64,000 nt of DNA from a virus (lineage: Duplodnaviria > Heunggongvirae > Uroviricota > Caudoviricetes). This document shows positions 1 to 64,000 of this stretch, one piece after another. The stretch lies in the IMG/VR virus record IMGVR_UViG_3300045988_147321; one strand, written 5' to 3'. The translations under genes and the position numbers were made by a program. Numbering within the stretch: position 1 is the stretch's first letter; each line of letters starts with the position of its first letter. The notes below the pieces were generated by a model. That model was given only the letters and a program-made list of their open reading frames with translations. It was not told the origin of the DNA and made no database searches.

Positions 1-185
1 CCGGCTGCTAGATCGTATGCAGCTTTAACCGCTTTTGGAGTTGCAGCTAATGTTTCAGAAGTGCTGTTGGTGTCGCTACTGAGCTGAACTATCCCTTTTT
101 GTGTCGTGGTTGCATCCTGCGCCGTATACTTGCTTTTCGCCAGATCGTAGGCTTTTTTAACTGCCAGCGAACTCGCAGCAACATC
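1..185 (-). CDS. tail fibre protein, N-terminal part (partial, runs off the window edge)
   Basis: Manual translation of the minus strand from ATG at 185-183 gives MFAASSLAVKKAYDLAKSKYTAQDATTTQKGIVQLSSDTNSTSETLAATPKAVKAAYDLAA with no stop to position 1; repeated AVKKAYDLA/AVKAAYDLA motif; position downstream of baseplate genes. Not in the ORF track. Confidence 0.4.
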
Positions 186-203
186 ACTTCTGGTACTGGT
201 TAC

Positions 204-752
204 AGAGTCTGAAATATCAATGCCGATCGTGCGGTTGATACGCTCGGATGTATCAATCATCTCTTGAGTAATGGTAGATACGCCAGCAGGGATATTCACC
301 GTACAAACCAGCAGTTCCCCATCACCTAACTGATATGAATCGGTATAGGTTCTGGCAACAAATTCAGCTGCATGAATATGTGACGCGGTATTAACCTGAT
401 AGGTATCTTCTCCAAGAAGGTATCTTCCCTTCAGCACAATTGCATATTTCTTGCCTGCGTTAAGTGCAAGAGAGATATCCTTACGATGCTGAATAGTTAC
501 CTGGTAGAATTCACCAATATCCACTGACGCCGCGCCAGCGGTTTTATCTCCATCCACTGAGGTGATTAACAGGTTCATCCCACCGCCAGGCTTAGGCAAG
601 AAACCAGCATAAAATCCCGGGTCAACAATTCCCCTGAATTTTCGGTTTAGAGCGGCTGACAGATATGGTTCGTGGTATTGCACATCAGCCACCAGAGCCA
701 ACGACTCGGGTGATGGGTAAGTAACCGATGTAACAACTGTAACGTCATTCAT
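204..752 (-). CDS. tail-associated protein, 182 aa (absent from the supplied ORF track)
   Basis: Manual frame check: ATG at 752-750, open to TAA at 203-201; begins MNDVTVVTSVTYPSPESLALVADVQYHEPYL. Lies in the tail fibre operon. Confidence 0.45.
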
Positions 753-763
753 CAAGCATATCC

Positions 764-1198
764 TTATGCTGTAGTCGAGTTTATGGCCATAACTGCGGTA
801 TATGTTTTGCCCACATACAGCGAGTCTTCCTGGACACAAATAATGGCGATTGGCTTATTCTCGTTATCCAGAACAACCAGAGTGTTGAATGGGTAGTTTT
901 TCCCTTCCTGCAACTGACTTTGATCAAGGTCCATTCGGACAGTAATTATCCCGCCTGAGTAGGTTGGGACGAGGTTGATGGTGCAAAATTGACTGGTCAG
1001 TTCTGCCAGATCGAAAGCCTTTGGCAGTTCTCCAATCTCATAAGTGCCATCTCCTTTCTTAGTAACCAGTGAACTGGTACCGAAAACGGCCTTGCTGATT
1101 AAAAATCGAGAGCCTTTGTTAATGGACGATTCAGCGCGCCGCTGATAGTAATAGTCCAACAACTGACTCTTATAGAGGTTTGTTGAGACGTCAGACAT
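764..1198 (-). CDS. tail/baseplate-associated protein, 144 aa
   Basis: ORF track; position in the minus-strand tail operon. Confidence 0.4.
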   Translation of the reverse strand: MSDVSTNLYKSQLLDYYYQRRAESSINKGSRFLISKAVFGTSSLVTKKGDGTYEIGELPKAFDLAELTSQFCTINLVPTYSGGIITVRMDLDQSQLQEGKNYPFNTLVVLDNENKPIAIICVQEDSLYVGKTYTAVMAINSTTA

Positions 1199-1232
1199 GA
1201 TTTTCCCTAATCAATGTTGTGAAGCCTCATTG

Positions 1233-1255
1233 TAAGATAAGTAACTTGTCACCCC
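1233..1255 (-). promoter_or_regulatory. candidate late promoter (GTGAC, 7-8 nt spacer, TA-rich -10-like hexamer, minus-strand sense)
   Basis: Same TGAC + spacer + -10-like arrangement recurs upstream of four other late operons in this window. Confidence 0.25.
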
Positions 1256-1276
1256 GCCCTGCGGACGGGGTGATTG

Positions 1277-2116
1277 TCACGCATCGCTATCCAACAGCAA
1301 ATCATCTGCGCGGGTGCGATCAAACGTAGGCGTTGCTTTCACAATAGTGCCGCCCGGCGTTGCAGTGATCGGGGCGTTAATCGACGTAACTTCAGTAAGC
1401 GAAGTTGTATCCGAAGTTTCAAACCAGCAGAATGCTTTTTCGGTATCAGAAATCTCATTCAAAGTGATCATGTCGGCCTGTTCATTTACAACAACCGACA
1501 AATAGAGCGTAAGCCCATCAAACACTATATGCAGTGGCAGTAGAGGCTTTACGAACTGATTAAACTTTCTGAGAATTTCTTCTGTAATTGCGGACTGATC
1601 TATCGTTCCAGTAATACCCATTGTCCGGGCCAGGTCGTTTATGGGAATACTGATCATTCCTCTGGAAGTCAGAAACATCTCGCCGAATGTGCCGCCGGTG
1701 GTTTCCAGTGTGCTTTCTGGAATCAGGACCGTGCCATAGGGATGACGTTCAAAGTCCACCGGAGCATATATGGGATCCCATAAAACCGATATACCGTTAA
1801 ATTCGCGATAAATTGTCTGGTTTATAGGGCGTTCAGTACCCTTAAAATGGATCTCATCAAACCGCTGTTGTAACAACATCGGAACGGAAGATGAATTCGA
1901 CGTTCTGATAGTAAAAAACTGGCCAAGTTCATTTGTCCTAGTCTCCAGATCCTCCTTGCTCATGGAGAAAATAGACTTCCGGTTGGTAATTCGCTCCAAC
2001 CATGGGTCAACAAAGGTGTCCATCATTGACTGAACCAAATCAGCCAATGATTTATAAAGTAATGACTTTTGCTTAGCTGATGTAAGCCGGTTATTAAACC
2101 AGGAACGCTGCATCAC
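1277..2116 (-). CDS. baseplate/tail structural protein, 279 aa
   Basis: ORF track; 4-nt overlap with upstream baseplate gene. Confidence 0.4.
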   Translation of the reverse strand: MMQRSWFNNRLTSAKQKSLLYKSLADLVQSMMDTFVDPWLERITNRKSIFSMSKEDLETRTNELGQFFTIRTSNSSSVPMLLQQRFDEIHFKGTERPINQTIYREFNGISVLWDPIYAPVDFERHPYGTVLIPESTLETTGGTFGEMFLTSRGMISIPINDLARTMGITGTIDQSAITEEILRKFNQFVKPLLPLHIVFDGLTLYLSVVVNEQADMITLNEISDTEKAFCWFETSDTTSLTEVTSINAPITATPGGTIVKATPTFDRTRADDLLLDSDA

Positions 2117-3546
2117 TCCTCCTCATACGAAATATTAAAGGTGGAGTTTTCTGTATCCAGATAAACGAAATCGTAAAAGCCGTTGGACTCATTCCACTCG
2201 ACAAATTCCAGATAAAAGTCGCGGAAATAACCCAGCGTTTCGATAAATGCCCAAACGTCTTTTTTCTTGATTAGGATGTACTTGCCGACACGGTTCGGAT
2301 CAAAGAAAGTTGAGTCACGCCCAAATTTTGTTTCCAGTGCCGACTTCAGCTCATCAGTCACGTTCTCAATGGTCAGGCTTGCCGATATCCGCCCAGTGAT
2401 GGTGATCTTAAAGGGGAGTTTTCTGACCTCTTTATACGAGAATTTCTTGTTCAACTCATTCGGCACCTTCTTAAAGGCAGCCAGGATCATTTCTTCAAGC
2501 TCTGACTGGCTTTTGTTTGGATGCCATCCTGAAATAAATATCTTATTGATATTCCGAACATTATAAGCACCATCTAATTTCTCTTGCTGGCCTTCGCCCC
2601 ATGCCTTTACCCAGGACAGTCCCGGGATGTTACGCACCAGAAAATACGTATAGTCCCCGCCCCATACGACCTGATCATCATAGGCAAGGTAATATTGTGC
2701 ACGGTTACGTGTGATCTCCGTTGTTTCAGCATCGGTACCTGCGGTTATAGGTGTCGTTGTCTTAACTGAAATCAAATTAGCTAAATTAGCCGCAGAATCA
2801 ACAGGAGTCAGGTTTTGGCCAGCAACCAGGGTTATATCGCCGTTGGTGCACCATACCTTAAGCGTAATTGTCGAGCCTTCTGGCGGTATTTGCCCAATTA
2901 GCCCATCGCCGAATCGGACACCCAACTGTTCGGATGGTTTATAAAACTCAACGTAGACCTGGCTTTTACTACCAGCTAACCGGAACATTGTGCTGGAAGA
3001 CCACTGCGTGGTCTTACCATCGGTCGTCACGAATACTTCCAGCTTATAGCAGACAGCAGTGAGAGCCTTTGATAACACGACTTCCAGAAATTCTTTGGCA
3101 GCCGTAACGGTATATGTCACCTCCTGGATTTCCAACTGTGCCACTTCTACCGTACCGGTGCCGTCAACCAACCTGCATACATCCATAGTCATGTAAGGGT
3201 ACTGGTCGTCAGATATTAAAGGCATGTTTTTGGGAATTACCGCTGGGGCATCTTCACTTGTGGCGGTGATCTCAATCATCCCCGATGACGGTGTTGGCTT
3301 GGTACCAACGTAACTATTCGTTTCTGCCGCTGCCAGGATAGAGGAACGCCGCGTCGCGGTCGATATAAAGCCTTCAGCCAGCGCCGCATCGGCATACTGA
3401 AAGCACCTGTAGACAATCTGGGTAATAAACAATGTCAGCATCGAGACAAATTGAGAGCCGACAAACTTCGACCAGAATGAATCTTTCTCGACAAGCTCTT
3501 CAAACTCTGCACGAATACTGTCTTTAGTCGGTGTTGTTTTACTCAT
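2113..3546 (-). CDS. baseplate wedge protein, J/gp6-like, 477 aa
   Basis: Size and position immediately after a W/gp25-like gene; overlapping stop/start coupling. Confidence 0.45.
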   Translation of the reverse strand: MSKTTPTKDSIRAEFEELVEKDSFWSKFVGSQFVSMLTLFITQIVYRCFQYADAALAEGFISTATRRSSILAAAETNSYVGTKPTPSSGMIEITATSEDAPAVIPKNMPLISDDQYPYMTMDVCRLVDGTGTVEVAQLEIQEVTYTVTAAKEFLEVVLSKALTAVCYKLEVFVTTDGKTTQWSSSTMFRLAGSKSQVYVEFYKPSEQLGVRFGDGLIGQIPPEGSTITLKVWCTNGDITLVAGQNLTPVDSAANLANLISVKTTTPITAGTDAETTEITRNRAQYYLAYDDQVVWGGDYTYFLVRNIPGLSWVKAWGEGQQEKLDGAYNVRNINKIFISGWHPNKSQSELEEMILAAFKKVPNELNKKFSYKEVRKLPFKITITGRISASLTIENVTDELKSALETKFGRDSTFFDPNRVGKYILIKKKDVWAFIETLGYFRDFYLEFVEWNESNGFYDFVYLDTENSTFNISYEEE

Positions 3547-3902
3547 AGCACCACGTCCTGTGTGATAGTTATATCCCTGATACGAATGGATATTTTCAAC
3601 TTATCAAAAGCATCTCCCTCGGCTACTGACAAGCCAGAAATCGGTATGTCAGGTAAATCTACCGTCAGTTTTTGCAACAGCATTGCCTCAACCGCAATTT
3701 GAACATGCGACAAGTTGGTCGGTTCGTGTTTAAACTGCGGTAAAACATTGCCCCATGACGGATCCCCGTATACCTCACCCTGATAAGTGTTTAGCCACTC
3801 ATATAAACGAGCGCCCCAGGCCTCCTCCTGGGACTCATACGTTTTTACGCCGGATAACTCCAGCGTCAGCAAAGGATCAATTTCGTTATTGTTGGCCATC
3901 AA
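3543..3902 (-). CDS. baseplate protein, W/gp25-like, 119 aa
   Basis: Size and position between sit and the J-like gene. Confidence 0.4.
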   Translation of the reverse strand: MMANNNEIDPLLTLELSGVKTYESQEEAWGARLYEWLNTYQGEVYGDPSWGNVLPQFKHEPTNLSHVQIAVEAMLLQKLTVDLPDIPISGLSVAEGDAFDKLKISIRIRDITITQDVVL

Positions 3903-6900
3903 TCAACTCTCGCGTAGTCATTCATCAACGGATCATCAATTGACAGTGGTACCGTGCGCATAACGCCCGGCTGAGGCGTGCTGACCTTTACGACAGTTCC
4001 CTGGCCTTTCGCCGAGTCTTTGGTGTGCTCTTCAATCCTGGCAAGCAATGAGGTCATCTGCGCAAACAGCCGCTTCGTTTCACCATCAAGTGAAACGGTA
4101 TTATCAGCCAACTGCATTGTCGGCTTGGCACCGGAGCCGCCAAGGTCACTAATAACCTGTCCGTCTATCTGCATACGACCGGTTGGTTGCTGCAAATCGT
4201 TGGCGGCAGTCGTCACCTGGGACGTGGAGGCTGGTTCAAGCGCATTATTTTTCCGCATCCCCGGCGAGTTGCGGAGTTTATCGAATAGTCCATCAATCCC
4301 CATTTGTGCGCCGAGTTGGTCAAAGTAACTTGAGTTGCTGGCCACCGGACGCGCCTCTTCAACTGGCATCGGAGTATCAACATACACATTGCCAGCTGCT
4401 GTTGCGGTCCCCTTCCCTCGTGCACGTTCTTCGAGCGTTCCCTGAACGACTTCCCGACGCATACCCCGGCCATTCATGAATTTGTTGACCAGATCGTTAA
4501 CGCCAACAGCATTGCCGATTTTGTCTACCAGACCGCCTTTCTCAAACGGGCTATCACCAGGGGTAAACGCCAGGCCAGTAGACTGATCGATAACGGCGTT
4601 ATCAGGTATCTTTTCGTAAATTGCTGGTGCGCTATGATCTACCTTAGAGCCATAAACGGCACCATTATTGAGCATCTGCTGATACCCTCTGACACGAGTA
4701 ACATATTCGCCGGTACCTGCGACTACTCTCCCCTTATCAACATGCCCCATACCAGCATGATAGGCAGCTATTGCACGACCCTGATCACCGTTATAACGGT
4801 TCATCAGCATACTTAGGTATCTGGCGGCACCATCAGCTGCTTTTCGTGTATCCATGGCATCAGCATCGCTGAGTCCAAGATCCTCCCTTGTACCTTTAGT
4901 GATCTGAAAAGCCCCAAGGGCAGATGAAAGTTTGTTCCCGTTTTTGTCTACTGGATTTCCAGTTCTCTGGCCTGCACTAGACTCTGCGGATGCAACTGCT
5001 GACAGAATCCCTTTTTCAAGCCCATACTTACGTTCAAGCTCATCAAAATAATCGGCATTGTCAGAAATCCATTGGTATCCGGCAGCATTTAATTTTGGCA
5101 AAGAAACATCCTTGCCATTGTTAAATCGACGTTTATCTATCTCATATGCACTTAATGCTTCCTCCTTACCTGTAGCAGACTGCCCCAAGGCAGCATCAAT
5201 TGTTTGTGCTGCTTTATTTCCTGTTTCTACGGCATTTGCATTGATAATCTGATTAGCAGTTTCTTTAACTGTTTTATTGCTATCTTTCGCCATATCCAGA
5301 GCCGCATTTATCACGCGGGCAGCAATATTAGTCTGTTTGGCATCGGATTCAGTTTTAGAATCAGATGTCCCCTGGTGGCTATTAACCGGAGCTTTTAACT
5401 CTGGAGTGATTTCTTTCGCATTAGCCTCGCCGATCGGATTGGGTATTTTTGATACAATCATTGCCGCAGGGGTATTTTTAACGGCATCAACCGCTGCATC
5501 TAATGCTTTACCTGGTAAATTTTTAACCCCATCCCAAATATTACCAGCCGCCTCTTTAATGTGTTTCCCTGGGTTCTTAATGAAATCAATTGCACTATCA
5601 ATTGCATCACTGAAAACCTGTTTCAGGTTATCGACAGTAAAGAAGTCTTTGATGGCATCCAGCTTTTCAAGCAGCTTATTAGATGTATCGCTAAACCATG
5701 CTGAAACAGCATCACCAATCTTTGCTGTGTAATCATCGAACTTGGTAGAAATGGTGTCGCCAAGGTTAGAAATATATGTTTCTAAGTTGGTAATCCCACT
5801 ATCAATGGCCAGGGCAATACTTTCCGTCGAAAATGATTGCAACATATTGCCGATATCCTCAAATCCAAGTGATTTGAGAACCTCACCAATGGCGCTGCTA
5901 ATACCAGATACCAGTCCCCCCATATCAAGAACATTAGCTAACGTATAAGCGGCTTTTTGCTGGAATGATGGATCTTGTCCTGATTTAAGCCCAAACGCTC
6001 GACGTTGCGCTTCTGTATCATTCCAACCGGTTACCGCATCATAAATACCTCCAGCCACTGTGCCGACTAGGGGAATTGCGCGTAACGCCCCTTTACCAAC
6101 TGCCTTTAATCCAAGTTTACCTGCTGCCCGGGCAGCCAAATCTCCGCCTTCATGGGCGAGAGTCTTCTTGCCACCACCGCGTAGCATTCCTACAAGTTTC
6201 TTTGCCCCCAGAGCGCCAAAAGCGAGTGCTCCAGCTTTTTTCAGCATGCCACGCCCCATTAACAACGACGCGACGCCACCGGCCCCCTTCCCTAACAGGC
6301 TAAATAATTTGGACAGCAAGCCGCCCTTCTTTTTCCCGGTGTTTTTGGCTATCTGATCAAGGGCGCTGAGAATCTTGTCATTGCCCTCTTTAATTTCGCT
6401 GGTCTGATCCTGAAGTTCCTGAACCGTCCGTTTTTGGGTGTTAACCTGAACGACATCGGCACTATTTTGCGATTTACGCCTAAAAAAACCTTTTCTACGG
6501 CTGTTATCGTCATTGCCACGAATCACATCGGCAATAGACTTTCTGGCACCATTAAGCGATCCACCAACTTCTTTTGATATCCCGCCAAGCTCCTTCCCTG
6601 CGGCCCACAATGGACCAGCAACGGCATAACCTAACGCATCGACGGCACGAGTCTCTGAAGGGTTACCTATGCCTTCAGCTACTTTTGACAGTTTTTTTAA
6701 TAAACCTGATTCAGCATTTAGACGCTCATCATCCTCTTTTCGCCTGGCCTTTTCTGCTCGTTCAGCACGGGCATCTTCCGCTGCGGCCTTACTCCCTGAC
6801 TTTCCAATAAAACGACCACGCGCATCGCGTTGGTTTTGGCTTTTTTGCGCACCGCCTTTTTGACCGAACATTTCGCGAGCGTGTTCGGCTGCTTCGGTCC

Positions 6901-7273
6901 GTTGCGCCTTTACATCCTCTGGTATAGCCTTCCTGCGTCGTTTTTTACCATTTGGTGTGGTTGATTTGGCCCGCTGTTCCTGTTGAGCAACATCTTCCTG
7001 AACTACACGAGAAACGTCCCCTAAATTAAGCCGTTTCATTGCGTCAACAATAGGGTCTACTGATGGCGCTTTGGCCACAAAGTCAGGCCGGGAATTTTCG
7101 ATTGTGTGATTTAATGCCGACACGCTGCGAGAGACAGGATCAACAGTAGCAACTCGCCCACCTTTCAAATCTTCAACAGCTTCCCGGATACCAGCAAGCT
7201 CTTCCAGCTCTTTTGCGCTGGCGGTTTCAACTGTCCTTATAACATCGTCAATGTTGGCGTTTTTTCTTTCCAT
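3899..7273 (-). CDS. sit: Sit-like injection transglycosylase / tape-measure-type protein, 1124 aa
   Basis: C-terminal soluble lytic transglycosylase motif (GAFQITKGT ... AIAAYHAGMGHV); long Ala/Gly/Lys-rich and coiled-coil N-terminal region; size near P1 Sit. Confidence 0.8.
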   Translation of the reverse strand: MERKNANIDDVIRTVETASAKELEELAGIREAVEDLKGGRVATVDPVSRSVSALNHTIENSRPDFVAKAPSVDPIVDAMKRLNLGDVSRVVQEDVAQQEQRAKSTTPNGKKRRRKAIPEDVKAQRTEAAEHAREMFGQKGGAQKSQNQRDARGRFIGKSGSKAAAEDARAERAEKARRKEDDERLNAESGLLKKLSKVAEGIGNPSETRAVDALGYAVAGPLWAAGKELGGISKEVGGSLNGARKSIADVIRGNDDNSRRKGFFRRKSQNSADVVQVNTQKRTVQELQDQTSEIKEGNDKILSALDQIAKNTGKKKGGLLSKLFSLLGKGAGGVASLLMGRGMLKKAGALAFGALGAKKLVGMLRGGGKKTLAHEGGDLAARAAGKLGLKAVGKGALRAIPLVGTVAGGIYDAVTGWNDTEAQRRAFGLKSGQDPSFQQKAAYTLANVLDMGGLVSGISSAIGEVLKSLGFEDIGNMLQSFSTESIALAIDSGITNLETYISNLGDTISTKFDDYTAKIGDAVSAWFSDTSNKLLEKLDAIKDFFTVDNLKQVFSDAIDSAIDFIKNPGKHIKEAAGNIWDGVKNLPGKALDAAVDAVKNTPAAMIVSKIPNPIGEANAKEITPELKAPVNSHQGTSDSKTESDAKQTNIAARVINAALDMAKDSNKTVKETANQIINANAVETGNKAAQTIDAALGQSATGKEEALSAYEIDKRRFNNGKDVSLPKLNAAGYQWISDNADYFDELERKYGLEKGILSAVASAESSAGQRTGNPVDKNGNKLSSALGAFQITKGTREDLGLSDADAMDTRKAADGAARYLSMLMNRYNGDQGRAIAAYHAGMGHVDKGRVVAGTGEYVTRVRGYQQMLNNGAVYGSKVDHSAPAIYEKIPDNAVIDQSTGLAFTPGDSPFEKGGLVDKIGNAVGVNDLVNKFMNGRGMRREVVQGTLEERARGKGTATAAGNVYVDTPMPVEEARPVASNSSYFDQLGAQMGIDGLFDKLRNSPGMRKNNALEPASTSQVTTAANDLQQPTGRMQIDGQVISDLGGSGAKPTMQLADNTVSLDGETKRLFAQMTSLLARIEEHTKDSAKGQGTVVKVSTPQPGVMRTVPLSIDDPLMNDYARVD

Positions 7274-7354
7274 GATCTTATCGCCTACCGTTTCGGTTTA
7301 AGTTTTTCTTCCAGTTTCTCCAACAGGAAAAACGCATAGGATTCAGTGAGCCTT

Positions 7355-8236
7355 TCAGCGTCCTGAATCGGTATACCCCCATACAAAACCAGGTTGGACA
7401 CTAAGGTCTGATAGCTTTTCAATCCCCACCTGTGGAATGAAGTCGGTAGCCCGAAAGGGCACCCACAGACGGGTATACGCACCCTCTGTGGACTCCTTTT
7501 TATCCTGGTTTGGGCATTTATGCGGCGGGAGACGAAGACGCATTTCACCTTTATCGATGTAGCACGGTAAACCATGTTCGAGCTTTTCATGAGCCAGTCG
7601 GATGTGTGCCGCCAGCTTCATAAATTCAGTATCAATGGCCATCCGTTTAATCGTTTCATAACGACGCTCAGCCTGATCTTCACGAGTACCGCTAACATCG
7701 TTATAAAGCTCACACTGATAAGCGAATTCCCAAAAACGCAAATCAACGATCGCTTCTTTGAATTCCGCGTCGTCTTCAGGTGGCAATGCTGCACGGCGCA
7801 TCTCCAGCATTTCCATTGCCCAACCATCAAGCGGCACGATACGCCATTGATAAGGCACTCCCTCTACAGACACCTCAATATCGTCAATGAAAGGTTCCAC
7901 TTCCAGGACCTGGATATCTTCAGCCAGAGCATTCATATCGCAATCGTAATAATGCTCTTTACCGCAATGTTTACAGGTGTAGGTGAATGTCTCGACCGGT
8001 GTTTCACGGGAGCCGGTAAATATCCACCATAACGCGGTAATCCGGTCCTGCGCCGTCCATGTCAGGGGATCATGTTTCGCGGGTTCAGCCAGCAAGGCTT
8101 TTAAATATGCCGTTGTCTGTTGTTCTTGTTCCTCCGGTGTTATCGAGTTGAAACGCATCGCATCAGCAATATTTGGCTGACGGAACTGGATCAATTCAGT
8201 TGGCCGCGATGGTAGCGGGAAAAGGGGTAAAAGCAT
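7355..8236 (-). CDS. tail assembly protein upstream of sit, 293 aa
   Basis: ORF track; position; its 3' end is overlapped by a second frame (7285-7590) that runs to 12 nt before sit. Confidence 0.4.
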   Translation of the reverse strand: MLLPLFPLPSRPTELIQFRQPNIADAMRFNSITPEEQEQQTTAYLKALLAEPAKHDPLTWTAQDRITALWWIFTGSRETPVETFTYTCKHCGKEHYYDCDMNALAEDIQVLEVEPFIDDIEVSVEGVPYQWRIVPLDGWAMEMLEMRRAALPPEDDAEFKEAIVDLRFWEFAYQCELYNDVSGTREDQAERRYETIKRMAIDTEFMKLAAHIRLAHEKLEHGLPCYIDKGEMRLRLPPHKCPNQDKKESTEGAYTRLWVPFRATDFIPQVGIEKLSDLSVQPGFVWGYTDSGR

Positions 8237-8250
8237 CCTTGCTCCTTAAT

Positions 8251-8862
8251 TCAAAGAGAAAAACTAAAGCCCAGAAGGGAAGCCAAAGAACTTGAGGATT
8301 GGTTAAACGTGCTGTGCAATGCGAAGGTCATTGGGAATGACTTAAATTCCGTGACCTGATCCCGCGCATAGGTGACATCGCCGGTAGTAACCGGGAATAC
8401 CGTCATCTCATTTTCCAGTTTGGTTAAACCGGAAGACAGCAACCGATAAATACGCACATTGAGCAAATATTTAGACGGTATGTTCACGGTGCCGTCAGGA
8501 TTGATCACCCGACTTTTTGCCGTCTTAAACCAGTCCAAAACGAGGCCATCACCGGTATCCCTGACCATCATTGTTATCTGCCCAGGCGAACGCTCCGTTG
8601 GCTGAAGGATATTCCCTCCGCCGATTTTAATCGTTTCATATTCGATGCTGTAATCGTGGTAGGTAATGTCTTTGGCAAAGAAGTCTGCCCCCTCCAGCCC
8701 ATCAACTTCGACAGAGAACTGCCATCCTTGCGCGAACAGCATTTTGTTCATGATGATTGACGTCAGCTTACCAACTTCCCGCTCACCAACGCCGGAGCCA
8801 AATAATGTCGTCGTTAATGCCGAAGATATATAAGACTTTACTGATGCAACATTAAGTCCCAT
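8251..8862 (-). CDS. tail structural protein, possibly tail tube, 203 aa
   Basis: Size and position only. Confidence 0.3.
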   Translation of the reverse strand: MGLNVASVKSYISSALTTTLFGSGVGEREVGKLTSIIMNKMLFAQGWQFSVEVDGLEGADFFAKDITYHDYSIEYETIKIGGGNILQPTERSPGQITMMVRDTGDGLVLDWFKTAKSRVINPDGTVNIPSKYLLNVRIYRLLSSGLTKLENEMTVFPVTTGDVTYARDQVTEFKSFPMTFALHSTFNQSSSSLASLLGFSFSL

Positions 8863-8872
8863 ATCAACGACC

Positions 8873-9480
<608 letters not shown>

Positions 9481-9593
9481 TTGTCATTTGTTACCGGTCA
9501 GTCTACACATTTCAGATACTACGTTAAAACAACTCAAGTGCTTCAAGTAGCACATCGTCATCAACACCCAATCCGAAGATGCGGAGATAAAAT

Positions 9594-10778
9594 TCAAGCC
9601 TTAAGAGGCTTTGTGTATGTTCGTGTAATCCAACCAGTAATAAACTCATCCCCTGATTTAACCTGCACGTAAAGCCATTGACGATCTTTCTTATCTAAAA
9701 TAGCAACAATTGTGTTTTTGCCAATGCATTCAATCACTTCACTATTTAAAGAAGGACTGACATGTAATCTTACGTTATCACCAGTTATAAACCTAAAACC
9801 ATTGAGATCTTCCCACTTAATTTCTGTGTTTTCTTTAATTAATTTTTGTTTTGATATTGGTGCATCCTCATATAGGGATACAGAATATGATTCTGTCTTG
9901 TGTATTTGCGATAAGATTTGTTCTTTTGCATAATCAGCAATAGCGCCAAGCACCACTTCTGTTAAAAGCCACATAATAATAAACTGAAGCGGGTGAGGGA
10001 GCGACTTAAATGAATCAATGAACGTCGAACTGGATTTATTTAATCCTTTGTCTTGAACATCACTTTCGTTGTGAGATGTTTCAATAGCACCTTCGACATA
10101 AGCCTGTGCAATTGATGAAAGACTTTGCTCCATTATTTGATGTAATGAAGCCTTTTGCGCTAGGGTATATTGTTTTAATGATTCTTTTATTTCATTGTTT
10201 AAATCTATCTTATGACTTACATTTTGTCGCAATTCATTAAGTATTGCTTGCATGTTATTTAAACCAGCTTGCTTATTAAGCATCTCGAACTGGTTTCGTA
10301 ACGGCATAGCAATTTCTGCCTGCTTCCTTAGCATTTGAATGTATTTATTTGCATCATGCGGGGGATAAACCTTGGCCTGTTTCTGTAGAATTTCAAGAAA
10401 TTCACGATGCTTGCTATTTATTCTTCTCAAGCTCGTCATGTTCGCAAGCTGTTTTTTAACAGAATCACTAAGTAACGATTGCAAATTCAATCTTGCTATT
10501 TGTTCTTGAGCTAGCCGCCCTATTCTTAACTGTTCTTGCAAGTTTGCCATATGTTCTCTATACGATGGAATGATTGCGTTTTTTTGCAGTTCTGCCAACT
10601 GTCTAACCAAATTATTAGAAGCATATTCTGATTTTAATAAATCACTTGCCGATGTATATCCTGGCATTTTGATTTTACTTAAATTATCACGCCAGGTAAT
10701 ATTTGAATCTCTATTATAGAGATCGCTTACTGAGCCAAGTGCAAGTTTTTTAATATCCTTCACTTTATTCACCGTCAT
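9594..10778 (-). CDS. membrane-anchored coiled-coil protein with C-terminal SH3b-like domain, 394 aa
   Basis: Hydrophobic segment FIIMWLLTEVVLGAIA; C-terminal SH3b-like signature (NVRLHVSP ... WLYVQV ... GWI); AT-rich coding sequence. Confidence 0.5.
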   Translation of the reverse strand: MTVNKVKDIKKLALGSVSDLYNRDSNITWRDNLSKIKMPGYTSASDLLKSEYASNNLVRQLAELQKNAIIPSYREHMANLQEQLRIGRLAQEQIARLNLQSLLSDSVKKQLANMTSLRRINSKHREFLEILQKQAKVYPPHDANKYIQMLRKQAEIAMPLRNQFEMLNKQAGLNNMQAILNELRQNVSHKIDLNNEIKESLKQYTLAQKASLHQIMEQSLSSIAQAYVEGAIETSHNESDVQDKGLNKSSSTFIDSFKSLPHPLQFIIMWLLTEVVLGAIADYAKEQILSQIHKTESYSVSLYEDAPISKQKLIKENTEIKWEDLNGFRFITGDNVRLHVSPSLNSEVIECIGKNTIVAILDKKDRQWLYVQVKSGDEFITGWITRTYTKPLKA

Positions 10779-11271
10779 CTTGCTTTAAACATCCATCATT
10801 TTTAGCTTCCTTGTAAATACTTGAAATTCCATCAAGAGAGAATGATGTAATTCGACGCGATCCGATATATACATCCATGTTTTTTTCTTTTGTGGCTGAC
10901 GCTGACTTCCAAAAAGAATACCATTCCCTACGATTTGGAGCAGTGTTTTGCGTACCAATATTAAAGCTATCCGAACCAACAATTAAGGTAATTACATCAG
11001 CTTTACGAGAAATTGTGTCGCGTGTAGAAAAATCAGCATTCTCTTTCCCTCCACTTACATACAAATTTCTTCCAGCTATATGATCTTCGGAACCTTCCCT
11101 TGCTCCAGCATCACAAGAAAAGTTAATTGTATAACCATCGTCATTGGTTGCAGAGATTTCTCTCCACCCTTGCTCACCTCCTACCGTCCAAACGGTAGAA
11201 CCTGCCATTGCTGATAATGGCAGAAAAGAGGACATTAATAAAAAGCTATACAATGACTTATATAATTTCAT
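10765..11271 (-). CDS. secreted protein with N-terminal signal peptide, 168 aa
   Basis: N-terminus MKLYKSLYSFLLMSSFLPLSAMAGS; 14-nt overlap with downstream gene start; AT-rich. Confidence 0.5.
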   Translation of the reverse strand: MKLYKSLYSFLLMSSFLPLSAMAGSTVWTVGGEQGWREISATNDDGYTINFSCDAGAREGSEDHIAGRNLYVSGGKENADFSTRDTISRKADVITLIVGSDSFNIGTQNTAPNRREWYSFWKSASATKEKNMDVYIGSRRITSFSLDGISSIYKEAKNDGCLKQDDGE

Positions 11272-11359
11272 ATTTTTATCCTTTTTGTTTTAGATATTAT
11301 AGGCATAGTCCATATTGTTAGATCCACTATGCCCAGAGAATTTAATATTATTCATTAAA

Positions 11360-11878
11360 TTATGGAGCTACACCCGGCCCCCTGGCTCGTTCTTCAAGCG
11401 TACCCTGCACGTTTTGATGGCGCATTCCTGGGGCATTTCTGATTGAGTCAATGCCATTTCTTCCAACATCTTCTTTATTAACGGCATTGCTCGCCACCAG
11501 CACACCCCAGCTAGGGATAGCAAAATCAGGAGCTGTTTCGCATGCCTTTACCATATAATCGAAAGTGCTTCGATTGATCTCATTTGCATCGGGGTTTAAT
11601 AGGCGAGAATATTGGTATTTAGCATTTGCGTTGGTTGAGACTTTATACAGTTCCTGCTGCACCATCGCTTCAGAAAGTTTAAGGCGCTTCATATCTGACA
11701 GTAACTTCTTGCGCATGGATTCGTCTTCACTGACAGCAAATCCGTAAACGTGCCCAAGGTATTTCGTATAATCGGTACAAATCTCCTTTACGCTTGATGC
11801 TGCATTAACAGTCCCAGCCATAAATAATAACGGTAGTAATAGTTTTCTCATTATAACCTCACCTGCCTTATAACTCAT
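11360..11878 (-). CDS. secreted protein with signal peptide; candidate superinfection-exclusion (Sim-like) protein
   Basis: Signal peptide MRKLLLPLLFMAGTVNAA; C-terminal PGMRHQNVQGTLEERARG matches Sit segment GRGMRREVVQGTLEERARG; sits where P1 has the sim locus, next to immI. Confidence 0.45.
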   Translation of the reverse strand: MSYKAGEVIMRKLLLPLLFMAGTVNAASSVKEICTDYTKYLGHVYGFAVSEDESMRKKLLSDMKRLKLSEAMVQQELYKVSTNANAKYQYSRLLNPDANEINRSTFDYMVKACETAPDFAIPSWGVLVASNAVNKEDVGRNGIDSIRNAPGMRHQNVQGTLEERARGPGVAP

Positions 11879-11947
11879 TTAGGGTACATATTTTCGCCTT
11901 TAAAAAAAAGAGGTTATTAGATCCAATTGTGCATTTATTAAACAAAC

Positions 11948-11964
11948 AATGCTCTAATAAATTT
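11948..11964 (+). promoter_or_regulatory. C1 repressor operator (AATGCTCTAATAAATTT, 1 mismatch to consensus), Op51-like
   Basis: Match to the P1 C1 operator consensus ATTGCTCTAATAAATTT; divergent region between the secreted module and immI. Confidence 0.6.
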
Positions 11965-12278
11965 GTATTTTTAAGTCACGAATGCTATCTTTTCGCATCA
12001 TATTGACCTTTTAATCGTTCAGGCTTATAGTTCCGCCGTCGTAGCAAATTCTGCGACCAGGTTTGACAGCCTGAATGATTGTGCGGACAACCGCAGATTT
12101 CCGATATTGCGGTATTTTTGTGTCCGTTAAACCGCGTTACGCCCAAATTATGGTGGGGCGTGATGGGGAGGCTTCGGCCTGCTGGTTTCACAATCGCCAG
12201 TCTGTCAACCCTGTCACGTCCTGCCACCTGTTTGACAGCGGGTAGCAGGTTGTTAAACCTGATTGTGAGGCCGTAACT

Positions 12279-12500
12279 ATGGTTAATGCCAATCCTTGCG
12301 CACGCCAAGAATTCATCTGGCGTTTCTATTCCTGTAAAAAACACCACTATCACTTCGTTATCGCAGCAACAGAAGACGAAGCACGCTCTCAATTGCCTGA
12401 CGGCCCCTGCATTTTTACTGCCCGTTTTTCAACTAACTCGCGCAATCCACTTAGTTACTGGAGCCTCCCCTTCTCTGCCGACGTTCAGGGGGGTTTATGA
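12279..12500 (+). CDS. icd: Icd-like small protein translationally coupled to ant (ATGA overlap)
   Basis: ORF ends TGA overlapping the ant1 ATG at 12497; true start may be internal. Confidence 0.3.
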   Translation: MVNANPCARQEFIWRFYSCKKHHYHFVIAATEDEARSQLPDGPCIFTARFSTNSRNPLSYWSLPFSADVQGGL

Positions 12501-13540
12501 AAAAACCTCTCGTCACCCGTAATGACATAGCCGAAGCGATCGCCCTGCATACTGCCTGTATGCCGACACGGGAGATCCCCGGCGCAATTGCCAACTATTT
12601 CATGATAACCAGACGTTTTTATACCCGAACAGATAAGGCTGTGATCAACAAGCTACTGATAGCCGAGATCAGGGATTATTTGATTGAACAAGGACGTCTA
12701 CGTTACGCAACAGTGGCAGCAGAAATGAGAAAGGAGGCACATAGAATGACCGGTAATAATTTGAATGTTGAAAAAACAGCACCTGTTACGTCAGCTACGC
12801 CAGCACCAGCCGTGAATATCATCCCCAACACCGGAGACACAATCGACAGCCTGACACTGTTAAAGATGGTCAATGAAGCGCGTAAGTTATGTGGGGAACC
12901 AGAGGTTCGGAACAACAAATTCATCGAAAAAATACTCGACGAATTAGAAGGTGAGGACGGTTACACAAAAAGTGCAACCGTGCCGCCAGGTGGCGGTACG
13001 CCTATGGTTGTCATAACCATGACCTACAAACAAGCCCTGCGAGTCGCCGCACGCGAATCAAAAGCCGTCCGCCGTTCGCTGATCGACAAACTGGAAGAAT
13101 TGCAGCAGGCAAACTCCCCTACCCCATCGATCCCCCAAACATTACCAGAAGCTCTACGCCTGGCTGCCGAGTTAGCAGAACAGAAAATGCAGCTGGAACA
13201 ACAGCTGGTGGCCGCTGCCCCTAAAGTCGATTTTGCCGACCGGGTATCAGTGGCTAATGGAATCCTGATCGGGAACTTTGCAAAGGTCGTTGGACTTAAG
13301 CAAAACGCCCTTTTCTCATGGTTGCGCCAGAATGGCATTCTCATGGCTTTTGGAGCGCGCAAAAACGTACCGCGCCAACAGTACATCAACGCCGGGTATT
13401 TCACGGTGAAAGAAGTGGTGCTGGATGATGAAAATGGCTACCAGATACGGCTGACGCCCCAATTAACGGGTAAAGGCCAGCAGTGGTTAACTCGCAAGCT
13501 ACTTGATGCTGGTTTGTTAAAACCAGTAGCAATAGGTTAA
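12497..13540 (+). CDS. ant1: antirepressor Ant1, 347 aa (KilA-C/ANT C-terminal domain)
   Basis: C-terminal domain shared with the next gene (LPEALRLAAELAEQK ... GKGQQWL); position after the operator and leader. Confidence 0.65.
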   Translation: MKKPLVTRNDIAEAIALHTACMPTREIPGAIANYFMITRRFYTRTDKAVINKLLIAEIRDYLIEQGRLRYATVAAEMRKEAHRMTGNNLNVEKTAPVTSATPAPAVNIIPNTGDTIDSLTLLKMVNEARKLCGEPEVRNNKFIEKILDELEGEDGYTKSATVPPGGGTPMVVITMTYKQALRVAARESKAVRRSLIDKLEELQQANSPTPSIPQTLPEALRLAAELAEQKMQLEQQLVAAAPKVDFADRVSVANGILIGNFAKVVGLKQNALFSWLRQNGILMAFGARKNVPRQQYINAGYFTVKEVVLDDENGYQIRLTPQLTGKGQQWLTRKLLDAGLLKPVAIG

Positions 13541-13618
13541 CAAAAGAAAAAAACCTGCCAGCAAACTGGCAGGTTTCTGAGCAGATCGTCCAACCCGATC
13601 TGGATCGAGTTAGAAAAA

Positions 13619-13635
13619 TTTGCTCTAATAAATTT
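13619..13635 (+). promoter_or_regulatory. C1 repressor operator (TTTGCTCTAATAAATTT), Op53-like, upstream of kilA
   Basis: 1 mismatch to the C1 operator consensus. Confidence 0.6.
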
Positions 13636-13704
13636 CGTTTTCTAAGTGCAAAGAATCACCATTTCGAGCTGGTGATTGAAGGTTGATGCAAATTTGGAGA
13701 AAAA

Positions 13705-14505
13705 ATGCAACAAACATTCAATGCGGATATGAATATATCAAACCTTCATCAAAATGTCGATCCTTCAACCACTCTGCCTGTTATTTGTGGTGTTGAAATT
13801 ACGACCGACCGCGCTGGCCGTTACAACCTTAATGCTCTACACAGAGCGAGCGGACTCGGTGCCCATAAAGCGCCAGCTCAATGGCTAAGAACGCTGTCAG
13901 CCAAACAGCTCATCGAAGAGCTTGAAAAAGAAACTATGCAGAATTGCATAGTTTCGTTCGAAGGCCGTGGCGGCGGCACTTTTGCCCATGAATTGCTCGC
14001 AGTGGAGTACGCAGGCTGGATTTCTCCCGCGTTTCGGCTGAAGGTAAACCAGACATTTATCGACTATCGAGCCGGAAGATTACAACCTGCTATTCCGAAG
14101 AGCCTCCCAGAAGCTCTCCGTTTGGCTGCTGACCTGGCAGAGCAAAAGCAACGGCTGGAGCAAAAAATGCTGATGGATGCACCTAAAGTCGAATTCGCCG
14201 AACGCGTTGCTACCGCCAGCGGGGTTCTAATCGGCAACTATGCCAAAGTGCTCGGCCTGGGCCAAAACTATCTCTTCACCTGGTTGCGTGATAACGGAAT
14301 TCTGATCGCAACCGGTGAACGCAGGAACGTCCCCAAACAAGAATACATATCCCGTGGGTATTTCACCCTTAAAGAAACCGTGATCGATACAAGCAATGGA
14401 AGCAGGATTTCTTTCACGACTCGTATAACCGGCAAAGGTCAGCAGTGGCTGATGAAGCGATTGCTTGATGCTGGTGTGCTGGTACCTGTCGCGGCAACGC
14501 GCTAA
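13705..14505 (+). CDS. kilA: KilA, 266 aa (KilA-N plus KilA-C/ANT domains)
   Basis: C-terminal ANT domain paralogous to Ant1; size matches P1 KilA as recalled. Confidence 0.65.
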   Translation: MQQTFNADMNISNLHQNVDPSTTLPVICGVEITTDRAGRYNLNALHRASGLGAHKAPAQWLRTLSAKQLIEELEKETMQNCIVSFEGRGGGTFAHELLAVEYAGWISPAFRLKVNQTFIDYRAGRLQPAIPKSLPEALRLAADLAEQKQRLEQKMLMDAPKVEFAERVATASGVLIGNYAKVLGLGQNYLFTWLRDNGILIATGERRNVPKQEYISRGYFTLKETVIDTSNGSRISFTTRITGKGQQWLMKRLLDAGVLVPVAATR

Positions 14506-14534
14506 CAGACGTAGTAAGAACCACCAGCATTGTA

Positions 14535-15380
14535 ATGCTGGCTAAAGTCACTTTCCTGAGCTGTATAACGATGAGCGATTTTACTTTTTCTGGCTATGAA
14601 TTGGCCTGCTTTGTAACACACTCCGGTCTATCCCGTAGCGCCGGGCATATCCTGTCGCAATGTGCAAATCTCGCGGCAACAACCAGTGAATACTTCATTC
14701 ACAAGCCTCACCGCCTGATCGCGGCAGAAACTGGTTATAGCCAATCAACCGTCGTTCGTGCATTCCGTGAAGCTGTAAACAAAGGAATTCTGTCTGTAGA
14801 GATTGTTATCGGCGATCACCGTGAACGTCGCGCTAACCTGTACCGGTTTACACCATCCTTTTTGGCCTTCGCACAACAAGCCAAAAATGCGCTGATTGAA
14901 AGCAAATTAAAGATCTCTTCAGCGGCAACCAAGGTTAAAGCTGTTCTCGCTAAGACATTGGCTTTATTTAATTTTTTATCCACACCCCCATGTCAAAATG
15001 ATACCCCCTCCCCCTGTCAGGATGACGTGGCAATAAAGAATAAGAAGTCACAAGTTAAAAAAACAAAAAGATCAGTTTCCGGCGGTGCCGGAACGACCAG
15101 ACTCAAAAAATTGACTTCATGGATCGCTGAGGCAAAAGCAAAGGCTGACAATCTGCGGTTATCCAAAAAACGCGCTCAAAAACATGAGTTCAAGCAGAAA
15201 GTAGAGGCGGCAGCGCGGAAATATGCTTACCTGAAGGACAAGCGTTCTCCTGATATTGGCGGGATATCAAACTTCGATAATCTGCCGCATTGCATGACGG
15301 TAAACGAAGCTCTTAATGCGGTTTTAGCCAAAAATAAAGATAACGAACAATGGGGTATACCGGCAGGATTCAGAGGGTGA
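14535..15380 (+). CDS. repL: RepL lytic replication initiator, 281 aa
   Basis: Position after kilA; size matches P1 RepL as recalled. Confidence 0.6.
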   Translation: MLAKVTFLSCITMSDFTFSGYELACFVTHSGLSRSAGHILSQCANLAATTSEYFIHKPHRLIAAETGYSQSTVVRAFREAVNKGILSVEIVIGDHRERRANLYRFTPSFLAFAQQAKNALIESKLKISSAATKVKAVLAKTLALFNFLSTPPCQNDTPSPCQDDVAIKNKKSQVKKTKRSVSGGAGTTRLKKLTSWIAEAKAKADNLRLSKKRAQKHEFKQKVEAAARKYAYLKDKRSPDIGGISNFDNLPHCMTVNEALNAVLAKNKDNEQWGIPAGFRG

Positions 15381-15430
15381 TAGATTGCTCTAATCTGGAG
15401 TCACCTGGCGTTTTCAGTTTGAGGTCGGAG

Positions 15431-15676
15431 ATGCAATCTGATTTTTTACAGTTAGCGATCGCTTTTGCAGGATATGTTTGTATTGGCTTCTGTGTATACA
15501 TGATCAGCCGAAAAATGCTTGTCGATATCGACCGCAAAGAACGAGCAGAGGAGATCTTAGTATGGATTTTCTTTGGCGCGGTCTGGCCATTAGGGATCAT
15601 GTTTGCTGCAACATTTCTTCTGATGTGGATATTCACCCTTCCAGGTGATTTCTATAGAAAAAAAGCCAGACATTGA
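15431..15676 (+). CDS. small membrane protein, 81 aa from internal ATG
   Basis: ATG at 15431 preceded by GAGGTCGGAG; two hydrophobic helices. Confidence 0.35.
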   Translation: MQSDFLQLAIAFAGYVCIGFCVYMISRKMLVDIDRKERAEEILVWIFFGAVWPLGIMFAATFLLMWIFTLPGDFYRKKARH

Positions 15677-15799
15677 TACAATCGTTGCGGGTGCTTGAGG
15701 CTATCTGCTTCAGGCATTACCCGAAAAGCAGATAGAAGAAAGCCCCAGATAACATTACGCGTCCTGCAAGACGCTTAACATTAATCTGAGGCCATATCT

Positions 15800-16006
15800 A
15801 TGCTTAGCATACGTAGATTAGCCTCTTACCGACCAAAAGGTCAAGGAGAAGCAGGCTATGAAGCAGCAAAAAGCGATGTTAATCGCTCTGATCGTCATCT
15901 GTTTAACCGTCATTGTGACGGCACTGGTAACGAGGAAAGACCTCTGCGAGGTACGAATCCGAACCGGCCAGACGGAGGTCACTGTCTTCACAGCCTACGA
16001 ATCTGA
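15800..16006 (+). CDS. mok-like overlapping reading frame, 68 aa
   Basis: ORF track; overlaps the Hok-like ORF in another frame and starts upstream of it. Confidence 0.35.
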   Translation: MLSIRRLASYRPKGQGEAGYEAAKSDVNRSDRHLFNRHCDGTGNEERPLRGTNPNRPDGGHCLHSLRI

Positions 16007-16013
16007 AAGGTAA
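15858..16013 (+). CDS. hok: Hok/Gef-family type I toxin, 51 aa
   Basis: Manual translation MKQQKAMLIALIVICLTVIVTALVTRKDLCEVRIRTGQTEVTVFTAYESER aligns with R1 Hok (CLT ... TRK-LCE-R-R-G-EV-F-AYES); SD AGGAGAAG 7 nt upstream. Confidence 0.75.
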   Translation: MKQQKAMLIALIVICLTVIVTALVTRKDLCEVRIRTGQTEVTVFTAYESER

Positions 16014-16085
16014 GAGACCTGGCGGGGAGAGATCCTCGCCACTCTTCGTGTGTCAGGTATCCTCAATGCACCCTTTCCTCTCCAA

Positions 16086-16110
16086 ATAAAAAAGCTCCCG
16101 AAGGAGCTTT
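16086..16110 (-). terminator. intrinsic terminator for the minus-strand tail operon
   Basis: AGCTCC-CGAA-GGAGCT stem-loop followed by a U-run on the minus strand, 20 nt after the 16130 stop. Confidence 0.55.
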
Positions 16111-16129
16111 AAAATACAAGGGATGACTC

Positions 16130-16639
16130 TTAATCCCACTCAATCCAGTTGTAGACGATACGAAGTGACGGGCGCACAGCGGCAGTCACATCTTCGGTAC
16201 TAAAGTCGATTGCATCACTGTAGATTTTGCAGTCCAACATTTCAATTGTTGTAGCAGCTTTTGTCACAGCGTTAACCCCGGAAGATTTGGATTCAGGGGT
16301 AGCAGCCATCGTGATATCAACATAGTCCTTCGCCGCAATGCGATCTTTAATGAACTGAAGAATATCGCCTTCGATAGTCTCCACGCACTGGACCTGGATT
16401 TCCCCAGAGTTTCGAATTGGACCGTGCTGGTTGAACTTCACACCATTCGGACCATAGTCCTCCACATCCTCGCGGGTCATTTCAGGAATTTGCGACGTGC
16501 GAACCAGTACGCTGATATCTTCATGGCCTGCAAAAGTGAGCTGGAATTCAGAAGATACCAGTCGTTCGCCTTTGGCCGCGTTGGCAGTATAGCGGCCCTT
16601 AATAAATTTACGGTTTCCCTTAGTGTTATTGTGCCCCAT
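16130..16639 (-). CDS. tail tube-like structural protein, 169 aa
   Basis: Size and position downstream of the sheath gene. Confidence 0.3.
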   Translation of the reverse strand: MGHNNTKGNRKFIKGRYTANAAKGERLVSSEFQLTFAGHEDISVLVRTSQIPEMTREDVEDYGPNGVKFNQHGPIRNSGEIQVQCVETIEGDILQFIKDRIAAKDYVDITMAATPESKSSGVNAVTKAATTIEMLDCKIYSDAIDFSTEDVTAAVRPSLRIVYNWIEWD

Positions 16640-16650
16640 ATAAAATCCTT

Positions 16651-17232
16651 TTACTGGAACGCCCGAACAATATCGGAGCTGTTATATATCGAAGAACCGG
16701 TCAACTGGAGGTTGACGGTGTTTTTCAGGAAATGCCCATTGCTGTCCCTGGGCGCATCGAGATCGAAACTTATGTCCTGGATAGCGACATCAATGATGTT
16801 GATCCGGCGACCAATGTTTAGCGTCACACGCTCCGGGATTCGACCACCAATACTGGCATCTTTAAGTTCCGGGCTAATCATCGCTGACAATGCGGCGATA
16901 GCTCCTGAAACCTCCGTGAATGGGTCAAACAAAGCGATGAAAGTTACTGGCAGCGTGAAAGTCGGCGGTGTTCCCCCTTCCCAAACCATTAAGCTGTTCC
17001 AACGGGCAACCGACGTTGTTTCAGTACCAACCTGCGCAAAACCACTGAAGGCACCAGCAACAGATCCCATGGACATACCGGTAAACGGCGCTTCCCAATT
17101 CTGGGCCATGTTCATTGCCGCTCCCTGGCTGATATATCCGGTAACCTGGTACTGAGAGTTCGTTAAAGTAACTTTCAGATATGGCGATACACCGTCAGCC
17201 TGGCTGTAAACCCCATAAGGAATAGGTGCCAT
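16651..17232 (-). CDS. virion structural protein, 193 aa
   Basis: Position in the sheath operon. Confidence 0.3.
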   Translation of the reverse strand: MAPIPYGVYSQADGVSPYLKVTLTNSQYQVTGYISQGAAMNMAQNWEAPFTGMSMGSVAGAFSGFAQVGTETTSVARWNSLMVWEGGTPPTFTLPVTFIALFDPFTEVSGAIAALSAMISPELKDASIGGRIPERVTLNIGRRINIIDVAIQDISFDLDAPRDSNGHFLKNTVNLQLTGSSIYNSSDIVRAFQ

Positions 17233-17267
17233 TCAAGTTAAAGGCCGGAGTTCTCCGGCCTCCTCCT

Positions 17268-18083
17268 TTAGCCAAGGCGCTTACGGCGCAGTTTCATTGA
17301 CTTTTTGCGGGCAAGTTTTGCCGCGCCGGTCTGGGCTTTTCGACGCGCTTTTTTCAGCGCCGATTTTTGAGCCGCAGTCAGACGTTTTTTACGCAGGCGT
17401 TTACGGATGAGTTTGATCTCACCGTTACGAACAACCTTCTTAAATGCTTCAGTCAGCATTTCATCAGAAGTGCCAGCAACAACAAACGCCGCTTCCAGTT
17501 CGTCGCGGTCGTCGCTATCTAAACCAGCGATAGAGGCACCAACATCAGCAGCTGCGTCGTCGTCTTCATCGTCAGCCAGTGCTTCGATCAGGTCATCATC
17601 TACACCGCATGCTGCGAGGAAGTCAGCAACATTTGCCCATGCTTCGTTATAGGCATCGTCCTGTTCTTCTGTAACTTCGGAGTCGTCGTCATCAGAGATA
17701 CCAGCGATAGCCTGAACGAAACCATCAAGGGAGTCGAAAGTCAGATCACCGCTATCAGCCCAGGCGAAAACGGCGTCGGCCGCATCACTCAACGCATTCT
17801 GCATAGCACTTCGATTTGCAGCTTCCAGAATCATCTGGTGCGCCTGTTCGACGGTCCATTCTTTACCGTCTTTCCCTTCCAGGATTTGCTCAGGAGCCGG
17901 GGCAGATGGAACGTTATCGTTAGTCTGTGCCGCCGGTTCCGGATTATTATTAATAACCGGATCTGTTGGCGGTTCGGCGCTTGCTCGGGCAGACTCCATC
18001 AGCTGCACAGGATCAGAGTTCAAAGCGAAACGGGACAGTCCATTCCCCAAAAATGCCCCGGATTGAAAAAAGTTTTTGCTCAT
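17268..18083 (-). CDS. acidic protein with Lys/Arg-rich C-terminal tail, 271 aa
   Basis: Composition read from the ORF; between sheath and tube-like genes. Confidence 0.3.
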   Translation of the reverse strand: MSKNFFQSGAFLGNGLSRFALNSDPVQLMESARASAEPPTDPVINNNPEPAAQTNDNVPSAPAPEQILEGKDGKEWTVEQAHQMILEAANRSAMQNALSDAADAVFAWADSGDLTFDSLDGFVQAIAGISDDDDSEVTEEQDDAYNEAWANVADFLAACGVDDDLIEALADDEDDDAAADVGASIAGLDSDDRDELEAAFVVAGTSDEMLTEAFKKVVRNGEIKLIRKRLRKKRLTAAQKSALKKARRKAQTGAAKLARKKSMKLRRKRLG

Positions 18084-18092
18084 TGTATTCCC

Positions 18093-19682
18093 TTACTTAA
18101 TAAGCAGCGGTACGCCCTGGATACGACGGGCTACGCCAGTCGGGCAGCAGGCCCAGACTACTTCCCATTTATCGAATTCCGCCTGCGTAACTTTCAGCAC
18201 ATACGGTTCTGTACCGTCAGCATCAGGATCACGAGGAGCCACCAGAGCGCCGGAGGCGACAAAGCGATCTAAAAGTTTGGTCATCCCTTTAGTCAGGCCA
18301 GCCGCAGTAATACCGTCCGGGCTATGCTTCATCTGTCGGGCTAACTGGACAAAGAAACGGCTGATTGCATTCATCAGGGATGGGACGTGCTGGAAGTGCA
18401 GATAGTTATCCTGCGTGCAGCAAGTTAAAGCATCGTCGATGATCATCTGGCCAGAGGTGCCAACAGATACTTTATTGAGACGGCCCTTGACCATTGCTTC
18501 TTCGTCCGGGGTATCTTCCGGATACAGCGGTTGAATTGACGCACGAGCAATGACGGCACGTTCTTCACCAGCCGGTGAGTAATGCCAACCGCCGACATCA
18601 GAGTTTTTCTTGACGCCACGAGCTTTCGCCGCATACGCCACGCCAGACAGACCAAAGACCACACGGGATTGGGTCCATTTGTCTTTGCAGGAGAACGGGT
18701 AGTGATAGACAGAACAGCTTACATAATCGGTACCAAGTAAACCGGTATCCTCAACAGCTGGTAGTGCTTCTGCGTACGTTAATGTCGGTTTGACATCAAA
18801 GAAGCCATCAATCAGGCGATCTGCACAGATTTTACCTAATGCGGTGATAGCCGCATTGTCATAGCAGCCCAGGCCAAGAACAGCGGTGTACATGTACGGC
18901 GCATTGTTCAGAACTTTCACCGCACGCAGGTACGTAGCGGTTGAGATTTTCGACTGATCGCCGTTGGTACCGCCAGTGAACGCCAACGATTTTTTGTTTG
19001 TTACTTTCGCTGTCGAAATCAGCTCTTCATTAACAACCGCGCGCAGATATTTAGAACGGGCTTCCAGAGCCGTAGGCAGATAACACAAGCGGCCCATGTC
19101 ATCTTTCGCTTCTTCCGCCAAAGACACAGTGTGTGTCTCCAGGGTCGTTACCACGCCGAGCGAAGTCGTCTGGGTCAGTTTTAAGAGGAAGCGTTCATTA
19201 CCCGCGCTGTCCGCTGTTGCCGTTTCGATGGTTAACTCACGGGTAGGTGAAATACACGGATCACCATCATCAACGTAGATAGCAAAGGCTTCGCCACTAT
19301 CAAGTTCAATTTCAGAACCGTATGGCAACGCACTGTAAGCCGGTTCGCCTGATTCATCGAACATAATAATCGGGAACTTCGCATCATCCGGAACAGCGCG
19401 AACAACGTAACCAGACGTTTGCTGAATAGCTTCGTACACATGACGAATTGGTTCGAACTGTGAGCCGGAAGACGGCTTCAGCGGTTCGCCGAGAACATCT
19501 TCGTAATTGGACTCAGTAACCGCCAGAACAGTAAACGGCTTGCCACGCGCAAATACGCCAATACCAGCCCACAAGCTGCTATTTAATGCAACACCGGTAG
19601 ATAACGTCGCATCGGCATTGATCGGGCTAACCGCGACGCCGGATGCATTACCTAATGACTGTTGAATTGAATATTGAGACAT
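18093..19682 (-). CDS. contractile tail sheath protein, 529 aa
   Basis: Size and N-terminal region typical of myovirus sheath proteins; P1 gene 22 position. Confidence 0.5.
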   Translation of the reverse strand: MSQYSIQQSLGNASGVAVSPINADATLSTGVALNSSLWAGIGVFARGKPFTVLAVTESNYEDVLGEPLKPSSGSQFEPIRHVYEAIQQTSGYVVRAVPDDAKFPIIMFDESGEPAYSALPYGSEIELDSGEAFAIYVDDGDPCISPTRELTIETATADSAGNERFLLKLTQTTSLGVVTTLETHTVSLAEEAKDDMGRLCYLPTALEARSKYLRAVVNEELISTAKVTNKKSLAFTGGTNGDQSKISTATYLRAVKVLNNAPYMYTAVLGLGCYDNAAITALGKICADRLIDGFFDVKPTLTYAEALPAVEDTGLLGTDYVSCSVYHYPFSCKDKWTQSRVVFGLSGVAYAAKARGVKKNSDVGGWHYSPAGEERAVIARASIQPLYPEDTPDEEAMVKGRLNKVSVGTSGQMIIDDALTCCTQDNYLHFQHVPSLMNAISRFFVQLARQMKHSPDGITAAGLTKGMTKLLDRFVASGALVAPRDPDADGTEPYVLKVTQAEFDKWEVVWACCPTGVARRIQGVPLLIK

Positions 19683-19742
19683 AACTTTCCCTGTTATGCG
19701 CCCCGCACGGGGGCGCTATGTTAAACGGAGAACTTCCCCTGA

Positions 19743-21470
19743 TTACTCAGAGTCACCGGCATCAATCGTGTCGCCGCTTATGAAGTTAAGCCCGCCTTTT
19801 TTGGCCATTGTCAGCGTTACACGAGTGAAGTAATCAGCGCCGTTGCGTGGGTGCATATCGTTGATAGCCGAACCCCACAGCGTGGTACGGTTGACCAGCG
19901 CCGGAGTGGTCGGATGCTGGAACGGGATGGCCGGGACAGCATCACCAGTCACGAAGCCTGCTTTACCCGGATTTTCATCACGGACGTAGCACAGCACATC
20001 CATCGAGCTGAACTGAATGTTCTCTGTCGTTAAGTTCTTACAAATACCAGCAGGTACTTCGTACACTTTCACGTTACCGAACAGGGTACCGATGTAGTGA
20101 ACATACGGAGTCTGGATATAGTCTTCGGCTGGCTGGAAGAAATCCTTCGGCAACTGTTTGAAGAAAGATGCTGCATCAGCACCAGCAAACATCCCCATCG
20201 CACCAGAAGATTTAACGCGCTCAATAATGTCGCGATATACAGTCTGGAATTTGCCACGAATGATGGTTGCCCATACATCAAAGGACTGGTTAACCGGCAG
20301 AGCGATGTCAAAGGTGTCGGTCGCAAGAGTACGCCAGATCATGATGCGAAGACGCAGCATATCCTGTTCATGAGACAGGTATTCCTTCAGGGTGCGGAAC
20401 TGTAGGGAACCCAGGTCCAGACCAAATTCACGCTGTGCTTCATACGCCGCCTGTACCGTGTGCTCAGCCGCGATAACGAACTGACTTGGGAACAGGGTGT
20501 ATTTCTTCATTTCGTGGTTGATCAGCGGGATCAGCTCAGGAGCGGCTTCAATATTGATTTCCGTCTCAATTGCGATCTCAGTGCCTTTATCCGGCGCTTT
20601 GGAGAACGACAGGGCAATCTGACCAATGTTGTAGTTCAGAGAGCAGGTAACAGTGATTTGCTCACCAGCAGCATTAGTAAACGAGTGAAGTAGGCTGCCG
20701 GAACCGTTATCAACAACAGACTTAATACGGTTAACGTAGATGTTAGTACGACCTTTTCGGATTGGTACATTCTGGCCTTCGAAGTCTTCCATCTTGAAGG
20801 TTGCGGTTTTGCTGGTGCCATCGGAGCTTGCCACCAGCACATAGCGGCGACGTAACTGGCTGTACACACCGACGGATTGCATGTCCAGAACATCACCAGC
20901 AGCATAAGAACCAAAAGAGGAACCTGCCACGTTAAAGACTTCATAGATGTCGGACTGGTCACGCGTAACCGGAATGAAGGTACACGCATCAGCGGTAGCT
21001 GCCCCCAACTGAACAGGCAGGATCATCGCGAGGAATAAAGGCAGACGCATAACACCGTCAGAAACGCTCATCATCTCTGCTGCGACGGATTCCAGCATCG
21101 CTTTATTAGTGGCATCCATGCTATTGCGGGTGGACTCAATCAGGCAGTTTTCCAGCGTCTGGTGGCAGGAGGCCAGAATTTCCGGACGCGGCATAGATTT
21201 ATGTGCTGCGGCGTAGTCAGCCAGTGCACTTGCCCACGCTGTAGCGATTTGAGCGGTGGCATTATCAGAGATACCCGCAAAAACCGGGTCTTTACGTGCA
21301 GCTTCAAGGATAGATGCGGCACGCGCGGCATCATCTTTAATGAATTGGTTATCAGTACCGAACTGCGCAGTGCTTGCCCAGCCAAGCACAGCTTTAGAGC
21401 GTTTTGCGATATCTGCAATACGATTCTGGTATTCGCGTAAGTTACTCAATTTACTCTTCCTTAAACACAA
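19743..21470 (-). CDS. major capsid protein precursor, 575 aa
   Basis: Size near 62 kDa; P1 gene 23 position next to parB. Confidence 0.45.
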   Translation of the reverse strand: MCLRKSKLSNLREYQNRIADIAKRSKAVLGWASTAQFGTDNQFIKDDAARAASILEAARKDPVFAGISDNATAQIATAWASALADYAAAHKSMPRPEILASCHQTLENCLIESTRNSMDATNKAMLESVAAEMMSVSDGVMRLPLFLAMILPVQLGAATADACTFIPVTRDQSDIYEVFNVAGSSFGSYAAGDVLDMQSVGVYSQLRRRYVLVASSDGTSKTATFKMEDFEGQNVPIRKGRTNIYVNRIKSVVDNGSGSLLHSFTNAAGEQITVTCSLNYNIGQIALSFSKAPDKGTEIAIETEINIEAAPELIPLINHEMKKYTLFPSQFVIAAEHTVQAAYEAQREFGLDLGSLQFRTLKEYLSHEQDMLRLRIMIWRTLATDTFDIALPVNQSFDVWATIIRGKFQTVYRDIIERVKSSGAMGMFAGADAASFFKQLPKDFFQPAEDYIQTPYVHYIGTLFGNVKVYEVPAGICKNLTTENIQFSSMDVLCYVRDENPGKAGFVTGDAVPAIPFQHPTTPALVNRTTLWGSAINDMHPRNGADYFTRVTLTMAKKGGLNFISGDTIDAGDSE

Positions 21471-21500
21471 GGCACTTGTGTGAATCCCTTTTCGGAAGAG

Positions 21501-21520
21501 ATTTTATTGAAAGTCACTTG
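21501..21520 (-). promoter_or_regulatory. candidate late promoter (GTGAC-N6-TAAAAT, minus-strand sense)
   Basis: Shares AAGTGACTTTC with the element upstream of pacA. Confidence 0.3.
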
Positions 21521-21585
21521 TTGACTTTCTCGTGACAAGCAATTTTTTTATTTTTTTCGGGAGTAGGGGAGGAAGGTAAAATCCA

Positions 21586-21672
21586 AGGTGAAATCGTGGC
21601 GATTTCACCTTGAAATTTTAGAGGGATTTACTTTAAAAACAGTAGGTTAATAGTGAAATTTAAATGGCGAAA
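21586..21672. other. parS: parS partition site (ParB heptamer GTGAAAT/ATTTCAC and hexamer TGGCGA boxes flanking an AT-rich bend site)
   Basis: GTGAAATCGTGGCGATTTCAC at 21588-21608 and GTGAAAT ... TGGCGA at 21654-21670, directly downstream of parB. Confidence 0.8.
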
Positions 21673-21674
21673 GT

Positions 21675-22676
21675 TTAAGGCTTCGGCTTTTTATCGAGGC
21701 TCTTTCTAAGGATATGCCCAATCATCCTGTCGAGTTCTTCCTGTAGCTCTTTTGAAAGTCGATTAAACTCATAAGAAAATGCACGGCCTTTCACGCGCTT
21801 CCTTGCAAAGCGATCCTTGTCCTCAAATATCCATAATTCAGTAACTACGGACTTATCTTTAGAACCTTTATCCGTGAGTAGTGAGGCTTCCTTTGTTATC
21901 AAGCGCAGGATTTTATTTTTAACTTCATCTTCGGCCATTTCTTCAATGGATAAGATGTCGTTTATTTCCGGGGATATGTTTTGAATAAGCTGATCAAACT
22001 CTAAATTCTTGTTCCCCATTTCGTCGCCAACAGCACAAAGCGTTTTGTAGTCCGAAAAGGTTAATTCCGACTGCACAGGGAAAAGGGCGACTAATTCTTC
22101 CGGAGCACTCGCTGCCTGGAGAGCACGCGTGACCTTCGCCTGAGACAGCCCTTCTTTGGCTGCAATATCCTTCTGACTCATCCCATCATTTTTCATTCGC
22201 ATCAAACGCAGACCTATTTCTCGAATGCTGTGCTGCAATGCTGTCTGAACGTCTTTCGCTAAATTTTGCGCTTCCTGAACGCTGATCTCCTGGTCCGTGA
22301 CTAAAACCCGCAACCCTACGTTCTCTAAGATGGCAGAAGCTCGACGCCGGGAACCATCCAAAATTTCAATTTTCCCTGTAGCCCGTCTAACACCTATTGC
22401 AGGGTAAAATTGCTGATGCTTAATAGTGCTTCGGATACTTTTTAATGATTTTGGCGTAAGAGATGCCTGGTCACGCCCGTTGTTATGCTGATCAACAAAG
22501 GTATCGCTTTCTACCTGGTTCGGAGGTATTACCTCTTCAATAAATGTGGCCTGGCGACCAGTTGATAACTTGAATACCTGCTCGACTCGATCGCCAGAGG
22601 CTGAAGAACTATCAAATCCGCTTAATATTGAAGGATTAAGGGTTCGCCCAATTGTTGGTCTGTTTTTCTTTGACAT
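21675..22676 (-). CDS. parB: ParB partition protein, 333 aa
   Basis: Size and position; adjacent parS boxes. Confidence 0.85.
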   Translation of the reverse strand: MSKKNRPTIGRTLNPSILSGFDSSSASGDRVEQVFKLSTGRQATFIEEVIPPNQVESDTFVDQHNNGRDQASLTPKSLKSIRSTIKHQQFYPAIGVRRATGKIEILDGSRRRASAILENVGLRVLVTDQEISVQEAQNLAKDVQTALQHSIREIGLRLMRMKNDGMSQKDIAAKEGLSQAKVTRALQAASAPEELVALFPVQSELTFSDYKTLCAVGDEMGNKNLEFDQLIQNISPEINDILSIEEMAEDEVKNKILRLITKEASLLTDKGSKDKSVVTELWIFEDKDRFARKRVKGRAFSYEFNRLSKELQEELDRMIGHILRKSLDKKPKP

Positions 22677-22692
22677 GGGGGTTTCTTACTCC

Positions 22693-23889
22693 TCAGTTAG
22701 ATCTGATAAATTCAATACGGTCAAAAACTGCTTTAGCAAAATCTTCCGCAGCAATTCGCGCGTTCTTCAATGCATCAGCACTACCAACATACGTTGCCGG
22801 GTTAGCTGAAATAACAGTGTCAAAAGACTCGCCGCAGCGTTCAAAACCGTCAAGGCGAGGGAGGACAACATCAAGCATATCCCCACCGAACACTTCTTTA
22901 GCCAGGCTATGGCAATACTTATGGTCTGCCTTGTTACTCAACTTGGACATAAAACCAATGTTAGTTGCAAGCTGACACTCGCAGCCTTCATCCGAAATGA
23001 GTTTCACCAACTCAGGAAGGCGGGCAACGTATTTAAGCGATGAGTGGAAATCAACCGTTGCAGGCGGCAGAGGTGTAAACAGTATATTGGCCGAGGCCAA
23101 AGCATTTTTCAGGAAGGCGTCAAGGTGAGGACCACTATCAACGAGGATAAAGTCATAATCGCTCTTCAGCTTATCAATCACATTTTCTTTCAGGACTGCA
23201 TGGATGTTCTGACCCGGTAGATGCTCATTGCACAGCTCTCTCCAATCGGATGCAATAAAGGCATCGTCAATCGACGCAGGCATAACGTCAACCCCAGGTA
23301 CAACAGAAGGAACAATAAACTCCTCTAACAGCTCTTCACGGCTTACATTCTGCAACATAGCCTGTGCAGATGTTGCGTTTACGATACCAATAGAGTGTTT
23401 ATGGCTTAAAAACATCGTTGCTGAAGATTGCGGATCAAGGTCAATAACCAGAATCCTTAAATCTTCCATCAGAAGATGAGGATGAGCACGCATTGCATGC
23501 GCCAGAGAAACCGTCGATACAGTTTTTGACACACCGCCTTTAAGATTGGAGATGAAAATCACATACGCTTCGCTGTAGCGATCCCGGTATTTTGGCACTC
23601 CGCGATGTTCATATATGTCAATGATGTTCTGAATTGACATCGCATATTTCATTGAAGAGCCAGCAGGGCGTTTATCGAAAACATAACCCTTTTCTTCCAT
23701 TTCACTTACGGCATAGTCAACGTTCGCACGAGTCAGTAGAGGCAATTTTGCCAGTGCCGCTTTCGCATAGACCTGGTAAAACTCGTTCGCGTGTAGCTCA
23801 TCCTTTTGCAACTGTACTTGTTCAGTCAGAACATTGAGCATTCTATTTGCTCTTTGAGCAACCTTGTGAAGCTGGCTGGAATCACTCAT
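22693..23889 (-). CDS. parA: ParA partition ATPase, 398 aa
   Basis: Deviant Walker A KGGVSKT; size. Confidence 0.85.
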   Translation of the reverse strand: MSDSSQLHKVAQRANRMLNVLTEQVQLQKDELHANEFYQVYAKAALAKLPLLTRANVDYAVSEMEEKGYVFDKRPAGSSMKYAMSIQNIIDIYEHRGVPKYRDRYSEAYVIFISNLKGGVSKTVSTVSLAHAMRAHPHLLMEDLRILVIDLDPQSSATMFLSHKHSIGIVNATSAQAMLQNVSREELLEEFIVPSVVPGVDVMPASIDDAFIASDWRELCNEHLPGQNIHAVLKENVIDKLKSDYDFILVDSGPHLDAFLKNALASANILFTPLPPATVDFHSSLKYVARLPELVKLISDEGCECQLATNIGFMSKLSNKADHKYCHSLAKEVFGGDMLDVVLPRLDGFERCGESFDTVISANPATYVGSADALKNARIAAEDFAKAVFDRIEFIRSN

Positions 23890-24028
23890 CGAAAGTCATC
23901 CTTTATGCTGTATTTTTGAATTTAATTAAAAATGCTGCATAAAATAATAATGTATGCGTAGATGCTTGTACATAGCATTCTCTGCATGTTTGGTTCATTT
24001 TGCACGATTGAGAGTTACAAGGAGGGCA

Positions 24029-24050
24029 CAAAAAAGCCCCGTTCAGGGGC
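24029..24050 (-). terminator. intrinsic terminator 8 nt after the 24058 stop
   Basis: GCCCC-GTTCA-GGGGC hairpin followed by a U-run on the minus strand. Confidence 0.55.
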
Positions 24051-24057
24051 ATCAGTG

Positions 24058-24867
24058 TTATTTGCTAAGAGCAGCGAATAATCGTTCGAAATCGATAGTA
24101 TCTATAGCACGCGTAAGCGCCGGAAGTTCAGCCTCAAAGTACCCGTGTCGATCGTAAAAGAAGGGACCGAAGAGCGAGGCATGTTGGATTCTACTTCGCC
24201 CCAGCCCGGACACACAGTTAAGCCCATTACCGGCTAAAAGGCTAAAAAACTTCTCTGGATTATCGTGGTAAAGCTGGGAATCAATGGTGGCGGTTAACTC
24301 TTCCATAGGGAAGCACACCCGCCCTGTATCCCAGGGATATTTAGTCCGAAGCATAAACATTGCTTTCAGCAATTCACATTGAGCGCGGATCGCGTCCGGT
24401 TCATAGCCAGATATGGAGACATAAGCCACGTCCCTCATTCCTGCGTCATCTTTGAAAGTCACGATAGAAGTAACATCCAGCTCTTTTTCGAAAGAGCAAG
24501 CAGCATCTACTGGACGCTGAAGTAAATCATTCGACTTAATGCGCTCGAGAATCCCTCCCCACATATCATTTAGATATTCGATATGAGCCAAAACCTTATC
24601 AAGACACTCTCGTGTAAACCATTCAGTATGCCCGCCACCGACGCTTTTCTCCCACGGCGCATTCCAGGGGAAAAAGGTTGCGTGTAAAGCCCGCTCAAGA
24701 TTAACCATTACCAAACGCGTACCACGATAGACCCGTGAAAGCGCAAAATCGGGACTCACTTGTAGCCCTTTAAACCGTGCCAATGGACCACATGAAATGC
24801 CGATTTTAAAAGTATCTCCGTTCTCTGGCACCAGAACGTAGAGGTAGTGTTGTTTCTCTTCTTGCAT
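24058..24867 (-). CDS. T5orf172/Mug113-type (GIY-YIG-like) N-terminal domain protein with uncharacterised C-terminal domain, 269 aa
   Basis: N-terminal YLYVLVP ... FKIGIS ... GGGHTEWF motif pattern; single gene with its own terminator between par promoter and incA. Confidence 0.45.
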   Translation of the reverse strand: MQEEKQHYLYVLVPENGDTFKIGISCGPLARFKGLQVSPDFALSRVYRGTRLVMVNLERALHATFFPWNAPWEKSVGGGHTEWFTRECLDKVLAHIEYLNDMWGGILERIKSNDLLQRPVDAACSFEKELDVTSIVTFKDDAGMRDVAYVSISGYEPDAIRAQCELLKAMFMLRTKYPWDTGRVCFPMEELTATIDSQLYHDNPEKFFSLLAGNGLNCVSGLGRSRIQHASLFGPFFYDRHGYFEAELPALTRAIDTIDFERLFAALSK

Positions 24868-24884
24868 ATCAATACCACTGCTTG

Positions 24885-25158
24885 ATGAGAACCGCGCAAA
24901 TGTTGACTATGCGCGAAGGTTAATGTGAATAGTTGACTATGCGCGATGTGACTACAGTCAAAAGTTGACTGTAGTCGATTTAACTCCACCAAAGATCGAC
25001 TATGTAAGATATTGTCGGGAGAAACGTTGACTATACGCGATGAAATGCCCCTAAAAGCCATCTCAATAGCGACTTGCAGAATATTGACGCCAGCAAAAAT
25101 CCACCAGCGTCAACGAATGTCGCCTATAGTCAACTTCTCGCTATCGCATATAGTCAAT
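24885..25158. repeat. incA: incA iteron array (about nine RepA-binding repeats, core TGTTGACTATGCGCG variants)
   Basis: Repeats read directly; downstream of repA. Confidence 0.8.
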
Positions 25159-25159
25159 A

Positions 25160-26044
25160 TTATGGATTGCGCTTATGGATCTGGAAGCCGATTTTCCTGC
25201 CGTTTTTTATCTCTGAAAATTTAAGATATTCAATAGCTTCCAAATCTTTCATGGCTTTTCTGATAACGCTATTTTGCACGCTAACGGATGATTTGAGATT
25301 AAGCCTCGCTCTAAGGCGCTCAATGCTGACAGGTGCCGGGTTGGCGGGTAGAGCCTCAAAGAATGTATACAGTACCTTGGCCGTCTCTTTGCGCCCTAGT
25401 TTATCCAGCATCTTCAGCTTCAGGATTCGCTTATAGTCAACATAGTAAAGTTCAGATAGCTGTTTCTGCGGCTGGATCTCGATAACATCAAGCTCGGTAT
25501 TCAGGCTGCTATATGCCAACAAGTTGACGTTAATGTTATTGAGATGACCTTTTGCCGCCGGGAAGCGGAATTTGACAACTGTCTGCTGAATGCGTGTCAG
25601 AGAGTCATCAATACTTTTACGGAACGCCTTTGAAAGGCGCTTACGTGGATAGCCGCATCGATCGGCAAACTCGGAGAATGGCAGGGTGATTATGCCGTCA
25701 TCATCAGGTGCGTAGTCAAACAACGCGGAGGTTATGCCCACCCACACCTTAAAATCAGTATCCATATCCAGGCGTGGGCCATGAATTTCAATTCCCTCAT
25801 AGCCTTCCTGCTCAACAATTTTAAGGCTTGATAGTTCTTCGGTTGCGTTCGTTGTGTTTGTAGTAACTGACGATCCGCGACGTAGTGCCACATTGGTAGA
25901 TTTTAAGGTTGGCACAAACACACCTAAGCGCAACAAAGCGATAGGTTGTATAGTGCTGTTGTTATTAGGCTTCAGGCTGTGGATTTCTCCTGTATTTCCT
26001 GCAACTTCTTCAACGCTAAGGAAGCCTTTACTTTCTTCCGGCAT
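25160..26044 (-). CDS. repA: RepA plasmid replication initiator
   Basis: Flanked by iteron arrays on both sides. Confidence 0.8.
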   Translation of the reverse strand: MPEESKGFLSVEEVAGNTGEIHSLKPNNNSTIQPIALLRLGVFVPTLKSTNVALRRGSSVTTNTTNATEELSSLKIVEQEGYEGIEIHGPRLDMDTDFKVWVGITSALFDYAPDDDGIITLPFSEFADRCGYPRKRLSKAFRKSIDDSLTRIQQTVVKFRFPAAKGHLNNINVNLLAYSSLNTELDVIEIQPQKQLSELYYVDYKRILKLKMLDKLGRKETAKVLYTFFEALPANPAPVSIERLRARLNLKSSVSVQNSVIRKAMKDLEAIEYLKFSEIKNGRKIGFQIHKRNP

Positions 26045-26104
26045 CGTGGTTTCTCCATGTGTGGCGCGGCCTGGCGTTAATTTAGATGACTGTTATCAAC
26101 AGCT

Positions 26105-26230
26105 GTGAATATTCAGGCTCTAAAATCGCGTACAGTCAACGTTTCTGTCGCGTATAGTCAACAATAAATCGCGTGCAGTCAACATAAAATCGCACACAGT
26201 CAACATAAAATCGCGTATAGTCAATGTTGA
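26105..26230. repeat. incC: incC iterons (five repeats, core AGTCAAC) of the plasmid origin
   Basis: Repeats read directly upstream of repA. Confidence 0.8.
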
Positions 26231-26352
26231 TCCCGTTTCAGGCCATGAACGGCGCGGCTTACAGCGATCCGGGATCTTCTTTGGATCTTCCTAGGTTCTC
26301 TTTGGGATCTGTTTATTGGATCTATGCTGTGGATAAGTTGAATAAACCGGCC
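26222..26352. other. oriR: oriR: GATC cluster plus DnaA box TGTGGATAA
   Basis: Five or more GATC sites in about 90 bp and a consensus DnaA box, adjacent to incC. Confidence 0.75.
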
Positions 26353-26378
26353 AACATAGCCGGTTGGAAGGAAGGGTA

Positions 26379-26771
26379 TTATTCTACGCTTTCGATAAGA
26401 AGACCATGTTCATAACATTTAAGCTCATCGCCTTCGTACAGGAATTGGTATCCAATACCACCATTTTCATGGACATTAGGGAATAACTCATAACTCACTG
26501 AAGAGCAAATCACACCAATGCAGCGATCAACGCCTTCTCGTTCTTCAGTGCTGAAAAAATCCTCTTCGGTAAGAACATGAGTACATTGATCATCAGCATA
26601 GGTCGGAAATACATGCTCAATGCAATCCGGGTGTTTTAAACCAAGCTGAGCGGCAAGCTCGAAAGCATGACGGTATTGTTCAGATCCTGGCTTGCCAACA
26701 GTGATGTGCTCAATTTTGTAGATTGAAGTCGCTTTGTTGATAGTTTGCTTTACTGTTACTTTATCAGACAT
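26379..26771 (-). CDS. hypothetical protein, 130 aa
   Basis: ORF track. Confidence 0.4.
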   Translation of the reverse strand: MSDKVTVKQTINKATSIYKIEHITVGKPGSEQYRHAFELAAQLGLKHPDCIEHVFPTYADDQCTHVLTEEDFFSTEEREGVDRCIGVICSSVSYELFPNVHENGGIGYQFLYEGDELKCYEHGLLIESVE

Positions 26772-26782
26772 AAAAATCCCTT

Positions 26783-27034
26783 TTAGTTACCGCTGATAGC
26801 GCGGTTGTAATCATTAACGTTGCGATTCTTCCTGTTAATCCCCATCAGCATCGTTTCTGTATCGAGGATATACGCTGGCAGATCATCGAAATATTCACTG
26901 CTAAACTCTGGCATTCTGCACATAAATGCACTTTTGGGGGCAGGGTGGTTAACCTTTGTCGGCGTCGGCGTTAAATTCGCTGATCGACTCCCGGAGCAAC
27001 CGCTGAGTGTCAGCAGGAATGCGCTGGCGAACAT
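26783..27034 (-). CDS. o-spanin-like lipoprotein (Rz1-like), 83 aa from internal start
   Basis: MFASAFLLTLSGCSG lipobox followed by Pro-rich segment; start lies inside the upstream i-spanin-like ORF. Confidence 0.45.
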   Translation of the reverse strand: MFASAFLLTLSGCSGSRSANLTPTPTKVNHPAPKSAFMCRMPEFSSEYFDDLPAYILDTETMLMGINRKNRNVNDYNRAISGN

Positions 27035-27398
27035 TACCCGCCGCAACCAGTTGTTTCTGAACTTCAGCTTTTCGTTCCATTTGCCTGTCAGCATATTTGG
27101 CTTGTTCTGATTCATTTTTCACTTCCTGGCTGTGAAAATGTTGCTCTGCTTTGTTCATCGTCTCAATGGTCTGGTTAAGATCCATTATTGACTTATCACG
27201 TTCCTTAACAGCCTGATCAAGACTGCCAATTTTCTCGATGGCTTGCTTTAGCTGATGACGTTCCCATGCAAACCCAGCACCAACAAGTGCGCAAATCAGA
27301 ACAAGAACACCAGTAGCAGCAAGTTTCTCCTTCAAAGACAAAGCTGTTTTTAACGTAGAAAAGAATGACATGTCTTCCTCCTGAAGAAAAATTATCAA
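26949..27398 (-). CDS. i-spanin-like protein (Rz-like): N-terminal TM helix plus periplasmic coiled coil
   Basis: TM segment VLVLICALVGAGFAW followed by charged coiled-coil region; overlapped by the lipoprotein ORF. Confidence 0.45.
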   Translation of the reverse strand: MIIFLQEEDMSFFSTLKTALSLKEKLAATGVLVLICALVGAGFAWERHQLKQAIEKIGSLDQAVKERDKSIMDLNQTIETMNKAEQHFHSQEVKNESEQAKYADRQMERKAEVQKQLVAAGNVRQRIPADTQRLLRESISEFNADADKG

Positions 27399-27410
27399 TG
27401 AAGTCCTTTG

Positions 27411-28256
27411 TTACTGTGCCGCTTTGTTTAATTCATCAAGAACAGAATCAGGAACCAAAGCAGCAACTGCGCTGGCTGTGCTGGCCTTATTTGCTGATGC
27501 TTCCGCAAGCGCAGTACCGATAGCATGGTTATAAGCAGTTATGGCTACATTGGCGCTTTCATTCGCTCGTTCATACTGCTGTTGTAACGCAGTTGTGGGC
27601 GCTGTTGTCTGGTTGAATACAACCCCAAACTGTTCAGTTGCTACTTTCAGAGATTCAATTTGCTCTTCTGTTAGTGCTGGTGGGGGAGTGGCAGTGCCGC
27701 CGCCTGAACCAGAGCCTGACGAGCTTCCTGAGCCAGTGTTAAGGGTCTGGTTAATCTCCCCCATAGCAGCGACTAAACTTGATGTATTAAGCGCGTTTAC
27801 AGCGTCCTCAAGCGATTTAGTAATAGTCACATCACCAATGGCAATAGAGATCGGCAGTTCTGATACTTCTCGCTCATTAGCACGGCAGTAAACATCCCAA
27901 CCAATATCGAGTTGAAGCAGCATTGACAGATCTGCATAACCAGCCAACAGGTCCGCGTGCTTAGTTGCCAGTTCTCCAATGTTCGTTAAGCCGGTTGTGG
28001 TTGTTCTGATCGTTGAAACATAGCTGGTAATAGTGTCGGGATAGACAATTGTATCCAGAATTAATCCGGTCAATTCTTCTGCAAGCAGTTTTGCTGTGTT
28101 AGCACTGTTTCGTGCCGATGTTATGGCACCAGGTGTTTTCATCCCACCGGCGGCGGCCAATTTTTTATATGCGGATAACTGGTAGTCTTTTTCCAGCATG
28201 ATATCTCCTAACTTACCTGAACCAGGCCGTCTCCGGACGCTACGGTAGATCCGCAT
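27411..28256 (-). CDS. hypothetical protein with Gly/Ser linker; probable internal start near 28199
   Basis: ORF track; the annotated N-terminus overlaps the upstream PAAR gene. Confidence 0.35.
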   Translation of the reverse strand: MRIYRSVRRRPGSGKLGDIMLEKDYQLSAYKKLAAAGGMKTPGAITSARNSANTAKLLAEELTGLILDTIVYPDTITSYVSTIRTTTTGLTNIGELATKHADLLAGYADLSMLLQLDIGWDVYCRANEREVSELPISIAIGDVTITKSLEDAVNALNTSSLVAAMGEINQTLNTGSGSSSGSGSGGGTATPPPALTEEQIESLKVATEQFGVVFNQTTAPTTALQQQYERANESANVAITAYNHAIGTALAEASANKASTASAVAALVPDSVLDELNKAAQ

Positions 28257-28492
28257 GAAACAGGGTCACCAACGCATACGATCCCTTTACCATTGACGGT
28301 AAACCATGCCCTGGTTGATATAGCTTGCCCACCGTGCGTACTGTTTCCATCGGTATGCTGTGCATATTGCTTACCATCAACTAACACTTCGACTCCGTTG
28401 ACTTTAAGTAGTGCTTCACTCTCTACAGGAGGCCTGGATGGGAATCCTCCGTGCCCCGAACAAATGCTGTCTTTTGTTGCAATACTTGCCAC
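28208..28492 (-). CDS. PAAR-repeat spike-tip protein, 94 aa
   Basis: CSGHG ... VNGKGIVCVGDPVSCGSTVASG pattern typical of PAAR proteins. Confidence 0.5.
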   Translation of the reverse strand: MASIATKDSICSGHGGFPSRPPVESEALLKVNGVEVLVDGKQYAQHTDGNSTHGGQAISTRAWFTVNGKGIVCVGDPVSCGSTVASGDGLVQVS

Positions 28493-28573
28493 GTTATCAC
28501 CAATTATTTGCTCTGATTTTCGTTATTTTAACTCAGGTTGTTTGTGGTCTACATGGAGTTCAACTATTGCAAA

Positions 28574-28590
28574 ATTGCTCTAATAAATAT
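28574..28590 (+). promoter_or_regulatory. C1 repressor operator (ATTGCTCTAATAAATAT)
   Basis: 1 mismatch to consensus; divergent region upstream of the hrdC operon. Confidence 0.6.
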
Positions 28591-28661
28591 TGTTTTTTAT
28601 GTCGTATTTTCGGTACCATTCAGCCATCGCCCTTCAATGGGCATTTGTTTGGAGTCGTCAG

Positions 28662-28946
28662 ATGCAGATGGAGCTAATAAGCCGCAAAGAGTTCGATAGC
28701 CGTGTAACCAGCGGTGAACTCGACAACTTGCAGGCTATCAAGGTGAAAGAAGGCTTTTGCCTCATTGGGAATCAGAGCGGAACAAATCGCGTTTTTATGC
28801 TTCGCCGTACGGATTTGAAGCCATTTGTCTGGAAGAACGAAATTGGTCCCAGCTCATACGCTCAAACGAGGGGGTGCCACAACCTGGCCTTTTTCTACAA
28901 AGACGAGCTTTCTGTGGTTGATATTCAAGGGTTACAACATGTTTAA
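28662..28946 (+). CDS. small protein upstream of hrdC, 94 aa from internal ATG
   Basis: ATG at 28662 with SD; overlaps the hrdC start. Confidence 0.35.
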
Positions 28947-29844
28947 GCACTGGAAAAACATTACTATTTATAAACTTTCTCGTGAGGCGGATCTGACCGA
29001 CTTAGAAGATAAAAAGAAAATGATCCTTTTCACACCATGCGGTAGTCAGGATATGGCCAAGTTCGGTTTTGTATCTCCATTTGGTGATAATTCCGAAGTT
29101 ATCGCTATGCATGGAAATGGTTTTATCCTTGTTGAAGCAAAGCGCGAAACAAAAATTCTTCCCCCGCCGGTTATCCAGCGAGCTATTCAAGAAAAAATTG
29201 AAAAACTTGAGCAAGAACAAGCGCGTAAACTGAAGAAAACAGAGAAGGACTCCCTGAAAGACGAAGTTCTGCATTCTCTTCTGCCACGGGCTTTTTCAAA
29301 GTTTTCTGTTATCCAGGCGATCTACGACGGTTCAACTAAACGTATCTATATCAATGCCAGCGCGCGGCAGGCAGAGGATATGCTCGCGCTTATGCGTAAA
29401 TCTCTGGGTTCTCTTCCTGTCGTTCCCCTAAGTGTTGAAAATCCCATTGAATTAACGCTGACCGACTGGGTACGTGATGGTAGTGCTCCACAGGGATTTC
29501 AAATGGGGGATGCGGCAGAACTTAAGGCAGTGCTTGAGGATGGCGGTATTGCCCGAGTGAAAAAGCAGGATTTGGGAAGCGATGAAATTTCCACACACCT
29601 GGAAGCTGGCAAGCTCGTCACTAAGTTGGCACTCGACTGGCAGAACCGCATTAAATTTACACTGGACCATAACTTCAGCCTTACCAGCGTCAAATTTGCG
29701 GATGAATTGCTTGAGCAGAACTCTGATATTGATAGTGAAGATGTAGCGCAGCGACTGGACGCAGATTTCTTCCTGTTGACCAGTGAAATTTCGTGCCTGG
29801 TTGATGCTCTGGTAAATGCCCTTGGTGGAGAGGCTAAGCAGTGA
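28939..29844 (+). CDS. hrdC: RdgC-like recombination-associated protein, 302 aa
   Basis: Near-colinear with E. coli RdgC as recalled (LSRE ... [11 protein letters not shown] ... EAKIEKLE ... [23 protein letters not shown] ... GGEA); start at internal ATG 28939. Confidence 0.8.
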
Positions 29845-43216: not shown

Positions 43217-43879
43217 ATGCTCGCCTGGAGGCTGAATTTGCAGCTGAGAATGAACATACCACCCAGGGCGACTAGGACTGTTTTTTGTGTCGGTAGCGGT
43301 CCGTCACTCACTCGTGAGGACTGTGCTGCTATAGAAAAAACTGGCTGTTCAATCATCGCGGTTAACAATTCCTGGCAGATGTTCGATGACATTTATGCCT
43401 TATACGCCGGTGATTTGTCATGGTGGAAGCAATACGGATCCACCATACCGGGAGGGAAATTCCGCAAAGTGACAGCCAACCTGGCGGCGGCGAAATCATT
43501 TTCGTTGGAGTACAGGCGATATTGTGGACCGGCGGAAGGGGTAAATAGCGGCGCGCAGGCTATCAGTCTGGCTGCTGAATCAGGGGCTGAAGTAGTGGTA
43601 TTAGTCGGCTATGACTGTTCTCTGCAAAACGGCCTTCATTGGCATGGCGCGCACCCTCAAGCACTACGGAATCCAACGCAGGTGTCTATTTCAAAATGGC
43701 AACAGCAGTTCCTGGATACCCGCAAAAAACACGCAGATTTACATATTTTGAATGCAAGTAGGAGCAGTGCAATTCAATGTTTCCCAAGAATAAATTTAGA
43801 GGCAGTGATCGCGTTATTATCGTCGGCAGTGGCCCAAGCGCCGCAAGCTTTGTTGCGCCGCGTGGAGTGCCGATTATAG
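43217..43879 (+). CDS. nucleotide-binding enzyme, paralog 1 (GSGPS ... IAVN motif), 220 aa
   Basis: Shares GSGPS, IAVN and LVGVD/LVGYD motifs with the next ORF. Confidence 0.35.
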   Translation: MLAWRLNLQLRMNIPPRATRTVFCVGSGPSLTREDCAAIEKTGCSIIAVNNSWQMFDDIYALYAGDLSWWKQYGSTIPGGKFRKVTANLAAAKSFSLEYRRYCGPAEGVNSGAQAISLAAESGAEVVVLVGYDCSLQNGLHWHGAHPQALRNPTQVSISKWQQQFLDTRKKHADLHILNASRSSAIQCFPRINLEAVIALLSSAVAQAPQALLRRVECRL

Positions 43880-44403
43880 CGGTCAATGGGGCCATCGACT
43901 GGCTGAACCGCGCTTCTTATTTTTTCACACTTGATCCATCGCCAGACAATATGCGGCGCGTTGGTCGTGGCCGCCGTCGCCGTGGTGTTTGTTATTGCAT
44001 GGCACTACCCGATGTTAAAGAACGTGAAGTCAGAGACGGCGTTCTGTGCTTCCGTCGTGTGGCTGAACGCGGCATGGAGCCAAAAAATACGAATTCTCCC
44101 GAGTGGTGGGCGTGGCGCTGGTCCGCACATTTCGGCCTTTGCGAAGATGAGAATGAAATTGCCAGCGGCAATAGTGCATATGGTGCTCTGAACCTGGCTT
44201 TCCATATCGGATTCAAACATGTCGCCCTGGTGGGCGTTGACGCTACACAAGAACCACGCGTTCATTCCGGCGGCACGCCAAAAAATCTAAGTCACCTGCC
44301 TTTGTTATTCCAGTCTGCGCGTGAACAGATTGACGTTGTTTCATGCGGGAAAATGGGAGGTATTCCGCAGATGACTCTTAAAGAATGGCTGAAGAATACA
44401 TGA
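43777..44403 (+). CDS. nucleotide-binding enzyme, paralog 2, 208 aa
   Basis: Paralogous to the previous ORF; 103-nt frame-shifted overlap with it. Confidence 0.35.
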
Positions 44404-45077
44404 TGGCACCCACAATTTATCACCGTATCGACGGTACCAAATACAGGAATGTCTGGGTTGTTGGTGATCTGCATGGTTGCTACACCAGACTGATGTCCGA
44501 ACTCCATCGTGTGGATTTTGACCCGGCGCAGGATTTACTGATATCGGTCGGCGACCTTATCGATCGCGGTACTGAAAATGTCGAATGTCTGGAACTATTG
44601 CAGATGCCCTGGTTCAGGGCAGTGATGGGGAACCATGAGCGGTTGATGCTCGATGCGTTAAGTCCTGATGGCAACGTGAATAACTGGCTAATGAATGGTG
44701 GACAATGGTTCTTCATGTTGGACACTGATCAGGAAATATTAGCTAGGGCGCTGGTGGAGCTGGTAAGACGTCTGCCCTATATCATTGAGTTGAACACCGG
44801 GCAAGAAACTATCGTTATAGCCCATGCCGACTATCCGGATAATGAATATCAATTCGGTAAGGAGGTGCCGCTTTTCAACGTTGTCTGGGCGCGCGAGCGT
44901 ATCAGTGATTCGATGGATGATATTGGTGGCGAAATTTCGGGCGCAGATCGTTTTATCTTTGGTCACACTCCGGTGAAAAGCCCGAAGACATTCTGGAATC
45001 AGCAGTATATCGACACTGGTGCCGTATTTTGCGGAAACCTGACATTGATGAAAGTGAAAGGTGATGGTGCAGCATGA
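44385..45077 (+). CDS. Ser/Thr protein phosphatase, lambda-PPase/calcineurin-like, 230 aa
   Basis: GDLHGC, GDLIDRG and GNHE metallophosphatase motifs. Confidence 0.7.
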
Positions 45078-45775
45078 AGATTGCTTTAGTTTTTCGCTCT
45101 GGTGGTGACTATAACGCTTCCGATGTGCAGTGGCTGGTTAATCAACTGCCAAAAGGCTATGAAATTATTTGCCTGACAGACCTGAAGCGTTTACATGTAC
45201 CTGGCGTCAAAGTTGTCCCATTGATCAACCAGTGGCAAAAGTGCCGTGGTTGGTGGGCGAAAATAGAGTTGTTCCGACCGGATATAACCGATGATCTGTT
45301 CTATCTGGATTTGGACACGGTTATTGCCGGTGATATACGCCCAATTCTAGAGCATCCACCAACCAGCTTCACCATGCTTAGGGATTTTTACCATCCACAA
45401 TATCGTGGCAGCGGTGCCCTGTGGATACCAAATAGTGTTAAAGCGCATATCTGGAGTTCATTCTGGCAAGATCCGGAAGGTTGGATTTCTCGTTGTGTCA
45501 CTACTGAGTGCTGGGGTGACCAGGGGTTCTTACGAAAGGTTATGGGCGATGATACACCAGCATTTCAGGATCTGTATCCAGGATGGTTTGTAAGTTACAA
45601 GGCCGATGTTGTGGAACCTGGTTCAAAATATGCGAGCGCGCGTTACTCCAGGGGGAATGGGGCATTACCAAAAGACTGCCGAATAATCTTTTTCCACGGC
45701 AAACCGCGACCTCGCGAAGTGTCAGAGGATTGGCTTCCCCTTATCAGCTCATTTTTTGAGCGAGAATCAGAATAA
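45074..45775 (+). CDS. putative glycosyltransferase-like protein (DxD motif), 233 aa
   Basis: YLDLDTV motif; weak assignment. Confidence 0.3.
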
Positions 45776-45776
45776 T

Positions 45777-45793
45777 ATTGCTCTAATAATTCC
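45777..45793 (+). promoter_or_regulatory. C1-operator-like site (ATTGCTCTAATAATTCC)
   Basis: 13-nt core conserved; paired with an inverted copy at 45826-45842. Confidence 0.45.
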
Positions 45794-45801
45794 ATATTTT
45801 T

Positions 45802-45831
45802 AAAACGTGATGTACACTCATCACGTTTTTT
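45802..45831. terminator. bidirectional intrinsic terminator (11-bp perfect stem AAAACGTGATG / CATCACGTTTT)
   Basis: Perfect inverted repeat with a 6-nt loop flanked by A- and T-runs. Confidence 0.5.
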
Positions 45832-45842
45832 ATTAGAGCAAT
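45826..45842 (-). promoter_or_regulatory. C1-operator-like site, inverted copy
   Basis: TTATTAGAGCAAT core. Confidence 0.45.
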
Positions 45843-45856
45843 CTACAAGGTGCACT

Positions 45857-46075
45857 ATGTGGCCATTCCGACGGAAATATCACTACTGGCTGATCGCCTT
45901 TGTTACGCCGACCGGCGGTATCAGGCATGTCATCACCAGGTATCGCAACAAGAGACTCACCTTAGCCAGAATTTTACAGGCTGCCATAGGTGAGGGACTG
46001 GATACAAATTGCGTAGTCCTTCCTCCTTCATACTTAGGAAAAATGACCGAAGCACAAGCTAATACGGAACTTTGA
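45857..46075 (+). CDS. hypothetical protein, 72 aa
   Basis: ORF track. Confidence 0.3.
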   Translation: MWPFRRKYHYWLIAFVTPTGGIRHVITRYRNKRLTLARILQAAIGEGLDTNCVVLPPSYLGKMTEAQANTEL

Positions 46076-46076
46076 A

Positions 46077-47339
46077 ATGATCACTTCAGCACAAAACCAA
46101 TCAATCGAAAATGTATCTATCCCTGACGTCCTGAATGCCGGTATCCCGGCCATTATCCAGAACATCCGGGCCGCGCAACGCCGCGTTAGTTGTGATGACC
46201 TCACAGCGCGTTTTTTTGATAATGCGGTTCAGTCAGCGGAGATGCTTCACGCACAGCTTATTGATGTTTATAACGCAGAAGCTGATAGCCATAACTCCCT
46301 GGTAGATGCAGCTGAAAATATGCAGTTGGATCTCGGTCTGAAGGGTAAAGAAATTGAAGAGCTTCAGCTGGAAATTGAACATTTGAAACGCCAGCAACAG
46401 GACGCGATCGACGATGCGACGCATGACGCCAACCAGCGTGCTGATAATGCCGAACGTATAAGCATTGAGCTGGAAACAAAACTCAATGAAATGACCGCAA
46501 TGGTTGAACTGCGGAACTCACAGATTTCAACGCTAAAATCTCAATATAAAGAGATCATGAAACTTGATCCTTTTAACCTTGAGAAACGCTATAACAAAGC
46601 TAAAAGCGAGCGACAGGAACTGCGTAAGCAGGTCGCCGACCTTAACCAACAGCTCAAAAAAACTATTAAAGATGCAAGCGAGGCGCGCGTGGCATTTGCT
46701 AATAAAAAAGCAGAGGTTACCGCGCTGGTTAATGAGAATGCCAAATTTGCGACGCTCAAGAAGGAAATGTATGGCATTACTGAGCGCCGTTTCCCTGCAA
46801 GCAAACTTCATCCGACGTTAGGGCAAATCTCCTTCTTCCCGCGCCTCCTGGCTTATGGGATCTCATCGCCTAAAGAGTTCAATAACGAGCGTCCTTATAT
46901 CGTTTCTAAGCTGGACTTTGCTTATCAGTTCTGCTGCGACATGGGCTATGCCATTGATATCCGGATCAACGAATGGTTGATGCCAAACTTCCAGCCGTTG
47001 GCCATTTTCCGCGAGTTCCAGCCGGAAGGTTGGGTAGAGTTCTTCCATGAATTGATCTGTAAAGAGATGGAAAGCCGCCGCCCGGAACTGGTCCGTCGAG
47101 TTGAGTGGGCGCAAGAGGTTATGTTGGCAGAGGCAGAGCTGCCGTTCGAACCGGAATTTATTGATGATCTGGCAGCTAAAGGGCTGCATACCCTGTTTGA
47201 TGTGGTTACCCGCCGTCATGAGCAGTTGGTTGTCGAATTGGGTTTAGAGGAAACAGCGGCAAGAAGACTTCTCGATGTTTGCTATGCACGTAGCGATGCA
47301 TGGGAAAAAGAGAACGGCGGCACTATTTACGTTCGCTGA
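46077..47339 (+). CDS. coiled-coil protein, 420 aa
   Basis: Long charged heptad-like N-terminal half. Confidence 0.35.
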   Translation: MITSAQNQSIENVSIPDVLNAGIPAIIQNIRAAQRRVSCDDLTARFFDNAVQSAEMLHAQLIDVYNAEADSHNSLVDAAENMQLDLGLKGKEIEELQLEIEHLKRQQQDAIDDATHDANQRADNAERISIELETKLNEMTAMVELRNSQISTLKSQYKEIMKLDPFNLEKRYNKAKSERQELRKQVADLNQQLKKTIKDASEARVAFANKKAEVTALVNENAKFATLKKEMYGITERRFPASKLHPTLGQISFFPRLLAYGISSPKEFNNERPYIVSKLDFAYQFCCDMGYAIDIRINEWLMPNFQPLAIFREFQPEGWVEFFHELICKEMESRRPELVRRVEWAQEVMLAEAELPFEPEFIDDLAAKGLHTLFDVVTRRHEQLVVELGLEETAARRLLDVCYARSDAWEKENGGTIYVR

Positions 47340-47360
47340 CAGTTACAGTGTCACTTTTAA

Positions 47361-47392
47361 TGCTGGTGGAGTGCGCCCACCAGCATTTTTTT
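47361..47392 (+). terminator. intrinsic terminator (GCTGGTGG ... CCACCAGC plus T7)
   Basis: Stem-loop followed by TTTTTTT. Confidence 0.55.
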
Positions 47393-47411
47393 CGTCCAAT
47401 GAGGAGGGCAT

Positions 47412-47918
47412 TTGAGTATTTTCAATAAACACGCACACCAGGAACGTCCGTATATCGTCATAGTTGATATTGATGGAACAATATCAGAGGCAACGGAAGA
47501 CAGGCTGCATTTACTTCCACCACTTGGCAAAGGTGCATTAACAGAGCACTGGAACGAGTTTAACCTTGCCTGTGACACTGATGCTCCCATCACTCCAGTT
47601 ATTGATATGGTGCGCCAGTTGTCCAGCATTTACACGCTCTGGTTTGTAACCGGGCGCTGTGAGATAGCCAGGGATAAAACACGAGCTTGGTTGCGTAAGC
47701 ACGTAACAAATGGGGCTGAGCCTTTGCTATCTATGCGTCCTGCCACCGATGACAGAAATGACGGCCCTGCAAAGATTGATCTCCTGAAGAAAATTGGTCT
47801 AAGTAAAATTGCGTTCGCGCTGGAAGATAAGATTGAAGTGGCGCGTGTTTTCAGGAGTCACGGCGTACTTACGTTAATGGTCAGGGAATATGAAAATGCG
47901 CTTCTTCACCAACAATAA
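47412..47918 (+). CDS. HAD-like phosphatase (DxDGT motif), 168 aa, TTG start
   Basis: VIVDIDGTIS motif I. Confidence 0.4.
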   Translation: MSIFNKHAHQERPYIVIVDIDGTISEATEDRLHLLPPLGKGALTEHWNEFNLACDTDAPITPVIDMVRQLSSIYTLWFVTGRCEIARDKTRAWLRKHVTNGAEPLLSMRPATDDRNDGPAKIDLLKKIGLSKIAFALEDKIEVARVFRSHGVLTLMVREYENALLHQQ

Positions 47919-47934
47919 TTGCTCTAATAAATCT
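47918..47934 (+). promoter_or_regulatory. C1 repressor operator (ATTGCTCTAATAAATCT)
   Basis: 1 mismatch to consensus. Confidence 0.55.
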
Positions 47935-48112
47935 TGATTTTTAAAACAGAGAAAGTGAAAATAAAAACATGCCGCAAGGCGCGGCATGTATCCAATCAAT
48001 CACAGGAGCTGAAAATATGAACACGGCATTCAAAATCATTATGGCCGCGATCTATTTCTGGCTGTTCTCTATCACTTTTGGCGGCATCGTCGCGCATGGG
48101 TAAGGGGGATGC

Positions 48113-48805
48113 ATGAAAGGCGAAGTGAAAGAGCGCGGCATGATTTTCAACGATGAGATGGTCCGGGCCATCCTCGAAGGAAGGAAGACGCAGACTCGCC
48201 GACCTGTAAAAAATGTCAGGGCCGATAACTGCCTGGTTATCCGTAAACCGACAAAGAAACGCAATGGTGTCTATACCCACGTTATGGATGCACCGGAACA
48301 TGGTTTATGCCCGTTCGGTAACGTTGGTGATCGTATATGGGTCCGTGAAGCGTGGGCGATATTAGGCAATGAGGATGGTTGCAGTGTGGACTGGAACGAC
48401 AACCTTTGTCGTGACGATGAGAAGAACGCAGCAAGGATTTATCGGGCCAGTTGTGAGCAAAAGCCTGGTGATTACGGTTTATGGTCGATACCCGATGATG
48501 CCGACTGGAAACCTCACACTGTGAATGAAAAGTATGAAGGAGGGTGGTGTCCATCAATTCACATGCCGCGATGGGCATCGCGCATTTTGCTGGAAATTAC
48601 CGACGTGCGTGTGGAACGGCTGCGTGATATGAGCGAGGCAGATGCTAAAGCAGAAGGCGCATCTCCGGCGATGTACAAAATTACGCCGCCGGAAGCTGTT
48701 TATCGCGTTGGTTTTGGTGATATCTGGCGCAGTATTTACGGGCAGGATAACTGGCTATCTAACCCGTGGGTATGGGTAATCGAGTTTAAGCGCGTTCAGG
48801 AATAA
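48113..48805 (+). CDS. hypothetical protein, 230 aa
   Basis: ORF track. Confidence 0.35.
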   Translation: MKGEVKERGMIFNDEMVRAILEGRKTQTRRPVKNVRADNCLVIRKPTKKRNGVYTHVMDAPEHGLCPFGNVGDRIWVREAWAILGNEDGCSVDWNDNLCRDDEKNAARIYRASCEQKPGDYGLWSIPDDADWKPHTVNEKYEGGWCPSIHMPRWASRILLEITDVRVERLRDMSEADAKAEGASPAMYKITPPEAVYRVGFGDIWRSIYGQDNWLSNPWVWVIEFKRVQE

Positions 48806-48808
48806 ACC

Positions 48809-49687
48809 GTGAGTATGCATCAAGTCGTCAGCTTTTCAGGTGGACGAACATCGGCTTATCTCGTTCATCTGATGGAAGCACAGCGAAAAGCTGGCGCTAG
48901 CGTCCATTTCATTTTTATGGATACCGGCTGTGAACATCCTCTGACGTATCGCTTTATTCGTGAGGTTGTGAAGTTCTGGAATGTACCGCTAACGGTGTTG
49001 CAGGTCGATATAAATCCAGAACTTGGGCAGCCAAATGGTTATACGGAATGGGAACCAAAGGATATTCAGACGCGAATGCCGGTGCTTAAACCGTTTATGG
49101 ACATGGTTAAAAAGTACGGTACGCCATACATCGGCGGCGCGTTCTGTACTGACAGGCTAAAACTCACCCCTTTCACGAAATATTGCGATGACCATTTTGG
49201 GCGAGGGAATTACATCACATGGCTGGGTATTCGTGCGGACGAACACCGTAGGCTGAAACCGAAACCGGGCGTCCGGTATCTTGCAGAGCTGTCAGATTTT
49301 GATAAGTCGGATGTTATCCGGTGGTGGCGAAAACAACCTTTTGATTTGCAAATCCCGGAGCACCTCGGGAACTGTGTTTTTTGCATCAAAAAGTCAACGC
49401 AAAAGCTGGGGCTTGCATGTAAAGACGAACCTGGTCTGATGCGGGTTTTTAATGAACTGGTTACAGGCAAACACGTCAGAGATGGTCATCGCAGAACAGG
49501 TAAAGACGTTATGTACCGTGGCCACCTGACGCTTGACGGGATTGCCAGAATGTATGCCGACAGTGACTACAGAAATTTGTATCAGGCGATGGTGCTGGCC
49601 AAGCGGTTTGATACTGGTTCGTGTTCCGAATCATGTGAAATCTGGGGTGACCAATTGGAGTTGAAATTCGAAGAGGTAGTGGAATGA
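48809..49687 (+). CDS. PAPS-reductase-like PP-loop protein, 292 aa
   Basis: N-terminal SFSGGRTSAYL PP-loop motif. Confidence 0.55.
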   Translation: MSMHQVVSFSGGRTSAYLVHLMEAQRKAGASVHFIFMDTGCEHPLTYRFIREVVKFWNVPLTVLQVDINPELGQPNGYTEWEPKDIQTRMPVLKPFMDMVKKYGTPYIGGAFCTDRLKLTPFTKYCDDHFGRGNYITWLGIRADEHRRLKPKPGVRYLAELSDFDKSDVIRWWRKQPFDLQIPEHLGNCVFCIKKSTQKLGLACKDEPGLMRVFNELVTGKHVRDGHRRTGKDVMYRGHLTLDGIARMYADSDYRNLYQAMVLAKRFDTGSCSESCEIWGDQLELKFEEVVE

Positions 49688-49887
49688 CAATCGTAAAAAC
49701 CCATACCGGTACCGTGATCACCAAAGATGGCCCGAAGGTAAAAAAACTGCACCAAACAGAGCGGATGTGGGTCGTCGGCAAAAACGAGTTTTACCACAAA
49801 GAAACTGGACGCCGCCATTTTGCAGAAAATACGCGCCGCCGACTGCTGTTAGACACCATCAAGCCTATCGAGGTGAAGCATGTTTAA
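49684..49887 (+). CDS. hypothetical protein, 67 aa
   Basis: ORF track; overlapping stop/start. Confidence 0.3.
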   Translation: MTIVKTHTGTVITKDGPKVKKLHQTERMWVVGKNEFYHKETGRRHFAENTRRRLLLDTIKPIEVKHV

Positions 49888-50079
49888 ACAGAACGAAAAA
49901 GCTATCGCTCAAATTGCTGATTATATCCCGCGTGCGTGCCGGGGTATGCAGTTGCAGGAAGCCAAAGCGCGCCTGGAGAAAAAAATTGCGCTCTATATTG
50001 ATGACGGCTGTGATGCCGCCGTTCTTAACGCGGCGTTCGCACCAGCTCTTAACTGTCACACTCGGGAGTCTTTTTTTTC

Positions 50080-50748
50080 ATGCATCGCAGCGCAACTCCG
50101 CCAAGGAGGCAACCAGTGAGCAAGATTGACTATCAGGCACTGCGTGAGGCGGCGGAACGTGCAATTCCAGCAATGGAACGCCTGTTAATGTTGCCAGCTG
50201 ATGATGATTTGTTAAGTGAACAGGAACTTAAAGATTACGGTGTGGATATTGATGCGCTCAACGCCTTCAAATTTCTGGCCGGACCAGAAACCGTGCTGGC
50301 ACTACTGGATGAACGGGAAAGAAACCAGCAATACATCAAACGCCGTGACCAGGAGAACGAGGATATTGCGCTAACGGTAGGGAAGCTGAGAGTTGAGCTT
50401 GAGGAAGCAAAATCAAAACTCAACGAGCAGCGTGAGTATTACGAAGGTGTTATCTCGGATGGAAGTAAGCGCATAGCAGAACTGGAAGCGCGGGAAATAA
50501 AACCAGCCAAAGGTGAAGTTCTGGTCGTTGTATCTGGTTTTACTGGTTGCGGAAAAAGCGCCATTGCCGGGGAAATAGAAATCGCGATGAAGGCTATTGG
50601 TGTACCGGTTAAGTGGACTAATGGCGATGCAGAAAAGCGCATGACTGGCGCTGACTGGCTGACTGCGATTGAGATGTACAAACCAACTGTGCGCATCGTG
50701 GAAGTTAATGTGCCACGCGCCGCTGGCATTCGCATCAAAGGAGAGTGA
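50080..50748 (+). CDS. P-loop NTPase with N-terminal coiled coil, 222 aa
   Basis: SGFTGCGKSAIAGEI Walker A. Confidence 0.4.
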   Translation: MHRSATPPRRQPVSKIDYQALREAAERAIPAMERLLMLPADDDLLSEQELKDYGVDIDALNAFKFLAGPETVLALLDERERNQQYIKRRDQENEDIALTVGKLRVELEEAKSKLNEQREYYEGVISDGSKRIAELEAREIKPAKGEVLVVVSGFTGCGKSAIAGEIEIAMKAIGVPVKWTNGDAEKRMTGADWLTAIEMYKPTVRIVEVNVPRAAGIRIKGE

Positions 50749-50749
50749 T

Positions 50750-51265
50750 ATGGCGTTAACACACCGCGAACTCTGTCAGATTGCGTACAAGTTCCTTAAG
50801 CGCAACGGGTTCAAGGTTTGTTTTCATGACCGCTTTATAGCTGTAACCAGTACCGGAGAACAGCCAGATGCTATGGGATTCAGAAATTCAGCATCATGCC
50901 TGATAGAGGCGAAGTGTTCTCGTGCTGATTTGTTGGCAGATAGAAAAAAGCGTTTCCGTAAAAATCCCTCACTTGGCATGGGCGACTGGCGATTCTTTAT
51001 TAGTGAGCCGGGAATTATTTCAGTTGAGGATTTACCTCCCGGCTGGGGATTACTTCACGTTGTTAACGGAAGAGTACGGAAAGTACATGGATGGCCCAAG
51101 GGGAATTGCTGTTGGGGTAACCCTGAAGATAAACCTTTTATTGGGAATAAGCAGGTTGAATGCGATTACATGTTATCTGCATTAAGGCGCATGGAGTTGA
51201 GAGGGCACCTTAATGAAATATATGACGGTGTAATTGTTAATAAGAAAGAAGGAAACGCGGCATGA
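50750..51265 (+). CDS. PD-(D/E)xK nuclease-like protein, 171 aa from internal ATG
   Basis: GEQPDAMGF ... LIEAKC motif; ATG at 50750 with SD AAAGGAGAG. Confidence 0.4.
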   Translation: MALTHRELCQIAYKFLKRNGFKVCFHDRFIAVTSTGEQPDAMGFRNSASCLIEAKCSRADLLADRKKRFRKNPSLGMGDWRFFISEPGIISVEDLPPGWGLLHVVNGRVRKVHGWPKGNCCWGNPEDKPFIGNKQVECDYMLSALRRMELRGHLNEIYDGVIVNKKEGNAA

Positions 51266-52479
51266 TCACTATTACCAAAGAGCGACTACTGACAATCAAG
51301 CAGTGGCGCGAAACATACGGACCTGGTAGCAACGTTGTACTGCCAGCAGAAGAAGCGGAAGAACTGGCACGAATTGCTCTGGCATCGCTGGAAGCAAAAC
51401 CAATAGGTGCATTCCACATTGCAGAACAGCAAGTTGACGGCACAAGTGACTACCTCAAGGATGGAGAATGGCCTATTGATAATGGAATTATTGAGGTCTA
51501 CGCCGCTCCCCCCGTTCCAGTAGTACCGGAAGAAAAACCAATGCCTAATCCTCTTAGCATGTACGCGGTTGATGCTGTTGCCGCTATTGCAGAGGTGAGA
51601 GGCTGGAACGCCTGCCGCGCCGCCATGCTTCAGTCCGGAAACTTTCGGGAAAACAAGAATTCGTCAACCAATAATTTTCGGGAAATCGCGGAAACGTCAA
51701 CCAACTATCCGGTAATTCCTAGTGAGGTGTTGTCCGCAATCCTGAAGGTTGCCAAGATTCGTGCCGATTTCGATGATTTTGACGGTGACAGGCGAGGTAT
51801 CGGTGATTGTCTGGATGAGGCTGAGCAAGAGCTTATCGTTACCATTAACAAATATGCCAGTCAGTTGGCAGCAGAACCGATAGCGACTAATGACGTTCGA
51901 GAGCAAACAGCCGTTCCGCCAGTTCCTGTAATACAGGCTGATGTCGCGCAGGCAATTGAAAAACTCAAACGGAAATTAGTGGAATGCAATCGCTATAACT
52001 ACTGCGCAGATGCAGTTAAGGGCGTTGAGTATGCCTGCCACGCTGCCATGCTTCAGGGTAGCCAACCTGTAAGCCAAACTTACAAGTTTCCAGTTAATAC
52101 ACCTTGCCAGGATGCGCCAGCCCATATCTGGCTGCAAACAGCTGGAGTATGGCCAGAAGATGGCGAGTTAAGCGAATTAACATGGTGCAGCCACAATCAG
52201 CACCATGATGACACGCTATATGTTCGAGCTGACTTGGTAAATGGCAATTCTCCGGTAACTCCGGATGGTTGGATAAGCTGTAGTGAGCGAATGCCGAATA
52301 CCAAAACAGCCGTTCTTGTTGCCGTGGAGTTTGACAGGAAAGGTGACTGGCGAATGAAATGGGCTACTTACATCCCGGGGCATCCTGACGCTAATGATGG
52401 GTGGATAATTCCTGGTGCGTCGTGGAAACCGTCACACTGGATGCCGCTACCAGAACCGCCGCAGGAGGTGAATCAATGA
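51262..52479 (+). CDS. hypothetical protein with DUF551-like C-terminal domain, 405 aa
   Basis: C-terminal WISCSERMP ... HWMPLPEPP pattern. Confidence 0.35.
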   Translation: MITITKERLLTIKQWRETYGPGSNVVLPAEEAEELARIALASLEAKPIGAFHIAEQQVDGTSDYLKDGEWPIDNGIIEVYAAPPVPVVPEEKPMPNPLSMYAVDAVAAIAEVRGWNACRAAMLQSGNFRENKNSSTNNFREIAETSTNYPVIPSEVLSAILKVAKIRADFDDFDGDRRGIGDCLDEAEQELIVTINKYASQLAAEPIATNDVREQTAVPPVPVIQADVAQAIEKLKRKLVECNRYNYCADAVKGVEYACHAAMLQGSQPVSQTYKFPVNTPCQDAPAHIWLQTAGVWPEDGELSELTWCSHNQHHDDTLYVRADLVNGNSPVTPDGWISCSERMPNTKTAVLVAVEFDRKGDWRMKWATYIPGHPDANDGWIIPGASWKPSHWMPLPEPPQEVNQ

Positions 52480-52543
52480 GCTGGCCTGAAGCATTCACCA
52501 CGGTAGGAATTGTGATGGCGGCAGCACTGGGTTTGTATTCAAT

Positions 52544-52795
52544 TTGTCGCTGGTGGTAACGATGGGAAAAATAACTTTTGTAGTCGAATTTGAGGATGGT
52601 AAAGAGCCACCTGTTAGCGCCAATCTTGATGTTGCTGGTGGCAGGCTTGTTTCGGTTCTATTTGGTGACTACCGAGATGACTTCTTCCAACCAGAAGAAG
52701 TTGATGTAGTGCGAGAGGCATTAAACGAGTTAAGTGTTGATAACGATGATGCTCATGCGGAAATCATCCAAAAAATGGAACTGCTAACTCACTAA
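52544..52795 (+). CDS. hypothetical protein, 83 aa
   Basis: ORF track. Confidence 0.3.
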   Translation: MSLVVTMGKITFVVEFEDGKEPPVSANLDVAGGRLVSVLFGDYRDDFFQPEEVDVVREALNELSVDNDDAHAEIIQKMELLTH

Positions 52796-52877
52796 ATTAT
52801 CAATTATGGTGCTATCACCTACGACACCGAGAGAAAATTTATAATGTCAAAAGTAAATGTTTTGATTTTTTCAGCAA

Positions 52878-53267
52878 TTGTTGGCTTTGGTTTTACTGCC
52901 GGAGTGCAGATTTATATTACGTGGGAAAAAATCATCAACTACGCATGGAGTTGTTTTATTAAGTGAGGTAAGTATGTGGAGAGGTAATAGTCATGGCAAA
53001 AGCCAGATGATACTTACCGAATATAAGCTAGACCACAAAACCAATAAATCACGTTCAGTATATTTGCTCCGGCACAATAGCCGCGTAAGAAATACCGTGC
53101 TGGAACAAAATCTGACAGTTGAAATGGATAATTACGGGGGATTCAAGCCAACAATTTCACTTGATGATTTTCCTCGTGGTTTAAGCGAAAGAGAAGCAAT
53201 GCTGAAATTAGCAGAATGGCTACAAAGATTAAGCATTGTTATTGAAGATAACTGGTCTGAACCTTAA
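52878..53267 (+). CDS. hypothetical protein, 129 aa
   Basis: ORF track. Confidence 0.3.
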   Translation: MLALVLLPECRFILRGKKSSTTHGVVLLSEVSMWRGNSHGKSQMILTEYKLDHKTNKSRSVYLLRHNSRVRNTVLEQNLTVEMDNYGGFKPTISLDDFPRGLSEREAMLKLAEWLQRLSIVIEDNWSEP

Positions 53268-53273
53268 ATTTAT

Positions 53274-53648
53274 ATGATGACACTAAAACATTTTCTTGAC
53301 CGCCCATTATGGGCGGCAGCCGCAGGCTATGACTTTAATTATATGGATTGCATGTCTTATACCGCCAATGCATACGACTATTCCTTCAGTCTGCTGCTTA
53401 ATTCTTTAAGAATATTGCCGCAAACAGAAGTTGGAGAGATTCATTTATGGCTATTGGGCTTTATCGCGGCTGGAGTTGGTATTGCTGTATGGCCTTTTAT
53501 TTTCTGGCTGGTGGCTGTTGTAGTGTGGTTTAAGTGCAAGACGTACCGGAGAAAGTATTTCTTAGGTGATGGAATGACTGATATTGCCAAAATGAACATT
53601 GAAAAATGGACTAAGGAATGTGAAAAGAAATGGCGCAAAAAGAAATGA
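53274..53648 (+). CDS. membrane protein, 124 aa
   Basis: Hydrophobic segment WLLGFIAAGVGIAVWPFIFWLVAVVVWF. Confidence 0.35.
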   Translation: MMTLKHFLDRPLWAAAAGYDFNYMDCMSYTANAYDYSFSLLLNSLRILPQTEVGEIHLWLLGFIAAGVGIAVWPFIFWLVAVVVWFKCKTYRRKYFLGDGMTDIAKMNIEKWTKECEKKWRKKK

Positions 53649-54280
53649 CCAGAATCACTGAAGAGCGTATATTAGAGATTATTTCCCGTATCGAAATGTA
53701 TGGTCACGGTGCTGGATATACGGCAGATGAAGTATTGGAAATAGCCCAGCAGATGCTGGCCTTGAGACAAAAAGAGCAACATGAAAGTAATACGTGTAGA
53801 TTGAATTTTGAGCAGTGGCTGGAACAGCAACGCGCGAAAATCGATGTGGACTGCGGTTGTGTGTCCACTGAAACATTCATGCACTGGCTGCGGGTAGCTT
53901 ACGAGGCTGGCAACTATCCGGATATTCCGGATAGTTCGGTGCCAGCGCCAGGAAAGGGCGTCACCGGTGAACGTATCCGCATTAAGCCGCATGTTTATCG
54001 CGAACTGGTTAACCGTCTCCACGATACAGCGATCAAGTGTGCTGGCACCCAGCAATTACGAGAAAGAATTAGCCGTGTTTTGGGCGACGTTATTACACCA
54101 GATCATCATAAACAAGCCGAGAAAAGTGACCTGGAAAGGTGTCACCTTGAGGCGGCATTAAACATTAAGCCGGGGCATACGCTTGGCATTATTGATGCAC
54201 TATTGGTTCATAAGATGGCCAGGGCTTTATTGCCGCTGGTGGCTGAAAAGCATGAGGTGGACCATGCCAACGAAAGCTGA
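53630..54280 (+). CDS. hypothetical protein, 216 aa
   Basis: ORF track. Confidence 0.35.
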   Translation: MAQKEMTRITEERILEIISRIEMYGHGAGYTADEVLEIAQQMLALRQKEQHESNTCRLNFEQWLEQQRAKIDVDCGCVSTETFMHWLRVAYEAGNYPDIPDSSVPAPGKGVTGERIRIKPHVYRELVNRLHDTAIKCAGTQQLRERISRVLGDVITPDHHKQAEKSDLERCHLEAALNIKPGHTLGIIDALLVHKMARALLPLVAEKHEVDHANES

Positions 54281-54548
54281 ATTACAGGTGCGCGTAGATG
54301 AGCTTGAAAAAGAGAACGCGAGCCTCAAAAAAATGCTGTCGCGGGCGGAAAGGGAATTATCAGGCAAATTATTGCCTGAAGAACTGCCACCAGCAGATAT
54401 ACCTGATCGAGTGTCCTGGTGGATGAAGTATTTCCGTGCACCGTGGGAGGCGTTTTGGTGCTACGACCATCGCAGATGGTGTGATGAACTTGATAGCAAT
54501 TTTCCCTACTTTGCGGAAGGGAACACCTGCCCTCAATGCAGGGGATAG
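54183..54548 (+). CDS. hypothetical Cys-containing protein, 121 aa
   Basis: ORF track. Confidence 0.3.
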   Translation: MALLMHYWFIRWPGLYCRWWLKSMRWTMPTKAELQVRVDELEKENASLKKMLSRAERELSGKLLPEELPPADIPDRVSWWMKYFRAPWEAFWCYDHRRWCDELDSNFPYFAEGNTCPQCRG

Positions 54549-54915
54549 CATTTGACGAAATCGATCACCCTATCCTGAACTTCAGAAAGAAGGTCTTTTT
54601 CACGCGCCAGGACGTCAGGATATTGACGTTCTGGCCTTACCAGATGCCGGAGCTTCCCATTAAGCAGAATGGCCTCAGAAAACACTTTTACGCTGTGCTT
54701 TATCCCCTCTGTTTCACTTTTCAGCGTCAAAATAAAGCGCAATTGCTTATTAGCCTGATTCGGATTCAATACACGAATTTGCAGTTCGTCTATGCTGTTC
54801 CGCAATGGGATTGATGCCACCACACTGGTGCAGTCTCTGATTGTCTGAATTGAACGGCTAACATTGAGAACGTTATTGTGCATGTGCCTGATCCACTAAC
54901 TCCTGGAGGTTTCTT

Positions 54916-55167
54916 GTGTCAGATCGAAATATAGCAGCTAAAAGCCAGGAAGAGCGAGACAAGGTGAACGTAGACCTTGCCGCCAGCGGCGTTGCTTACA
55001 AAGAACGGCTGAATATACCTGTGATTGCAGAGCAGGTGGCCCGTGAGCAACCGGAAAACCTGCGCGCCTATTTCATGGAACGGCTACGGCACTACCGGCA
55101 GTTAAGCCTCCAGTTGCCAAAAGGGAGCGATCCGGTGTATCAGAACGAGGATGCACCAAAAAAATAA
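54916..55167 (+). CDS. hot: Hot, homolog of DNA polymerase III theta subunit, 83 aa, GTG start
   Basis: Size and position upstream of humD. Confidence 0.7.
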
Positions 55168-55254
55168 CGGCAAGATGGGGGAGAAATGTGATTAGCCCCC
55201 AGCGTGGCGCGCCTACAAACCCCGCTTTCACAAACTATGCCTTTTCAATGTATA

Positions 55255-55270
55255 CTGTATGAATAAACAG
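55255..55270. promoter_or_regulatory. LexA box (CTGTATGAATAAACAG) upstream of humD
   Basis: CTGT-N8-ACAG consensus 20 nt before the humD start. Confidence 0.7.
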
Positions 55271-55290
55271 TATCATTGAGGTAAAACGCT

Positions 55291-55680
55291 ATGGGCTTCC
55301 CTTCTCCTGCGGCGGATTATGTTGAAAGCCGAATTTCTCTTGATCAGCAGATAATTAGACATCCTTCAGCGACCTACTTCATGCGGGCAGCTGATAGCCA
55401 TCACCGTGAGGGAATATTGCAGGGTGCTTTGCTGGTGGTTGATTCCTCGCTTACTCCGGTTGATGGTTCTCTGCTTGTGTGCGCTATGGAGGGTGAATAT
55501 CGCATAAAGAGATACAGGAAGTATCCGCGCCAGCACCTGGAGGACTTAAGCACCGGGAAGAAAGAGGCGTTACCAGTAGATGACGATGGATACACGGGCA
55601 GTAATGCTGTTTTTGGTGTGATCACTCATGTCATCAATGATGCCCGAAGTGGGGAATTTGATGATTGTCCGGTTATTTAA
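55291..55680 (+). CDS. humD: HumD, UmuD-like SOS mutagenesis protein, 129 aa
   Basis: UmuD/LexA-type peptidase fold; LexA box upstream. Confidence 0.8.
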   Translation: MGFPSPAADYVESRISLDQQIIRHPSATYFMRAADSHHREGILQGALLVVDSSLTPVDGSLLVCAMEGEYRIKRYRKYPRQHLEDLSTGKKEALPVDDDGYTGSNAVFGVITHVINDARSGEFDDCPVI

Positions 55681-55752
55681 GCTGCAAAGTGCTGGTGCTT
55701 TATGCCTGTGAAGTTTATAATTGTGTACACATAACGAGTACACGAGGTGTTT

Positions 55753-55974
55753 ATGCAATCCATTAACTTCCGTACCGCGCGTGGCAACCTTTCTGAAGTG
55801 CTCAACAATGTTGAAGCCGGGGAAGAGGTTGAAATCACCCGCAGAGGCCGTGAGCCAGCAGTAATTGTCAGCAAGGCTACTTTCGAAGCCTACAAAAAAG
55901 CGGCGCTGGATGCTGAATTTGCATCCCTGTTTGACACCCTGGACTCCACCAACAAGGAACTGGTTAACCGATAA
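55753..55974 (+). CDS. phd: Phd antitoxin, 73 aa
   Basis: Sequence [49 protein letters not shown] matches P1 Phd as recalled. Confidence 0.9.
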
Positions 55975-56354
55975 TGAGGCATATATCACCGGAAGAACTT
56001 ATTGCGCTTCATGATGCGAATATAAGCCGCTACGGCGGCCTGCCTGGCATGTCAGATCCGGGCAGGGCAGAGGCCATTATCGGGAGAGTTCAGGCCAGAG
56101 TTGCCTACGAAGAGATCACCGACCTTTTCGAAGTCTCCGCCACCTACCTGGTGGCTACAGCGAGAGGGCATATATTCAATGATGCCAATAAGCGTACCGC
56201 GCTAAACAGCGCGCTGCTATTTCTACGCCGTAACGGGGTGCAGGTATTTGATTCACCTGAACTGGCAGACCTTACTGTAGGCGCTGCGACTGGCGAGATA
56301 TCTGTATCTTCTGTCGCCGACACGTTACGTAGATTGTATGGTTCTGCGGAGTAG
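55974..56354 (+). CDS. doc: Doc toxin (Fic-family kinase), 126 aa
   Basis: Fic-like motif [11 protein letters not shown]; TAATG coupling to phd. Confidence 0.9.
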
Positions 56355-56538
56355 ATTAATGGCACGCAAATACAACAAATTGTCCCGTGAAGCGTTAAAG
56401 ATGCTTCTTGATGGCGTGAGTCGCCGCGAGGTAAAGCAATACCTGGTTGGTAAGCAAATTGGAGCCAGGACTGCTATTGCTGTGTTATGCCGTCAGGAAA
56501 TGGTTGTGCTTAAACAGAGAATGCCGGGCAGCAGATAA
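56338..56538 (+). CDS. small protein downstream of doc, 66 aa
   Basis: ORF track. Confidence 0.35.
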
Positions 56539-56565
56539 AGCCCAATCAGTGATGAAAGGTGTGAT

Positions 56566-57609
56566 GTGAAAGCCGTAATTACTCCCTTTGTACAAAAAGA
56601 GCTTGGCGTCGCCACATTCAAAGTGGATCAGGAAGTCAGAAAGCTGGTGGAGGCTGGCCGTAAATTTATTATGGAGCCGGTGCCGCGTGAGTTAATCGAG
56701 CACATGGACGACGGCCTCGTTGTTTCCGAGCAAACTATGGCAACAAATGAGGCGTTGCAGCCGTTTTTTAACAGCGATGAACTGTTTCGCCGTATTGGTG
56801 GAATTGACGCGCTGGTGGCGTGGTTGCGCAGGAAAGAGGGGCAATGCCAGGCCGCAGATCGTAGCTGGTGTGACAACCATATTGTCCACGCAGAACGAGA
56901 CAATAGCGCGGTGTTGTTGTGCTGGCATCACGATAACCATTACCGGATGCGTGGTTTTAATGAGCTGAAAGAAACGCTGCATAATAATCGCGTTAACTGG
57001 ATACTGGATGTCGCCCGTCAGGAAATGGGGCTTTCAGATGGCCATGATTTAAGTATTCAGGAACTGTGCTGGTGGGCTTTCATGCGCAACATGATGCACC
57101 TGATGCCGGAAGAAGTTTGCCGTATATCAATAAATAAGATGAAAGCCGCAACGCAGGATAGCGGACCTCTGAAAGAGGCGGATATTCGCCCGTATGACGA
57201 TCGCGCTACAGCATATGTTCAGATGATGGAAGAACGCGCCGCGCCGATGCGTGCAAAAGTATGCCCTGTGGATGTTGACTCCGACCCTGGCATGGCGCAT
57301 TTCAAAATACCAAAACTGCAATCGCTAAAATTACCTGAGTACATGGACTTTGTTGCTTCCCGTCCATGCTGTGGGTGTGGAGCGGCGGGAGCTGGCGCTC
57401 ACATTACGCCTTATATCGTTCGTCATAGTCGATTATGCGCGCATGACATTTACGCAATTCCTCTGTGCCAGTCATGCCAGCGTGATATTGAGCGTGACCG
57501 CGATAATTGGGAGAAGACGCACGGTAGGCTGGCGATGCATCAACGATTGTTCTTTGATTACGCGCTTGGAGTCGGCGCTATCACAAGTCACTCGTCGAGC
57601 GTTAGATAA
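56566..57609 (+). CDS. Cys/His-rich protein downstream of doc, 347 aa
   Basis: Multiple CxxC/HxxH clusters. Confidence 0.4.
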
Positions 57610-57610
57610 A

Positions 57611-57627
57611 ATTGCTCTAATGTATTG
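57611..57627 (+). promoter_or_regulatory. C1-operator-like site (ATTGCTCTAATGTATTG) upstream of lpa
   Basis: 11-nt core conserved, 3 mismatches in the 3' part. Confidence 0.4.
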
Positions 57628-57697
57628 CTATTTCTTTAATCGAGGGTATTATATTCCACGTTGATTAGTTGACATGGGCTAATCAGTAGGTGACAGG

Positions 57698-58150
57698 ATG
57701 TTACTTAACTGGCAGGGACGCCACTTCATGGAAATAAATCACTCACGAATAACATCGTACGAGATTGCGGATTACATGATCCGCACTAAATCTCTTCTAT
57801 CAGCGAAAGAACTCGCAGCAATTCTTGAAAAGGAATACCCGCATCTGGATGTCGATAAGCGCGATGTTTATCTGCGCTTAAAGGCTATCGCTGTGTCTAA
57901 GTATTCGTCTGTTTTGATTGATGACAGTACACGCCCACGTAGATTTCAGATCCACTCTCTGAATCCTGAATTCTTTCGCCGTAGCCGCGCTCCGCGCCGG
58001 TTTGATGAAAAACTCCAGAACGAACTCTATATGACGCAGGACGAAAAGGAACGCCGGGAGCACCAGCCTTGGGTAATGGCGCGTCAACTTTTCAATAAGG
58101 TGGCCCGTCAGCACCGTCATTACGGTAATGCCACATCCGCACGTATCTGA
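57698..58150 (+). CDS. lpa: Lpa late promoter activator, 150 aa
   Basis: Position between the doc-downstream genes and pacA; size. Confidence 0.7.
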   Translation: MLLNWQGRHFMEINHSRITSYEIADYMIRTKSLLSAKELAAILEKEYPHLDVDKRDVYLRLKAIAVSKYSSVLIDDSTRPRRFQIHSLNPEFFRRSRAPRRFDEKLQNELYMTQDEKERREHQPWVMARQLFNKVARQHRHYGNATSARI

Positions 58151-58180
58151 TTGATTGCTTGCCCGTTCCGGGCCTTTTGA

Positions 58181-58200
58181 CATGTGACTTTCGTTACCCT
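58181..58200 (+). promoter_or_regulatory. candidate late promoter (GTGAC-N6-TACCCT) upstream of pacA
   Basis: Shares ATGTGACTTTC with the element upstream of the capsid gene. Confidence 0.3.
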
Positions 58201-58235
58201 CGCGTCAAAAAGAGTTTTTACGAAAGGAAGCATAA

Positions 58236-59429
58236 GTGACCTGGGACGATCACAAGAAGAATTTTGCTCGCCTGGCGCGAGATGGTGGTTACACCATCGC
58301 ACAGTATGCCGCCGAGTTTAATCTTAACCCTAATACTGCACGTCGTTATCTCCGTGCCTTCAAAGAAGACACCAGGACAGCGGACAGCCGCAAGCCAAAT
58401 AAGCCAGTCAGGAAGCCACTAAAAAGCATGATCATTGATCACTCTAATGATCAACATGCAGGTGATCACATTGTGGCTGAAATAGCGGAAAAACAAAGGG
58501 TTAATGCCGTTGTCAGTGCCGCAGTCGAGAATGCGAAGCGCCAAAATAAGCGCATAAATGATCGTTCTGATGATCATGACGTGATCACCCGCGCCCACCG
58601 GACCTTACGTGATCGCCTGGAACGCGACACCCTGGATGATGATGGTGAACGCTTTGAATTCGAAGCTGGCGATTACCTGATAGATAACGTTGAAGCGCGG
58701 AAGGCTGCGCGCGCTATGTTGCGTCGGTCCGGGGCCGATGTTCTGGAAACCACTCTTCTGGAAAAGTCTCTTTCTCATCTCCTTATGCTGGAGAATGCCA
58801 GGGATACGTGTATTCGTCTGGTGCAGGAAATGCGCGATCAGCAAAAAGACGATGATGAAGGGACTCCGCCTGAATATCGTATCGCGAGCATGCTAAACAG
58901 CTGTTCCGCGCAGATAAGCAGCCTGATCAACACCATTTACAGCATCCGGAATAACTATCGAAAAGAAAGCCGGGAGGCGGAAAAGCACGCTTTATCTATG
59001 GGGCAAGCTGGCATTGTTAAGCTGGCATACGAACGAAAGCGTGAAAATAACTGGTCAGTGCTGGAAGCAGCTGAATTCATCGAGGCGCATGGCGGAAAAG
59101 TGCCGCCCCTGATGCTGGAGCAAATCAAAGCCGATCTGCGTGCTCCTAAGACCAATACCGATGATGAGGAAAGGCAAACAGCCGTCGGTGGCCCTTCTCT
59201 TGAAGATCTGGACAAAGTTGCGCGAGAACGGGCCGCCAACCGCCGCGCCGATGCCGCATTGTGGATTGAGCAGCGTAGGGAAGAAATCGCCGATATCGTT
59301 GATACAGGCGGTTATGGAGATGTTGATACTGAAGGTGTATCAAACGACCCATGGCTGGAACAAGACCTGGACGAAGACGAGGAGGAAGACGAAGAAGTTA
59401 CCCGCAAGCTATACGGGGATGATGATTAA
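58236..59429 (+). CDS. pacA: PacA terminase small subunit, 397 aa, GTG start
   Basis: Contains the pac site; size. Confidence 0.85.
58428..58590. other. pac: pac packaging site: seven TGATCA/G hexamers in 4 + 3 clusters
   Basis: Four hexamers at 58429-58468 and three at 58557-58588, all containing GATC. Confidence 0.85.
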
Positions 59430-60913
59430 TGGCCAGAAGTTGCGTAACGGATCCACGTTGGCGCGAGCTGGTGGCGCTATATCGTTATGACTGGATTGCT
59501 GCCGCTGATGTTTTGTTCGGCAAAACACCTACCTGGCAGCAGGATCTGATTATTGAGTCTGTGCAGGAACAGGGCAGCAAGACATCTGTTTCGTCTGGTC
59601 ACGGTACCGGGAAATCAGACATGACTTCTATCATGATCATGTTGTTCATAATCATGTATCCCGGTGCCCGCGCCATTATCGTTGCGAACAAAATTCAGCA
59701 GGTAATGACCGGTATATTCAAGTACATCAAGATAAACTGGGCTACTGCCACCAGCCGTTTTCCATGGCTTGCTGATTATTTTGTTCTGACAGAAACCGCT
59801 TTCTATGAGGTTACTGGTAAAGGTGTATGGACTGTAGTACCGAAGGGCTTTCGTCTGGGAAGTGAAGAAGCTCTCGCCGGTGAACACGCAGATCATCTTC
59901 TGTATATTATCGATGAAGCCTCCGGTGTCAGTGATAGAGCTTTCGGTATCATCACCGGTGCTCTTACCGGACAGGATAACCGCATCTTATTACTGTCACA
60001 GCCTACACGCCCAAGCGGCTATTTCTACGATACTCACCATAAACTGGCCAAGCGTCCTGGTAACCCTGATGGCGTTTATACGGCGATCACGCTTAACAGT
60101 GAGGAATCACCGCTGGTAACGCCAGCATTTATCAAAATGAAGCTGGCGGAGTACGGCGGGCGTGATAACCCTATGTACATGATTAAGGTACGCGGACTAT
60201 TCCCTAAATCACAGGATGGCTTCCTTCTTGGACGTGATGAGGTTGAACGTGCGACGCGGCGGAAAGTCAAGATTGCCAAAGGATGGGGCTGGCTTGCATG
60301 TGTGGACGTTGCTGGTGGTACGGGACGGGATAAGTCCGTTATCAATATCATGATGGTGTCCGGCCAGAGAAATAAACGCCGTGTAATCAACTATCGAATG
60401 CTGGAATACACAGACGTTACAGAAACGCAGCTTGCCGCCAAAATTTTCGCAGAATGTAATCCTGAGCGATTCCCAAATATCACCATAGCGATAGACGGCG
60501 ATGGGCTGGGTAAAGCAACGGCGGATCTGATGTACGAGTATTATGGTATTACCGTACAGCGTATACGCTGGGGTAAAAAGATGCATAGCCGTGAAGATAA
60601 GAGCCTGTACTTTGATAAACGTGCTTATGCCAACGTTCAAGCCGCAGAGGCCGTAAAATCAGGTCGTATGAGACTGGATAAGGGTAATGAAACTATTGAG
60701 GAAGCGTCGAAAATCCCTGTAGGGATTAACTCCGCCGGTCAATGGAAGGTGATGAGTAAGGAGGATATGAAGAAAAAACTCAACCTGCACTCACCAGACC
60801 ATTGGGATACATATTGTTTCGCTATGCTGGCGGATTATGTTCCCCAGGATGAAGTGCTTAGCGTCGAAGAAGAAGCGCAGGTTGATGAAGCTCTGGCATG
60901 GCTTAATGAATAA
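59429..60913 (+). CDS. pacB: PacB terminase large subunit, 494 aa
   Basis: Size; TAATG coupling to pacA. Confidence 0.85.
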
Positions 60914-60937
60914 CTCATTGACCATGCCGGATGGAAA

Positions 60938-61789
60938 CTATTGCGCGCTTTCGGGGTTGTCGTTTACTGGCTGCCCCTTCTTAGTTTTACGGCTGCGCGT
61001 AACTGATGCGGCTGATTTGACCTTTTTCTCTTCGCGAGTGATGGCAATTTGTTTTTTTACATTTTCAATATCTGCCAGGCGATATATTTTTGCCTGCGGC
61101 CAGCGGTCGCAGATGATCGGTTCTATAGAGTCATAAAGGCTAAATTTTGCTTTCTCGAATTCACCGTTGATGATAATTCCATCACGGAGAGTTTCATCGC
61201 AGATAAACACACCACATAGCGGCACATGGTAACTAACTGATTTACCATCATTGTAGTTAGGGCTACTAGAAATGTAATGGACGCGCAGCATTGTTTCGCT
61301 AAAGCCGTGTACGCGCATACGGAATTTTTCATCCTCCGGGTACTGCTTCATTAGCTCTTTTGTTGCTTCCAGGTTCTCTATGTATTTCGCACTGTGCTCA
61401 TTGATCCCTGCGCTTTTCTGGATGCGAATGTCCTTATCAATCAGATGAATAATGCGGCCAGCGGTCATGTTGACGCTGTTCACAGCTTCTGTCTGATAAG
61501 TCGTAACCTTACGCACACCGCGAAGGATGTTAGGCACTGGATATAAAATAGTCTTTGGGATATTGAGGTCTGGGTACTGTTCCAGTTCCCGCGCCATTAA
61601 AGTCCATTTATCAATTTCAGCCTGAATGCTGTCAGTTTCTTTGAACGGCAGAACGACAACCGGGCGTACAGGACGACCGTCGCTGGCGGCATCAACGTGT
61701 TGGGCGCGTGCAACAGCTTTTTTTAGAAAGAGATCCCTGAAGCTGACGAACTCCTGGTACAGTTGTTCGCCGTAGACATAATTTATCAT
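60938..61789 (-). CDS. c1: C1 repressor of lysis, 283 aa
   Basis: N-terminus MINYVYGEQLYQEF and size match P1 C1 as recalled; operators nearby. Confidence 0.9.
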   Translation of the reverse strand: MINYVYGEQLYQEFVSFRDLFLKKAVARAQHVDAASDGRPVRPVVVLPFKETDSIQAEIDKWTLMARELEQYPDLNIPKTILYPVPNILRGVRKVTTYQTEAVNSVNMTAGRIIHLIDKDIRIQKSAGINEHSAKYIENLEATKELMKQYPEDEKFRMRVHGFSETMLRVHYISSSPNYNDGKSVSYHVPLCGVFICDETLRDGIIINGEFEKAKFSLYDSIEPIICDRWPQAKIYRLADIENVKKQIAITREEKKVKSAASVTRSRKTKKGQPVNDNPESAQ

Positions 61790-61883
61790 TGATCCTCCTC
61801 CAGAATTGACATGGCCAACAACTCACAGCGGATTACACTGGGAGTTGTTGGCCACCATTATAGAAGGATCCAACGAAAATAAT

Positions 61884-61900
61884 AGATTTATTAGTGCATT
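61884..61900 (-). promoter_or_regulatory. C1-operator-like variant between coi and c1
   Basis: AATGCACTAATAAATCT in minus sense, 3 mismatches. Confidence 0.35.
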
Positions 61901-62109
61901 TATTGTGAGTCTGGCTGGTTAGTGGCCATGAGATATTCGATTGTGTCAGTGAGATCATCCAGGTCGTCTTGGGTGATGCGGTACTCCTGATTGGATATCT
62001 TTGAGTAGTGTTCAGCAATGGCGCGGGCAGCGTCGGTTTCGGCGGGGTCTACAGATAAAGCGTTAGAGCAATGTCTAACGTCGTCGATGGTTGGTGGAAT
62101 GAAAGCCAT
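61900..62109 (-). CDS. coi: Coi, C1 inactivator, 69 aa
   Basis: Size and position immediately upstream of c1. Confidence 0.75.
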   Translation of the reverse strand: MAFIPPTIDDVRHCSNALSVDPAETDAARAIAEHYSKISNQEYRITQDDLDDLTDTIEYLMATNQPDSQ

Positions 62110-62346
62110 AATTATGCCTCACTGTATTGACAACACAGAGCCTGAAGCTCTGACCTACTGTTTCACCCATGATCCATGCTGGGGTAATCTAACAACATTG
62201 CGCTGTGTGTAAGATGAGCAATGCATAGCTGTAATGCCGTTGTATAAGGTTTCCCTGTTTGCTCATTTCCTTCTGAGCCGCTCTACAACGCTGAAGACAC
62301 ATTAAATAGTGAATCCAAAGTCGTATTACGAAACGGCGGCAAAACT

Positions 62347-62363
62347 ATAATTTATTAGAGCAA
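62347..62363 (-). promoter_or_regulatory. C1 repressor operator (ATTGCTCTAATAAATTA in minus sense)
   Basis: 1 mismatch to consensus. Confidence 0.6.
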
Positions 62364-62430
62364 TTGTCAAACAACTATGAAAAACAATCCAGTTTTTGGC
62401 TGGTGGAGTGGGATTTTTCTCTCAAAATTT

Positions 62431-62447
62431 ATTGCTCTAATAATTCT
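62431..62447 (+). promoter_or_regulatory. C1-operator-like site (ATTGCTCTAATAATTCT)
   Basis: Core conserved; part of the operator cluster upstream of coi/c1. Confidence 0.5.
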
Positions 62448-62490
62448 TGATTTTTATGCGCAGCTGGACGTAAACTCCTCTTCAGACCTA

Positions 62491-62524
62491 ATAACTTCGT
62501 ATAGCATATATTATACGAAGTTAT
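62491..62524. other. lox recombination site: 13-bp arms ATAACTTCGTATA / TATACGAAGTTAT with 8-bp spacer GCATATAT
   Basis: Arms identical to loxP; spacer differs from GCATACAT at one position. Confidence 0.9.
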
Positions 62525-62543
62525 CTTAAGGGTTATTGAACAT

Positions 62544-62616
62544 GATCAATTTACCTGTAAATCCATACAGTTCAATACCTTATCAGGTCAAATAGTGATC
62601 ACTTGATCATTTGATC
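62544..62616. promoter_or_regulatory. GATC (Dam) site cluster in the cre upstream region
   Basis: Four GATC sites within 73 bp. Confidence 0.6.
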
Positions 62617-62713
62617 AAGGTTGCGCTACGTAAAATCTGCGAAATGTTGGCAGTGTTAGTGCTCCAGATTTCGCGTAGCGCACTTAGCACCACCAATCAA
62701 TCAGAGGTGAAAA

Positions 62714-62935
62714 ATGGGATATTCAGCTGCTAAAGTGTCCACTCATCTTGAGCTTGAGAAAAACCGTGGTTACTGGCGGGCAAAAGGGTTTGATCGTGAT
62801 AGTTGCCAACTGTCATTATCGCGCGGTGAAGAGAAAATAGAACGCACGCGCGGTCGCTGGCGTTTCTATGACGAGAACCATAAACAGGTAAAGGCAGAGC
62901 CGATCCTGTACACTTTACTTAAAACCATTATCTGA
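62714..62935 (+). CDS. small basic protein, 73 aa, immediately upstream of cre
   Basis: ATG preceded by AGAGGTGAAAA; ends 8 nt before the cre ATG. Confidence 0.4.
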   Translation: MGYSAAKVSTHLELEKNRGYWRAKGFDRDSCQLSLSRGEEKIERTRGRWRFYDENHKQVKAEPILYTLLKTII

Positions 62936-62942
62936 GTGTTAA

Positions 62943-63974
62943 ATGTCCAATTTACTGACCGTACACCAAAATTTGCCTGCATTACCGGTCGATGCAACGA
63001 GTGATGAGGTTCGCAAGAACCTGATGGACATGTTCAGGGATCGCCAGGCGTTTTCTGAGCATACCTGGAAAATGCTTCTGTCCGTTTGCCGGTCGTGGGC
63101 GGCATGGTGCAAGTTGAATAACCGGAAATGGTTTCCCGCAGAACCTGAAGATGTTCGCGATTATCTTCTATATCTTCAGGCGCGCGGTCTGGCAGTAAAA
63201 ACTATCCAGCAACATTTGGGCCAGCTAAACATGCTTCATCGTCGGTCCGGGCTGCCACGACCAAGTGACAGCAATGCTGTTTCACTGGTCATGCGGCGGA
63301 TTCGAAAAGAAAACGTTGATGCCGGTGAACGTGCAAAACAGGCATTGGCGTTCGAACGCACTGATTTCGACCAGGTTCGTTCACTCATGGAAAATAGCGA
63401 TCGCTGCCAGGATATACGTAATCTGGCATTTCTTGGGATTGCTTATAATACCCTGCTACGTATAGCAGAAATTGCCAGGATCAGGGTTAAAGATATCTCA
63501 CGTACTGACGGTGGGAGAATGTTAATCCATATTGGCAGAACGAAAACGCTGGTTAGCACCGCAGGTGTAGAGAAGGCACTTAGCCTGGGGGTAACTAAAC
63601 TGGTCGAGCGATGGATTTCTGTCTCTGGTGTAGCTGATGATCCGAATAACTACCTGTTTTGCCGGGTCAGAAAAAATGGTGTTGCCGCGCCATCTGCCAC
63701 CAGCCAGCTATCAACTCGCGCCCTGGAAGGGATTTTTGAAGCAACTCATCGATTGATTTACGGCGCTAAGGATGACTCTGGTCAGAGATACCTGGCCTGG
63801 TCTGGACACAGTGCCCGTGTCGGAGCAGCGCGAGATATGGCCCGCGCTGGAGTTTCAATACCGGAGATCATGCAAGCTGGTGGCTGGACCAATGTAAATA
63901 TTGTCATGAACTATATCCGTAACCTGGATAGTGAAACAGGGGCAATGGTGCGCCTGCTGGAAGATGGCAATTAG
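62943..63974 (+). CDS. cre: Cre tyrosine recombinase, 343 aa
   Basis: Sequence MSNLLTVHQNLPALPVDATSDEVRKNLMDMFRDRQAFSEHTWK ... matches Cre as recalled. Confidence 0.95.
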   Translation: MSNLLTVHQNLPALPVDATSDEVRKNLMDMFRDRQAFSEHTWKMLLSVCRSWAAWCKLNNRKWFPAEPEDVRDYLLYLQARGLAVKTIQQHLGQLNMLHRRSGLPRPSDSNAVSLVMRRIRKENVDAGERAKQALAFERTDFDQVRSLMENSDRCQDIRNLAFLGIAYNTLLRIAEIARIRVKDISRTDGGRMLIHIGRTKTLVSTAGVEKALSLGVTKLVERWISVSGVADDPNNYLFCRVRKNGVAAPSATSQLSTRALEGIFEATHRLIYGAKDDSGQRYLAWSGHSARVGAARDMARAGVSIPEIMQAGGWTNVNIVMNYIRNLDSETGAMVRLLEDGN

Positions 63975-63991
63975 CCATTAACGCGTAAATG

Positions 63992-64000
63992 ATTGCTCTA
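63992..64000 (+). promoter_or_regulatory. start of a C1-operator-like site (ATTGCTCTA), truncated by the window end
   Basis: First 9 nt of the consensus. Confidence 0.35.

Follow-up and report, generated by a model that had tools for sequence, protein, structure and literature searches.

A predicted hok/mok/sok locus of the HokD/HokW subtype as a probable second addiction module beside phd-doc in a P1-like phage-plasmid

The stretch of DNA under study (64,000 nucleotides, hereafter the window, to which positions refer unless stated otherwise) is that of a P1-like phage-plasmid, with the C4 antisense RNA and its targets, kilA, repL, bplB, a tail sheath gene and phd-doc. Between repL and bplB we have identified what is very probably a hok/mok/sok locus, a complete type I toxin-antitoxin system of the HokD/HokW subtype, which would have been recombined into the rlfA-rlfB-pmgF region of the P1-like genome and would constitute a second addiction module beside phd-doc. 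Judged from the nucleotide sequence, every sequence-level defining feature of a hok/mok/sok locus is present in the window. Indeed, the RNA-controlled, type I design that a first-pass annotation of the same DNA had proposed for the locus is borne out by a leader recognized by Rfam, by the overlap of mok and hok and by a predicted Sok gene on the opposite strand.

The Hok peptide and the overlapping mok frame

The first-pass annotation had placed a toxin of 51 residues at positions 15858-16013 (+), and the translation of this interval, MKQQKAMLIALIVICLTVIVTALVTRKDLCEVRIRTGQTEVTVFTAYESER followed by a stop codon, reproduces the proposed peptide exactly. As had been supposed, the gene is missing from the initial ORF track on account of its length, since a minimum of 60 codons applied there, and the Shine-Dalgarno (SD) sequence that had been described for it is found as AAGGAG at 15843-15848, 9 nt upstream of the ATG. 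We have carried out the profile comparison by which membership of the Hok/Gef family was to be checked and observed that the peptide matches Pfam HOK_GEF (PF01848) over positions 1-42 of the 42 of the profile, with 78.7 bits (E=2.4e-22) against a gathering score of 22, as well as phrog_251 ('MokW-like host killing') with E=4.9e-32. The peptide combines an N-terminal transmembrane (TM) segment with the C-terminal motif TRK-LCE...G..EV..F..YE and two cysteines, and in a five-sequence alignment it keeps all 17 invariant columns, including C15, T25 R26 K27, L29 C30 E31, G37, E40 V41, F44 and Y47 E48. The match of 15858-16013 to Hok/Gef lies far beyond chance. A single RF01794 match and a single tblastn match were obtained in the window, which holds no second hok copy or other type I locus by these searches.

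The likeness to the Hok of plasmid R1, which had been noted for this peptide along its whole length, is correct in respect to the family and misleading in respect to the subtype, the peptide being 96% identical to K-12 HokD, 92% to HokW and 82% to HokC, versus 42% to R1 Hok, and hence of the HokD/HokW type. Among the NCBIfam Hok models, the peptide scores below the curated cut-offs of NF007279 (Hok subfamily, 49.5 versus 73) and NF007290 (HokA, 38.1 versus 89), and the HokD model is absent among its matches. In many RefSeq plasmids PGAP labels identical DNA as 'type I toxin-antitoxin system toxin HokD', a name that results from the 96% peptide identity to K-12 HokD and that was presumably given through another rule than these models; one Punavirus P1 record names the gene MokW. 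The K-12 hokD gene (relF, Qin prophage) is also homologous to the window in its 3' region, including the fbi element described below. However, it has no leader, mok or sok, the relBE operon lies upstream of it and RF01794 does not match it, whereas the copy in the window comes with the full regulatory apparatus.

A distinct reading frame of 68 residues at 15800-16006 (+), present in the ORF list, overlaps hok and corresponds to mok, as inferred from its match to phrog_37205 (E=8.3e-21) and from the alignment of its ATG (15800-15802) with the annotated mokC ATG, which is conserved in 33 of the 36 leaders aligned. The frame is preceded by an SD sequence, GAGG, at 15788-15791. The overlapping mok/hok arrangement that had been claimed for the locus is therefore present.

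The leader, the Sok gene and the ends of the hok mRNA

The leader of hok is matched by Rfam model RF01794 at 15689-15863, on the strand of hok (+), with 114.9 bits (E=9.4e-27; gathering score 59) and over the full model (1-157). The meaning of the matched strand was calibrated on K-12, where within 16300-17500 the model matches the strand of hokC, and the annotated sokC is located inside the match on the opposite strand. The idea that a plus-strand match to a 'sok' model reflects a strand error was rejected on the basis of this calibration. RF01794, named 'sok antitoxin', models the leader of the sense hok mRNA, and strand calls made from it are easily misread.

Position 1 of the Rfam model falls on G15689, which is the predicted 5' end of the hok mRNA, and together with the homology to lambdoid loci (15677-16073) this delimits a conserved core of the mRNA at 15689-16073 (+), which closes with fbi. 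A promoter scan returned a candidate hok promoter at 15655-15682 (+), composed of TAGAAA, 16 nt and TG-n-TACAAT, thus an extended -10 promoter. Its -10 hexamer (TACAAT, 15677-15682; extended -10 at 15674-15682) lies 7 nt ahead of G15689 and aligns with TAGAAT/TATAAT of the lambdoid and K-12 hokC loci. The TG of this extended -10 belongs at the same time to the TGA stop codon (15674-15676) of an upstream ORF of 81 residues.

The 10-bp inverted repeat that had been noted in the leader exists, although its position needs to be shifted by one base, from 15700-15734 to 15701-15735 (+): its arms are CTATCTGCTT at 15701-15710 and AAGCAGATAG at 15726-15735, and they form the first consensus helix of the Rfam model. 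This hairpin is retained in the RNAalifold consensus of the 36 leaders. From the same MAFFT alignment the 5' helix was recovered and the hairpin targeted by Sok was not, because an indel of 18-20 nt breaks the alignment at that point, and folds of the individual sequences were used in its place for the Sok-target hairpin.

The antisense gene was mapped by alignment to the reference loci (R1-type hok/sok; K-12 hokC/mokC/sokC, for which the Sok RNA is annotated; K-12 hokD; and three loci of lambdoid origin), in which all expected parts of the locus are in register, the ends of the annotated K-12 sokC being transferred to the window. The predicted Sok RNA spans 15808-15732 (-), comprises ~77 nt in which a single-stranded 5' tail is followed by a long hairpin and GGGGCUUUCUUCUAU at the 3' end, and is complementary to both the SD sequence (15788-15791) and the AUG (15800-15802) of mok. 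Its predicted promoter, at 15815-15844 (-), consists of a -35 TTGACC (15844-15839), 18 nt and a -10 TAATCT (15820-15815) and is supported by conservation in the family. The simple promoter scan did not report this promoter, since TAATCT fits only three of the six consensus bases, and it was placed through its homology to sokC and to the -10 of sokW: the TAATCT of the window aligns with the TAACCT that was mutated in the promoter-less sokW mutant (Takada et al. 2021, PMC8621323). The nine oligonucleotides of that study, primers and probes, map exactly onto the Stx2-phage copy in our set (L008). For the antisense RNA from the minus strand, which had been anticipated around 15780-15870, a better position is ~15808-15732 with the promoter at 15844-15815, as indicated by the sokC alignment and the sokW -10.

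Folding of 15728-15808 (-) yields -34.4 kcal/mol (z -5.7), and the segment is more stable when read as antisense than as sense in all 40 unique members of the family (mean -25.4 versus -14.7 kcal/mol), a signature of selection acting on the antisense RNA that would be expected if G-U pairs are selected on it. A promoter, a 5' tail, a hairpin, a U-rich 3' tail and the complementarity to the mok SD and AUG, all of which define a Sok gene, are found here at the sequence level.

The two ends of the mRNA core are complementary to each other. In the minimum free energy fold of 15689-16080 (-154.7 kcal/mol; z -9.3 relative to shuffled sequences), the 5' end at 15689-15700 (+; tac, GGGUGCUUGAGG, conserved in the family) pairs with 16061-16073 (+; fbi, CCUCAAUGCACCC), with U16067 bulged. 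In silico, the pairing also holds in a longer transcript that reaches the P1 hairpin downstream, and when the last ~30-40 nt, which contain fbi, are removed the 5' end refolds as a local hairpin. Such a refolding after 3' trimming is the behaviour of the tac/fbi switch of R1 hok mRNA (cited in PMC8621323). Moreover, tac and fbi covary, with compensatory changes between genera, among 42 unique hok loci taken from one genome per species: the pair reads GGGUGC/GCACCC in Escherichia and in the window and GGGCGC/GCGCCC in Photorhabdus, and next to it stand GAGG/CCUC there, versus GAGA/UCUC in Kluyvera and GAAG/CUUC in Citrobacter.

The stem-loop that had been reported downstream of hok at 16093-16109 is also present, one or two bases away, at 16091-16110, but it does not belong to the hok module. 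It is a hairpin of the P1 backbone with an 8-bp stem, AAAGCTCC-cgaa-GGAGCTTT, identical in canonical P1, with which homology resumes at 16088. It makes a good terminator for bplB on the minus strand and a weak one, without a T run, for hok on the plus strand. The terminator that follows fbi in lambdoid loci (CCCGCTTCGGCGGGTTTTT) is missing, the P1 hairpin with no plus-strand T run standing in its place. In the absence of the native terminator, the true 3' end of the full-length hok mRNA is uncertain.

Among the characterized loci, a close relative of the copy of the window is hokW-sokW of Sakai prophage 5 (Sp5), an Stx2 phage of E. coli O157:H7, for which toxin and antitoxin activity have been shown experimentally (Takada et al. 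2021, PMC8621323). Besides a 51-residue peptide with 92% identity, the two share 87.6% DNA identity over 15677-16073, the leader, a Sok hairpin extended by 18 nt, the positions of the Sok -35 and -10, the ATG of mok and the tac/fbi pair. They differ in that hokW-sokW is located in an integrated lambdoid prophage, in contrast to the P1-like plasmid prophage of the window, and in that the -35 region upstream and the terminator downstream derive from other DNA. Further differences are the C-terminus of the toxin (...AVFVDYESEK in HokW, ...TVFTAYESER here) and the Sok promoter spacer, of 17 nt versus 18 nt. K-12 hokC/mokC/sokC (gef) encodes the 82% identical peptide and the annotated coordinates of sokC and mokC map cleanly onto the window, whereas its Sok hairpin is 18 nt shorter, IS186 disrupts it downstream and it has no fbi. 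R1 hok/sok (parB), the prototype of this textbook type I family, of which an R1-type locus matches RF01794 with 87.2 bits, has in common with the window the overlap of mok and hok, an antisense RNA directed against the mok start and the tac-fbi pairing; it differs in the peptide (42% identity), in the leader length and in its tac/fbi pair, GGCGC/GCGCC versus GGGUGC/GCACCC.

The elements described above are evident in the sequence, and the behaviour that follows is that of the hok/sok family. A constitutive promoter would produce a stable hok mRNA starting at about G15689, and in the full-length molecule tac would pair with fbi (16061-16073), leaving the mRNA locked, neither translated nor bound by Sok. 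Slow trimming from the 3' end would remove fbi and allow the 5' end to refold locally, after which ribosomes on mok (15800-16006) could make the start of hok accessible. As long as a cell keeps the plasmid, the short-lived Sok (~15808-15732, -) would pair across the mok SD and AUG and the duplex would be degraded; by blocking the translation of mok, Sok would also block that of hok. Upon loss of the plasmid prophage Sok would decay first, and Hok, with its 51 residues and single TM helix, would depolarize the inner membrane and kill the cell. With such a mechanism the locus would be this replicon's second addiction module and would work independently of phd-doc, and in our analysis this appears to be its most likely role.

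The cassette beside repL and its possible roles

The position that had been claimed for the locus, beside the lytic replicon of a replicon carrying phd-doc, agrees with our mapping, repL being found directly upstream at 14535-15380 and phd-doc at 55753-56351. The immunity region further upstream includes the P1 immunity RNA C4 at 12146-12231 and its a1/b1 targets at 12025-12077 (together the block 12025-12231). In the same region an ORF of 347 residues with a KilAC/Ant domain (12497-13540, +) lies upstream of kilA (13705-14505) and is a second antirepressor-like gene. Three tRNA genes are found elsewhere in the window (32778-32850, 32856-32928 and 34559-34631).

Comparison by blastn with canonical P1 (NC_005856) evidences that homology stops at 15394 (P1 51585) and resumes at 16088 (P1 53412), so that between repL and bplB a cassette of 693 bp (15395-16087), containing the 81-residue ORF and hok/sok, takes the place of 1826 bp of P1 with the genes rlfA, rlfB and pmgF. 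The canonical region (variable region 5; PMC9603915, PMC6906374) occupies the same repL-bplB position and its flanks are equal to the base. The cassette has two parts. The hok locus proper, at 15677-16073, is 88-91% identical to loci of lambdoid prophages (Rac, Stx2 phages, Tritos). The other gene, at 15431-15676 (+), encodes a protein of 81 residues with two TM segments which matches phrog_3772 end to end (E=6.2e-54), is annotated as a hypothetical protein in CP057976 and has been seen only in P1-like phages; its copy in SJ46 is 44% identical and mosaic. An arrival of this ORF together with hok from lambdoid phages was considered and rejected, as the lambdoid matches are confined to 15677-16073 and the ORF itself is restricted to P1-like phages.

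At its left end, the cassette junction falls inside the C1 operator Orlf, just behind repL, of which operator a remnant persists at 15384-15400 (+): the ATTGCTCTAAT core is kept and the last 6 bp are replaced. C1 might thus control the downstream ORF and read-through into hok. A weak terminator-like site at 15633-15648 is the sole such site between Orlf/repL and hok.

These features bear on a different role for the same module, in the lytic cycle. On induction Sok would fall, Hok would depolarize the membrane, and lysis and phage release would be advanced; we regard such a selected role as possible, in a tentative manner. In a P1-type phage, depolarization would release the SAR-type endolysin Lyz. 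The location of the cassette directly downstream of repL and the retained core of the C1 operator, with only the weak site at 15633-15648 in between, are consistent with this, and read-through from the C1-controlled kilA-repL through the 81-residue ORF could disturb the convergent Sok promoter. The best-studied close relative, hokW-sokW, has in fact been associated with the release of phage and not with maintenance: in Sp5, whose locus has the 87.6% DNA and 92% peptide identity to the window given above, sokW RNA was gone after mitomycin C, the appearance of HokW was RecA-dependent and phage yield was halved in the absence of the locus (Takada et al. 2021, PMC8621323). However, this effect in Sp5 is two-fold only, and the locus in the window has a promoter of its own and all parts of a self-contained post-segregational killer. 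The roles in the lytic cycle and in addiction are compatible and not mutually exclusive. A more specific arrangement, in which the cassette is wired to the lytic switch of P1 such that read-through on induction lowers Sok, Hok triggers the SAR endolysin and the timing of lysis is thereby set, appears quite unlikely; the conserved 81-residue membrane protein could be a partner in such wiring. If true, this arrangement would account for the disappearance of sokW that accompanies induction of Sp5 and is so far unexplained.

Defence genes are frequent in the variable regions of phage-plasmids. In an abortive infection or exclusion role, an incoming lytic phage would shut down host transcription, Sok synthesis would stop and Hok would kill the infected lysogen ahead of maturation of the invader; we consider this role unlikely. 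Consistent with such a role, R1 hok/sok on a high-copy plasmid reduced the plating efficiency of T4 by 42% and its plaque size by ~85% (cited in PMC8621323); these effects are however modest and were obtained at high copy number, whereas P1-type prophages are of low copy number. In addition, none of the defence models of PADLOC-DB matched Hok, Mok or the 81-residue ORF.

Distribution among P1-like phage-plasmids and other genomes

A stretch of 1101 bp spanning the cassette is covered in full by six phage records and by at least 206 plasmids of PLSDB, most of them with at least 99% identity, and the cassette is an already known, ordinary element that is annotated in hundreds of public plasmids. 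The substitution of rlfA-rlfB-pmgF was noted by Venturini et al. (2019) as 'two ORFs including a toxin', and the repL-bplB site corresponds to variable region 5 of Zhang et al. (2022; PMC9603915). A full-text literature search for hok in conjunction with P1-like phages or phage-plasmids returned matches to other plasmids and no dedicated study. As the complete canonical rlfA-rlfB-pmgF module is found in 99 full-length PLSDB records, versus at least 206 with the cassette, the arrangement of reference P1 is the minority form in this collection. Two killing modules that are independent of each other, hok/sok and phd-doc, are present together in many natural P1-like phage-plasmids, vehicles of ESBL and mcr genes, and this is relevant to attempts at curing them.

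Two sister phages have retained only a remnant of the hok leader. RCS47 (FO818745, 54973-61309) and SJ46 (KU760857) keep the 3' part of the 81-residue ORF and the hok leader up to about window position 15820, and ~760 bp with a 597-bp ORF on the minus strand stand in place of hok; in RCS47, ISEc46 is inserted 3' of repL. Given that the hok ORF is absent from both, hok is dispensable.

The same remnants, together with the loss of the native terminator in the window, are compatible with the locus being a neutral, silent or decaying passenger that recombination brought in from a lambdoid prophage. Inactivation is in fact widespread among chromosomal hok loci, as exemplified in K-12 by hokC, which has IS186 at its 3' end, and by hokD, devoid of the whole leader. 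In the window, however, every element is intact, including the complementarity of tac and fbi, with the right junction just after fbi, and PLSDB has about two records with the cassette for each one with canonical rlfA-rlfB-pmgF, all of which makes a passenger very unlikely. Exclusion and neutral passage are thus less likely roles, as PADLOC yields no match and the locus is intact, the preferred reading being that of a second addiction module alongside phd-doc.

Outside P1-like phages, some genomes have hok loci in tandem (an Enterobacteriaceae MAG, Photorhabdus temperata and Enterobacillus), with two leader matches ~530-630 bp apart in a locus of 1.5 kb, and Photorhabdus species hold many hok copies. 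Hok loci identical or nearly identical to those of enterobacteria were also retrieved from assemblies under the names of Veillonella (on a MAG scaffold of 22.9 kb), Acinetobacter idrijaensis (275 bp), Xanthomonas pisi (431 bp) and Streptomyces, Ferruginibacter and Oscillibacter (4-5 kb); these off-taxon occurrences are probably the result of contamination or mis-binning.

Follow-up and report, generated by a model that had tools for sequence, protein, structure and literature searches.

Roughly 8% of complete E. coli genomes, if not more, contain P1-like phage-plasmids; among the cargo of these elements are ESBL, mcr and other resistance genes, and their main replicon types are IncY and p0111. 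The locus considered here comes from a 64,000-nucleotide viral sequence (IMG/VR record IMGVR_UViG_3300045988_147321; the whole of this stretch is referred to as the window), and raises the question of why a nuclease-like gene should lie between the replication and partition genes of such an element, and what it might do there. The first-pass annotation regarded it as a self-contained, single-gene insertion into the P1 array with a defence or anti-defence role; our analysis places it instead at the end of a replicon module that differs from that of P1 as a whole, and its features suggest a selfish or competitive nuclease rather than a housekeeping or a proven defence gene. A free-standing T5orf172 nuclease is thus found in an unusual setting, that of a plasmid replicon module. 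The nuclease annotation and the arrival of the gene with p0111 repA are already known, the latter in print, and we found no functional study of the gene in the literature. What is new is the recognition of a four-lineage family in one slot at the replicon edge, of alleles that track replicon type, of the marking of a boundary, and of dispensability combined with fast evolution.

The gene and the module that it closes

The open reading frame starts at an ATG, stops at a TAA and encodes 269 amino acids (Table 1). That this is a genuine gene rather than a chance open reading frame is evident from its full-length match to phrog_2876, the large cluster to which its protein belongs (1241 member sequences at 90% identity), its presence in 401 PLSDB plasmids and in 412 of 5426 complete E. 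coli genomes, a pN/pS below 1 and the existence of same-slot homologues. Current labels are ‘GIY-YIG nuclease family protein’ (RefSeq) and ‘T5orf172 domain-containing protein’. In phi456 (OR339795.1, 39521–41321) the same gene is labelled ‘terminase small subunit’, which is very likely a misannotation; the right annotation would be ‘T5orf172-family nuclease, replicon-module associated’, and not ‘terminase small subunit’ or ‘replication gene’. A foreign base composition of the gene was considered and rejected, its GC content being 0.47–0.49 against 0.41–0.48 in the flanks.

Table 1. Features of the replicon and partition region of the window
Feature	Position	Strand	Remarks
Gene 23	19743–21470	−	
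parB	21675–22676	−	
parA	22693–23889	−	next after Ppar
Ppar, par operon promoter	23944–23972	−	P1-identical DNA; maps exactly onto annotated P1 Ppar
Whole non-P1 replicon module	23992–26250		from blastn against P1; replaces 6393–7892 of the P1 locus (L001)
Intrinsic terminator (predicted)	24029–24050	−	stem-loop 24036–24050, then T run; just before Ppar
Nuclease gene CDS	24058–24867	−	T5orf172/GIY-YIG superfamily, 269 aa; gp57 of JL22
C-terminal domain	24061–24552	−	residues 106–269; without sequence family; putative DNA-recognition domain
Winged-helix-like H-H-H-beta-beta unit	24175–24321	−	about residues 183–231; predicted model
N-terminal nuclease domain	24553–24867	−	residues 1–105; Pfam envelope 8–85 = 24613–24846
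Iteron array, incA-like, downstream of repA	24898–25160		six copies
Downstream iterons, one orientation	24898–24916, 24928–24946, 24960–24978, 25022–25040		four copies
Downstream iterons, other orientation	25120–25136, 25144–25160		two copies
repA	25160–26044	−	p0111/RepFIB-like initiator, 294 aa; Rep3_N and Rep3_C domains
Direct iterons upstream of repA	26121–26228		five copies, 21–22 bp spacing; origin/repA-promoter array, incC-like

Along the minus-strand list the order is gene 23, parB, parA, the nuclease gene, iterons, repA, a second set of iterons and upfA, and the placement of the gene between iterons and par promoter, already made in the first-pass annotation, stands. So does its report of an intrinsic terminator: a GC-rich, terminator-like hairpin, GCCCCTGAACGGGGC, followed by TTTTTTG (24050–24036, minus strand), lies 7 nt past the nuclease stop codon and is predicted to end transcription of the module. 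The iterons of the window share the core TCGCGyATAGTCAAC, are unlike the P1 iterons, and in four of the six downstream copies run opposite to the five upstream of repA. A further good iteron copy, TCGCTTATAGTCAACAT, lies within the repA coding sequence (25427–25443) and is 88% identical to the reference copy; the same sequence is kept in the repA of the contig L003, described below.

When compared with P1 by blastn, the window shows 99.1% identity over 21000–23991 and 95.0% identity over 26251–29000, with no match between, such that 2.26 kb stands in place of the 1.5 kb of P1 that holds incA, repA, incC and part of oriR. The replacing DNA comprises oriR, iterons, repA, more iterons, the nuclease gene and the terminator, and its RepA is 41–42% identical to P1 RepA. 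Because identity with P1 stops at 23991 and returns only at 26251, the whole replicon has been swapped; the earlier picture of a one-gene insertion into the P1 array does not hold, since repA and the iterons are also non-P1. On the par side the homology boundary falls 66 bp beyond the nuclease stop codon, and the nuclease gene is the last gene of a differing replicon module, of the p0111 type.

This module is not peculiar to the window, as megablast of a phage collection found 1.8 kb around the gene at 98.8–99.9% identity in SJ46, JL22, RCS47, phi456 and others, with the match in reference P1 limited to the parA/Ppar end; the modules of SJ46, JL22 and RCS47 are 98.8–99.9% identical to that of the window. 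In JL22 ‘repA’ (p0111) together with an unknown gene, gp57, was reported in place of repA (IncY) (PMC9603915). The P1 replicon (incC–repA–incA) and the RepFIB/p0111 replicon of SJ46, RCS47 and JL22 both have the initiator between iteron arrays, next to parAB. They differ in the interval from incA to Ppar, which in canonical P1 is free of genes, as stated in the first-pass annotation: the reference entry (NC_005856) has no CDS there, and a search of the P1 incA–Ppar spacer for a nuclease remnant found none (best tblastn E = 0.22). The nuclease gene is an extra, outside the defined minimal replicon.

Four lineages in one slot at the replicon edge

The nuclease gene and its replicon are found together in large collections, with the repA-plus-iteron segment in 399 PLSDB records and the nuclease gene in 401, at identities of at least 95% for nearly all. 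By tblastn against PLSDB, all nuclease copies are more than 90% identical, bar one unrelated Cupriavidus match to the N-terminal domain. The complete E. coli genomes contain 421 matching places, 414 on plasmids and seven chromosomal. In one chromosomal case (NZ_CP093011.1, 4389245–4398054) the whole upfA–repA–nuclease–parAB block is present, which is a P1-like element in the chromosome, by integration or by an assembly join.

Searches of GTDB species representatives, IMG/VR, a word-indexed set of 5.8 billion 90% clusters and, exhaustively with HMMER, 1.84 billion 50% representatives recovered only four lineages of the full-length protein: P0001, the window type; P0004, 44% identical to it; P0009, 26% identical, from Salmonella enterica; and P0011, 28% identical, from a faecal metagenome. 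The remaining matches, approximately 150, have the nuclease domain of about 100 residues alone in common. The P0004, P0009 and P0011 genes, at 24–44% identity, occupy the same P1-like slot, in the order repA, iterons, nuclease gene, Ppar, parA and parB, and the P0009 and P0011 types are absent from PLSDB and from the phage set. Four nuclease alleles pair with four RepA/iteron sets: P0001 with the p0111-type RepA of the window, P0004 with a RepA 84% identical to it (contig L003), P0009 with an IncY-like RepA 83% identical to that of P1 (L049), and P0011 with a third type, 43–48% identical to the others (L051). The database call for P0004 begins 41 codons early, through the iterons (L003, 8001–8123, where the translated repeat ‘AYSQH’ occurs twice); the conserved ATG is at 8124.

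The site is empty in P1 and in at least 144 IncY plasmids and filled in the IncY-like L049, and within the p0111 lineage the gene is fixed. A p0111-family repA of 76% nucleotide identity was also found in another phage-plasmid, of 93.6 kb and non-mobilizable (CP042620.1, 88524–89408), where it adjoins a phage tail gene and has neither parAB next to it nor a nuclease gene. The gene is therefore not obligatory for replicons of that Rep family, and the family is in use by at least two phage-plasmid backbones. In the wider T5orf172 subfamily, the neighbourhoods of P0013 and P0015 gave no sign of a general linkage to replicons; P0015 lies in a relaxase/TrbM/UmuC region, an accessory region of a conjugative element, and P0013 in a chromosomal island that resembles a defence island.

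The contigs L003 and L049 show the same kind of exchange as the window and P1. Their backbones are nearly the same (ParA 100%, ParB 98% and gp23 99% identical; DNA 94–98.6%), while the block of oriR, repA, iterons and nuclease gene is non-homologous, with homology returning 63 bp past the nuclease stop codon in L049 and 84 bp past it in L003, a boundary that mirrors that of the window against P1. A clean one-gene difference from P1, the last incA iteron and Ppar being approximately 1.0 kb rather than 214 bp apart, is seen only in the IncY-like L049, which has a different allele (P0009). At least 144 IncY plasmids are continuous across this region as in P1; in other IncY plasmids incA is followed by a P7-type par module, so that the match to P1 breaks off precisely where incA ends. 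The junction of incA and Ppar is therefore a general joint at which rep and par modules recombine, and it is here that the nuclease gene lies, as a stand-alone, intergenic open reading frame between repA with its iterons and Ppar–parA. Two IncY plasmids, pHYEC7-mcr1 and E. coli D9 plasmid B, have repA and incA joined to P7-type par genes (ParA 401 aa, ParB 321 aa), with P1 homology that stops exactly at the last incA iteron.

In phages, T5orf172 nuclease genes mark the boundaries of genetic exchange (PMC10448857). The slot between repA and parA may be open to other cargo as well, as in the IncY P1-like pSvP1 two unrelated open reading frames are reported to be inserted between these genes (48,004–49,273; PMC6906374).

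Nuclease domain, C-terminal domain and expression

The assignment of the N-terminus to a T5orf172/GIY-YIG-like family is borne out by a Pfam match to T5orf172 (PF10544) over residues 8–85 (E = 9.5e-6), with a score of 26.5 bits against a gathering score of 20 bits; the other three lineages score 25.1–28.0 bits. The first-pass annotation had named the T5orf172/Mug113 branch, of which the T5orf172 part is above threshold and the MUG113 part is not; MUG113 and Tox-URI2 gave only matches below the Pfam threshold. The motif pattern that it had described is present as YLYV, FKIGIS, R31 and GGHTEWF. Among PHROGs, the full-length match, phrog_2876, is a family without known function, and an ‘endonuclease’ family matches the N-terminus. 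An NCBIfam equivalog search with the protein gave no match.

Nine core residues (Y10, K21, G23, R31, E58, H62, G79, E82 and F84) are 93–100% conserved in 148 T5orf172 relatives, and all nine are kept in the window protein and invariant in the four-lineage alignment. Loss of catalysis is not indicated by this pattern, and on these sequence grounds the nuclease is probably active. Two AlphaFold models were made, from a three-sequence alignment (pLDDT 62) and from the four-lineage alignment (pLDDT 72). The nuclease domain is modelled with the GIY-YIG alpha/beta, SLX1-like fold, and its closest structural relatives are phage T5orf172 domains of the homing-endonuclease type.

The C-terminal domain, of approximately 165 residues, had no match in Pfam, NCBIfam or a PDB sequence search, as the first-pass description of it as unassigned had implied. 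In the models an alpha/beta region is followed by a winged-helix-like unit, with weak resemblance to Rep WH1 and RepE, and a winged-helix DNA-recognition domain is a reasonable inference from the predicted fold; that this domain is derived from a Rep protein is unproven. Profile–profile comparison (hhalign) of the C-terminal domain with five RepA types gave a probability of 0.2%, and a chimera of the Odn kind with its own RepA, or with any RepA of the P1 family, was rejected at the sequence level on that value.

Known T5orf172 systems offer three patterns with which the protein can be compared. The T5orf172 homing endonucleases of the phage ICP1 and PLE system are free-standing and mark genetic-exchange boundaries (Barth et al. 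2023, PMC10448857). Like the window protein, phage homing endonucleases of this group (ICP1 gp53, gp121 and gp130, and those of T5-like phages) have a terminal T5orf172 domain and a separate DNA-recognition region, and their genes, like the window gene, are stand-alone, lie beside essential genes at exchange boundaries and have modular, fast-changing non-nuclease domains. They differ in that they have CapR/DUF723/DUF4397 zinc-finger repeats where the window protein has a 165-residue domain without such a motif, and in being multi-copy and scattered in lytic genomes, whereas the window gene is single-copy, occupies one replicon slot and has no present-day presence/absence polymorphism within its lineage. 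The second pattern is Odn (ICP1 Gp88), in which a T5orf172 nuclease is fused to a RepA_N domain and cleaves a satellite origin at its iterons (Barth et al. 2021, PMC8263062). The third is CapR, a domesticated T5orf172 repressor (PMC10448857). Of the three, the window gene best fits the free-standing homing-endonuclease pattern, as it is a stand-alone open reading frame at the edge of an exchanged module, its non-nuclease domain is hypervariable, and it often decays after fixation.

These relationships also bear on the role in defence or anti-defence that had been proposed at the outset. Such a gene would be a piece of single-gene anti-phage cargo that cuts invading, perhaps modified, phage DNA, with the C-terminal domain sensing the invader, and the window gene does share with PD-T4-3 and other GIY-YIG defence nucleases the character of a single-gene nuclease of GIY-YIG fold on a mobile element. 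We consider this role unlikely, as it found no direct support: PADLOC (PADLOC-DB v2) returned 0 families, even at E ≤ 1, the closest structural relatives are of the homing-endonuclease type, and the family is limited to one slot of one element type, tracking the replicon type with no movement among defence islands. A selfish or competitive nuclease is indicated instead.

The gene appears to be tied to the replicon in its expression too. In all four lineages the nuclease ATG is 25–30 bp past the last iteron (about 30 bp in the window), irrespective of iteron type, and is preceded by a weak Shine-Dalgarno sequence. A consensus scan of the interval from repA to the nuclease gene in the window found no terminator, and scans of the four lineages with simple consensus sequences, which have low power, gave no consistent sigma-70 promoter for the gene itself, the sole match, a weak one, being confined to a single lineage. 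In the window and in L051 the gene is directly followed by a terminator. The combination of no recognisable promoter and an ATG so close to the iterons suggests transcription from or through the RepA-controlled region; transcription probably starts at the repA promoter or inside the iteron array, which would place the gene under RepA control.

Another candidate role is that of a domesticated, CapR-like DNA-binding factor for replication or partition, which would adjust copy number, handcuffing or par expression by binding to the iterons or the Ppar region, its nuclease activity being irrelevant or reduced to nicking. Probable co-transcription with repA, the position between iterons and Ppar that is fixed in four lineages, the tracking of RepA/iteron type, the weak Rep WH1- and RepE-like appearance of the modelled C-terminal domain and the precedent of domesticated T5orf172 proteins (PMC10448857) all point this way. 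The idea is nevertheless rather improbable, because P1 and at least 144 IncY plasmids function without the nuclease gene, as does the related Rep of CP042620.1; every catalytic-core residue is kept, which is unexpected after domestication; and the window and L003 have conserved iterons and RepA but C-terminal domains that are just 33% identical. Furthermore, around 18% of copies are broken in otherwise intact elements, including the copy ascribed to phage SJ46.

Selection, decay and possible roles

The population set consisted of the RCS47 locus, one GTDB genome locus, 44 IMG/VR loci and the window. In it pN/pS was 0.31 for the nuclease gene, compared with 0.02 for RepA, 0.00 for ParA and 0.06 for ParB, and the synonymous diversity of the nuclease gene was similar to or below that of its neighbours. 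Positive selection concentrated in the C-terminal domain was not seen within the population, with pN/pS values of 0.28 for the N-terminal and 0.33 for the C-terminal domain. Among the 45 informative copies 37 are intact and eight inactivated, seven by nonsense mutations (W68* in one locus, S112* in five and Q228* in one) and one by an IS200/IS605 insertion; the stop-bearing copies imply that viable, inducible phage-plasmids tolerate loss of the gene. The copy with Q228* is on an IMG/VR contig (L022, 4324–5130). In the disrupted copy (L045, 6295–8057; IMGVR_UViG_2645727563_000002) an IS200/IS605-type element with a 389-aa TnpB-like and a 141-aa Y1 TnpA-like open reading frame stands in place of nucleotides 295–523 of the gene, codons 99–174 or thereabouts.

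The nucleases of the window and L003 share 44% identity (63% in the N-terminal and 33% in the C-terminal domain), against 84% for RepA and 89% for ParA. Taken together, the broken copies, the pN/pS values and this divergence indicate that the gene is dispensable for maintenance and for phage viability, and that it evolves much faster than its neighbours, the C-terminal domain especially, with some purifying selection persisting. Relaxed selection and the inactivated copies agree with the earlier view of the gene as accessory rather than housekeeping.

Frequent nonsense and IS-disrupted alleles, an elevated pN and a p0111 lineage in which no empty sites remain are what would be seen if a former homing endonuclease had become fixed in the module and were now decaying as a passenger with no present function. 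We find this very unlikely, since a pN/pS of 0.31 is well under 1, 37 of the 45 copies are intact with every core residue, and same-slot homologues persist down to 24–28% identity, implying long-term selection.

The explanation that we favour, tentatively and at somewhat less than an even chance, is that of a site-specific nuclease of a selfish or competitive kind, which would act against rival elements of the P1 type either by homing or by marker exclusion. The protein would be a free-standing T5orf172 DNA endonuclease whose fast-diverging, possibly winged-helix, C-terminal domain most likely gives target recognition, encoded by the last gene of a swappable replicon cassette of P1-like phage-plasmids. 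Its target would be a specific site in the genome or replicon of a P1-like rival without the cassette; once this had been cut, repair would copy, or selection would favour, the replicon module of the nuclease itself. The cutting of cassette-less rivals would explain the location of the gene exactly at the replicon-exchange boundary; the strict linkage to replicon type, the boundary position and the resemblance of the domain to phage homing endonucleases all lead towards this explanation. Several observations weigh against it. The p0111 lineage has no empty site, and homing is not visible today; the family is never found outside one slot, unlike actively mobile homing endonucleases; the purifying selection expressed in a pN/pS of 0.31 implies a benefit beyond pure selfishness; and the contexts of P0015 and P0013, a conjugative-element accessory region and a defence-island-like chromosomal setting, are equally compatible with defence.

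A narrower form of competition would be the policing of replicons, in which a Rep-WH1-like C-terminal domain reads the iterons or origin of rival P1-type replicons that share the partition system. A burst of nuclease at low RepA autorepression, upon entry into the cell, would then destroy or convert the rival. We give this a small chance only, and an equally doubtful standing to the strict Odn sense, in which the C-terminal domain would be a Rep-derived reader of iterons aimed at a competing origin, for example that of IncY P1. The par system of IncY P1 is identical and for that reason incompatible. Odn, like the window protein, has a T5orf172 domain, is tied to replicon biology and co-varies with replicon modules, and the window model matches that of ICP1 ORF88 in the nuclease domain, with a weak Rep-like hint of DNA binding in the predicted remainder. 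In contrast, Odn has an N-terminal domain with 42% identity to a RepA_N domain, and the window protein has no detectable sequence similarity to any RepA; the domain order is also reversed, and the window gene lies beside its own replicon, whereas Odn is encoded by the predator of the replicon that it attacks.

The significance of the gene would be much greater if it targeted rival replicons. A competitive or homing nuclease would explain the exchange of whole replicon modules on near-identical P1 backbones, might explain the coexistence of IncY and p0111, and would add plasmid replicons to the lytic phages as a setting for T5orf172 ‘boundary nucleases’. Replicon policing, if true, would drive the swapping of replicon modules among P1-like phage-plasmids and be the first Odn-like, origin-directed nuclease for plasmid incompatibility warfare. 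Should it prove to be a minor defence gene, or a passenger in decay, it would count as an ordinary accessory gene.

As for the extent of the exchange itself, the par-side flank of the window is 99.1% identical to P1 and the upfA-side flank 95.0%, a difference suggesting that on the latter side the exchanged tract reaches further, or that separate recombination events do. In the population, upfA is the most variable neighbour of the module (pS 0.11).

Follow-up and report, generated by a model that had tools for sequence, protein, structure and literature searches.

A native Cre/lox site with a rare natural spacer change in an E. coli P1-like phage-plasmid

The site at 62491-62524 of the 64,000-nucleotide stretch of DNA analyzed here (the window) is the native Cre/lox site of an E. 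coli P1-like phage-plasmid and carries a rare natural change in its spacer. The most probable explanation is that a near-neutral transition, G:C to A:T, occurred recently at position 3 of the spacer in the native lox site of an element that retains its own intact Cre.

The lox site, its recombinase and the surrounding element

The letters at 62491-62524 (ATAACTTCGTATAGCATATATTATACGAAGTTAT) were divided into a left Cre-binding arm of 13 bp at 62491-62503 (ATAACTTCGTATA, plus strand), an 8-bp spacer at 62504-62511 (GCATATAT, plus strand; reverse complement ATATATGC) and an inverted right Cre-binding arm of 13 bp at 62512-62524 (TATACGAAGTTAT, plus strand). The resulting 34-bp site, to which no strand was assigned, is one base off the feature 'loxP recombination site' of the P1 reference X03453 (ATAACTTCGTATAGCATACATTATACGAAGTTAT). 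Both arms are the same as the loxP arms of X03453 and the single difference is at 62509 (plus strand), where the C of P1 is replaced by T. The original prediction had described this arrangement, loxP arms around a spacer with T for C, and it was confirmed by the comparison with X03453. P1 does not share the spacer, which is GCATACAT in X03453 and GCATATAT in the window. In the conventional ATGTATGC orientation of the loxP spacer, numbered 1-8 (PMC1479339 Table 1), the change at 62509 is a G to A substitution at position 3, and under the numbering of Hoersten et al. 2024 the same base is position 2' (G2' to A).

The architecture is that of a lox site, with perfect 13-bp inverted repeats flanking an asymmetric 8-bp spacer. 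The asymmetry is retained since GCATATAT is not equal to its reverse complement ATATATGC. Strict loxP has the spacer ATGTATGC (or GCATACAT in the opposite orientation), from which GCATATAT differs by one mismatch, and 62491-62524 is therefore named a lox allele and not loxP. A search for the two lox arms around any 8-bp spacer, allowing up to 3 mismatches, gave 62491-62524 as the single match within the 64-kb window, and the arm pattern gave 0 matches in 100 shuffles of the sequence. By reading of the sequence, pairing of the variant spacer in the wrong orientation leaves mismatches at overlap positions 2 and 7, that is at 2 of the 6 overlap positions as against 4 of 6 for loxP. Orientation control should persist owing to these residual mismatches.

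Creation of a new promoter across lox by the substitution was considered and rejected, as a consensus scan of 62000-63100 on both strands found nothing promoter-like. A minus-strand TATAAT formed by arm and spacer can be read in the variant and is also present in canonical loxP. The 50-aa ORF spanning lox (62377-62529) is merely a mechanical ORF. An origin of the change by a quasi-palindrome or template switch was also rejected; the C to T substitution gives an ATAT palindrome in the central four bases, but the mechanism would require 2-bp primer pairing. GATC (Dam) sites are clustered at 62545-62625, directly downstream of lox and upstream of cra. This is the region of the cre promoter pR1 annotated in X03453; the cluster is conserved with P1 and is untouched by the spacer change.

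On the left of lox the minus strand carries the large terminase gene, the c1 repressor gene (60938-61789) and coi, the C1 inactivator (61900-62109). On the right, cra (62714-62935, plus strand), the Cre-associated ORF of 73 aa, is followed by cre. The ORF assigned to c1 has counterparts annotated in homologous plasmids and in phiW39, that assigned to coi is annotated 'coi' in phiW39 and 'c1 repressor inactivator' in plasmids, and cra agrees in position and length with ORF1 of X03453 and with phiW39 cra. The site is thus in the native place of lox in a P1-type genome, with immC (c1, coi) on one side and cra-cre on the other, in the order c1-coi-lox-cra-cre.

An intact cre starts 419 bp downstream of lox (62943-63974, plus strand; coding 62943-63971, stop 63972-63974), so that the site has a cognate recombinase. 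The product is a tyrosine recombinase of 343 aa (Pfam Phage_integrase, E = 8.9e-33). It is identical at 342 of 343 residues to P1 Cre and to the Cre of PDB 1NZB, the sole difference being D343N, which is specified by the codon AAT at 63969-63971 (plus strand). The C-terminal end reads EDGN in the window and EDGD in P1 Cre and crystallised Cre (1NZB and others), and the contrast drawn in the original prediction, DGN here as against DGD, was accordingly correct. As only the last residue differs from crystallised Cre, all catalytic residues are unchanged. Several Cre crystal chains end at residue 341. In free Cre the C-terminal peptide has been described as docking over the DNA-binding surface, an arrangement that is autoinhibitory (PMC11661208), and the loss of one negative charge at the very end through D343N could be imagined to tune this docking slightly at most.

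A tie between D343N and the spacer change, which had been hinted at when the two were first noticed together, was not supported. D343N was found with the canonical spacer in five loci (L021, L057, L230, L318, L336), and D343 was present in three of the five carriers of the T spacer. D343Y was also found among natural Cre sequences. Fisher's test of spacer T against D343N gave p = 0.047 on data that are non-independent and unevenly ascertained, and this value was not regarded as an association since one of the loci (L057) has the Cre of the window with the canonical spacer. Changes in the recombinase that track the change in the site, as in a co-evolved pair, were not found for the Cre and lox of the window. 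D343N recurs as a natural polymorphism and does so independently of the spacer.

Collinearity with P1 (NC_005856) extends from pmgB (P1 coordinate 44,801, where the compared P1 stretch begins) to the end of the record, in a comparison that covered the window from 7.7 kb onwards. The P1 record terminates within the lox spacer and the window runs on into the start of that record. The last 24 kb of the window are 97-98% identical to many E. coli P1-like plasmids, with no identical plasmid in PLSDB. Among deposited lox-cre regions, those of phiW39 and Salmonella phage SJ46 are the closest, at 99.3% over 1.7 kb.

Elsewhere in the window several regions depart from P1. The replication region at 23989-26250 is unlike that of P1, with a Rep3-type initiator (25160-26044, minus strand) that does not match P1 repA/incA at the nucleotide level, and an ORF with a T5orf172 domain (24058-24867, minus strand) between the initiator and parA; the element is probably of a different incompatibility type from P1. 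A stretch of ∼5.3 kb at 48637-53898 (also 54243-54921) has no P1 counterpart; it is bordered by the pmgT-like region and by the intergenic region of lxr and humD, and is upstream of humD. The stretch codes for a PAPS-reductase-domain protein, for Ead/Ea22-like and DUF551 proteins and for several ORFs without a Pfam match, as is typical of the variable cargo regions in P1-like plasmids. In place of sim (superimmunity) and of part of rlfA/rlfB in P1, the window has unrelated sequence at 9493-11711 and 15395-16087; the ORF at 9594-10778 (minus strand) has a weak match, under the Pfam cut-off, to a bacterial SH3 domain. Three tRNA genes at 32778-32931 and 34559-34634 (Asn-GTT, Thr-TGT and one with a CAT anticodon) are in the same order as P1 trnA, trnT and trnI.

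Frequency and origin of the T allele

The T allele was searched for with a 40-mer that has the variant base at its centre, so that no 28-base seed can avoid this base. Among 5,426 complete E. coli genomes the 40-mer was found in 4 plasmids (pPSS-12_1, pPSJ-07_1, pLH13-b-B and p1-S1-INA-02-A), all of which contain GCATATAT. These plasmids are complete, 80-112 kb in length, and came from human or poultry faeces in Ecuador and Switzerland. The same four plasmids were obtained from PLSDB, and the 40-mer had no match in the INPHARED phage collection. RefSeq annotation at the T-allele matches is 'none'.

For comparison, the canonical 40-mer was found in 680 records in the complete E. coli genomes. 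A sensitive search of these genomes with the canonical 34-mer gave 696 records, of which 677 were at 100% identity, 16 had a single mismatch and 3 had two. On these counts the T allele is real, natural and rare, at ∼0.6% of sites (4 of ∼696 lox-bearing E. coli records), and is the commonest non-canonical spacer among those found here. Overall, ∼3% of the lox sites in complete E. coli genomes differ from loxP. The T allele was present in none of the 101 IMG/VR loci with intact lox arms (103 sites), in which the spacer is canonical at 99 of the 103 sites and different in four loci (GCGAACAT, GCGTTCAT, GCATGCAT and ATGTGTGT).

The matches listed for GTDB genomes and metagenomes were mostly canonical loxP from unrelated organisms or contigs and are uninformative on the frequency of the T allele. 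Among these, canonical loxP was present, often in multiple copies, in scaffolds of unrelated bacteria (Gemmata, Candidatus Paracaedibacter, Legionella tunisiensis, Sediminibacterium and others; L108-L227), and in many contigs of one metagenome project and in marine assemblies (L228-L347). The loxP of these scaffolds and contigs is most likely library-linker or cloning-vector sequence and not biology.

The four other spacers are each located between perfect loxP arms, at L034 2605-2638, L077 4527-4560, L069 1524-1557 and L092 2092-2125 (GCGAACAT, GCGTTCAT, GCATGCAT, ATGTGTGT). GCGAACAT was also found in a complete E. coli plasmid of ETEC4073 (NZ_CP122664.1 13457-13496). The Cre adjoining the L034 and L077 sites is the same as P1 Cre in amino-acid sequence, and no full-length cre was recovered beside the L069 and L092 sites. 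The GCATGCAT spacer is fully palindromic, so that directionality would be lost. The natural spacers with two substitutions should be more strongly heterospecific than the T allele. Two arm variants, both belonging to the 16 one-mismatch records among the 696, were also observed: a left-arm variant (ATAAtTTCGTATA) at L348 1801-1834 in pEC12-3, and a terminal T to C change of the right arm at L349 1801-1834 in the E. coli 181.1 plasmid p3.

The origin of the allele was followed in an alignment of 90 lox-cra-cre segments of ∼1.68 kb each. Besides the C/T difference at 62509, IMG/VR locus L057 and the window have 0 differences over the 1,676 compared bases of lox-cra-cre, and over the surrounding 8.7 kb they differ at about 1.2%. 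A match at all but 62509 points to a recent T change in the lineage of the window, by point mutation on a canonical background. Among the other T carriers, the closest or equal-closest sequences in each lox flank include one with the canonical spacer, and the pattern is again at the level of the tips.

The T allele is present on four immediate flank haplotypes, with three or four cre alleles, and phiW39 has the same immediate lox flanks as the window. Recurrence of T was considered as a sign of selection or of a mutational hot spot and this was rejected, since the dispersion is unexceptional in a heavily recombining region: T carriers diverge like random pairs (ratio 1.11), and of the remaining rare alleles in the 1.68-kb alignment 12.5% show at least as much dispersion. 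The nearest neighbours of the left flank of lox are often not those of its right flank. This is expected if lox acts here as it does in P1, where it is a crossover hot spot. Plasmids pPSS-12_1 and pLH13-b-B have in common the T spacer and an ISKpn26 inserted at one and the same place ∼400 bp left of lox (L102 1610-2760 and L104 1610-2760), with clearly different cre alleles on the right, which suggests exchange at or near lox. The pattern is consistent with a mosaic junction at lox, formed by Cre-mediated reassortment between P1-like elements.

Expected recombination behaviour and competing explanations

In P1, lox is used for cyclization via the terminally redundant copies and for resolution of plasmid dimers. 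Both tasks pair a site with a copy of itself, and under the favoured explanation the T site would recombine with identical copies, namely the two in the terminal redundancy of infecting DNA and the two of a plasmid dimer. Cre would bind both unchanged arms and make staggered cuts 6 bp apart within the spacer. Since self-pairing gives perfect spacer homology, the function of the T site would be preserved. With loxP as partner, a single position of the 6-bp overlap would be mismatched, on the side transferred in the second strand exchange; Holliday junctions would form and their resolution to products would be impaired, giving reduced but leaky cross-recombination.

Estimates of self-proficiency and of cross-reactivity with loxP were drawn from the literature on engineered sites, with secondary summaries standing for Lee and Saito 1998. 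In a screen of ∼6,000 matched spacer pairs, 84% were efficiently recombined, sensitivity was centred on positions 1, 7 and 8 (A4', G3 and C4 in the numbering of that paper) and not on position 3 (2'), and transitions were tolerated better than transversions (PMC11260471). The G to A change at position 3 is a transition outside positions 1, 7 and 8, and normal or near-normal function is therefore expected for recombination of the T site with itself. In the pooled assay of Missirlis et al., positions 3 and 7 were the most sensitive to base changes overall and G-to-A changes lowered recombination, and on this account some loss of self-efficiency may occur.

As summarised in PMC1479339 and PMC4777119, Lee and Saito 1998 found spacer positions 1 and 8 to be tolerant, with mismatches at positions 2-5 arresting at the intermediate; the two summaries do not agree in how they assign spacer positions to steps of the reaction. 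According to the second of them, positions 3-6 leave compatibility with the wild type 'less perturbed' than position 7 does (PMC4777119), and lox511, itself a position-7 mutant, has been reported to be leaky (PMC1479339). By extension from these engineered sites, recombination between the T site and loxP is likely to be reduced and not abolished, a leaky and partial exclusion. Heterospecificity to loxP, as proposed in the original prediction, is plausible but was probably overstated.

The same considerations may account for the identity of the variant. The spacer holds only three G:C pairs, of which those at positions 7 and 8 would be functionally constrained and that at position 3 would not, and G:C-to-A:T transitions are taken to be the commonest spontaneous substitutions. 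With the only unconstrained G:C pair at position 3 and the commonest class of change acting on it, G3 to A would be expected to be the commonest spacer variant found.

Four other explanations of the T base were weighed against the near-neutral transition. A mildly deleterious site, with lowered self-recombination and in the course of being purged, would agree with the rarity of the allele and its place at tree tips, with the 16% of matched non-canonical spacers that recombine poorly (PMC11260471), and with the one pooled screen in which position 3 is among the most sensitive and G-to-A reduces recombination (Missirlis et al.). It was nonetheless judged unlikely: the larger and newer screen maps sensitivity to positions 1, 7 and 8 and not to 3 (2'), with transitions tolerated (PMC11260471), and no fewer than four complete plasmids of 80-112 kb, healthy by all appearances, still carry the allele. 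Selection might instead have favoured the T spacer as a block to Cre-mediated cointegration or reassortment with canonical-lox P1-like elements in shared hosts. Such adaptive heterospecificity was considered quite unlikely, given the allele frequency of merely ∼0.6%, the canonical-spacer sequences among those closest to the carriers in each flank, a spread over backgrounds that is unexceptional for rare alleles in this region, the description of a single position-3 mismatch as a weak and leaky barrier in the summary given by PMC4777119, and a Cre that does not change along with the T spacer. In its favour are the four flank haplotypes and three or four cre alleles on which T is found, the further natural non-canonical spacers GCGAACAT, GCGTTCAT and GCATGCAT, and the known lowering of cross-recombination by spacer mismatches, again as summarised (PMC1479339, PMC4777119). 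The broader proposal that natural spacer alleles (GCATATAT and the rarer GCGAACAT, GCGTTCAT and GCATGCAT) divide P1-like phage-plasmids into groups between which Cre can bring about neither cointegration nor reassortment, and that selection maintains them as recombination isolation, is very unlikely to hold.

The remaining two explanations deny that the T is a natural base of the element. A sequencing or assembly error at 62509 was thought highly improbable. The T is a lone base on a background otherwise identical to the canonical-spacer locus L057, as an error would be, but four independent complete assemblies show this substitution too, the context of 62509 is not a homopolymer, and the difference of about 1.2% from L057 outside lox-cra-cre means that the window represents a separate isolate and not the L057 DNA sequenced a second time. 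From these alignments the T of the window appears to be a recent point mutation, with sequence error much less likely. Single-base spacer mutants have been made deliberately (PMC1479339), and an engineered lox variant from a laboratory construct was considered for this reason; it is wholly improbable in a full native P1-like context across 64 kb that is 97-98% identical to many wild plasmids, for a spacer that is not among the common engineered ones (511, 5171, 2272, m2, m3, m7 and m11; PMC1479339) and whose other carriers are faecal isolates.

Comparison with known systems

Few recombination systems are understood as well as Cre/lox, and in vitro work on spacer mutants with one changed base dates back decades, so that the importance of the site for wider biology is limited. 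Of modest value is the documentation of a low level of lox polymorphism in wild P1-like plasmids, whose sites are given no label by automatic annotation. The natural lox alleles are ready-made tests of the limits that spacer identity sets on Cre-mediated exchange between co-infecting phage-plasmids. A literature search for the exact spacer (ATATATGC / GCATATAT) together with lox returned irrelevant matches and, from the supplement of Missirlis et al., a single clone of incidental nature, and a search for natural lox spacer polymorphism found no paper describing it.

The P1 loxP/Cre system (X03453; NC_005856) has the same 34-bp architecture, the same 13-bp arms, the same place between immC (c1-coi) and cra-cre and a Cre identical at 342 of 343 residues. 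The window differs from it by the T at 62509 (position 3 G to A) and by Cre D343N. The lox-cra-cre regions of phiW39 and SJ46 (L014) are nearly identical to that of the window, whereas both have the canonical GCATACAT spacer and phiW39 Cre has D343. In contrast to the co-evolved pairs Dre/rox and VCre/VloxP, the Cre of the window is without changes that track the change in its site.

Among engineered sites, the closest are the 24 single substitutions of Lee and Saito 1998, which, as described in PMC1479339, combine a single change in the 8-bp spacer with wild-type arms, as does the single transition of the window. The set is complete by construction and therefore includes position 3 G to A; the site of the window is natural and theirs are engineered. 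In lox511 the substitution is G to A at position 7, while that of the window is at position 3, which is summarised as less perturbing to compatibility with the wild type (PMC4777119). The lox2272 and lox5171 sites are likewise spacer-only variants, meant to recombine with themselves, but their spacers have two substitutions, one of them at position 7, and they are essentially exclusive. With one substitution, outside position 7, the site of the window would be expected to be much less exclusive than either.
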